In this document: piece after piece, positions 1 through 64,000 of the stretch
How the letters are laid out: each line of letters opens with the position of its first letter
Position numbering within the stretch: position 1 is the first letter of the stretch
Source of the DNA: Octopus bimaculoides
Taxonomy: Eukaryota
DNA: 64,000 nt
Direction: 5' to 3'
Assembly: GCF_001194135.2 (NCBI RefSeq)
Contig: NC_069001.1
Coordinates: 22,974,107-23,038,106, forward strand
Program-made: the position numbers and the translations under genes
The notes under the pieces: generated by a model
What the model was told of the DNA's origin: nothing
The model's input: only the letters and a program-made list of their open reading frames with translations
Database searches by the model: none

Positions 1-298
1 GCCTGACTGGCTCCTGTAGGATTTTCGAGCGAGATCGTTGCCAGTGCCCCTGGACTGGCTTGTGCGGGTGGCACATAAAAGACACCATTTCGAGCGTGGC
101 CGTTTTCGTGCGGGTGACACCTAAAAGCACCCACTACACTCTCTGAGTGGTTGGCGTTAGGAAGGGCATCCAGCTGTAGAAACTCTGCCAAATTAGACTG
201 GAGCCTGGTGTTGCCATCCGGTTTCACCAGTCCTCAGTCAAATCGTCCAACTCATGCTAGCATGGAAAGCGGACGTTAAACGATGATGATGATGATGA
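1..298 (+). mobile_element. SINE family B, 3' part (RTE-like tail ending in (GAT)n)
   Basis: Ends ...catgctagcatggaaagcggacgttaaacgatgatgatg; the same tail recurs about 10 times in the window. Confidence 0.8.
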
Positions 299-315
299 TA
301 TATATATATATATAT

Positions 316-727
316 GGAGTGGCTGTGTGTAAGGAGCTTACTTCCCAATCACATGGATCCAGGTTCAGTCCCACTGCATAGCACCTTGGGTAGGTATCTT
401 CTACTATAGTCTTAGGCTGACCAGAGCCTTGGGAGTGGATTTGGTAGATGGAAACTGAAAGAAGCTCATCGTATATGTGTGTGCGTGTGTGTGTGTGTGT
501 GTGTATGTATTATGTATTTGTCTGTGTTTGTTCAACCCACTATTGCTTGACAACCGATGCTGGTGTGTTTATATCCCCGTAACTTAGCAGTTCGGCGAAA
601 GTGATCAATAGAATAAGTACAAGGCTTACAAAGAATATATCCTGGGGTTGATTTGTTCAACTAAAAGGGTAGTGCTCCAGCATGGCCAAAGTCAAATGAC
701 TGAAGCAAGTAACAGAATAAAAGAATA
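316..727 (+). mobile_element. SINE family A (tRNA-like head, internal (TA/TG)n, tail ...cagcatggccacagtcaaatgactgaaacaagtaaaagaata)
   Basis: A-box/B-box-like head (ggagtggctgtgtg...ggttcagtccc); body shared with more than 12 copies here. Confidence 0.85.
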
Positions 728-914
728 TATATATTTATATAGTTTTAGCAGAAGTAACACAATGACTCAAGGTCTGAGAGTCTCTTGCGTTGGCACTTAT
801 CAAACAACACACAAAACTCTGGTCCTTGAGTCACGCAGTTACTTTTGCTAAATATTAATAAAAACATACATAGACACATATTTTGAGTCCTATTTTTCAT
901 GTTTGCACCAACAT

Positions 915-985
<71 letters not shown>

Positions 986-2254
986 GGTTGAATTAGATTT
1001 GTCCTTTAATTTGGAGGTTTCCAAAAACGATTTCTAATATTGATTCTTCATATTTTGCTGATAGTTTACCGGCGTAAATTTGCGAATGTGAAAATAATAC
1101 TTGTATATGATGTGTTGTGAATTTATGGAAGGAATCCCATAAAACTCAACAAATTTGTTGAAAATGGAGAAGAGATGTTAAACTAAGAATTTTAATTCAT
1201 TCAGACAATCATTTCGTATAGAGGCATAAAAATCATGCATATTCATGGTTGAATTGAATTAATTAGATTAATTGAATTAATTATATATCACTGTACTCTT
1301 CAATACAAGAAATATAAGCAACATTTTTACAAAGAACTTGATAAAGGAAAAAGCAGAATAGAATCTAGGAGATTCATATCTATCTTTATGAGAAAAACAG
1401 ATGTGAGTCCAGTTAGGTATTAAACTATAACTAAAAACTATAATGGTTATTTGAAAATATATGTAAAAGAGGTTTCAAAGACGTTCCCTCTATAGATGAG
1501 TAAGGAGATTAGAAATTTTAATTCTAAATAAGTTGCATAGGGCAAAGATTGTATAGAAATGTCCAATGGAAAGGTATGGCTATATTTGAATTAAATATGA
1601 TCTGACAGTTAGAAACAATACTTAGTGTGGTGTATATTTAAAAAAAAAATTGTAATACATGAGAATGAAGTTAATCTAGAAGAGATAGTGTATAAAGAGC
1701 TACTGGATTGTTAACAGAAACAAGTGTTAGAGAGGAAAAAAGAGTTAAAGAGAGAATAAGATGGACTTATGTTTGCATCAGAGCTAATATTTGTTAGTAT
1801 GTATTAAATATAAGGTAGAAAAGAAAGTAAAAACAGAAAAAATAGTTGTTAATATTACAATTTAGAAAGTAAATACTTGCTGTAGCTATAGAGATGACAA
1901 AAGAGTGAAGTTGAAAAAGAAAAAAAGGATGTAGGAATACAGAAAAATAACAATGTAGGGGAGATAAACAAGCTGGGAATGAAAATTAGTAAATAGACAG
2001 TTTAATTTATATGTATTCATATGTTAGGTTATTCAGTAATTATGTTATAGTATAAATAAAAATTATGAGGTAAGGAATTAGTTTGACATAATGTGAGAGG
2101 GATATATAATGGTATTAGAGTAGTATTAATATTCAAGTAATAGAAAAGTATTGTGTATTATGAATATAAGAAAAGGTACGAGTATGGGGTGTGCATACAA
2201 GTATACAAAAAAAATTTTTTATACATAACGTCAGAGAAAGAAATAATCTTATAA

Positions 2255-2504
2255 GGAAAATTGTTAGTATATTTACTCATACGTGAGTAGAAGCAGATCT
2301 GCACATTAGTATACATAGATATAGGAATTCTAGTTGCTTTTTAATTAGGGTAAACATAAAAGAAGGAACATTGTACAAAATTATATATACTCATACTAGT
2401 ACAAGGAGAGAAAAGGCACACACATATATCGATATAAATACACACACATATAAAAATAGTAGTATATATGTGTGTATGCAAAACATACATATATATGCAG
2501 ATAC
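2255..2504. repeat. Left arm of ~250-bp inverted repeat (partner 4857-5114) bracketing the PLE ORF; pseudo-LTR-like
   Basis: ggaaaattgttagtatatttactcat...gcagatctgcacattagtatacatagatataggaattctagttg matches the reverse complement of 4857-5114 with scattered substitutions. Confidence 0.9.
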
Positions 2505-3064
2505 ACACGTTCATATTAAAAATACATGTTAGTGGCAACATATAGTAAATAAACACAAAATAATAGATATTCACTCACTGATGACATATAAGATCCATAT
2601 CTAGATATGCACGCATGGGTGTAGGCATGTAGGACACCAGGAAGTACTGTATATGTTTGCATATATCAGCAGTAAAATACTTTTAATTATCAGGTAAAGT
2701 TACTAGTAACATAAACCACTAATAATTAGAACGGGTGTGTCGATAAATGGACACATTATGCAAATAAAATAAAATACAAAAATTGTAGGTATATTATATA
2801 CTAAGGAAAGATATAATAATTTTAAAAACAAACAGACATATTGAGAGAAAAGGAGGTGTAGGGAGAGGTTGATGAAGTGTTAGCCCAATATATAGTGGGT
2901 CATGCAAAAATAAAAAAATATCAACATAGTGTAAGATATAGTGATGTAAAGTGCATGTGATGAGTAATCGTTTTCCATAGAAAAAGATAATATATAGTAA
3001 TATTTTTAAAAAACACCAAAAAGTAATCTGAGCAAGTGGGGAGTGAAGAATTATTTAAGATTGA

Positions 3065-4856
3065 TAAATAGGAATTTGGTAGTGTGTTTACATGAGATAG
3101 TATTAATCAGATTTCCATTCATTCTCATTATGTTATAGCTTTCTTCCAAACACAACCTACAATTTTTATTATTATATCTGTAAGAGGAGGAAGAAGATAG
3201 GATTTTCCAAGAAATTGAGGAATCGATATTGTTTCTTTTGAGGTGTCAAATTTTTTTAGATCGACCTGTGCTATTCTCATTTCTAGGGTCCCTAAAAGAA
3301 GATCTATGCTTATGAATTCTCAATTTAAGAGAATTTTTCGTGCAACCCATGCATATGTATTTAAAGGAGTCCTGAGTAATAATAGGTGCTTGGTATACAA
3401 ATTCTTTAATTTTGCAGTTTCTATCTCCTTCACTCCTTCACAGGCATTTGGGTCACTACAATTACAATTTAAATTATTGGGTGGTACAACGATGTTATGT
3501 CTATGTTTATTAGGGATAATTGAGTTCTGGTTATTATCATTATAGTAGTTGTTAATTATAGGATTATTGGAGGTACTAGGTACATTTAATATAGTTTTTT
3601 TTTTTATAGAATAGATCCAGTTTCTTATTGTTAAGAGGAGAGATTATCCTAAAGAGATTAAGAGAAATTGAAAATCGAAATCTAATTTTTTTATTATTAA
3701 ATATTTTTGCGCATTTAGAGTTTTTGAAGTTTTTATTAATTATCATTCTAATGGATCTAATAAAGTTAGATTTTAGATGTTTGGCAAAAGGGATTATTGT
3801 CCAAGTAGTGTTATTGCTGTTTTCTTTATTGGAATGATGGGCTGTGTTTGGGAAGGTCAGCTATTCTCACACAAGGCATTGGTTTCTGTTTTGCTATTCT
3901 ATCCCCATCTTTATTAATTTGAGTTCTCTGGTTATGTATATTATTGAAGGAATTAGGTGAGTTTAGATTATTTTCATTTTTTTCTGCTTGTTGTCAGTAT
4001 TCTTGGGTTTATTAATGTTAATATTAGTGTGGTTAGTAAGGTGGGAATTGATAAAATTTATATTATTTTTTCCTTTAGTAAAGTTATGGTTATGGTGCTC
4101 ATATTGATTAAGTTCGTTAGTATGTCTATTGTAGTTGTGATTTTTGTGTTTTTTGCTAAAGTTATTTTTGATGATTATTATTGAGAGTTTTTTAATATGT
4201 TTATTGGGGTGTACTAATTCATCAGGTGACTGAGGTTCACTAATATTATCTACGTTATTCATTTCAAGATAAAGTTTGGTATTATTAGTATTGAGGCTAT
4301 CATTTTTATTATACTTAATTTCATATTTATATCCTGCATTCTTAAGTGCTAGGTTATAGTAGTCTTTATGTTTGTTAAATATTTGTTCATTAGATGATAA
4401 TAGATTAATTCTTCTCTCTATGTTAGTGGTCAGGTTTTCTATAATGTTATATGGATGGTTACTTTGTGCATTTATGTATGTGATATTGTTGTTAAGTTTA
4501 TGGTAAGGCTGATGGGAGGAAGTATTGAGACTGAAGTTAACATCTAGGAAGTTCACAGAGGTTGTTACCTTTTTCGATGGTAATGGATAGTCCTTGGTTT
4601 TTAAAAAAAATTGTGTAGTCTATTTTTGTAGAGTTCAAGTTTTCTGTTGGGGTTATTTCTAACTAAGAATAGAGTATCGTCCTGGTAAAGTCCACCTTCT
4701 AATTCAGGGAATTCTTCTTTAAGTTCATATAGCAGGTAAATCCCGACTAAATCGGTTACCTCTGCAGAGTCTTGGGCGTCCATGGGTACATCAAAACAGT
4801 CTGGTGTATCTTTCCTAGTCCAATATTTACCTTCATGAAATATAGTTTTTCTAGCT
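3065..4856 (-). mobile_element. Penelope-like retroelement (Naiad-type), 5'-truncated and decayed: RT core and thumb, linker, GIY-YIG endonuclease
   Basis: Minus strand gives CFDVPMDAQDSAEVTDLVGIYLL...GLYQDD, then NFLDVNFSL...PYHKLNNNITYINAQSNHP (ORFs 4601-4894, 3963-4556), WTIIPF near 3790, then NCNC..C..C..FVYQA...MGCT...SF..ST..SK...W.I...Y....CRLCLEE...CKH..KFL; several frameshifts and stops. Confidence 0.88.
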
Positions 4857-5114
4857 GTATATCTGCGTATATTACATATGTTTTGCATACACACACATAC
4901 ATATACTACTATTTTTTATATGTGTGTGTATTTTTATCTATATATGTGTGTGCCTTTTCTATCCTTGTACCGGTATGAGTATATATAATTTTGTACAGTG
5001 TTCCTTCTTTTAAGTATACCCTAATCAAAAACCAACTAGAATTCCTATATCTATGTATACTAATGTGCAGATCTGCCTCTGTTCACATATGAGTAAATAT
5101 ACTAACAATTTTCC
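4857..5114. repeat. Right arm of ~250-bp inverted repeat, abutting the RT 5' truncation point
   Basis: Reverse complement of 2255-2504; RT similarity begins immediately below 4857. Confidence 0.9.
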
Positions 5115-5442
5115 GCATCCTCTTCCAAGTATATATACATATCTGTGTGTATATATAATTATAAAATCTGGTAATTAGTCATATATTAATTAATATCGAA
5201 TAATTTTCAGGCGGCCAGCACATCTAAAGAATCAAAGAGATTCAGAAATATTATCTGCAATCTCAGCGGATTAAGGTACATTTTTAAAAATAACATCGAC
5301 CACTAACGTGGACAGTTAATGCGCTAGAAATAGATCACATCTTGTGTCTATTAAGACCTAAATTGTTCTCAACATGAAATATAGCAGCATACCAAAAACG
5401 TGAGCGGGCAAGACATTTAAAATCACCTAAAAAAGCATTATT

Positions 5443-5506
5443 AAACAGGAACTAGTTTCGGATTTAACAAATTCTTACCATTTGTCTATTCCTCATCAGC
5501 CTGATT
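5443..5506 (-). ncRNA. Minimal type-I hammerhead ribozyme (PLE-associated)
   Basis: Minus strand: aatcagg-CUGAUGA-[ggaatagacaaat...atttgttaaatcc]-GAAAC-UA-GUU-cctgttt; stem I cagg/cctg, palindromic helix III ACUAGU. Confidence 0.75.
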
Positions 5507-5717
5507 TGTAATGNNNNNNNNNNNNNNNNNNNNNNNNNNNNNNNNNNNNNNNNNNNNNNNNNNNNNNNNNNNNNNNNNNNNNNNNNNNNNNNNNNNNNNN
5601 NNNNNNNNNNNNNNNNNNNNNNNNNNNNNNNNNNNNNNNNNNNNNNNNNNNNNNNNNNNNNNNNNNNNNNNNNNNNNNNNNNNNNNNNNNNNNNNNNNNN
5701 NNNNNNNNNNNNNNNNN

Positions 5718-5845
5718 TTCAAGAACTCATCGATGAAAATCCACTATCACATATAGAAAAATTAACAATTAAAAGCACAATATTGTGCTTTTAATTGTTA
5801 ATTTTTCTATATGTGATAGTGGATTTTCATCGATGAGTTCTTGAA
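5718..5845. repeat. Perfect 128-bp palindrome adjacent to assembly gap
   Basis: 64-bp arms with no spacer, centre between 5781 and 5782 (cacaat|attgtg). Confidence 0.9.
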
Positions 5846-5867
5846 ACTTGGTTATTTTCCCTAAAAC

Positions 5868-5903
<36 letters not shown>

Positions 5904-5921
5904 AATATGCACATATTTATA

Positions 5922-6122
5922 TGAGGGAGTGCAGAAACGTTCCTGGATTTGGGTAAAAGAAAATACAAAAGGATTAGTTAATTATGGTTCCTCTCCCAGA
6001 TTTGCACACTCATTGCAACAATCCTTCGGTTTTTTAAACCCTATAAAAGAACTCAGAACGTTGGGCCTCCAGCCAGGCCTCTTCCACAATATCCTTAAAA
6101 CCAACAACTTTTCAGCACCTCA
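5922..6122 (+). mobile_element. Mariner-type MITE (~200-215 bp), copy 1
   Basis: Degenerate TIRs gagggagtgcagaaacgttcctgg / ccaacaacttttcagcacctc; internal sequence shared with 15749-15964 and 23016-23229. Confidence 0.75.
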
Positions 6123-6466
6123 TTGTGCATGCATTTATATATGTGTGCATATATGCATGTATTGAATGTATATAATTATTTGAAAGATTACATATTATAT
6201 ATGATTATGCATGTATATGTGTGTGAGTGCATGTATGTGTGTGTGTTCCTGTGTTTATACTCATACATATGCACATGCACAAAGTCATGCACAAAAATGC
6301 ACACACTTGCATTCTACTTTTCTTGTTACAATTTCTCTTTTACTTCAATACAAATGTCTGCATTAGCATCATCATTCTGTACTCTCTCACAGCATTTCTG
6401 ATTAGCTCTGCTCAGAATCTGTCTGTCCGTCTCCCTGTCTGTATACCTGTCTGTCTCTCCCTCTAC

Positions 6467-6503
<37 letters not shown>

Positions 6504-6772
6504 TCTCTCCACTCATTAACTGCTGTGCTGATACCAGTTAGTGAAATCACAAAAAGCACCATAGCATGCAACACCTTGCTCAGCTGGCTGGAGATCATAC
6601 GGAGTTCACTCTAATTCATGTCTATATTGTGTTCTAGGCTTATAAAACTGTCTAATTGGATGCTGATCTAATTAGAGATATGTACAACATATTAAAGTCA
6701 AATCAATGGCCAGTAATTGTCAGGAAGTTACTGTAAAGGAGGTTGCGGGTTTCTACAAGGGTTGACACAGTT

Positions 6773-6775
<3 letters not shown>

Positions 6776-6812
<37 letters not shown>

Positions 6813-6815
6813 TCT

Positions 6816-6862
<47 letters not shown>

Positions 6863-7395
6863 TGTGTGTGTGTGTAAGGTACTGTGATGATCAGTTTTTA
6901 TTTGTTCTGGTGGTGTATTTAGTGGTATTTCTGGTCTTAGCTGTGGTTGTAGTAGATATTGTTGGGGTGATGATATTCTTAATGTGGCTCTGGGGGATGT
7001 TTGTGTTGATGCTGCTGCTGCTGCTGCTGCTGCTGGTGATGATGATGATGATGATGATGATGGTCAATTAACTGTTATGAGTTGTGTTAGTTATAGCAGT
7101 AGCAATAGTAGTATTTGCTATTAACATAAAGATAAAATCAGCATCATCATCATCAACAGTAGTAGCATTACCACCATCATCATCATCATCATCACTATCA
7201 TCATCATTATCATCATTACCATCATCATTGTCATCATCACCATCATCACCACCACCACCTCCATCATCAGCAGTCTCATCATCACCATCATCACCACTAC
7301 TACCATTATCATCATTGTCACCATCATTATCATCATCACCATCATCATCATCATTACCATCATCGTCGTCATCATCCTCATTCTCATTATTATTA
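6776..7395. repeat. Compound microsatellite/low-complexity tract: (GT)n, (GCT)n, (GAT)n, (CAT/CAC)n
   Basis: Read directly; explains the poly-D/S/M ORFs. Confidence 0.95.
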
Positions 7396-7800
7396 TCGCA
7401 GACGGCGTCCAGTATCCAAATTTCTGACGTTGATGATACTATGCCTGCCAAGGGTTTGTACTCTCTGTCAAGTTACAACTGAGACCTCAAACAGACAGTA
7501 CTTTATGCAGTTTGCACACAGTTCTAAGAAAGGTTTTTGCAATACATCAAGATTGCAGGGTATTTCTGAAATATCCAGATGTTTCTTCAGGTTGGGTGGT
7601 ATTGAACCCAATGCTCTGATGACAACAGGAACAACCTTTATGATTGATGCTTGCGTCTGCCACATCTGGACAGTTTCAATTTTCAGATCTGCATTTTTGA
7701 GATTATATACAAAGTCCAATGCACCCATCATGACTACCCGTCTGATAGGGTTACACTATGCACATTCATCACAAGCATGTGTGCAACATGATGACCTAAT
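7386..7800 (-). mobile_element. 3' fragment of R4/Dong-like non-LTR retrotransposon (C-terminal restriction-like endonuclease region, 3' UTR, short (TAA)n tail)
   Basis: ORF 7468-7731: DLKIETVQMWQTQASIIKVVPVVIRALGSIPPNLKKHLDISEIPCNLDVLQK resembles the LKIEIERMW..V.PVVIGALG...L.KHL..L.I...LQK pattern. Confidence 0.72.
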
Positions 7801-7819
7801 ATCAAGATAAACAGTGCAT

Positions 7820-8205
7820 GACCTTTCAGGTGGGGCCCAGTTAGAATTTTCTTCAGGTTGAGTAACCATCCCACTCAAAAGGTCCCTGAATAAGGGTTGT
7901 TTAATGATGTTGAATAAAACACCCAGGTTTCCAGAGGTGGATTATTCAAATCCCCCAAAATTCCTCTTAACACATGGCCATTATGCCCCCCCCCACTAAT
8001 CCTGCTCATGATCAGAGATGCACTTATTATCAATCATTAAGGGACTTACTCAACTGATTAAGGTAAAGCAAATCAGTGGTATTGAGCAGAGTACTTGCTG
8101 TAGCCCCATCTTTTACACCAAGATAAAACATGTACATGATAACACTTCCAATCAGTTAAGATCAGAAGACATGAAAGCCACTGACTGGTTCTGCATCAAG
8201 GTACA
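7820..8205. repeat. Unclassified interspersed repeat (SINE-like body)
   Basis: GC-richer block (cagaggtggattattcaaa...cacttccaatcagttaagatcagaag) recognised as a common octopus repeat; single copy here. Confidence 0.4.
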
Positions 8206-8235
8206 TTATTAATATGATGATCATCATCATTATTG

Positions 8236-8449
8236 AGGTGGTGAGCTGGAAAAATCGTTCGCACGCCAGGCGAAATGCCTAGCAGTGTTTTGTCTATCTT
8301 TACATTCTGAGTTCAAATTCCGCCTAGGTCAACTTTGCCTTTCATGCTTTCAGGGTCGATAAATCAAGTACCAGTTGTATACTGGGGGCGGTCTAATCAA
8401 CTGGCCCCTTCCTCCAAAATTTCAGGCCTTGTTCCTGGAGTAGAAAAGA

Positions 8450-8505
<56 letters not shown>

Positions 8506-8968
8506 GATGGTGAGCTGGCAGAATCATTTGCATGTCAGGCAAAATGCTTAGCAGTATTTCGTCCATCTTCATGTTCTGAGTTCAAATTCTGCTGAGGTTG
8601 ACTTTACCTTTCATCCTTTCAGGGTCTATAAAATTAGTACCAATTATGCACTGGGGTCATTGTAATTGACTAGCCCCCACCCACTAGAATTTCAGGTCTT
8701 GTGCTTATAGTAGAAAGGATTAGTATTGTTGTTGTTGGTGTTGTTGTTAAGGTGGTGAGCAGGCAGACTCACCAGCATGCCAAAGAAGATGTTAAGCAGC
8801 ATTTTGTTTGTCTTGACATTCTAAGTTCAAATTCTACCAAGATAGACTTTGCTTTGAATTCTTCCAGGGCTGAGGAAATAAGTACCAATTGAGCCCTGGG
8901 GTGGGGGGTCGATGTAATTGAATCACACCCTACCCACCAAAATGTCAGGGTGTGTGTCTATAGAGCAA
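8236..8968 (+). mobile_element. Three head-to-tail SINE family C copies (~8236-8452, 8504-8716, 8750-8968)
   Basis: Each has ggtgagctggcagaatc...ctgagttcaaattc..aggtcgactttgcctttcatcctttc...aagtaccagtt...actggggtc; separated by (TAT)n/(TGT)n. Confidence 0.85.
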
Positions 8969-8989
8969 AGGCTTATGGATATAGTCGTT

Positions 8990-9005
8990 GGTGGTGGTCG
9001 TGCTG

Positions 9006-9039
<34 letters not shown>

Positions 9040-9730
9040 CAGTAGCAGCAGTAGCAGCAGTAGTGAGGTGTTTGCAGGGGTCGGGAGTATTGGTGGTATT
9101 GGCAATAACTTTGATGATTGTTGTTAAGCATTGGGGTTTGTGATGGCTATTGTACTGTCATTGTTCAACAAGTGAGTCTCATTCTGATGAAGGAAGAAAG
9201 AACAGCTGAGTCAACCCACTCTACTGATAAACGATGACATAGATAACAATGGTGGTGGTGGTGGTGGTAGTGGTGGTTGGGGGTAGTTGGGGGTGGTTGG
9301 GGGTAACGGTAGCTGAATGGGTTTTAGAAAGTAGTTATTAACTGTGGATGTATTTAGGAAGAATAGATATACTGTCACTGCTAATGATGAAGGTGGCAAT
9401 AATGGTGGTAGTGGTGATGGTGGCGTTAGTGGTGGTGCAGGATGATGGTTGTAGTGGGGATGGTGGTGGTTGTTGTGTGGTGATGGAAGTGTTAGTGGTG
9501 GAGGTGGTGTTAGTGGTGGTGATGGTGCTACTATTTATGGTGATGATGATGATGATGATGATGATAAAGGAGGCAGCTGTAATAATATTGATTTGAAGAC
9601 GAAGACAACTTTGATGACAACAGAGACATGATGATAATGATGATGATGATGATGACAATAGGTATGACGATGACACTGATGGTGATAGCTGTCATCGTAA
9701 TCTTATATATAATGCAGAAATAAGTCAAGT
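8990..9730. repeat. Trinucleotide low-complexity tract ((AGC)n, (GGT)n, (GAT)n)
   Basis: Read directly. Confidence 0.9.
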
Positions 9731-11594
9731 ATTAATTCTGATGATAAGGATTGCTGTCATAGTGACGTTATTAAGTTGTTACTATGATACATATCATAAT
9801 GTTCATATTATTGCTAACGATGTTCCTTGAAATGGTCATGTGTTTTTATTGATACTTTGGCTACCACATTGCTACCACTATTTCTGATAATGATACCAGT
9901 CATAAAAATAATAATTTCAACAAATTGAAATTTAGTGACGATTGAAATGATGGTATCGATTTTATGTATAACACGTTATGTATTTCACGTACTTTAATTA
10001 TATTTCATAAGTTAAAGATTGTGTGTGTGTGTGTCTGTATGTTCTTTTCTGTTTTTAAAGTTTTTAAGCTTTTCCTTTGAAGACGGAGCTGGTTTCTAAC
10101 AAAGCTCCATCTTTGAAATGAAGAAAAGGTAAACAATGTCATGCTTTTAATCTGAGAAAAGTCTCGCATAGTTTTCCTGTTCCACTTACAGATTGTATTT
10201 GTTATGTGTGAGTCAGTTGATTAATTTCTCTTTCTGAAAATCCAAGCTTATCCAGACTGATTGATTGGCAGGCAGGCAGGTGGGTGAGCGGGCAGGCAGG
10301 CGGGTGAGTAGGTAGGTAGGTAGGCAGGCAGGTATATTTGTCTGTCTGTTTGTCATTGTTTTGTTTTATTTCAAGATTTCTTGCCAATAGAGAAAGAACT
10401 GGTTTAGTTTCCAACCTTTATCCAAGGCTCTTTCATTGGAATTTCAACACCAGCAACAGGGTATTTTTGTATGTATGTATGTATGTATGTATGTATGTAT
10501 ACATTTAGGTATGTATGTATATATTATTTATGCAATCATGCATGCATGAATGAATGAAGCTACTAGCTTCCTTTTTTGTGTTGGTAAGAATTCTTTCACA
10601 TGTTTTTGGATTCCATCTCATTGCATGGGTTTTGACCAAGTGTTTCCTACTCTAGCTGTGGATTAACCAGTCATTTGGATGAAATTGTTACATGGAATTT
10701 ATGGAGAAATGTGTTGGGAGGAGTGTTCCAGTTCTTAGAAGGTGGTACACTTAATCTGTTTTTCAGTTTAACACTTCCATCTGTCCCTTGAGTATTGTTA
10801 GGCTCTGTTGCTAGCATTTGAATCAGATTCCTCATCTGAAGATAACTTTCTTTCTTCCTTGATCCAGCTTCAGAGATTCTGAAAATGGTCCAAAGGTTCT
10901 CCTTCCTTGTTTGACAAAGCTATTAAGAATTTAATCAGTCAATAGTGTAGGAAAATTAAATAGATTTCATTAATTAGGATCATTCTTCAAGATTCTGGTA
11001 CTAGATACCAGACTGAGATACTAGATTAATTGTGGCTTAACCCCATAAATCTTGATAGAATAAGTAATACACTTGTGCAGAAGTACATTCCATTGATTTT
11101 AATCATTCATAAAAAAATGTATGAACCCTAACCAGTCTGAGAAACCAATATTCTTTTGGGAATTTCAGTGATTAGACATTAGTTACATTGGAGCACCACA
11201 TTTAAGAGTTTAGTGAATCTTATCAACTATAAGCTTATATCAGTTTGTTGATTATTTTTACTATTCTTCATTTATTATATTCATTAATTTACATTTTTTA
11301 CATAAAAGGTGACAATCCAATTCATTAGTTTAAACGGGTAAACATAAATGAAAATAGTCACAGACACATACACACATGTTCATATAAACAGATATTCATA
11401 TATATATATACATAAACATGCAAAATGGACATCAACACTATTCCTCCATGTGATCAGCTTGAGAAATTGTTAGGATATTAAGATATTTTTCTTAACATGA
11501 AACCAGTGATAGCCTTAATATACAAAGAAATTCTATCCACCGACGTGGTGTTGAGCACTCATTTTCATCATTTGACATTTACATGTGTATATAT

Positions 11595-11860
11595 TGGTGA
11601 GAACCCCTTCGGTCATGACTGACCATGAGATTGCACCTAGAAAGTTACCCTCTCAGGCACAAGTCTGGGCAAGGTTGTTTATGGAAGACTAGCAGTTGCC
11701 ACTGCATACTGGATTCCCCTCTTCATGCCATCAAATTCACACACAAGATATTAGTGGACCTGGGGCTATAGTGGAGTACACTTGCCCAAGGTACTGTGCA
11801 GTGGGACTGAACACAAAACTGCATAGATACAGTGAATTTTTTAACCATATAACCATATCT
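11595..11860 (-). mobile_element. Chimeric SINE remnants (family D-type tail plus family A head)
   Basis: 11595-11720 matches the tail at 18075-18200; 11760-11860 matches the reverse complement of the family A head. Confidence 0.6.
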
Positions 11861-12867
11861 GCACCTTACACACCCCCACACACACACACACCCACACACA
11901 CACACACACCCACACACACACATATCAAAAGGATATGAGGATGATTTAAATTAATAGGTAATGCGTTCTGAGTGCTCAAATAGCTGTAGCACCGAAATTC
12001 CAGTTTGAATGAGAGTTGTTGTTATGTGATTGCTTTGTTCAGATGTAGGTTAAAGTAGTGAGGAAAGACAAACAATTAGGCAAGACATGACAAAGACATT
12101 TAATCTAATTTAATTCAATCTAATCTAGCTGAGTAATGACTGGTAAAAAATGGTAAAAAAAAATAGTCTCTGACAGCTGTTTCTGCGACATGCCAGCTGT
12201 TGGAACATCATATTGAGTGAAGACTCTGTAAGTTCGGTATTTCATCATTGGAAAGATTTAGGTTAGATAATGGAAGAAAGTTCCTCATCAATGATATTTG
12301 TTGTGGTTCATTATGTTCAGGAGGGTAGAAGGGTCCAGTTAAATCCAGTTAGATTTGGTATTCTTTAGATCAATCCATGGTCTGAAAGAATGGTTAGGTA
12401 GTATATCATGGTGAGAGGAAGGAAAGAATGGTTATGCATTACTTCATAGTGAGCGAAAATAAATGCTAGCAGTTCCAAAGTTGTGCAAATACTGAGAGGA
12501 GGAATAAATAAGACATTCAGGTGAGAGAAATATAGAAAGGTAAGAGTTTTGTACTGGATATACAGTATTCAGTATAGTGAGAGGTACTGAGTTGAGAGAA
12601 ATTAGGGGAAGGAATAAATAATACAACCTGATGTGAGAAAGATAAATAGATAAGAGCAGTGTTGTAAATATATACTAAGCAGTAGAGTAAGAGCTTTTGG
12701 GGGTGGATGGGGGTGTCTAGGGAAATTAGAAGTAGTGAGTGCAAGGACTAGTAAAGTGACAATCCTATCGAAAGAAATCAATGGGGGCAAATGTAAAGAT
12801 AGAGAGAAAAGGAAAATATATATATATATATATATATATATCAAATCATATACATATATATATATAT

Positions 12868-13060
12868 CATCATCATCATCATTATTATTTTTTTCCTTGC
12901 TGGCATGGGTTGAACAGTTTGATAAGGACAGACAAGCCAGAGGGTTCCACCAGGTTGTATGTCCGCTTTGGCCATGGTTTCTACAGCTGGATGTCCTTCC
13001 TAATGCCAACCACTTAACAGAGTGTACTGGGTGCTTTTTATGTAGCACCAGCACTGGTAA
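12868..13060 (-). mobile_element. SINE family B 3' part
   Basis: (CAT)n then ccttgctggcatgggttg...ttctacagctggatgtccttcctaatgccaaccac. Confidence 0.75.
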
Positions 13061-13235
13061 TGTCCTTCACTACCTACAAGATACTACCCCTCAGCTGAAT
13101 GGGGTACAGACTGGAGGAATAAGGAATGACAATAGAAGGAGAAGACCTGGTGTTTTGTTGAAGTAGTGAATATCTATCTATCAGTCTGTCTGTCTGTCTG
13201 TATGTCTATCTATCTATCTGCCTGCCTACTAGTTG

Positions 13236-13289
<54 letters not shown>

Positions 13290-13372
13290 ATTAGGAAATG
13301 TCAAAATCCAAACTTACAAGGATATATAATTTAGTAATACCATATTGAATTTTATAATAAATATGTTAATAA

Positions 13373-13510
13373 TTTAGAGAGGAACCACCAAGATGCAATC
13401 CAAACAATGAAGGAGATCAGACACCATCAAGAAAAATGTACTTTTGTTTTTCTTGATGGTGTCTGATCTCCTTTATTGTTTGGATTGCATCTTGGTGGTT
13501 CTTCTCTAAA
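13373..13510. repeat. Near-perfect hairpin, 64-bp arms, 10-nt loop
   Basis: tttagagaggaacc...catcaagaaaaa / tttttcttgatgg...ggttcttctctaaa; two mismatches. Confidence 0.92.
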
Positions 13511-13533
13511 GTATCAATATATATATATATATA

Positions 13534-13738
13534 TCATCATCATCATCATCATCATCGTTTAACGTCCGCTTTCCATGCTAGCATGGGTTGGACGATTTGA
13601 TTGAGGACTGGTGAAACCAGATGGCAACACCAGGCTCCAATCTGATTTGGCAGAGTTTCTACAGCTGGATGCCCTTCCTAACACCAACCACTCAGAGAGT
13701 GTAGTGGGTGTTTTTACATGTCACCCGCACAAAGGCCA
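13534..13738 (-). mobile_element. SINE family B 3' part
   Basis: Close reverse complement of 120-298. Confidence 0.85.
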
Positions 13739-14018
13739 ACATATGATAAATGAAAGCTGAAAGTTGAAAAATACAAGAATTTTCATTAATCACAACAATT
13801 GTTTTAAGACATCTGGCATTTAGCAAGGGTGGGATACTTAGCAACTGGTTCAGGAACATCTGACAGTGCAGATGTGTTTCTTCAGGTGATAAATAGATAT
13901 AACTCATTAGAATAACAGCTCCGCAAGGATATATCTTCATTTATATGGAAGATCAAAAATAAAATCACAGTTGCAAAAAAAGAAACGAACATGAAATAGA
14001 GCAAGAAAAGTATATGAT

Positions 14019-14179
14019 CTTTCATTTGTTTCAGTTATTTGAAGAAACTTAATCGAATGAATTGACCTCAGCATTTTTTATTTTTTAAACCTGGCACTTA
14101 TTCTGGTGGTCTCTTTTGCTGAACTGCTAAGTTACAGTGATGTAAACACACCAATGATGGTTGTCAAGCAGTGATTGGA

Positions 14180-14223
<44 letters not shown>

Positions 14224-14374
14224 GCTTCTTTCAGTTTTCGTTTGCCAAATCCACTCTCAAGGATTCGGTCAGCTTGAGTTTATAGTAGAAAACACTTGCC
14301 CAAGGTGCCATGCAGTGGGACTGAACTTAAAACCATGTAGTTGGGAAGCAAACTTCTTACCACACAATCACTCC

Positions 14375-14375
<1 letters not shown>
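14019..14375 (-). mobile_element. SINE family A
   Basis: Reverse complement of head, (CA)n core and tail. Confidence 0.8.
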
Positions 14376-14409
<34 letters not shown>

Positions 14410-14639
14410 TAATTATACTTTCACAAGAAATGGCAGGACTGACTTTGTAGTTTTGGCTTTCTACCTTCATTTCATGGAGGCTGCCACCAGTTCAAAACTT
14501 CAAAGTCCCTGTCACCTGACTCCTTGCAAAACAATTATAAATGTATTCTTTAAAAAAACATATTGTGTAATTCTTCAGTAATATTAAATTATTCTTATAA
14601 TTCAACATAAAAGCAAGCATTAATATATATGTGTGTGTA

Positions 14640-14889
14640 AGGCAGTGCAATGGCTGATTCGTTAGCATGTTGGATGAAATGCTTAGTGGTATTTCATCTG
14701 TCTTTACATTCTGAGTTCAAATTCCACCAAGGTTGACTTTGCCTTTAATCCTTTCAGGGTCGATAAATTAAGTACCAGTTGCATACTGGGACTGATCTAT
14801 TTGACTGGCCTCCTCTCCCAAAATTTCAGGCCTTGTGCCTAGAGTAGAAAAAAAATATATATATATATGTGTGTGTGTGTGTATATGTA

Positions 14890-14927
<38 letters not shown>

Positions 14928-15135
14928 GGCAACTAGCTGGCAGAATTAGCATGCTTGGCAAAATGCTTAGCAGTGTTTCGTTTGCCCTTATGTTTTGAGT
15001 TCAAATTCTACTGTGGTCACTTTTGCCTTTCATCCTTTCAGGGTTGATAAATCAAGTACCAGTTGAGTACCAGAGAGTCAATGTAATTGACTTACCCGCA
15101 CCCCCTGAATGGATGGCATTGTGCCAATATTTAAA
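14640..15135 (+). mobile_element. Two SINE family C copies (~14640-14852, 14926-15135)
   Basis: ctgagttcaaattc...gttgactttgcctt...aagtaccagttg core in both. Confidence 0.8.
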
Positions 15136-15453
15136 ACATGGATGGATGGATGGATGGATGGATGGATGGATCTATCTATCTATCTATCTATTGAGTATGG
15201 TCTTTGTAAATGTTGATATTTCCTGTAAACTAAAGAGCCTTTTATTGCTGCATTTTCTAAGATAATTGAGATAATTAAACCCTTACTTTTAAAAACTGAT
15301 AAAGGTTATTGATAGAAAGGGCAACTATCATTGAAAACTTGAAAACTGTATCAATTATAAATACATGTCTGTATTGTGCTAGCATGGCAAAATAGATGTA
15401 ATATAAACAAATTACATATACCTGTGTGTGTGTGTATATGTGTGTGTAAATGC

Positions 15454-15485
<32 letters not shown>

Positions 15486-15551
15486 ATGTTTGTATATGTA
15501 TGTACATATATGTAGGTATATACATGTAGATGTATGTATACATATATCTAA

Positions 15552-15596
<45 letters not shown>

Positions 15597-15748
15597 NNNN
15601 NNNNNNTATATATATATATATATATATTTATATATGTATGTATATATATATATGTAGGTAGGTATACATATATATGTATACACATCTCTAAGTGTGTGTG
15701 TATATATATATATGTGTGTGTGTGTTTATATACATATATGTAGGTATA

Positions 15749-15964
15749 CGAGGGGAAGCTGAAAAGTTCCTGGCTTTGTATAAAAGAAAATACAGGAGGA
15801 TCAGTTAACTACGATTTTATTCAATGTATTCCCCTCTCAGATTCACACACTTATTGCAGCAGTCCTTCAGTTTTTCTAAGCCTTACAAAAAAACTCAGGA
15901 GGTTGAACCTCCAGCCAGGCTTTTTGCAGTATCCTTAAAACCAGGAACTTTTCAGCACTCCTCA
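15749..15964 (+). mobile_element. Mariner-type MITE, copy 2
   Basis: TA|cgaggggaagctgaaaagttcctggc ... ccaggaacttttcagcactcctca|TA. Confidence 0.82.
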
Positions 15965-15992
15965 TATATATGTATATGTATAGGCATGCATA

Positions 15993-16038
<46 letters not shown>

Positions 16039-16047
16039 TGTGTGTGT

Positions 16048-16103
<56 letters not shown>

Positions 16104-16339
16104 ATACATATATTATACAAACAGTTACACATACGAACATGCACAAGTATATATGCACACACATACACACACACACACACACACACATGCACGCACGTGC
16201 GCTCACTTACCACATACATGCTTGCTATAGGTTTCAGAAGAGTTTTAGGGCACTGTGGGATTTTAGCCTAAATCAATTCATGACCCAGCTACCTTGTCTT
16301 GCTAACACTGTCTTGCTGGTGTTGCCTGAGAATTATAAT

Positions 16340-16537
16340 AGTTTTTCTAATTTTGGCACAAGGCCAGTAATTTTGAAGGGAGAAATGATTCAAGTACATT
16401 GACCCTTGTACTTGACTGGTACTTATGTTATTGACTCTGAAAGAATTCTTTGGCAGAATTTGAACTCAGAATGTAGAGAGTCATATGAAACACTACTAAG
16501 CATTTTGTTCAATTCATTAATGATTCTGCCAGTTCAC
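16340..16537 (-). mobile_element. SINE family C
   Basis: ttttggcacaaggccag...actggtactta...gaatttgaactcagaatg. Confidence 0.7.
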
Positions 16538-16558
16538 AATCTTTGAAAATGATAGTAA

Positions 16559-16625
16559 TTACCATAAGAGTACATGTGTAGAGTACCATAAGAGTACATG
16601 TGTAGAGTACCATAGGAGTACATGT
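16559..16625. repeat. 24-bp tandem repeat, ~2.8 copies
   Basis: taccataagagtacatgtgtagag repeated. Confidence 0.85.
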
Positions 16626-16697
16626 ATCTGTGGGGATGAATAATGCCTTGAGTACATAGTTCAGTTGATTGTGCAATTGAATACATATCATATAAAA

Positions 16698-17093
16698 CGG
16701 CTGTGGTAAGAAGCTTGCTTCCCAACCATATGGTTCCGGGTTCAGTCCCACTGTGTGGCACCTCAGGCAAGTGTCTTCTGCTATAGCCTCAGTCCAGCCA
16801 AAGCTTTGTGAGTAGATTTGGTAGATGGAAACTGAAAGAATCTTGTCTTGTATATATGTGTGTTTTTGTGTGTGTATGTGTGTGTGTATCTGTGTGTGTG
16901 TGTGTGTGTGTATATTTGTCCTCCCAATCACCACTTGACAACTGGTGTTGGTGTGATTGCATCCCCATAACTTAGCGAGTCAGCAAAAGAGACTAATAGA
17001 ATAAGTACTAAGCTTGTTCAACTAAAATACTTCAAGATGGTGCTCCAGCATGGCCACAGTCAAATGACAGAAACAAATAAAAGAATAAAAGAA
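16698..17093 (+). mobile_element. SINE family A
   Basis: Head, (TG)n core and tail present. Confidence 0.85.
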
Positions 17094-17841
17094 TAATACA
17101 TATGCATAATATTGTTGGTGTTTAGCCCTTTCTCATGAGTTATGTTTCATTTTTGATGTGTCTTTAGAAAACTATTTAACTCCTTCTCATTCAGTCAATC
17201 TATCTCTAAACTATGAGGAATAAGGAATATGCATTTAGATGTATGTTGATTAAGATGCCTGCTGGAGCCCCTTGTGGGCAGTAAAGAAATATGATGCATG
17301 CTGTAGCCCCTTGTGGGCAGTAAAGAAATATGATGCATGTTGATTTTAGTCCGAAGACAACTCTGATTAAGCAAACATATGATCACATACATTCCAGCTA
17401 CAACCATCATGTTTTTCTTCAGAGACACGTTACACCACGAAGTACCTTATCAAGAGTGCTTATCTTTTCTTAGATATTAGAGAGAATGGGCTGCTGTTAC
17501 TAGCAGGTGACACAACCATGTAGAGATGGCTTGTTCATTGGCTGAAACATTCCATGAACTTCTGTTTTTAATTTTACTGTAATGTTTCTTTTCATGATAT
17601 ATTTAATTACCAAATTTATAGTCTATGTCATGCTGAAGATTCTAAAAAAGGATGAGATAGTACTATAGATGAGTACCACTAACTAGAAATTCCAAGAACT
17701 TCACCATAGATAATAATAAAAAAAAGAAGAATTTAGATTAGATACATAAATGTTATTATATATATGAGCTCTTCATATCCTTTTATGCCTCATGTTGTGA
17801 GATGTTAACCTCTTCTTGTACTAACAGCCATCTAGAGGGTG

Positions 17842-17884
<43 letters not shown>

Positions 17885-18069
17885 CGTGTGTGTGTGTGTG
17901 TGTGTGTGTGTTGAAATGTATCAATGAAGGAAGGTCTTGTGTAAGGGGATGTAGTTTCTATTATATATTTTTCGAGATCTGAGACATATGTGTCAAATGC
18001 TTTCAAAATATCACCGTTTGCTTTGACTTCATTATTACAAATCAAGTGTGTGTGTGTGTGTGTGTGTGT

Positions 18070-18410
18070 AAAGGGTAAAAATGTCCTTCAGTCATGAATG
18101 ACCATGGGATTGCACATATAAAGTTCCCCTCCAAGACACAAGTCCAGGCAAGGTTGTTTGTGGAAGACCAGCTGTTGTCCATGTACACCAGCCTCCCCTC
18201 TCCACGCCACTGATGTTGTCTAAGGGAAAGGCAAAGGGGCCAAAAAGCTTGGCACCAATGATGTCACAACTCATCTCTACAGCTGAGTGAACTGGAGCAA
18301 CATGAAATAAAGAATCTTGCTCAAGAACACAACACACAGCCTGGTCTAAGAATCAAACTCACTACCTCGTGATTGTGAGCTTGATGCTCTAACCACTGAG
18401 CACCTTGGTG
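18070..18410 (-). mobile_element. SINE family D (tRNA-like head, gtgttcttgagcaag...gctccagtccactcagctg core)
   Basis: Minus strand head ctcagtggttagagcatcaagctcacaatcacgaggtagtgagtttgattc. Confidence 0.75.
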
Positions 18411-18736
18411 ATTATTATTGGTTCTTGAAATGTACAATGTTTTTATTTTATTCCAGAGCTTGACCATGTTTGTAGCATAGCAAAATGAAATTTTCTTTGG
18501 AGTAATTGCTTAAAAGAATTATGATTAACAAAGAAAACCTGTTCTCAGTACCTGGAGTTATGCAATTAAAAAGGTTTATTTTACAGATTTATTTTATGTA
18601 TTTATACACGTGACATTTTCCTTTTCAAATGGCTATAAAACACATATTACTTCAGAAGTAGTGTAACAACTAATTAGGAAATAACCACAATATAAAAACA
18701 AAATACTGAACAGAAATATAAAAAAAATGAACAGGT

Positions 18737-19140
18737 GCAGGAGAGTAGCTGTGTGGTAAGTAGCTTGCTTACCAACCACCTGGTTCTGGGCTCAATCCCA
18801 CTGTGTGGCACCTTGGGCAAGTGTTTTCTACTATAGCTAACCAAAGCCTTGTGAGTGGATTTGGTAGACGGAAACTGAAAGAAGCCTGTTATATATATGT
18901 GTGTGTGTGTGCGTGTGTGTGTGTGCGTGTGTGTGTGTGCGTGACTGTGCTTGTCCCCCCATCATCACTTGACAACCAATGTTGGTTTGTTTACATCCCA
19001 GTAACTTATCAGTTTGGTAAAAGAGACCAATAGACTAAGTACTAGGCTTACAAATAATAAGTACTGGGGTCAATTTGTTTGACTAAAGGTGGTGCTCCAG
19101 CATGGCCACAGTCAATGACTGAAACAAATAAAAGAATAAA
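18737..19140 (+). mobile_element. SINE family A
   Basis: Full head, core and tail. Confidence 0.88.
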
Positions 19141-19484
19141 CTTAAATGAGTGTTAATACATAAAAATATTCCAAACAGTCTAACAGGTAGATAGCAATTC
19201 TAACAACTACAACAGCAGTGGTAGCATTTGCAGCTTAAATCCCCTACCTAATAGCTGTGTTAATGCACATCTTGCCTCAGTTAGAGAACAAAAGTATTAG
19301 AGTTAACAGTTCTTTGAAAAAGTAGTTGAGGGAATTCTGTAGGACCAAACAGTTTTTCTTTGTCACAAGCGCTAACCCGAGAAGGCAAGAGAGACAAAAA
19401 AGAAAAATATATCTGTTATGAAAGGGAGAATAAGTTGTGTTTGTGTTAACTTAACTATGATTTTCTATGGTAAATGTGTGAAGC

Positions 19485-19585
19485 TGTTTACTTTTCTGGG
19501 TAACTACTCTGTAATATTGTTTACTTTTCTGGGTAATCACTCTGTAATATTGTTTACTTTTCTGTGTAAGCACTTTGTAACATTG
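19485..19585. repeat. 33-bp tandem repeat, 3 copies
   Basis: tgtttacttttctgggtaa...ctctgtaatat repeated. Confidence 0.85.
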
Positions 19586-20254
19586 CATTATGTTAGAATG
19601 TCAGTGAACATTCCAGAATTATGTTATGTGATAAATTACATGTTTCATATGGTCAAGTGATGTATGGGGCATGGGAGCATGGCTTACATAGCAGCCGGGA
19701 AGCAGATTGGTTAAGAATAAAATTCTAGAAGTTACAAAGTCACATGACTGTTTAGATGATTCTAGATTAATGTGCAGGTATATAAAGAGGGCTATTCTCC
19801 ATGTATAGGCAAATAGTAAGCAGAAGTCAGTTAGTGTGAAACTAATTAACAAAGAACTGCATTCCCCGAGATGTGTGTTTTGAAGACATCTAGGACTTCT
19901 CTGGGAAATTTGGCTTTCTGGCCTAGTCTGAGGTTTCGTGCTGCTAACTTTTGCTGTTGGCACTGTGTTGGTACATATCTGTGTTAAAGCTAAAATGCAA
20001 GTGGAGTTGATTATTCCTCATGATCTAAATTTCTGGAGAAATTATCTGAACCAAAAGGGAGAAAAGATGACACTATTTGCTGCACTTTCCTAAGTGGAAA
20101 CTCAGCCAAAGCATAGAATGAAATTGTTTTAGACACGAGTACAACAGTACATTGTACCCAAGTAAATACGTTGAAGAAATATGAGAGTAGTGATAAGAGA
20201 CACTGAAAATGATGTAGATTCATGGTTAGTCATCCCTTTTGTATGTGGAGGTGC

Positions 20255-20515
20255 ATGGTTTAGTGGTTAGGGTATTCGATTTATGGTTGTAAGATTGTGG
20301 TTTCAATTCCTAGACTGGGCAATGCATTGTGTTCTTGAGCAATGCATTGTGTTCTTGAGCAAAGCACTTCATTTCATGTTGCTCCAGTCCACTCAGCTGA
20401 CAGAAATGAGTAATCCTGTGATGGACTAGCATCTCATCCAGGTGGAGAATTTATACACCATGAAACTGGGAAACCAACCCTTATGAGCTGGAATGACTTG
20501 AAAAGGTAACATCAC
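20255..20515 (+). mobile_element. SINE family D with small internal tandem duplication
   Basis: gcatggtttagtggttagggtattcg...(gcaatgcattgtgttcttga)x2...gctccagtccactcagctg. Confidence 0.75.
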
Positions 20516-21283
20516 TTTTGTATCGTAGTCTGTTCCAATGAGTGGCTAGAACAAGGTTAATAAGAGGTGACCATGTGAGCAAAGAATGCCAAAATGAATT
20601 CGCAAATTCTAAGGATCCCTGAAGACCACAATGCCATGTTGGAACTGTGCCCTGTTGAAGTTATTGAGATCAAGGCCTTGAGACTGCTGATGAAGGGGAA
20701 AAAAACTTACTTGTTATATTTGTTGTGATAAGGATTTTCAAAGTTCCTTTTGCTCTAAAGAAATAAAAAGACTAGTCACCCCCCCCCCCTGCAAATGAAT
20801 AGAAAATAAAAAGAACAAAGACCGAGACAACAAAGACTCCAATTGCCAGAGCACTTTTAGCCAAAACAAATGAGCAACAACTGCAAACAGTAGTAGTATT
20901 CTATCTTCATGTGACATGCAAGAAATAAAGGCTTCAGAAGAAACTGTAAAAATCTTTTGAAGGAAACTGGTAACTAAAAGAAAAAAATAATTAAAAAAAG
21001 CCCCAAAGAAATAAATGCCAACATAAAGCAATAAAAACACAGGCAAGGAGGAACAATTTCTTCAAAACATCAACAGTATTCCTTCTCAGTAAAAATATTG
21101 TAAAACAAATTTTTTTTAAAGTGATGAGGAAAACAAAGGACAGTGATTCACCATCCCTAGAAATTCAAACAGACAACTCATCAACAAAATCCTATATCTT
21201 TGGTATCAGCAGCTTTCTGAGGAAATTGAGAAGTACAAGAAGAGTGATGTTTAGAATACAGGCAACTTGCAGAACATGGGTTC

Positions 21284-21560
21284 ATCACCATCATCATTTA
21301 ATGTCCGTTTTTAAATGTTGACATGGTTTTGACAGTTTGCCTGAAGATGGTTATCCAGAGAGCTCCAGTCTGCTTTGGCTTGGTTTCTACAAGCTGGATG
21401 TTCTTCTTAATGCCAACCATTCCATAGAGTGTACTGGGTGTCTTTGATCTATCACCAGCATGGATACTTTTAATGTGTCACTGGCATGGGTGCCTTTTAG
21501 GTGACACTGGAACAGGTGCCTTTTACTTGTCTCTGGCACTGGCCATGGCCACAGTTTCAC
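21284..21560 (-). mobile_element. SINE family B
   Basis: catcatttaatgtccgtt...gctggatgttcttcttaatgccaacc; short internal tandem units. Confidence 0.7.
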
Positions 21561-21639
21561 TTAGCTCTTGATTATTAGTAAAAAAAATCAAAGACATTAT
21601 AATGAATTAAAATAGTATCCTGAAATTGCTGTTTTCCAA

Positions 21640-22005
21640 CTATTATCTATAGTCAGTTGTTGCAACTATGACTTCATGCCTTTGGCATGACTTGACAAGC
21701 TTGCTCCATACTGGTCAGTTTTTTCACTTAGGTTTGCCATTTATGATTCCAATCAAATTCCTTTCCACCCCATGTTTCTTTTTGCAATATCTTTGAATCT
21801 CTAGATCCTCCATGGTTTCTTTTCCCCTTGCATAGTTGAGAGTAAAGGATTTGTGTGGAGAATCTGTTGTTGTCCATCCTGTGTACACATACCAATCAAC
21901 GTAAATTTCTATCACTGATTATTTCCATCATTGGAGACAAACCAGCACACCATAGGATCTCTTCATTCCTGATCTTGTCAAAGAGAACAATATTCGTAAT
22001 TCGTC
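21640..22005 (-). mobile_element. RTE-like LINE 3' fragment (RT C-terminal region), decayed
   Basis: Minus frame RRITNIVLFDKIRNEEILWCAGLSPMMEIISDRNLR*LVCVHRMDNNRFSTQILYSQLCKGKRNHG resembles the RTE pattern LRRIL.I.W.DKI.NEEVL...RLRW.GHV.RM...RLPKQILY..L..GKR..G. Confidence 0.7.
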
Positions 22006-22913
22006 GTCGCTGTATTTTTTCAACTACCACCTACTAAAAATAATGTTATATGCCATTTTTGTTTACACAAGAAAACAATACAAAGATTGCTTCACAGGTA
22101 AAGTCATGTGGTCTTCTAACCTGATCAAGTCAATAAACTTTTATGTCTTATCTATTTTAATTATAGCTTGTTTTAATTATTGTGTTTTATCACACATAAT
22201 TTATTTCTGTTCAAATACTAATGCTTTTAAAATCTTAATTTCGTCTATATGTTGTATAACGACTTTCACCCACTTCTCTCGTCTTTGTCTAATTTGTCTG
22301 TCACACCCCAAACTTTTTCTTTGTAAACATCCTAGCAAACCATTTTATATTCTTTTTTTTTGTGTCTCTTCAAGCTCTACTAGCTAATAATGAAAAGATA
22401 ATCATCATTGTTGTCATTGTCATCATTATCATTGTTGTAGTTGTCATCATCATCATCAACATGATTAAAAAGTGGAAGCATCTTGAACCTAAACACTGAA
22501 TTCTCTGAATCCATTTATCAATCTGAGTGTTCAATTTATTTGTCTGAGTGTTCAACTCATTTAAACAATCAGACACATATAATTAAGAGTTACAAATCAA
22601 GAAACTGCAGATTTTAGTAAAATATACACTCCTTTATGTTTTGGATGTTTCTTCTCTTTTTATTAATTTCTCTCTCTATTTCACTCTGTCTCTTTATTCC
22701 TATACACACAGATGCACATTCATCATCATCATGATCGTTAAAACATCCACTTTTCTATGCTTGAATATGTCAGCTGGATTTTGTTGTGACAGATTTTCTA
22801 TGGCTGAATGCTCTTCCTGTTGTCAAACCTCACCTATTTCTATATGAGGTTATATTTCCCATGACAAACATGGTTTCATAGAACATTGAAAACAGGCACA
22901 CATACACACATGT

Positions 22914-22950
<37 letters not shown>

Positions 22951-23015
22951 ATGAGCTTCTTTCAGTTTCCATCTACCAAATCCACTCACAAACCTTTCAT
23001 ATATATATATACATA

Positions 23016-23221
23016 CAAGGAGGTGCAGAAACGTTCCTGGCTTTAAGGGTATCGTGAAAGACCTTGTTGGATGCTAAATCTTCTAAGTTCTTTTACAGTG
23101 ATTAAGAAAATGAAAGGACCACTGCAATAAGTGTGAATCTGAGAGGAAAATATGTTGAATAAAACCATTATTATCTGATCCTCCTGTATTTTCTTTTACA
23201 CAAGCTAGGAACTTTCGAGCA

Positions 23222-23229
<8 letters not shown>
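23016..23229 (-). mobile_element. Mariner-type MITE, copy 3 (opposite orientation)
   Basis: TIRs caaggaggtgcagaaacgttcctggc / gctaggaactttcgagcaccccctcg; internal is the reverse complement of copy 2. Confidence 0.78.
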
Positions 23230-23282
<53 letters not shown>

Positions 23283-23665
23283 CCCTTGTCTTCATATCTA
23301 TTTGCAAGATGTAAACAATGGCATCAGAGATGATGTCAAACTGTGTTGTTTGCTGGCAGTCCACTGCAAAAGCATATCAAGGTTTCTGGATGTTTTGTAA
23401 GATCTCTGTAATCAACAGTCTCATTCATACAGTGTCATTTGTTTCCAGTTCGCTATGTTTTTGTTTCATTGACTGAGAGAATATTATTTCTCTTTGAAAC
23501 AGGTGGGACTTGACATCAGGTAAGGCATTCAGAGAAAATTCTGCCCCAAAGTACTTTCAGGTGACTTATGCAAGTGTGGAAAAGTAGATAGGAAAACGAT
23601 AATGCAGGAGCCATATTCTGGTGCCTATATGCATATAAATCTAGACAGAAGAGCTTCATTTCATT

Positions 23666-23905
23666 GGCATGGTTTTGTGGTAAGATCTTTGCTTCCCGGC
23701 CACATGATTCAGGGTTCAATTCTACTGTGTGGCCCTTTAGGCAAGTGTTTTCTACTAATAAATCCTTGAGTTAACCAAATCTTTGTGATTGGATTTGGTA
23801 GACAGAAACTGAAAGATGTCCATCATGTGTGTGTGTGTGTTTGTATCTGTGTTTATCTCCTACTACTGCTGTTGTTGGTATGTTTACATCCCTATAACTA
23901 GCAGG
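23666..23905 (+). mobile_element. SINE family A, 3'-truncated
   Basis: Head and core present. Confidence 0.7.
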
Positions 23906-24029
23906 GACATAAACCTTTCTAAGACTGTTATATTTTGTAGGAGATAACAGAATAACCAATTTATTTCTTTGTCAGTTCATAGTATATTTATATATGAACT
24001 ACTCATTATATCAACATATGCTTTATATT

Positions 24030-24497
24030 CAGGTTCTCCCAGAATTAGCTATTTCAATGAAATCAGACAATTTTTTTAAAAAACGCTCACTTTTATTTAA
24101 GCTTATCATATTTAATATGTATCAAAAGTGTATAGATTTTTATTTTGTTTATAATTTTATAATTCTTTAAAAATTTTTATAATTTTATTTTCATTACTCT
24201 TGGATCCTTCTTATCTGTCCACTACAGCCATTTTTTCAATTTGGCTGCAATCATTTTCTCTATCTCGATTTTAAAGATGGTGCAATAGTTTCATTTAGCA
24301 GAGCAGGTGAAAACTCCTGAAATGCTTCAAAATGTGTTTCGGATAGATTTGAAATCGAAAATTTTCAAGATTTGATGTAAAATTTATAAACCTATTTGTT
24401 TTGGTATCATGATTAAGTAATAACCATAAAATTTTGTCAGTTTTTTTTAAATTTGCCCAATTTCATCAAAATAGATAGTTAATTCTGGGACACCCTG
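24030..24497. mobile_element. Tc1/mariner-superfamily MITE (~470 bp)
   Basis: Left caggttctcccagaattagctat; reverse complement of right end cagggtgtcccagaattaactat followed by TA. Confidence 0.7.
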
Positions 24498-25525
24498 TAT
24501 ATAGAGCAGTTGTCGATATTATGTATATTGTGTGGCTGAGCAAATAACTGTCTGTTATTCAGTAATGCCTTATGTTAAGTCAACAAGATAACTTTATCTC
24601 TTATGAGACAAAATGCTGAATATTCTATATTTTCTTTGAGACGTATATACAAAATCTCCGTACCTCCTACTTCTTTAATTCACATAGCTATAAGTATAGC
24701 CATAGCACTGACTAAATTTTGTGTTATTGTACATTCTGAATGATTAAATATCTATGAATTAACAGAGGTACAGGCAAAGGGTTGATGTAATATGTACCTG
24801 TTGATATAAGATGTATCTCAGATCAATGTAAACAACAAACTTCCTCCTTCCGAAACAGCTGGTCTTGTGCAAAAATTCTAAATTCTGTTTCTAAAATTAT
24901 AAGTGAAAGGCACTTGAGCTTTGTAGGACATTTCTGGTAAGCTAAACAAGAGAGCTGGCAAGTGACCTACTGTTATGGATGCAAAAGCATGGCCATAGTC
25001 AAGCTGGTCATCCATACACAACATTTGTGGATCAACTCACCAGAGATACCGGATGTCTCCCCAAAGACTTCCCTCAACTAATGCAGGACTGAGGTGGACG
25101 GTGTATGTAAGTTAAAAATGTCTGAGCAAGCTTGACCAGGTGATGATGATGATGATGATGATTGCTGTCTGAAATGAGTTTTAGTAGGCAAGAGCTTTTG
25201 GATAGAAGTTCTGATGGAAGATATCTGCTTGTCTCAACATGTAAACACAGAAAATAGAGCTTAAAGAAGCATGGAGTTGTCAGTTCAATTCTAGCAACTT
25301 CCATATCTGATCGAGAACACGGAATAATAAGAACAGCCATCTGGTGTGCAAAAATGTTTGGGATGATCTGATTGATTGATTAATTGAAGTGTGAGAGATA
25401 AAGTGGGAGGTGAGAGGGGGAGTGATGTTGGGGACAAAGATAAGAAAAGAAAGAGAGATACAGTGAAAGAGAAAAAGAGTAGCCAATAGGAAAATAAGAA
25501 ACTATGAATATGAGAGACTGTATGT

Positions 25526-25559
<34 letters not shown>

Positions 25560-26284
25560 AAATAGGATGAAACAGAAAGAGAAAAGGAGAGTTAAAGAAA
25601 GAGAAAGATATTAAAGGCAAATGACTTACGAACAGGAAACTTAAAAGAAATGAACCTGAAAGACTGGCAGAGAGAGGGGGGGGGCGGGAAGATGAAAAAG
25701 AGACTGAAAGAAAGGAAAGCAGAGAATTTGACACTTAGAACTGATGGCGTATTTAGGAATCTTGTTTTACTTTTCACTAACACTTCAACTCTGTGTTTCT
25801 ACTTTCTCCCCACAGACTTTCTCCCCACAGACTTTTTCCATCCTCTCTCTTAACACCTCACAGTTTTATCCCAAAGGAAAGGGAAGGGCTAACCCTTCTT
25901 TTTTCTTTTTTTTTGCCTTTGTTCACACATTATCCTTGGATGCATCTGGACTTCCATGACAAATCTGATAACATTTTCCTTCAGAAACTATTGTTTTGAG
26001 ACAAAGCAAGTTTCATGTTTATTACTTTTATTATATAGATAGGTAGAGTGATGACTAGATGTATGATATACAGCCATCATGGTATCAGCTATTTGGCTAT
26101 TTGCTTGAAATAGCTGTTGACTCACCCTCAAATCATATCAAATTGTCTTTGAAAATTAAAGGACATATTTGATAAGGTAGTATAAGATATTCTTTAAAAA
26201 GCATGGTGGTCATGGTCGAAATGCGTTTGATCATAAATATAATTGATTGTTAGGTCTCACAATGACAATAACATGTAATAGAGT

Positions 26285-26567
26285 CCTTTGGTGATTTGCT
26301 GTGCTTGGGAAGACTCATCAGGCCAAGTGAAGTCATAGTTGTGGCTGGTGCTGGTGACATGTAAAAGCATTTGTGCCAGTGACATGTAAAAAGAACTCAC
26401 TACACTCTATAGAGTGGTTGGTGTATGGAAGGGCATCCAGCCATAGTAACCAAGCCAAAACCACACTTGAACCTGGTATAGTCCCTCGGCTTACCAGTTC
26501 CAGTCAAAGTGTCTGACCCATGCCAGCATGAAAAGTGGACACTAAATGATGATGATATTGATGATGA
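26285..26567 (+). mobile_element. SINE family B
   Basis: ...gaagggcatccagcc...gacccatgccagcatgaaaagtggacactaaatgatgatg. Confidence 0.75.
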
Positions 26568-26608
26568 GAGTTGTACCTGGGCAAATAAACAACAAGCAAC
26601 TAGTTTAA

Positions 26609-26785
26609 CCCTTAAGCATTTAATCTTGCCATATCCAGCTCAAATAGTCTACTTGTTATAAATTCAAACCTGCCAGATCTAGCTTCTCACACCTGTCCTA
26701 CAATGTCATTCTAAAAGTAAACAATCACATCATTTGAAATCTAGAGCTACAAAAGATAATGCAGGATTCATTCAAAACAATAAGC
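26609..26785 (-). mobile_element. piggyBac-like MITE, truncated copy of the 32681-32902 family
   Basis: ttaa|cccttaagcatt terminus; body is the reverse complement of 32740-32900. Confidence 0.6.
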
Positions 26786-26788
26786 TTA

Positions 26789-26938
26789 GGCACAGGTGTG
26801 GCCATGTGGTAAGACGCTACATGGTTCTGGGTTCAGTCCAACTGCATGGCACCTTGGGCGAGTGTCTTCTACTATTGTCACAGGCCAACCAAATCCTTGT
26901 GAGTGAATTTGGTAGATGGAAACTGAAAGAAGCTCGTC

Positions 26939-26970
<32 letters not shown>

Positions 26971-27401
26971 ATATATAAGTTCAAAAAAACAACAAAGTGA
27001 GGACGTGATATGGATAGTATTATTGGACGCTCAGGAAAGGAAAGAGAGAGTGCATGACGTTTCGGGCGTAGCCCTTCGTCGGAAAGATGGAAGGTTCGGA
27101 GAATGGAAGAACGGAGAAAGAGGAAAATGGTACCGATGCCCACGAGGTTATATATATATATATACATGTGTGTATGTGTGTGTGTGTCTTTGTGTCTGTG
27201 TTCATCTTCACCATCACAATTTCACAACTGGTGTTGATATGCTTACATCTCTGTACTCTAGCAGTTCACCAAAAGAGACCAACAGAATAAGTACAAGGCT
27301 TTATAAAATAAGCTCTGGTGTCGATTTGTTCAACTAAAAACCCTTCAGGGCAGAGCTCCAGCATGGCCACAGTTAAACGACTGAAACAAGTAAAAGAATA
27401 A
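26789..27401 (+). mobile_element. SINE family A carrying a ~190-bp insertion in its internal (TA)n
   Basis: Head 26789-26940, foreign block ~26980-27150, tail resumes ~27170. Confidence 0.8.
27056..27082 (-). ncRNA. Hammerhead-like core (variant CCGACGA), probably a PLE pLTR remnant
   Basis: Minus strand CCGACGA-A-GGGC-UAC-GCCC-GAAAC-GUC; no convincing stem I. Confidence 0.4.
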
Positions 27402-28430
27402 AGGAATAACATTCGATAAGTAATGTGAATGTTAAACTGGAAAAAACTGGAAAAAAACTGGAAAAGAAAAGAGTTTTGTGAGAAATCTTTGGAACAAGCG
27501 TTAACAACAATAGTTTTGTAACTGCTATAGTATTTAATGTGCAAAACATTAAATGCTAACTGGAGAAAATTAATTATAATTATTGTTAAAAACTAACTTG
27601 ATATAGAAAGATATTTATTACTAGTACAAATCTAGTGTTGCAATATTAATGTGAAAGTGAAAGTTTATATCTGATGAATTTGCTAGACATGTAAATTATA
27701 TCAACATGCTTATGGCTTTTGATTATCGTCAATTTACAAAAGCTTTATTATTGCAACTAACTAAATGTTTGATTCTGCTCTGAGGACCATAATTGCCTAT
27801 GATATAATATCTGGGAACACCTCAGTTTCCATACATACATATATAATCAGAAACACACACACATACATACAGACCAACAAGCATGTATACACATAGACAC
27901 GTTCATGCAATCATTGGCTTGTAGCCATGATGATGCTAATGCAATACCTACTGGTTTTAATTAATCATAAGCCCCCAAGTACTCATATCAGTCTGGTACT
28001 TACTTCAGCAATCTCAATTTGTTGAATGGTTAAATTTATGTATTTTGACATAAAGTGATTGTTTGTGATATAAAGATAAACCTTGCAGCAATATTTATTT
28101 CTAGCTTTACTATTCATATCTTCAAGGTCAATACAGAAAGTACCCTTTGAGAACTGATAGCTCTCAACAGGTAGCTCTCTCTGCCACCTGTTGTGACACT
28201 TTCAATGTTGCCCTTTGTCAAGGGGGCATGGCAGAGGTGTGGAAGTTTCTCTGTAGCTGCACATGGCTACATGGGGGGGGGGCTAAAATAATTGAGAAAA
28301 CGTTGTACAGGCTTTAAGCTCATTTCTATGCCATAAACAGATACTCTGTAGGTGAATAAGCAGGTAGATAGTTAGGTGGTAGGTAGATAACTAAGCAAGC
28401 AGACACACAGACAGACAGAGCAGCAGACCA

Positions 28431-28462
<32 letters not shown>

Positions 28463-28566
28463 GGAGTCTGATGGATGGAGGGATGGACAGATAGATAGAT
28501 AGATAGGTAGATAGGTAGCCTGATGGAAGGATAGAGAGAGAGAGAGAGAGAGAGAGGTACACACAT

Positions 28567-28947
28567 AGGCACAGGCATGACTGTTTGGTAAGAAGCTTGC
28601 TTCTCAATTGCATGGTTCTGAGTTCACTCCTTGACACCTTGAGCAAGTGTCTACTATAGCTTAAGGTTGATTGAAGCATTGTGAGTAGATTTGGTAGACA
28701 GAAACTGAAAGAAGCCTATCGTATATGTGTGTGTGTGTGTGTGTGTGTTTGTCCCTCACCACTGCTTGACAACTGGTGCTAGTGTGGTTACATCTCTGTA
28801 ACTTAGCAGTTTGACAAAACAGACTTGACAGAATTAGTACCAGGCTTAAAAATTGTGTAAGTACTGGGGTCGATTAGTTTGACTAAAATTCTTCAAGGTA
28901 GTTCCCCAGCATGGCCACAGTCTAATGACTGATAAAAGATAAAAGAT
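28567..28947 (+). mobile_element. SINE family A
   Basis: Head, core and tail present. Confidence 0.82.
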
Positions 28948-28956
28948 ACATATACC

Positions 28957-29018
<62 letters not shown>

Positions 29019-29294
29019 AAAAAAACGATAGGTACCATATTTCTTGAGTGATGTAAGAAATTGAATACACAACAAGATCAAAACTGGGTGGCAAACATTT
29101 GAGTGCCAAAATAAACAAACAAACAAATAAATGAATGAAGGAATAAATAAATAAATCTGACTAATATATATTACTACTTTTTAGATAGAAAAATGGAAGT
29201 TGCATTGAGATTTCACTGCATTCAAGTAAATAGTGTGTCCGTGTGTATACATATGTGTCCATGTCTGTGTTCATGTTTATATTTATCTTTGTGA

Positions 29295-29605
29295 AGGCAC
29301 GTGGTTTAGTGGTTAGGGTATTCGGCTTGGGATCATACGTTTGTGAGTTCAATTCCTGGTGGTGCATTGTGTCCTTGAGCAAGATACTTTATTTCATGTT
29401 GCTCCAGTCCACTCAACTGGCAAAAAATGAGTTGTACCTGTAAATCAAGGAGACAGTCTTGTCACACTCTGTGTCACGCTGAATCTCCTTGAGAACTACA
29501 TTAAGGGTATGTGTGTCTGTGGAGCACTCAACCACTTGCACGTTAATTTCATGAGCAGACTGTTCTGTTGATTGGATCAACTGTATCCCTCATCATCATA
29601 ACAGA
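29295..29605 (+). mobile_element. SINE family D
   Basis: gaaggcacgtggtttagtggttagggtattcggc...gctccagtccactcaactggc; homologous to 36864-37168 and 37364-37640. Confidence 0.82.
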
Positions 29606-29842
29606 CAGCGGGCTAGTTATAGTTATCTTTACCCCAGATATTAAAGGCAGTAATATTTTAGTGCTGCATCCATTTATGCCCTATGACATAGTGGTTTGAC
29701 AAATGACATTGATAAAATAGAATGAAACCGCAGTTATCACTGGAATTGATACGATCCAACCACTAAAGCTTTAAAGCTGGTGCCCTAACCATAGCCACAG
29801 TTCAATAAGTGGAACCAATAAATGAGTGAAAGAATCTAATTA

Positions 29843-30001
29843 AGGTGTGGCTGTGTGGTGAGAAGTTTACTTCAAGACCACATGGTTCTGGGTTCAGCGC
29901 CACTGTGTGGCACCTTGGGCAAGTGTCTTCTACTACAGTCTCAGGCTGACCAAAGTCTTGTAAGTGGATTTTGTAGACAGAAACTGAAAGAAGTCCATCA
30001 G

Positions 30002-30055
<54 letters not shown>

Positions 30056-30275
30056 CTTTATGTTTGTGCTTGTCTCCCACCGGTGCTTGAGAATCAGTGT
30101 TGGTGTCTTCATGTCCCCATAACTTAGCAGTTAAGCAAAAAGATATCAATAGAATAAATATGAGACTTAAAAGAATGTAAGTACTGGAGTTGATGCATTT
30201 GATTAAAAAATTCTTGAAGGTGGTGCCCCAGCATGGTCGTAGTCTAATGACTATAACAAGTAACAAATAAAAGAT
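29843..30275 (+). mobile_element. SINE family A
   Basis: Head, core and tail present. Confidence 0.85.
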
Positions 30276-30875
30276 CAGGCATTATATTTTCTCTTTCCTG
30301 ATTTCCATCAATTTTTATAGTCAAACATAGGTAGAAATGATATTTCTTTCTTTAACAGCACAAATCTACTTTCCATTACATTCAATTAGAAGCACTCAGC
30401 TATGAGTTAGGAGTAGAGCATGTATCAACCAAGCAAACTGAGCCAAACAGAATTACATACCTTGATTAGATACTTGCTTTACAGATTAAAATCATACCTG
30501 CAATTAAAGTTGTTCTGACCATAGCCATCCCATCTTGTCTTTTCAAAGAACAAAACAGTTTTATTGTTTACATATAATGAAAAATTTCTTTCCTAACAAT
30601 AGGAAAATGAGACATCTTTCCATAATATTTAATTTCAAAAACCTTCATTTAAATTTTTTTTTATTTCAGGATCTAATGTCCATGAGGTGTACACAAAAAA
30701 ACAAGCATTAAAATGTTGAAATCGGTTAGATAAAAATGCATTAATAGTTTTGGTCTTGGTTCTCTTCCAGAACATACTTTTTACAAAAGAAATATTTAAG
30801 ACGCAAAACAGCAAACAGAGAAACAAAATGTTAATCCCATAAATAAAAGTATTTTGTTAAGAAAGAAAGAAAAAT

Positions 30876-30906
<31 letters not shown>

Positions 30907-31868
30907 GAAAGACAAAGTAAATAAAGTGGAATTTACTTTAGTTCTCTAACATCTCACTCTAACATTTACTTGCTCAGGATTTTAGCTTTTGCTGCCAAGT
31001 TTGGAGACTGAGATTAATGTGTCTGTAATTTTGTCATTTTGTGGAATCACTAATGTCGTAAGATAATGCCAAATGGTGGAATAGTGGGGGTTGACAGTCA
31101 ATGAATAAATGATGAACTAAATAGAATTGAGTCCAAGGTCTGAAATATTTTATGGAAAGAGATGTAATTTAAAAGAAAAAAAAAACAATTCTTTTCTACC
31201 TACAAAATAATCTACAATTAATGGAGCCAAAGATTTGTAGCAATTCCTTTAAGAGCAGTTAGCTTATGACAATACTGCTGTTTTAAGTCAAAAGGTATCT
31301 TGCATTATGTGAGTAGCAACTCATTTCAATAAAAGATTTATTTTTACTTATTTTATTTCTCGGTTGGTGAACAATAGCTTCTTGGCTGTAGGTTTTCAAA
31401 AAGTCAATCTCTAGTTTACAGCATTTTAATGGTGTGAGAGTTAGAAAGAAGTGAATGTAATTTGATGTATAACAAATGCTGCAAAAAACTTCATTCCAAA
31501 AAAAAATTTGTTTTATGAATGTCCACTTAGAAACTATTTGGTTAAATGAAGGTTGTAGCTGAATGCATTTGTTCAAGGTACCATGCAGTGAGACTAACTC
31601 CTAGAACTACGTGCTGACAAAGGGAACTTGTTCTCTACACAACAACACCAACATCGGCTGAGAAAGTATAAAATTTAGATTATAATTCCACACTTTTGAA
31701 TGGTGATGTAATACTATGCAAAGAAATAAATTAGATTAAAGCCATGCTGATAACTTCTGGTGAGTAAAAGAGCAGGCAAGTGTCTTCTACTATAGCCTCA
31801 GGTTGACCAAAGCCTTGTGGATGGGTTTGGTAAACAGAAACTAAAAGAAGCCTATCAGATATATGCAT

Positions 31869-31939
<71 letters not shown>

Positions 31940-31999
31940 GAGCTGGAAAAAATAATACAAGGCATTTTTTCCAATGCTCTAATGATTCCGCCAGCTTGT

Positions 32000-32590
32000 C
32001 ATCATCATCATCATCATAATCATCATCATCATCCTCATCATCATCATTTAATATCTGCCTTCCATGCTGGCATGGGTTGGATGGTTTGACAGGGGCTGAT
32101 TAGGCAGAAAACTACACCAGACTTGGCAAGGTTTTTATGGCTGGATGCCCTTCCTAACACTAACCACCTTACAGAGTGAACTGAGTGCTTTTTTATGTGG
32201 TGGGACCACCACCACCACAACCACCATCATCATCATAATGATTTTATTTTTTTGGCACAAAGGGGTAGGTAAGTTGATTTCATCAACCCCAGTACTTGAC
32301 TGACTCCAAAAGAAGGAAGGACAAAATAAACCTGAGTAGCATTTGAACTCAGAGTGTAAAGAACCAGTAGCAATATCACTAAGTATTTAACCCAACATGC
32401 TATGGATTTTGAGGGAAGGGGCTAGTAGATAACATCGACCCCAGTGCTCAACTGGAAATTATTTTAGTGACTCCGGCAAATGAAAAGCAAAGTCAACCTC
32501 AGCGGAATTTAACTTTGAATGTGAAGATGGACAGGATGCTGTCCAACATTTTGCCCAGTGTGCTAACGATTCTGCCAGCCTGCCACCAGA
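32000..32590 (-). mobile_element. SINE family B fragment (~32000-32200) followed by two family C remnants
   Basis: Diagnostic tail and core motifs. Confidence 0.65.
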
Positions 32591-32680
32591 AATGATGAAA
32601 AAAAAATGTTCTAAAGTGTTCGGGCCATGCTAGATACACCTGCTGGTCCCTTTATACATTGTTGTCTCTGTCTCTGTTAA

Positions 32681-32902
32681 CCCTTTAGCATTCAGATTAC
32701 TCTGTCATAAACGATGCTCCTTTATTCTCATTGCATTGAATTAATCATGAAGCTTGTATTGTAGCTTCAAGATTTTGATGATGTGATTGTTTATTTTTAG
32801 GATGTCATTGTAGGGTTGGTGTGAGAGGCCAGGTCTGATCAGTTTGAACATAAAACCAGCAGAATATTTTGGCTGGATATGGATGGTTTAAATGCTAAAC
32901 CG
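32681..32902. mobile_element. piggyBac-like MITE
   Basis: TTAA at 32677-80 and 32903-06; termini ccctttagcatt / aatgctaaaccg. Confidence 0.72.
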
Positions 32903-32959
32903 TTAATCCATTACAAAACCATACAAGGTTCAAATGAGGTCTCCTAATACATTATTCCT

Positions 32960-33330
32960 CCCACACCTAGGACCACATCCTGGACCACATCCAAAAAAGA
33001 GCCATTTGAATAACTGGCATTAAATCATTCATGGACATACTCCAGGCTCTGGCCCACAAATATGTTGATTGCTCCTTCTCTGCTCTTTCTATTGTTAATA
33101 TAATGGCATCTCCTCCTTGAATGTGGCTGCTCTTGTGCCTCCTCCCCTCAGGCACTTCTTGCCTATTTGTCTGTCTCTCCATCTCTCACCATTCTCAGTG
33201 ATCAATCCTTCAGGCCTTGTTACTAACCCCTATATTTAGTCCTTCCTACCCAGAACTCTGGCCTTCTTGAATCTCTTCCTTGCTCATGCTTTTCAGCAGC
33301 TATTGTTGACTTGCATTAACATTAATGGTA
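32960..33330 (+). mobile_element. CR1/Jockey-like LINE 3' fragment, decayed
   Basis: HILDHIQKRAI*ITG...LQALAH, then frameshifted YNG....A.LVPP and PRT.A..NL segments. Confidence 0.5.
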
Positions 33331-33511
33331 TCAGTGTCACCAATCTTGAAGAGCCTTCAAAGATCATGAGCACTGCTCCTTTCTCAAGACTCAGCAAGAA
33401 TCTACAAGGAAATGATCAAGACTACATGAATACTTTTTTGAAATACTCATTCCAGCCCTGGCCATACCAGCTTATTTTCAGGCATTGTATCTAGGACTGA
33501 ATTACCTAATG

Positions 33512-33757
33512 CAGTGGTTCACAACTAGGGTCCATATGGCCCTTGGGAGTCCATGTAAGGTTTTATTGATTATGTACAACAAACGGGTTTTATTTCTACA
33601 ATACATAAAAAAAATTTAATTTTTGTATACCATTCTTAATGATATTTAATTATAAGAAATGAGACATTTATTAAAAAAAATTTAATTGGTCTGAGGGTCC
33701 AGTAGAGAAAAGTAAGAATCAAAGGGTCTATAGGCAAAAAATGGTTGGGAAACCCTG
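33512..33757. mobile_element. hAT (Charlie-like) MITE
   Basis: TIRs cagtggttcacaac / gttgggaaaccctg; 8-bp TSD acctaatg / atctaatg. Confidence 0.82.
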
Positions 33758-33919
33758 ATCTAATGTGTCCCACTCTGTCTGCTAGAAATAGCATCTAAAT
33801 TTTCTTCAAATTGTACAGCTTAGCCATATAAGGGATCCCTCATTGGTTACCAATATCATTTAATTCCAAAAGTGAGTTGCAACATAAGAAATATTAAATT
33901 GCAGAACCAAATCCAATAA

Positions 33920-34136
33920 CCCTTTTGTTACCATATTTCTGTTGAAATACATTGTCTTTATTTCAATTAATTCGAAAATAAAGAATTTAATAAAATAACC
34001 TTGTCACTTTGAAACTGGTTTTTGGAATATAAATTAACATGAAATTTTGATAGAAAGTTTATTTTAGACCACTTTTAATTTGAAGCTTGTATCATTGAAT
34101 CAGGAGTTGTCTCAGGTGGGTTGATATCAAAAAGGG
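33920..34136. mobile_element. piggyBac-like MITE, second family
   Basis: Termini cccttttgttacca / ttgatatcaaaaaggg; flanks ATAA / TAAA (decayed TTAA). Confidence 0.6.
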
Positions 34137-34508
34137 TAAATCATTATTTCTGGTCTTTCAACATTCTGAATTTAAATATCAGTATCAGATTTTACTTTTA
34201 AATAACAGTATCAGATTTTACTTTCATCCTCCTGGAGAAGCTAAAGCAAAGTAAGCGCCGCCGCTGCCACCGCTCTCATTGTTGTTGTTGCTGTTGTTGT
34301 TGTTATTTAACTCTGGCTCAATCCTCATCAAACAAATCTAGAATCAAAGACATTAGATGAGTTGACATTCTTTACAACACAGAATATATGATTTGCAGTA
34401 TTGCTTCTAGATCTCTTTGATTTCATTTCAAATTCCATTGAGGTCAACGCTGCCTTTATCCTTTCTGAGTCAATAAATAAAAATACCAAGCAAGTACCGA
34501 GAACAATT

Positions 34509-34600
<92 letters not shown>

Positions 34601-34880
34601 TCCCTCTCTCTCTCTCTCTCTGTTTGGCTAAAACCCCAGAGAACAGTGCCTCATCACAGCAACATTTCAAAAGTGGCTGTAAACAAAAATAATTGAACAA
34701 ACAACCACACACACACGCACACACTACTGACTAGGTGCTAATGCATGCAAAAAAAAAAAAAAGAAAAGTATTCACAGATTTTAGAGTTGAATTTATAACA
34801 CTATGTTAAACTCCATATTTTGAAGAATGTCCTGATGAAATGAAAATCATGTTGCATCTTAGGAAGGTCATTATGCCATT

Positions 34881-35593
34881 AATAATAAACACATGCACTG
34901 GTTCAATATCACTTCATTATTGTTAATCAATTGGTTAAATATTTAACCAACTCACTAATTGATCGGTTGTTTGTTTAATGAGCTGAATAAACAATCAATT
35001 GGTTGTTTGTTACTCAAAGTCCTTTTATTGCTATTCATGACCTTTTAATAATGGTCTCGCTCTTCAAGGTCTGCTCTGAGTCTGTCCTGAACAGCAAATT
35101 AGACAAACAATTGGTGAATTAGGTGGTTAGGTAATTAACCAATTAGCTAACAATAAAGAAGTGATATTGAAACAGTGTGTGTATTTATGAAAATTACGAT
35201 AACCCTTCCAAGATATAACAAGATTTGTTTCAATGCATGAATTCATATCAAGAATCTTGCAAGTCAAATGCACACTGAAGATAAGCTTTAGCCAAGCTAG
35301 CAACATGCTGAAAAACACTGTGTTCTACTGTCTAAAAAACCAGAATTTCCACTCAACAGCTACACTTCAAAGAGGAGTGGAAGGAAGAGGTTAGACTCAG
35401 AGCAGACCTTGAAGGGAGAGGGCAAGTTATTAAAAAGGTCACAAATAGCAACAAAAGAATTTTGGCAAGCAAACAACCAATTAATTGTTTAACTAATTCA
35501 TTAAACAAATGATCTATTAATTAGTTGATTAGATGTTTATCTGACTGATGAACAATACAGAAGTGATATTAAACCAGTGCATGTGTTATTATT
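34881..35593. repeat. Diverged inverted repeat (~200-bp arms 34881-35085, 35392-35593) with a third partial copy in the spacer
   Basis: cacatgcactggttcaatatcacttc vs gaagtgatattaaaccagtgcatgtg; ttcaaggtctgctctgagtct vs agactcagagcagaccttgaa. Confidence 0.8.
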
Positions 35594-35901
35594 GGTGTGA
35601 TATCCCACCAAAGATATACAGCAAGAACAGTATCAATGCATGCATTCACATAAAAGATCTTGCAAACCAAATACAAAATTGAAGATAATTATGCCAAATA
35701 CAGTTATTATTATGCGATAATCAGTTATTACATGTTTGTAAACATTTATGTATGTTGTTGAAACAACTGTAGAAATACCAATGATATTGCTTAGTTTTCT
35801 ATTTTATCTAATGTGTATAAATGACTCAGGGTGTGCAAACATATATATATAACAGACAATATAGAGAATGCATTTTGAAGAAATATATGTATTTATGGGA
35901 T

Positions 35902-36322
35902 ACTCTTTTACTTGTTTCAGTCATTTGACTGTGGCCATGCTGGTGCACTGCCTTTCGTCGAGCAAATCGACCCTAGGAGTTATTCTTTGTAAACCTAGTA
36001 CTCATTCTATCAGTCTCTTTTGCCGAACCGCTAAGTAATGGGGACGTAAACACACCAGTATCGGTTGTCAAGCGATGTTGGGGGGACAAACACAGACACA
36101 CAAACATATACACACATACATACATATTTATATATCTATATATATATTTATATATATATAACAGACTTCTTTCAGTTTCTGTCTACCAAATCCACTCATA
36201 AAGCTTTGGTCGGCCCAAGGCTATAGTAGACGATACTTGCCCAAGGTGCCACGTAGTGAGACTGAACCCGGAACCACGTGGTTCATAAGCAAGCTACTTA
36301 CCACACACCCACTCCTACGCCT
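35902..36322 (-). mobile_element. SINE family A, low-divergence copy (CpGs retained)
   Basis: Full reverse complement of the family. Confidence 0.9.
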
Positions 36323-36863
36323 ACAGATGTGCAGTAATGGTAAAAATTTCTTTCTATTAGAGAAATAAATGTTGAACAACTCTGTTACATTGTTTTTAAG
36401 AGGAAGCGGATTTATAGATCAAAGACTACCAGATACTGAAATGGAATTTGGTCAATCAAAATTGCTCAATTTTCATTTTTTAACTGTTTATTTCACATAG
36501 CAAAATTTCACCAGAACTTTGGGGCAGAGACAGTCTGCATTAAATGAAAATAATAGACATCTACAATATTAAAGATTAAATGCAATTATTCTTTATTTCC
36601 ACAAACGCTTCCCTGAATATATTTTGTATGAGCTTTTATTTCTATTTATGAAGAAAGATATCATAAAATATAAGTAAATATTAGTTGACATCTGTGTAGT
36701 GTTTCAGTTATTTTATCATAATTTCGAGATATTATTTCATTCTTTTCTTTATGTCTCTTTTAATTTATTGTTGCTTAACCCTAGGTCTGCCTTGGTGCAG
36801 CAAACTTATGAGAAAGATAATCTATTCTTGATCATTTTGCTTTTTCATACAAATTATCATCCG

Positions 36864-37640
36864 TGAAGGTGTGTGGCTTAGTGGTTAGTGTATTTGGCTC
36901 ATGATTGCAAGGTTGTGAGTTTGAGTCCTGGTGACACGTTTTGTTCTTGAGCAAGACACTTCATTTCACTTTGGTGCAGTCCACTCAGCTGGCAGAAATG
37001 AAGTGTATCTGTAATTCAAAGGGACCAGCCTTGTCACATTGAATCTCCCTGAGAACTATGTTAAGAATACACATGTCTGTGAAGTGTTCAGCCACTTGCA
37101 TTTTAATTTCATGAGCAGGCTGTTCCATTGATTGGATCAACTGGAACCCTCGTCGTCATAACCAATGGAGTGTCAATTAGTTATCTTCCAATCTTTTATC
37201 TTTCACTTGTTTCAGCCATTGGACTCTGGCCATGCTGGGGCACTTCCTCCAAGGGTTTGGTGCAGTACATTGACTCCAGTACTTCTGCTGTTATTTATTT
37301 GAAAGTTTGTGCTGTTAGGAAGCAGCTGGTTTCTCTTCTTCACTGCATGCAGTGTAACTGGGTGAAGGCACATGGCTAAGTGGCTACAGCATTTGGCAGT
37401 GCACTGTTTTCTTAAGCAAGATACTTTCTTTCATGTTGCTTCTGTCCATTCATCTGGTAAAAACGAGTTGTAACTGTAGTTCAAAGGAGCCAGCCATGTC
37501 ACATTCTGTGTGTCATACTGAATCTCCCTGAGAACTACATCAAGAGTATGCATATCTGTAGAGCGCTCAGCCACTTGCACATTAATTCCATGAGCTGACT
37601 GTTTGTTCCAATTGGATCAACGGGAAGCCTTGACATCATA
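36864..37640 (+). mobile_element. Two SINE family D copies (~36864-37168, 37364-37640) with a family A tail fragment between
   Basis: Shared gaatctccctgagaacta...cagccacttgc body. Confidence 0.78.
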
Positions 37641-38084
37641 GCCAATGGACTGTCAATGCAACCAAATAGTTAAGAAGATCACCTTGCAATCACAGAGTCT
37701 TGGACTTGATTGCATTGCCTGGTGTCTTGGGCAAGTATCTTTTCTCATAACCTTGGGTTGAACCATACCTTCAAAGTGAAACTGAATAAATGGAAACTTT
37801 GTGGAAGCCTGCCAAATAGATTATTACTTTAATGTAAAGCTCTGCATCACAAAGTTACTGCTGCAGGATTACATCATCATCATTATCTTGATACTTGCAT
37901 TGGTCAGATGGTTAAGTGAGGCTGATTTTCTATGGCTGGATGCTCTTCCTGTCACCAACTCTCTCCTGTTTTCAAGCAAGGTAATATCTCTCCATAACCA
38001 TACATGATTGTGCAGAATATTGCAAAAGAATGACATTCTTTTACAAAGGCCACATATTTCACACACACGCATAAATACACACAT

Positions 38085-38488
38085 AGGTGCAGGTGTGACT
38101 TTGTGGTAGCTTCCTAACCACATGGTTCTCAGTTCAGTCCAACTGTGTGGCACACTGGACAGGTGTCTTTTACTACAGCCTTAGGCTGACCAAAGCCTTG
38201 TAAGTGGATTTGGTTGATGGAAACTAAAAGAAGCCCATCAAACACACACACACACTGTATATATTAGTGTGTGTCTTTGCTTCTGTGCTTGTCCCCCTTC
38301 ATCACTTGACAACTGGTGTTGGTGTGTTTATGTCCCTGTAACTTAGCAGTTTGGCAAAAGTGATAGACAGGATAAATACCAGACTTTAAAAAATGAAGTA
38401 CTGGGGTTGATTTCTTCAAATAGAATTCTTTGAGGCAGTGCCCCAGCATGGTCACAGTCTGATGACTGAAACAAGTAGAAGATAAAAG
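38085..38488 (+). mobile_element. SINE family A
   Basis: Head, core and tail present. Confidence 0.85.
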
Positions 38489-38650
38489 CTATATATATAC
38501 ATATATATATGTATATTTATATAATGGCATTACTATACAATAATGCCTCACGTTATGAGGGACTCTAAGGTCAGACTACCATAAAAAGCACATTTTTAGC
38601 GAACACGAGGAAATGCAACTTTCAAAGCCAACCCCTTAAAAACAGATTAA

Positions 38651-38711
38651 ATTATAAATCATGATTTCGTAGTTATTGTAGTATTATACAACCTCTACTC
38701 GTCAGTATAAT
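38651..38711 (-). ncRNA. Minimal type-I hammerhead ribozyme, orphan
   Basis: Minus strand: auuaua-CUGACGA-guag[agguuguauaauacuacaauaa]cuac-GAA-AUCAUGAU-U-uauaau; stem I 6 bp, stem II guag/cuac plus uugua/uacaa, palindromic helix III. Confidence 0.75.
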
Positions 38712-51595: not shown

Positions 51596-52649
51596 CCTAT
51601 TTATTTACACACACATACAAGTAAGCACATAAATGCAAAACAAAGTTGTAAAAAAGAGTACTTCAATACCTAAGGTAGAGTAATATGCTTTCATCAAAGC
51701 TGCAAAATCTTCGCAAAATCTTCACAGATGTGAAACTCAAATTCACATTCCTGTTTGCAGGACAGTTGTGATGAATACAAAATTAAAATCGTGATATATG
51801 CATGTGTGTGTGTGCGTGTGTGTGTGTGCAAATATGTGTATGTATATATGTGTGTGTGTATACACATACAAGGTTGGCTACATGCCATGCACAAAATAAG
51901 TTCAGTACATTCTGGAATTGACAAACAGACGCTTTAATTTTTCTAAAACTGAATAAATAAATAAAATAATGATGAATACAAATATGCTTGTACATGATGA
52001 ACAACAAAATGAATAAATAATGAGGATAACAACGTAATTTAAATAAAATGTCAAATGTTTTGATGCATGATATTCGACCCACCACACATACATATATATG
52101 ATGGATAGAGACAGAGAGAGAGAGTATTTTAAGAAGGACACTTGATGCTTTTCTTAATGATCTGCTCATAATAAACTGTATGGATGCCAAAGGGAGGAGA
52201 GACAGACGAGGTTGGGGTTGTGTAAAGTGGACAGACAAAGCGAAAATGCAAATTTGTAAAGTGCAAGTGTGTCATTGAATGACTTTTCTTCTTTCCAATT
52301 ATCTTTTGGATGTTTGCTTGTATACCAGTAATTCTATTCCTAGTGTAGGAGCGGTTGTGGTATAATAATTCTTGCTTGAACAATGGAGAGAATCAGTATC
52401 TGATCAGGAGGGAAGCATTTTGGATCTTAAAGAGGATGGCTAGCATTTGGGATAAGGTTTTTGCTCTGTTATGAATGAATGGTTTAACTGTAAGTTTTCC
52501 AAGATAAGAGGGTGGTATTGCTTTATTTTTTTCCATGTTTCTGCCATTGGACTGCAGCTATGTTGGGACACCACCTGAAGGATTTAGTCAAACATATCAC
52601 TGCCAATGCTTAATTCTTTTTTTTAAATGTCTTATATTTCAACAACAAC

Positions 52650-52935
52650 AGCATTTAATGTTTGTTTTCCCTCTTGGCATTGGTTGGATGACTTGGCAGC
52701 TGCTGTGAAGGCTAGGAGTTGCACCAGGTCCCATCGTCTGTTTTGGTTTGGTTTCCACAGCTGGATGCCCTTCCTAATGCCAACCACTTTACAAAGTGTA
52801 CTGAGTGCGTTTTACAAAACACCATCATCAGTGCTCTTTACGTGGCACCTTAGTTTTAGAACCTTAATTCTGTTGTGATGTATGGGTCTTCTTGAGTACA
52901 GCAATGTGCCACATATCTCAGCCTTCTGCCATCTC
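52650..52935 (-). mobile_element. SINE family B
   Basis: gctggatgcccttcctaatgccaaccactttac core. Confidence 0.72.
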
Positions 52936-53111
52936 CTTCATAAGACTTGTGTTCATCTATTGATCTCTTTTGCCAAACTGCTAAGTGAAGGAAGCATAAA
53001 CAAGCCTACACCTGTTGTCAAGTGACAAGGGAATAAACACAGCAAGCTCAGACAAATACATACACACACACACACACACACACATGATAAGTTTCCATAC
53101 AGTTTCTTATT

Positions 53112-53362
53112 TCTTTATTGCCCACAAGGGGCTAAACATAGAGGGGACAAACAAGGACGGACAAAGGGATTAAGTCGATTACATCGACCCCAGTGCGTAA
53201 CTGGTACTTAATTTATCGACCCCAGTGCGTAACTGGTACTTAATTTATCGACCCCGAAAGGATGAAAGGCAAAGTCAACCTTGGCGGAATTTGAACTCAG
53301 AACGTAACGGCAGACGAAATACCGCTAAGCATCTCGCCTGGCATGCTAATGTTTCTGCCAGC
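53112..53362 (-). mobile_element. SINE family C, low-divergence, with ~36-bp internal tandem duplication
   Basis: (atcgaccccagtgcgtaactggtacttaattt) twice; CpGs retained. Confidence 0.88.
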
Positions 53363-54716
53363 TATTTGAAACTGTTTCCATACAGTTTCTGTTCCATACA
53401 AGTTTCCATACAGTTTCTGTTAACCAAATTCATTTGCAAGGCATTGGATCAGCTGAAGGCTATTCAGTGAGACTGAATCCCAAAATGACATTGTTGCAAG
53501 GCAAACTTCTTAACCTTAGTAATACTTCCACTTATATGAGTAATGATTGTGAAATTCTGCTGTTAAAATGAACAAAATTTGCCATGTTCCCATTGGAGAT
53601 GGATATAGGGCAGATTTTGTATGTGTTTGAGTAAATAGGAAAGCAAAATGGTGTTTTCCGCATAGCAGTACACATTGTTAATTGCCAATACAGACTATCA
53701 TCCATCATGTTACATACATACATACGTATATATATAGAAGATGGATTAAAACAATTGTAGTGATTAATACATATCTTCCGTCTTTCATCTCTCTCATTAA
53801 TCAAATATAAATATATATATATATATTGTTCAAATCTCATCAATAAACTTGTTACTTTTCTCTTATCTCAGATGAGTGTTTGTCATGTTTGCAGTAATTT
53901 ATATAAATTGTTTTAATAGACAATTCATAATGAGAAATTAAAAGTGGTGATTAAGGATTAGACAGGTTTGTGTCCATAACTTTATTTGATTCAATCTTAT
54001 GGCATAGGAGACAATATATATTCCATCCTTTCTTTATAACTCAATGTCTGCAAATTAGAGAGAAGTACAACATATTGTTTCACAATGTGCTAACAGTTAA
54101 ACTTATAAAAAGAAGGTAAGGTAAATCTTGCTCACACAAGGAACAAATAAAATTGGAAAGGTTTAAAGACAAAATTCACAAATATGTTCTTGTGTGTGTG
54201 TGTTTATGTGTGTGTACCCTTGTGTGATTTTACATATGTGAATGTATTCCATCCAGTGAGAGATAAATATCAATTTAAATACTCAACCCAAAGAGCTACC
54301 AATAGTTTCATGCTTTTATGCTACTTGAAAAGACTTTGACATATTTTCTGTTATTTTGTTCAAAACCAGTTGTATTTAATGAGCTTTCTGCAATCAGGGA
54401 GGATGAGGATCTTAGCTTTCTTCACTTCATTGCTTTTTTCTTGTTCCATTTTTTACACAAAGCTTCTTTTTCTTATTTTCTTACTGATATCCACAGATAT
54501 GCTGTCTCACTGATAATGCTTTCTTGTATGTATTCTTAAATGTATTTTTCCCAAATAGATTGCACTTCATATTAGAAGCTCTGAGGAAACTGTAAGGTGT
54601 TCTTCAGGCACCCACCTCTGAGTCCACCACATCTTATAATAAAAATAACTGTAAGCTAATGAAGTACGTTAAATAATTGTTTGCAGGTGTGTCTGTGTGG
54701 TAAGAAGCTTGCTTCC

Positions 54717-56158
54717 GCGCATGCGTCGGGTTATTTACTGTCTGGATTTTGTTAGAGTTGGACGTAGATTTTTGTGTTGCTTAGAAGATGTATTCAGACC
54801 TTGATGGGTCTGAGTTGTCGTCGGAGGAGGAGGAGCTGGTAAGGGCGGTTATAAAGATGGACGGAGTGTTGAAGACAAGGAGTTTTGCTAAAGCCACAGA
54901 GATGAAGCGAAGGAAGCTGGACTTGGCTGGTCTGAAGGAGTATGAGAATATAGCTCAGAAGGTGGGCGACAACATGAAGTTGTCACTCCCCAAAGGAATT
55001 ATGGAGAGGATGGAGAAGAAAACGATCACCTGTAAGGTGTACTCGTTGAAAGGAAAAAAGGCAGAACAGGTGGAGACAGAAGTGGAAAAGGAGCTGAGGG
55101 AATGAACAAAGGAGATAACGTACATAACCAAAGAAAGAAGATATTTAATTTAGGACAGTAGAGGAGGCAAGGAGGCTGGTGAGTGTCGGGGTGAAAACGA
55201 GGAAGTAGTGCTTCTGCCCACATACCTTGGAAGAAAGACTTCCAAGGTGAGGGTAGTAGCAATTCCACCAGATATAGAAGTGGCTTGGGTAGCAGCAGCT
55301 GTCCTTGTTGGAAGCGAGAAGGTGGGTGTCCTCCAAACCACAGAAACGGAAGAAGGAGGGTGGAAAGGAAAGACATTTGAACCCATTATTCAGACGGAGG
55401 AGGGTCAACTGGAGAACTTGGCAGAGACGGTGACATTGGGGGAAATTGTGCTGAGGATGTGGGTAGAGGGCAGAGTACCAAGTTGTTTTAAATGTGGCCA
55501 AAAGGGCCACATTAGAGCTTACTACCCTCTACAGATGACAATGGTTGAGAAAACAGTTGTGGAAATGGAAGAGAAAAGAGAAGAAGAAAAGACAGACGGA
55601 GGAAAGGAGAAAAAGGAGGAAGAATGGAAAGTTACAGAGAGCAGAACGAGAAAGAAGAAAGAAAAAACACTGAGTATGATGTGGTACCCCAGTCCAACTT
55701 CATTCCACCCTAGACCACTCAGACCCACCCTCCCCATACAGACACCAAACCCACCCACTCCATTTCCCCACAAGAAAAAACAAAAGAAAAAGAAAGAACA
55801 GACACCGCAAAATTTAGAAGCCCCCCCCCTCCTGGTGAAAAGGTTATGAATGCATGGAGGAGAGAATGATGTCACTAAGTGATGGAGAAAGGGGAAAAAG
55901 GATTGGATTGAAGGAGAAAAAGGACTTAGGACCCAGAGGTGGTGAGTGATGTAACTCAGTGTGGGATGAGTAGAACACTCTTCATAATATCATTTTCAGA
56001 TATCATTCATGTTATATTTTAATTTGATTTTGATGTTCATTTTCATGTGTCATTGATTATATTATATTTCATTTTTATATTTTTAATTGTTATATGTCCC
56101 CACATGTGTTGTAGTGTCCCCCTCTATGTAATGGTTTTATGGCAATTTAAAAGAAATA
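54717..56158 (+). mobile_element. ORF1-only non-LTR retroelement (HAL1-like / Tx1-L1-derived), 1442 bp, 15-bp TSD
   Basis: TSD aagaagcttgcttcc at 54702-54716 and 56159-56173; 71-bp 5' UTR; ~350-codon ORF1-like region; A-rich 3' end with aataaa; no EN/RT motifs. Confidence 0.8.
54788..55849 (+). pseudogene. Disrupted ORF1/Gag-like nucleic-acid-binding protein (RRM-like region, CCHC knuckle, basic/Pro-rich tail)
   Basis: ORFs 54788-55105 and 55208-55849 share a frame; TGA at 55103 and a short frameshifted segment (FRTVEEARRLVSVGVK) between them; KVRVVAIPPDI and VEGRVPSCFKCGQKGHIRAYYP (last Cys replaced by Tyr). Confidence 0.72.
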
Positions 56159-56516
56159 AAGAAGCTTGCTTCCCAACCACATGGTTCCAGGTACAGTCTC
56201 ACTGCATGGAATCATGGGAAAGTGTCTTCTACTATTGTCTCTGGCCAACCAAAGCCTTGTGAGTGGAAACTGAAAGAGCCCACCGTATATGTGTGTGTGT
56301 GCACGCATGTGTGTGTGTATACCCTTTCCATCACTTGTCAACCGATTTTAGTGTGTTTATGTTCCAATAATTTAGCAGTTCAGCAAAAACGACTGACAGA
56401 ATAAGTACTAGGCTTATAAAGAATAAGTTCTGGGGTCGATTTGTTCAACTAAAGGCTGTGCTCCAGCATGGCCACAATCAAATGACTGAAACAAGTAAAA
56501 GACTCCTTTCTCCTCA

Positions 56517-57150
56517 TTATCATCATCATCATTTAATGTCCTTTGTTCATGCTGGCATGGGTTGGATGGTTTGACTGGACTGGCATGCTGGAAGGCTGCA
56601 CCAGGATTCAGTCTGATTTGGCATGGTTTTCTATGATTGGATGTCCTTCCTAACACCAACCACTCTGAGAGTTAATGGGTGCGTTTACGTGCCACTAGCA
56701 CGAGCGCCATTTGTGTGATACAGGTATCTGCCACAGCTGCGATTTTGCTTGGCTTGATTGGTCGTCTTCTCAAGCACCAGCATAATGCCAAAAGTCTTGG
56801 CCATTGCCTCCATGAGGCCCAATGCTCAATAGGAACTCATCCACCTCACCTTCATGAGGCCCATTGAAAAGGAACTCAGTCACCTTACCTCCATGAGGCC
56901 CATCACTCGAAAGGAGCTCAGCCACTTGCCTCATTGAGGCCCAATGCTTGAAAGGAACTCAGTTACTTTGCCTCTATCAGGAGGACTTGAAAGGTACTCA
57001 GCCACCTTACCTCCATGAGGCCCATCACTCGAGAGGAACTCAGCCACTTGCCTCATTGAGGCCCAATGCTTGAAAGGAACTCAGTTACTTTGCCTCTATC
57101 AGGAGGACTTGAAAGGAACTCAGTTACTTTACCTCCATGAGTCCAAACGT
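56517..57150 (-). mobile_element. SINE family B with expanded internal minisatellite
   Basis: Tail catcatttaatgtcc...catgctggcatgggttgg; array at 56804-57145. Confidence 0.78.
56804..57145. repeat. ~40-bp minisatellite with 122-bp higher-order (trimer) repeat
   Basis: Units begin aaggaactcag; caccttacctccatgaggcccatcactcga at 56881 and 57003. Confidence 0.88.
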
Positions 57151-57789
57151 TCAGAGGTAGATTTTTTTATTTACATGCAGCCAGCACAGGTGCATGTGGC
57201 TTGATGGGTTCCCTTCTCTAATTACTGCTCTGTACTCTACTAATGCTTCTTTCATAAGTATATGTATATTGAATTCTACATCACAATGCCTAAGTGAAAT
57301 CTATATTTTTAGATCTAAGAACTCTAACACACTACTGAATTCCAGATCTCAAATTTTCAGCAGATGAAAACATGGATAAATTCCTGTTGGCAAATTGGAA
57401 AATACCACCCTCGCCAGATTGAGCAGCTGTACCACAGATCTAGGCTCTTATCCATTCAGTTTTATTATGGGACATAACTCTAATTTTTTCCCTTTTCTCT
57501 TTTTCTTTTCCCTTTTGTTTTCCAGTATTTTCACCCTTCCATCTTTTACACGTATTTTCTTTTTTTTTCTCATATTTTCTTTTATTCTATTCCCCTGGTT
57601 TAGTTTGCATATGCCATATGAGCACAGCACCAAGAATGCACAAAGGCACCAGACATGTTATAAAATGCTGTCTGCGTCATTTTCATGGCATGAAACTGTA
57701 GTAATATATTTTGAAGAATATATTACTACAGTTATTATCCTTCAAAATATAAGGATAATAACCGTAGTAATAATAACATAAATACTACT

Positions 57790-58086
57790 TACATTGGATC
57801 GACTTCCAATAAACCTGGGATGAATTCTTTTAAGAACAGAAATTTAATGAACACTATGGGCCTTAGTAAATACATTTGGGAACTTAAATAAAAAAGAATA
57901 GAATACGAGTTAAAATGGGAAATAGTTTGCAAGGCTAAATCATATAGGATAGGGAATAAATTCTGCTTATTATGTACTAACGAATTTAAAGAGATATTAA
58001 CTAATAAAAAATTGTTTAACTCCCACGAGGAACGTAATATTAAATGCAGACATAAATTAAATTACTTATATAATAAATTTAGATAA
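57790..58086 (+). mobile_element. Second Naiad-type PLE: C-terminal GIY-YIG fragment
   Basis: One frame: YIGSTSNKPGMNSFKNRNLMNTMGLSKYIWELK*KRIEYELKWEIVCKAKSYRIGNKFCLLCTNEFKEILTNKKLFNSHEERNIKCRHKLNYLYNKFR*. Confidence 0.82.
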
Positions 58087-58277
58087 CTAATTTATTTATT
58101 TAAACCTAGTATTAGGTACCAACTTATAGTTATGATCAGTATCGTAAAATGCATCAAATTAGCTTTGGAATACACTTTAATCATCACAATATTATACAAA
58201 ATTGGAACATATAACTGCCTTTTCTTTAAGTATTCAACGATAATATGAGCAGTCTTTTACAATGTTTCATAACATTA

Positions 58278-58725
58278 TTTAAGTAATATATAACTTTCGT
58301 ATTTGGTATAGTTTTATTCTGCGTACATCTGAGAGTTTTAAGTATTTTAGTATTATTAATCTTCATTAAACTTTTTATTCTATGTAGATTTTCTTTTTCG
58401 ATATTTTCGTTATTATTTTAGCAATTATAATACGTATTTACCTCTAGTAATGGACGCCATGTTTATCACGTGACTTTTCAGTATTAATTTTCATAGCATT
58501 ATTTACGTAATATAACATTTTCGTATGTGTATAGTTATTCCTCTGCGTTAATTTGCAAGTTTAAGTATTTTAGTATTTTTAATCCTCAAGAAACTTTTTA
58601 TTTTAGGTAGATTTTCTTTTTCGATATTTTCGTTATTATTATTTTACTAATTGTAATACGCATGTACTTCTGGGTAATAGACGCCATATCTATCACGTGA
58701 CCTTTTAGTATAAATTCTATAGCAC
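58278..58725. repeat. ~225-bp tandem duplication in the PLE 3' region
   Basis: tagattttctttttcgatattttcgttattatt and gacgccat...atcacgtgac occur in both units. Confidence 0.85.
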
Positions 58726-59054
58726 AGCCATTTTTTGGTTTAATGTACAGTTACCCGCCGGCAGATAAGTCATGTTTTCTAATTTTAATTTTATAAACAA
58801 TATTGACATCCGTCTTTTAGTAACCTTGTACAATAACACATTTTTTTTACTATTATCTACTTATTCCATAAAGTTTTAACCTTGTTTACTATAATACACT
58901 TTTTCAATATTTTTAGATTGTAACTCTTAATAATTATATTAATACCGTTAATGTAGGGATTAGTTTACAGATTTTGTCGCTTTATATATATTTTTATTTC
59001 TCATGTTTATGTTTATTCCTTGAATGATTTTAGGTATTTTCTTAGGAATTTGAC

Positions 59055-59161
59055 CTGACGAGTGACTGATTTGGGGAGTAAAATCATTTCCCCGTTCTAA
59101 TGAACTCGGATACTATTTGTTTATGATTTTATATAGTCCTACTTCAGCCATGAAACGCGCA
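59055..59161 (+). ncRNA. Possible degenerate hammerhead with long branched stem II
   Basis: CUGACGA-gugacuga...ucagccau-GAAAC-GC-GC-A (7/8 pairs at the base of stem II; GU of the cleavage site is GC; stem I poor). Confidence 0.3.
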
Positions 59162-60544
59162 TAGTCTATGTACTAGCACTAACATCTATACATTTATACT
59201 TCCATACTTTTATTATCGTATTAATTTTTACTGTCAATTTATAAATTTGACTTCTAAATTTTTTTTAAAGTAACATTTCTATGATGAATGTTTCTTTATA
59301 TGACTTTTTTTAATGTAATATATTATTTAATTTAAATCTTAGATTAAAATCTTAGATATATTAAGATGGTATATGCCTCACAGCATGGATTTGGACGGGT
59401 TCTGAGTTGTAGAGTGGCGGTTCGTCTCTAAATTAGTTACATACATATATATTATATATTACGAAACCCAGTGTAATATTATACTGATTTTTGCCTCTAA
59501 AGTTGGAATAAATTCTTAATCCCTAATATTATTACTATATATATNNNNNNNNNNNNNNNNNNNNNNNNNNNNNNNNNNNNNNNNNNNNNNNNNNNNNNNN
59601 NNNNNNNNNNNNNNNNNNNNNNNNNNNNNNNNNNNNNNNNNNNNNNNNNNNNNNNTATATATATATATATCAAAAACAGTATCAAAGGTCCTGCCAAGAT
59701 GTTTGCTCCTAAGGCTGGTTTCCTGGACTCTGTGGCCTCACTGGATGGGATGCCAGTTCACAGGGCTACTCATTTTTGCCAGATGAATGGACTGGAATAA
59801 ATGGGAAATGATGTGTTCTGTTCAAGATCCAGAAACTTATACCACAACATTATGATCATGTGTGCAACACCAGCTTCACTGCTAATCTTGCACCTATGCA
59901 CACACACGCACACACATACACACACACGTGAATGTATTTTTTCATGTTTTTACATTTGTTTTTTTCCTATTTGGACATCTGCTAAATGAATACATTATCA
60001 CCTTACTATGAAAAGCTTTTCGACCAAATGGCCTTCCTGCTACTAAGCCTTAAATGTTTTTCAAACAAAAGGTCTTTTAACCATATTTCCACATCTCTTC
60101 TGAAGTTCAGAGCCAGTAGATTACCTTTTGACTGGTAAAATGACAACACCACCATGATTTATAGCTTAACAATTTTCTGAGAAGTGCAAATAGAAACACA
60201 CATATATAATGTATGATGGTGATGGTGGTGTGTTCGTGTGTGCGTGTTGTACATGTATGCTTGGACACATATATGAGTATGTATGTAAATATGTATGTAT
60301 TACTAGTCAAGGAGTCATGAAGTGATACAAACTGATGACTTTTGAAATGTTTTGAAAGTGTAATTTGTATATATTCACCCGATCAATAGGTTTCTTTTGC
60401 ACATGATGTAATATCTCTGTTGATTAGTTCGAAACAGCTGTAGTGAATGTACTGTTATTCATCTGTTGTTATTTCGATATATATATATATAAAATATAAA
60501 AGTTTCTTCTGAGCCATTGACCAATAAGCTTGATTTCCTATATT

Positions 60545-60735
60545 CTGTTGCATAAACATCCATCCACCCCTCCTGTTGGATGGGATGCCAGTCTGTCGCA
60601 GGATTATTCATTTTTGTCAGCTGAGTGAACTGGAACAACACAAAATGAAGTGTTTTTCTCAAGATCACAAAACACCACCAAGTTCAGGAATTGAAATCAC
60701 AATCTTGCAATCATGAGTGCAACACCTTAACTACT
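60545..60735 (-). mobile_element. SINE family D
   Basis: cagctgagtgaactggaac...ttgaaatcacaatcttgcaatcatgagtgcaacaccttaactact; similar remnant at 59715-59860. Confidence 0.72.
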
Positions 60736-60775
60736 GTCACATGCCTTCCCCACCACATATATGTATGCATATACA

Positions 60776-60838
<63 letters not shown>

Positions 60839-61984
60839 GTGCATAGATATATGCATGTTTGTGTGTGTGTGTCTGAGTGTGTGTGTATATGTGTGTGTGC
60901 ATGCATGTGTGTATATATACACATATATGTATGTATACATGTGTGTGTGTTTGTACATACACTCAAAAATAACAACAATATGAAAAACATGTCTGCTTAA
61001 AGATGATAAAATATTAAAAAGTACCGAAAATTATAAGATAAAAAAAGAAAAAGAATGGAAATCCAAAAGTATCTTTAAAGGTCAACTTAAAACAATGTTT
61101 AGTCTTTCAAAAAAGAATTGAACAAATATCTTTGAAAAATTGTTGAGGATAAGAATGGGAAATAAGTTTATATATTCACCATTAATCCTATTTGTTGGTC
61201 ACATTTTCTATTTCAATGATTTCTCAATGATTTTGTATTCAAGAAGCAACAATCTGTTATTCTTTTCTGGCACTTTTTCCAAAAACAGGAAAGAAAAGTC
61301 ATTTGTTACCCAAGAACAAAATGAAAAAGGAATATACAAAAAATATACAAGAATATATAAAAACGTTTTTAAAGACGAAAATCGTTTTTGTGCCATTTTG
61401 TATCCTACATTAGACTTTTGGACAATTACTTCCCTTGTCTACTTCACTTCTGCTTGTTTTACAGTCTCACATGGCCACACATATACATACATAGACATAT
61501 GAACATAGATACACTCCATCATTCATACTTATTTTTATAATCCTTTGTCACTTTTCTCTCATCTTCTTTTCTCATATTCTTTTTCTGTCCACTTTCTTCT
61601 GATTTGCTCTCTCTCTCATTCTGTCCCTTTATCTTTCTATACATGATATTGTCATTGTCATTTTTTTCTTACTCCTCTCCGCTCTCTTCCTGACTCTCTT
61701 TGCATTTTCTCCCTCTGTCTCTCTCTCTCTTCCCCCTTAGTTTTTACTATGTCTCTCCATCTATCTGTTATTCATATTTCTTCCTCCTCTTCCTGCTACT
61801 GCTACTTTTTCTGCCTTCTCTATAAATGACTCTGGAATGATCACAAAGATTACAAATATTAATCAATTTGTGTTTGTAGTTTACATAACACACACACAAG
61901 CACACGTACATGCTAGCATGCACACACATACACACACACATATTTACATACATGTATATATATACATATATATATTATATATAT

Positions 61985-62040
<56 letters not shown>

Positions 62041-62145
62041 CTGCATTTATATATATAAACAAGCATCTATACATATATATGTGTGCGTATATATATATAT
62101 ATATACATACATATATATATGCATATATATATATGTGTGTGTGTA

Positions 62146-62947
62146 NNNNNNNNNNNNNNNNNNNNNNNNNNNNNNNNNNNNNNNNNNNNNNNNNNNNNNN
62201 NNNNNNNNNNNNNNNNNNNNNNNNNNNNNNNNNNNNNNNNNNNNNNNNNNNNNNNNNNNNNNNNNNNNNNNNNNNNNNNNNNNNNNNNNNNNNNNNNNNN
62301 NNNNNNNNNNNNNNNNNNNNNNNNNNNNNNNNNNNNNNNNNNNNNNNNNNNNNNNNNNNNNNNNNNNNNNNNNNNNNNNNNNNNNNNNNNNNNNNNNNNN
62401 NNNNNNNNNNNNNNNNNNNNNNNNNNNNNNNNNNNNNNNNNNNNNNNNNNNNNNNNNNNNNNNNNNNNNNNNNNNNNNNNNNNNNNNNNNNNNNNNNNNN
62501 NNNNNNNNNNNNNNNNNNNNNNNNNNNNNNNNNNNNNNNNNNNNNNNNNNNNNNNNNNNNNNNNNNNNNNNNNNNNNNNNNNNNNNNNNNNNNNNNNNNN
62601 NNNNNNNNNNNNNNNNNNNNNNNNNNNNNNNNNNNNNNNNNNNNNNNNNNNNNNNNNNNNNNNNNNNNNNNNNNNNNNNNNNNNNNNNNNNNNNNNNNNN
62701 NNNNNNNNNNNNNNNNNNNNNNNNNNNNNNNNNNNNNNNNNNNNNNNNNNNNNNNNNNNNNNNNNNNNNNNNNNNNNNNNNNNNNNNNNNNNNNNNNNNN
62801 NNNNNNNNNNNNNNNNNNNNNNNNNNNNNNNNNNNNNNNNNNNNNNNNNNNNNNNNNNNNNNNNNNNNNNNNNNNNNNNNNNNNNNNNNNNNNNNNNNNN
62901 NNNNNNNNNNNNNNNNNNNNNNNNNNNNNNNNNNNNNNNNNNNNNNN
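62146..62947. other. Assembly gap (largest); other gaps at 5514-5717, ~15600, ~40460-40489, 51122-51548, 59545-59655
   Basis: N runs, mostly flanked by (TA)n. Confidence 0.99.
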
Positions 62948-63351
62948 ATATATATGTATGTATATATATCTGTATAGGCATATATATGTATGCACCACAC
63001 AGATGCATACACAAACCACATATGCATATGTATCAGTCAACTAATTTTGACAGAGATAAAGTACAAAAGCAGTGCATAACATTGTTGTTTGGTAAAAGAT
63101 TAATTTGAAAGGAAAATGATTGGGAACAAACAAGCAAACAAACCAACAAAGTCAGAAACAAAAGACTGTCAAACGTGGTGTTGCAAAGGAAATAAAAAGA
63201 ATGATAAGTTGTTACTCTGACAGACTAGATACAGATAAAAGGAACTGAGAACAAAATGACTGTATATTCTTAGAACAGTTTCCAACAAATGCCATGTCAT
63301 GGCAATTAACCCTTATAATGGTTCAATCAAATTGAATACTAATTAGTACAT

Positions 63352-63516
63352 AGATGCAGGTGTGGTTGTTTATGAGAAGTTTTCTTTCCAACCACATGGT
63401 TCTGGGTCCAGTCCCACTGCATGGCACCTTGGGCAAGTGTCCTCTTCTATAGCCTCAGGCCAACCAAACCTCGTGAGTGGATTTAGTAGGCGGAAACTGA
63501 GAGATGCCCGTCATAT
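63352..63516 (+). mobile_element. SINE family A, 5' half, interrupted at its (TA)n by a DNA transposon
   Basis: Head to gaaactgagagatgcccgtcatata, then new sequence. Confidence 0.82.
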
Positions 63517-63517
63517 A

Positions 63518-64000
63518 TAGGGTGCAATGGGTTAAATTGTTGCCATTTTATATTTTTAATTTCACTCATGCACATTGTTTGTTTTTGCTTTTGTTGACTA
63601 CACAGTATAGTAGGGTCAGTTGGGTACCATTTGGGAGAAAAGCAGAACCATAACGCAATTCATTCTGATAGAAATTTGGAATCAATATGCTGTACTGCTT
63701 AGCATTTGTGCCAGAAGCTCCAATACGAACATTTTCAGATGTTAATCTGAGGAGAGTGCATGTACCGAGAGTGATAAAAATCAAACATCCAGTCAACATC
63801 ATGGTGCTTGGAGTGATCACTAGTGATGGCAACGTTATGCATGCATTCATCTTCCTACATGACCTCAGACTCAACACGGAGACCTACACAAAGTGCCTGG
63901 AGGAGGTAGAGCTCCCCTGGGTCAAGAGGGTGACTGATGGAAGACCCTATGTCTGGCAACAGGACTCTGCACCATGCCACGCAAGCAGGAGAACCCAGTC
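63518..64000 (+). mobile_element. Tc1/mariner-superfamily transposon (maT/DD37D-like), internally deleted, runs off the window
   Basis: TA|tagggtg terminus; open frame from ~63745: VPRVIKIKHPVNIMVLGVITSDGNVMHAFIF...YVWQQDSAPCHASRRTQ. Confidence 0.8.

What the first reader, a model, noticed from the sequence alone, without database searches (positions are those of the whole stretch)
54717..56158. Self-contained ORF1-only retroelement (HAL1-like) with an exact 15-bp TSD
Seen: a 1442-bp insert bounded by identical aagaagcttgcttcc repeats. It has a short 5' UTR, one ~350-codon disrupted frame with an RRM-like segment and a C-x2-C-x4-H knuckle, about 300 bp of 3' UTR and an A-rich end. There is no endonuclease, RT, LTR or TIR. 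Established: long TSDs plus an A-rich tail are TPRT signatures, and ORF1-only 'half-L1' (HAL1) elements are known in some animals. Inference: this is a non-autonomous family that keeps its own ORF1 chaperone and borrows ORF2 from an L1/Tx1 partner. Having the ORF1 start and the 3' tail inside one TSD rules out simple 5' truncation. I do not know of such a family described from cephalopods.
Basis: partly seen in the sequence, partly recalled or inferred. Interest (0 to 1): 0.85.

Follow-up and report, generated by a model that had tools for sequence, protein, structure and literature searches.

The report
Dead ORF1-only LINE derivative in octopus
This 1.4-kb insert is a decayed copy of an octopus retrotransposon lineage that keeps only the first (RNA-binding) gene of an L1/Tx1-like LINE, has lost the reverse transcriptase gene, and probably borrows that enzyme from full-length relatives whose 3' end it shares; it is real, but an expected kind of element.

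Summary
Window 54717-56158 is a 1442-bp insert between two exact 15-bp AAGAAGCTTGCTTCC copies. It interrupts one copy of an abundant octopus SINE; removing the insert and one repeat restores a continuous SINE, so the repeat is a true target-site duplication.

The insert has a 71-nt 5' UTR, a 353-codon ORF1-type frame and a 309-nt 3' region. The frame is broken by 2 stops and 2 frameshifts, and the last Cys of its CCHC knuckle is now Tyr. It has no endonuclease or reverse transcriptase.

The interpretation (HAL1-like, ORF1-only, non-autonomous) is supported and extended:
- **More copies.** Four further ORF1-only copies lie at unrelated loci in O. bimaculoides, O. sinensis and O. vulgaris. Three have their own duplications, and two have intact ORFs of 384 and 379 aa.
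- **Partner.** Full-length relatives carry the homologous ORF1 followed by an APE + RT + zf-RVT ORF2 that best matches human L1 ORF2p.
- **Shared tail.** All share a specific 3' tail, not poly(A), which also ends a second abundant octopus SINE.
- **Protein.** The predicted fold is a tandem RRM plus knuckle.

This copy is dead. I rate it a new member of a known kind (HAL1, HeT-A). Three family insertions at the identical SINE position suggest a target preference.

The parts
54682..54716 (+). 5' part of the interrupted SINE copy ('SINE1' head). It ends with target-site duplication copy 1 (54702-54716, AAGAAGCTTGCTTCC).
   Evidence: the reconstructed empty site aligns across the junction to at least 10 other SINE1 copies.
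54717..54787 (+). 5' UTR of the ORF1-only element (71 nt, GT-rich). Its first ~14 nt (GCGCATGCGTCGGG) resemble the 5' end of the L001 copy (CGTGCGTCGTGG).
   Evidence: read directly from the sequence.
54788..55849 (+). Decayed ORF1 of 353 codons plus stop. In order: N-terminal helical region, two RRM-like domains, one CCHC knuckle, and a basic/Pro-rich tail.
   Evidence: octopus homologues, E = 6e-62; 598 representative proteins; AF2 model, core pLDDT 85-95; Foldseek top hits are tandem-RRM proteins.
55103..55105 (+). In-frame TGA, disabling mutation 1.
55145..55210 (+). Damaged RRM1 core. It holds an in-frame TAG (55151-55153) and a frameshift near 55149 into the frame that encodes FRTVEEARRLVSVGVK. 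A second frameshift near 55204 returns to the original frame. About 4-6 codons (GTVVVQ in relatives) are missing.
55484..55525 (+). CCHC zinc knuckle, CFKCGQKGHIRAY, with the last Cys mutated to Tyr.
   Evidence: zf-CCHC 17.8 bits, below the 20.8 cut-off. Relatives have an intact CFKCGQKGHIRAHC. PDB profile hits are to nucleocapsid knuckles.
55938..55965 (+). Relic of the ORF1/ORF2 junction: GGTGGTGAGTGATGTAACTCAGTGTGGG. It is homologous to GGTAAGTGATGAACTACATTTGTGTTGG in the full-length LINE, that is, the ORF2 ATG plus about 5-7 codons. ORF2 is missing after it.
   Evidence: read by eye from the sequences.
55966..56158 (+). 3' UTR proper, ending in the conserved family tail (56083-56158). The tail includes a degraded 4-bp hairpin (56132-56144) and the terminus GGCAATTTAAAAGAAATA (56141-56158).
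   Evidence: (nhmmer E = 8e-15).
56159..56173 (+). Target-site duplication copy 2 (AAGAAGCTTGCTTCC).
56174..56433 (+). Remainder of the interrupted SINE1 copy.

Best explanation
The insert is an old, inactivated copy of a non-autonomous, ORF1-only (delta-ORF2) derivative of an L1/Tx1-like LINE family found in octopods.

Shown:
- It was inserted by a mechanism that leaves a 15-bp target-site duplication, inside a SINE.
- Its ORF is homologous to the ORF1 of full-length LINEs. That ORF1 has a tandem RRM fold plus one CCHC knuckle.
- It keeps the first few codons of ORF2 and then jumps to the LINE-type 3' UTR.
- Its last ~60-70 nt are the tail shared by the full-length LINEs, by other ORF1-only copies and by a second abundant SINE.
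- The same architecture recurs at independent loci in three Octopus species. Two of those ORFs are intact, and dN/dS is about 0.25-0.3.

Inferred:
- The element is transcribed from its own 5' UTR.
- Its RNA is coated in cis by its own ORF1p.
- The ORF2 protein (endonuclease + RT) of a full-length partner recognises the shared 3' hairpin and A-rich terminus, nicks the target (here T|AAGAAG) and copies the RNA by target-primed reverse transcription.

This copy can no longer make ORF1p.
For: - TSD and empty site.
- No EN or RT in the insert or the window.
- ORF1 homologues, which where named are from Octopus and Argonauta only.
- Full-length partners with ORF1 followed by ORF2:
  - L003: Exo_endo_phos + RVT_1 + zf-RVT. 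Its ORF2 matches human L1 ORF2p at E = 1e-61 over EN + RT, against 1e-25 for R2.
  - L004 and L006.
- Further ORF1-only copies with their own TSDs:
  - L002: intact 384-aa ORF.
  - L012: intact 379-aa ORF.
  - L001 and L010.
- Shared tail across LINE, ORF1-only copies and SINE2.
- Hairpin: 92.6% of cells paired against 80% in shuffles (0 of 500 reach the observed value) and 19-47% when partners are slid. Two of its 4 pairs show compensatory changes.
- Purifying selection, window versus L002: pN 0.33-0.375 against pS 0.68.
- Fold: AF2 core pLDDT 85-95, with Foldseek top hits Sxl, HuD, hnRNP A1 UP1 and IMP3 RRM12.
Against: - Only five ORF1-only copies were seen. They were sampled through annotated gene models, so copy number, length distribution and consensus are unknown.
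- No copy of the window's own subfamily was recovered with its DNA context. The closest proteins, P0001 and P0002 (68-79% identity), have no contig on record.
- ORF1 core distances place full-length L003 and L004 (43% identity to the window) between the window/L001/L002 group (52-55%) and the L010 copy (31%). The delta-ORF2 state may therefore have arisen more than once, and part of the measured purifying selection could have acted in full-length ancestors.
- Trans-mobilisation and transcription are untested.
- The hairpin is only 4 bp, and in the window copy it is partly broken.
Confidence: 0.85

Rival explanations
1. Sporadic deletion products. Each ORF2-less copy would be an independent, dead-on-arrival by-product of a full-length LINE. 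A plausible route is RT template switching or recombination between the similar GGTRAG...GTGGG motifs at the ORF1/ORF2 junction and at the start of the 3' UTR. On this view there is no self-propagating ORF1-only lineage.
For: - All breakpoints lie just after the conserved junction motif, and a similar motif occurs at the start of the L003 3' UTR.
- ORF1 distances interleave full-length and ORF2-less copies.
- One copy (L001) has a further internal deletion, so deletions do occur in this family.
Against: - The window, L002 and L001 copies are collinear with each other downstream of the junction. By ORF1 core identity they are mutually the closest among copies of known architecture.
- Two ORF2-less copies have fully intact ORFs of 379-384 aa.
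- The window-type tail variant (TTTATGGCAAATTAAAATGAAATA) recurs in an independent 5'-truncated copy in L005. This suggests, but does not prove (its parent could also be full-length), that this subfamily produced more than one insertion.
Confidence: 0.1
2. Processed pseudogene or retrocopy of a host gene, for example a ZCCHC-type RNA-binding gene, or members of a domesticated ORF1-derived host gene family.
For: - The anatomy (5' UTR, single ORF, 3' UTR, TSD) is also that of a retrocopy.
- Several relatives are annotated as genes, such as LOC106871568 and LOC118767527.
- Two ORFs are intact.
Against: - The same ORF sits directly upstream of an APE/RT ORF2 in L003, L004 and L006.
- There is no poly(A) tail or poly(A) signal. 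The 3' end is instead the LINE/SINE tail.
- There are hundreds of diverged, mostly fragmentary relatives: 598 representatives at 50% clustering.
- The intact copies themselves carry TSDs and the LINE tail.
Confidence: 0.03
3. Composite or chance arrangement. The two 15-mers would come from two separate SINE copies, and the sequence between them would not be a discrete insertion.
For: The 15-mer is a SINE motif that occurs 7 times in the window.
Against: - The left piece contains only the first ~35 nt of the SINE and ends exactly with the motif. The right piece starts exactly with the motif and continues for more than 260 nt.
- Joined together, the two pieces form one uninterrupted SINE.
- The insert's ends coincide with the family's 5' start and 3' terminus seen at other loci.
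Confidence: 0.02

Closest known systems
HAL1 ('half-L1') elements of mammals (Smit 1999; Bao & Jurka 2010, as cited in PMC5753468)
   Same: Both are non-autonomous LINE derivatives that retain ORF1 and lack ORF2. Both are flanked by TSDs and presumed to use the partner's ORF2p in trans. HAL1 is reported to have arisen several times independently, and that may also be true here.
   Different: - HAL1 derives from mammalian L1, whose ORF1p is of the coiled-coil/RRM/CTD type, and it ends in poly(A).
- The octopus element derives from an L1/Tx1-like LINE whose ORF1p has a tandem RRM plus a CCHC knuckle.
- It ends in a specific non-poly(A) tail with a small hairpin, and that tail is also carried by a SINE.
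- It is not a member of the HAL1 families themselves.
HeT-A of Drosophila telomeres (Jockey-clade element encoding only Gag/ORF1; my own knowledge, see also PMC13534243)
   Same: Both are ORF1-only non-LTR retrotransposons that depend on an RT supplied by related elements.
   Different: HeT-A belongs to a different LINE clade. It targets chromosome ends and has a telomere-maintenance role for the host. The octopus copies are interspersed and have TSDs.
Stringent LINE/SINE partnerships sharing a 3' tail, e.g. eel UnaL2/UnaSINE1 (my own knowledge); and internally deleted LINE derivatives such as RIME/ingi and NARTc/L1Tc in trypanosomes (my own knowledge)
   Same: - A 3' tail of about 45-70 nt with a stem-loop is shared by the autonomous LINE and its non-autonomous passengers.
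- The passenger keeps both LINE ends and lacks the internal coding sequence.
   Different: Here the passenger still carries a complete ORF1, which has been under purifying selection. RIME, NARTc and SINEs are non-coding.
L1/Tx1-group LINEs ('L1-Tx1' families annotated in O. vulgaris, PMC13282606)
   Same: - The partner ORF2 has APE + RVT_1 + zf-RVT and matches human L1 ORF2p best.
- ORF1 is of the RRM + CCHC type.
- Recurrent insertion at one site of a repeat recalls the target specificity known for Tx1-clade elements (my own knowledge).
   Different: The window element itself has no ORF2. Assignment to Tx1 as opposed to L1 proper was not resolved, because no reference phylogeny was available.

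Membership tests
ORF1-only (HAL1-like) non-autonomous LINE derivative | Encodes a protein homologous to the ORF1 of an autonomous LINE. | tested here: met
   Window ORF against the ORF1 of L003 (P0007), L004 and L006 (P0040), each followed by an APE/RT ORF2.
ORF1-only (HAL1-like) non-autonomous LINE derivative | Lacks ORF2 (no endonuclease, no RT) between one pair of TSDs. | tested here: met
   tblastn with the L003 ORF2 finds nothing in the window. Pfam finds only a weak zf-CCHC match. TSD shown.
ORF1-only (HAL1-like) non-autonomous LINE derivative | Shares its termini with the autonomous partner. | tested here: met
   The 3' tail is shared with the L003 and L004 LINEs. The 5' end is only inconclusive: the UTRs are GT-rich and the first ~14 nt resemble the L001 copy.
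ORF1-only (HAL1-like) non-autonomous LINE derivative | A family: several copies with the same architecture at independent sites, each with its own TSD. | tested here: met
   L001, L002, L010 and L012. Genome-wide copy number could not be obtained.
ORF1-only (HAL1-like) non-autonomous LINE derivative | ORF1 kept functional in the lineage (intact ORFs, purifying selection). | tested here: met
   Intact ORFs of 384 aa (L002) and 379 aa (L012). dN/dS is about 0.25-0.29 with dS saturated. The window copy itself is broken.
ORF1-only (HAL1-like) non-autonomous LINE derivative | Mobilised in trans by the partner's ORF2p. | not testable with these tools
   Needs a retrotransposition assay.
Mammalian HAL1 proper / L1-type 'relaxed' retroposition | 3' poly(A) tail preceded by a polyadenylation signal. 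| tested here: not met
   The insert ends in ...GGCAATTTAAAAGAAATA. No A-run and no AATAAA/ATTAAA signal lies upstream, and the terminus is conserved among relatives.
RRM + CCHC type LINE ORF1p ('type I' in Khazina & Weichenrieder 2009; my own knowledge) | At least one RRM fold followed by one or more CCHC zinc knuckles. | tested here: met
   - AF2 model: residues ~56-134 and ~141-227 are beta-alpha-beta domains.
- Foldseek: tandem-RRM proteins, probability ~1.0, E = 3e-4.
- Knuckle.
L1/Tx1-group LINE (for the partner) | ORF2 with an N-terminal APE endonuclease, an RT, and a C-terminal Cys-rich (zf-RVT) domain; closest to L1 ORF2p. | tested here: met
   Tx1 versus L1 proper was not resolved.
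Processed pseudogene of a host gene | An intron-containing parent gene, poly(A) tail, single or few copies. | tested here: not met
   No poly(A) tail; a LINE tail instead; hundreds of diverged relatives; ORF2 directly downstream in full-length copies.
tRNA-derived SINE (for the target, SINE1) | A recognisable tRNA-like head. | tested here: inconclusive
   ARAGORN finds no tRNA in the window. Rfam gives no tRNA match on SINE1 copies. A/B-box-like motifs were seen by eye only.

The most novel reading that the evidence does not exclude
Octopods may harbour an old, diversified set of 'semi-autonomous' ORF1-only retroelements. These would keep their own RRM-CCHC chaperone under selection and parasitise the ORF2p of L1/Tx1-like LINEs through a 3' hairpin tail that is also used by one of the most abundant octopus SINEs. 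The result would be a three-tier LINE / half-LINE / SINE network. These elements, or their partner's endonuclease, would also show a marked preference for one exact position in the head of another SINE (GGT|AAGAAGCTTGCTTCC). Three independent insertions were found at that position.
Probability: 0.35. Interest if true: 0.6.

Novelty: new member of a known kind. Interest (0 to 1): 0.42.

Why it matters
ORF1-only LINE derivatives are well documented mainly in mammals (HAL1) and at Drosophila telomeres (HeT-A). A molluscan example with a different ORF1 type and a tail-specific ('stringent') partner has three uses:

- **Generality.** It shows that the 'half-LINE' strategy evolves repeatedly, and it supplies two intact natural ORFs (L002 and L012).
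- **A testable system.** It allows a test of whether ORF1p supplied in cis helps a passenger RNA compete for ORF2p.
- **Annotation.** Several octopus gene models are in fact these elements or chimeras with them, including 'EPM2A-interacting 1-like', 'ABC transporter F family member 4-like' and a C2H2 zinc-finger protein. The shared tail also links a LINE family to a major octopus SINE.

It does not change any general principle.

Tried and rejected
- The closest proteins, P0002 and P0003, have no contig on record, so the window's own subfamily could not be examined in DNA.
- A global MAFFT alignment of the insert with L001 misplaced the 3' end. It was replaced by local comparison.
- Pfam on the decayed protein gave only a sub-threshold zf-CCHC match.
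- A profile search against PDB sequences matched only the knuckle. A structure prediction plus Foldseek was needed to show the RRMs.
- Three loci could not be scored as ORF1-only or full-length. L007 and L011 end before the end of ORF1, and L005 is interrupted by an assembly gap.
- The idea that the delta-ORF2 form arises by splicing from the conserved AG|GTAAGT junction was rejected, because the GTAAGT and about 20 nt downstream of it are retained in the ORF1-only copies.
- A candidate fourth insertion at the SINE1 site (L002, 14261-14275, minus strand) proved unconvincing on inspection.
- ARAGORN and Rfam did not support a tRNA-like head for SINE1. The SCARNA7 hits are far below threshold and lie in GT-rich repeats.
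- The species of the window was not determined.
Full report
**1. The observation**

The two AAGAAGCTTGCTTCC copies lie at 54702-54716 and 56159-56173, enclosing a 1442-bp insert at 54717-56158. The 15-mer is a segment of an abundant SINE. It has 7 matches at up to 2 mismatches in the window, against 0.1 expected. I therefore tested whether the repeats belong to one SINE or to two.

Joining the left flank to the right flank, with one repeat copy removed, gives a sequence that aligns without interruption across the junction. It does so against at least 10 other copies of that SINE in the window (listing). The left piece is only the first ~35 nt of the SINE. The right piece carries the rest. So one SINE copy was split by an insertion that duplicated 15 bp of target.

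**2. Anatomy of the insert**

- The 5' UTR is 71 nt (54717-54787).
- The ORF starts at ATG 54788 and runs in one frame for 353 codons to TGA 55847-55849.
- It is interrupted by TGA at 55103-55105 and TAG at 55151-55153.
- Comparison with relatives shows that the RRM1 core (FRTVEEARRLVSVGVK) is read in another frame. Two compensating frameshifts lie near 55149 and 55204, and about 4-6 codons are missing.
- The knuckle at 55484-55525 reads CFKCGQKGHIRAY. Relatives have ...HIRAHC, so the last zinc ligand is lost.
- The remaining 309 nt are non-coding.
- The full-length partner's ORF2 has no tblastn match anywhere in the 64-kb window.
- No second copy of the insert exists in the window.

**3. What the protein is**

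Searches returned relatives that, where named, come only from octopods: O. bimaculoides, O. sinensis, O. vulgaris and Argonauta hians. The exhaustive profile search found 598 representative proteins at E <= 1e-3, most of them short fragments.

None of the ten long hits I scanned has an endonuclease or RT domain. The long ones are chimeric gene models, fused to C2H2 zinc fingers, LDL-receptor repeats, an RGS domain or a Helitron helicase.

An AlphaFold2 model built on a 33-sequence alignment has pLDDT 85-95 over residues ~40-240. Its best Foldseek matches in the PDB are tandem-RRM proteins: Sxl, HuD, hnRNP A1 UP1, IMP3 RRM12 and NONO/SFPQ (probability ~1.0, E ~3e-4). The sequence profile matches retroviral nucleocapsid and ZCCHC8 knuckles.

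More precisely, the protein has two RRM-like domains followed by one CCHC knuckle. This is the architecture described for many non-mammalian LINE ORF1 proteins (my own knowledge: Khazina & Weichenrieder 2009).

**4. Full-length partners**

- **L003 (O. vulgaris OX597840.1).** It holds three head-to-tail LINE copies with a period of about 5.28 kb. In each, the homologous ORF1 (P0007) plus an extra C-terminal domain is followed by the motif GGTAAGTGATG, then by an ORF2 of about 1130 aa. ORF2 has Exo_endo_phos, RVT_1 and zf-RVT domains. It matches human L1 ORF2p at E = 1e-61 over EN + RT, against 1e-25 for R2 proteins.
- **L004 (O. bimaculoides CM046601.1).** It shows the same ORF1 / GGTAAGACATG / ORF2-start arrangement. 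Its 3' end is visible after an assembly gap.
- **L006.** This metagenome contig shows ORF1 (P0040) followed by the start of ORF2.
- O. vulgaris is reported to contain 13 recently active 'L1-Tx1' families (PMC13282606).

**5. Other ORF1-only copies**

| Locus | Species | Element | ORF | TSD | Notes |
|---|---|---|---|---|---|
| L002 | O. sinensis | 9458-11055 (1598 bp) | intact, 384 aa (9575-10729) | 19 bp, CAGAAA[C/T]GTTAGCACGCCG | Sits inside a second SINE type |
| L012 | O. vulgaris | 7916-9651 (1736 bp) | intact, 379 aa | 11 bp, TGCTGGGTTCG | |
| L001 | O. bimaculoides | ~9774-10671 | broken | 13 bp, 12/13 match | Has a further internal deletion |
| L010 | O. sinensis | 5'-truncated | partial, but with the complete C-terminal domain | none seen | Two nested SINE insertions, then 3' UTR and tail, no ORF2 |

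In all except L001, where the further deletion removes it, the junction motif (GGTAAGCGATG, GGTAAGTATAT..., GAGTGAGTAAAAT...; in the window GGTGAGTGATG) and about 20 nt of the ORF2 start are retained. The sequence then continues into the 3' UTR. Downstream of the junction, the window, L002 and L001 copies are collinear.

Among the loci I could score, five (counting the window) are ORF1-only and three are full-length. L005, L007 and L011 could not be scored, because of an assembly gap or because the contig ends too early.

**6. The 3' end**

The last ~60-70 nt are homologous among ORF1-only copies and full-length LINEs. In the window they read ...GTCCCCACATGTGTTGTAGTGTCCCCCTCTATGTAATGGTTTTATGGCAATTTAAAAGAAATA (nhmmer E values 1e-8 to 1e-16).

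The last ~45 nt also form the 3' end of a second abundant octopus SINE. Examples are window 53110-53151 and 41952-41993 on the minus strand, both with their own TSDs.

Just before the A-rich terminus there is a 4-bp hairpin (GCCC-CTTGT-GGGC). Over 17 tails:
- 92.6% of cells pair, against 80% in shuffles (0 of 500 shuffles reach the observed value).
- Only 19-47% pair when the partners are slid.
- Two of the four pairs show double-sided changes, for example TGCC/GGCA.
- L012, which was not in that alignment, has AGGC/GCCT.

This is the pattern of tail-specific ('stringent') LINE/SINE partnerships, not of poly(A)-dependent L1 retroposition. In the window copy the hairpin is partly degraded.

**7. 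Selection and origins**

Between the window ORF (frame-corrected) and the intact L002 ORF, pN is 0.33-0.375 and pS is 0.68, giving dN/dS of about 0.25-0.29. Because dS is saturated, the ratio is if anything overestimated.

In the RRM2-to-knuckle core, the window's identity to other copies is as follows:

| Compared with | Architecture | Identity |
|---|---|---|
| P0002 | unknown | 68% |
| L001 | ORF1-only | 55% |
| L002 | ORF1-only | 52% |
| L003, L004 | full-length | 43% |
| L010 | ORF1-only | 31% |

The window, L001 and L002 copies look like one ORF1-only lineage. The L010 type may represent a separate loss of ORF2, much as HAL1 is reported to have arisen several times in mammals (PMC5753468). 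With so few copies, this stays an inference.

**8. Mechanism**

- **Shown:** the TSD-generating insertion, LINE ORF1 homology, absence of ORF2, the shared tail, recurrence of the architecture, and intact ORFs elsewhere.
- **Inferred:** transcription from the 5' UTR, binding by the element's own ORF1p in cis, recognition of the 3' hairpin and terminus by the partner's ORF2p, a nick at T|AAGAAG, and target-primed reverse transcription.

The window copy is a fossil.

**9. Rivals**

- **Sporadic dead-on-arrival deletions (about 0.1).** Not excluded, but disfavoured by the collinear junctions, the intact ORFs and a second insertion carrying the window-type tail variant.
- **Host-gene retrocopy or domesticated gene (about 0.03).** Contradicted by ORF2 lying downstream in full-length copies and by the LINE tail.
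- **Chance or two-SINE arrangement.** Rejected.

**10. Comparison and novelty**

The element works like HAL1, but it is not a member of the mammalian HAL1 families. It has a different ORF1 type and no poly(A) tail, and it carries a tail-specific 3' end. HeT-A is a second ORF1-only analogue.

My literature searches found no description of ORF1-only LINE derivatives in cephalopods. The searched library is incomplete, and Repbase/Dfam could not be queried.

Verdict: real, correctly interpreted, and a new member of a known kind. Interest is moderate.

Noticed in passing
window 54702-54716 / 56159-56173; L005 7063-7197 (minus strand); L007 1079-1096: Three independent insertions of this family sit at the identical position of the SINE1 head (GTGTGGT|AAGAAGCTTGCTTCC|CAACC). 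They are the window copy (15-bp TSD), a 135-bp 5'-truncated copy with the window-type tail (3' junction identical, TSD only AAG), and a copy whose ORF is only ~37-39% identical (5' junction identical). Random insertion cannot explain this. It suggests a target preference of the partner's endonuclease, or TPRT priming by AAGAA microhomology with the tail ...AAAGAAATA. The other copies (L001, L002, L012) are inserted elsewhere.
   Followed up: partly
window 53110-53360 (minus strand), 41952-42200 (minus strand); L002 ~6000-6165; L010 10445-10675: A second abundant octopus SINE (GGCGAGCTGGCAGAAACGTTAGCACGCCGGGCGAAATGC...) ends in the same ~45-nt tail as the L1/Tx1-like LINE (...GTCCCCTCTATGTTTAGCCCCTTGTGGGCAATAAAGAAATA). 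This identifies that LINE family as its likely mobilising partner.
   Followed up: partly
L003 4700-19300 (O. vulgaris OX597840.1): Three full-length LINE copies lie head to tail with a period of about 5.28 kb. Each starts right after the tail of the previous one, and their ORF2 proteins are 90-99.6% identical. This could be tandem duplication or repeated insertion at the element's own 3' end.
   Followed up: no
L003 11332-11345; L004 10869-10879; L006 2062-2071; L012 9151-9171; L002 10900-10910; window 55938-55965: The ORF1/ORF2 junction carries a conserved (A)GGTAAGT motif, a perfect 5' splice-donor-like sequence, just before the ORF2 ATG. It is retained even in most of the ORF1-only copies. 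Its function is unknown; it could be an ORF2 translation signal or a U1-binding site.
   Followed up: no
window 17242-17340: Two tandem ~39-bp units each contain the hairpin-plus-terminus part of the SINE/LINE tail (AGCCCCTTGTGGGCAGTAAAGAAATATGATGCATGC). They look like a small satellite derived from the tail.
   Followed up: no
proteins P0034, P0001, P0045, P0094 (no window coordinates): Several octopus gene models are chimeras that contain fragments of this ORF1. P0034 is a 1135-aa Helitron-like protein (Helitron_like_N + PIF1) with an ORF1 fragment at residues 476-625. P0001 is the ORF1 N-terminus fused to C2H2 zinc fingers. P0045 and P0094 are fusions with LDL-receptor repeats and an RGS domain. 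Other family ORFs carry misleading names, such as 'EPM2A-interacting 1-like' and 'ABC transporter F family member 4-like'.
   Followed up: partly
L005 10740-10982; L010 10753-11007; proteins P0003, P0010, P0021, P0038, P0040: Many family ORF1s have an additional conserved C-terminal domain of about 80 aa (...YRKLKE.FGD.VDPPGV.VEF.ELPPV.EL...) with no Pfam match. It is largely lost in the window copy.
   Followed up: no
window 5514-5717, 15597-15606, 40460-40489, 51122-51548, 59545-59655, 62146-62947: There are six runs of N (assembly gaps) in the window. None touches the insert.
   Followed up: yes
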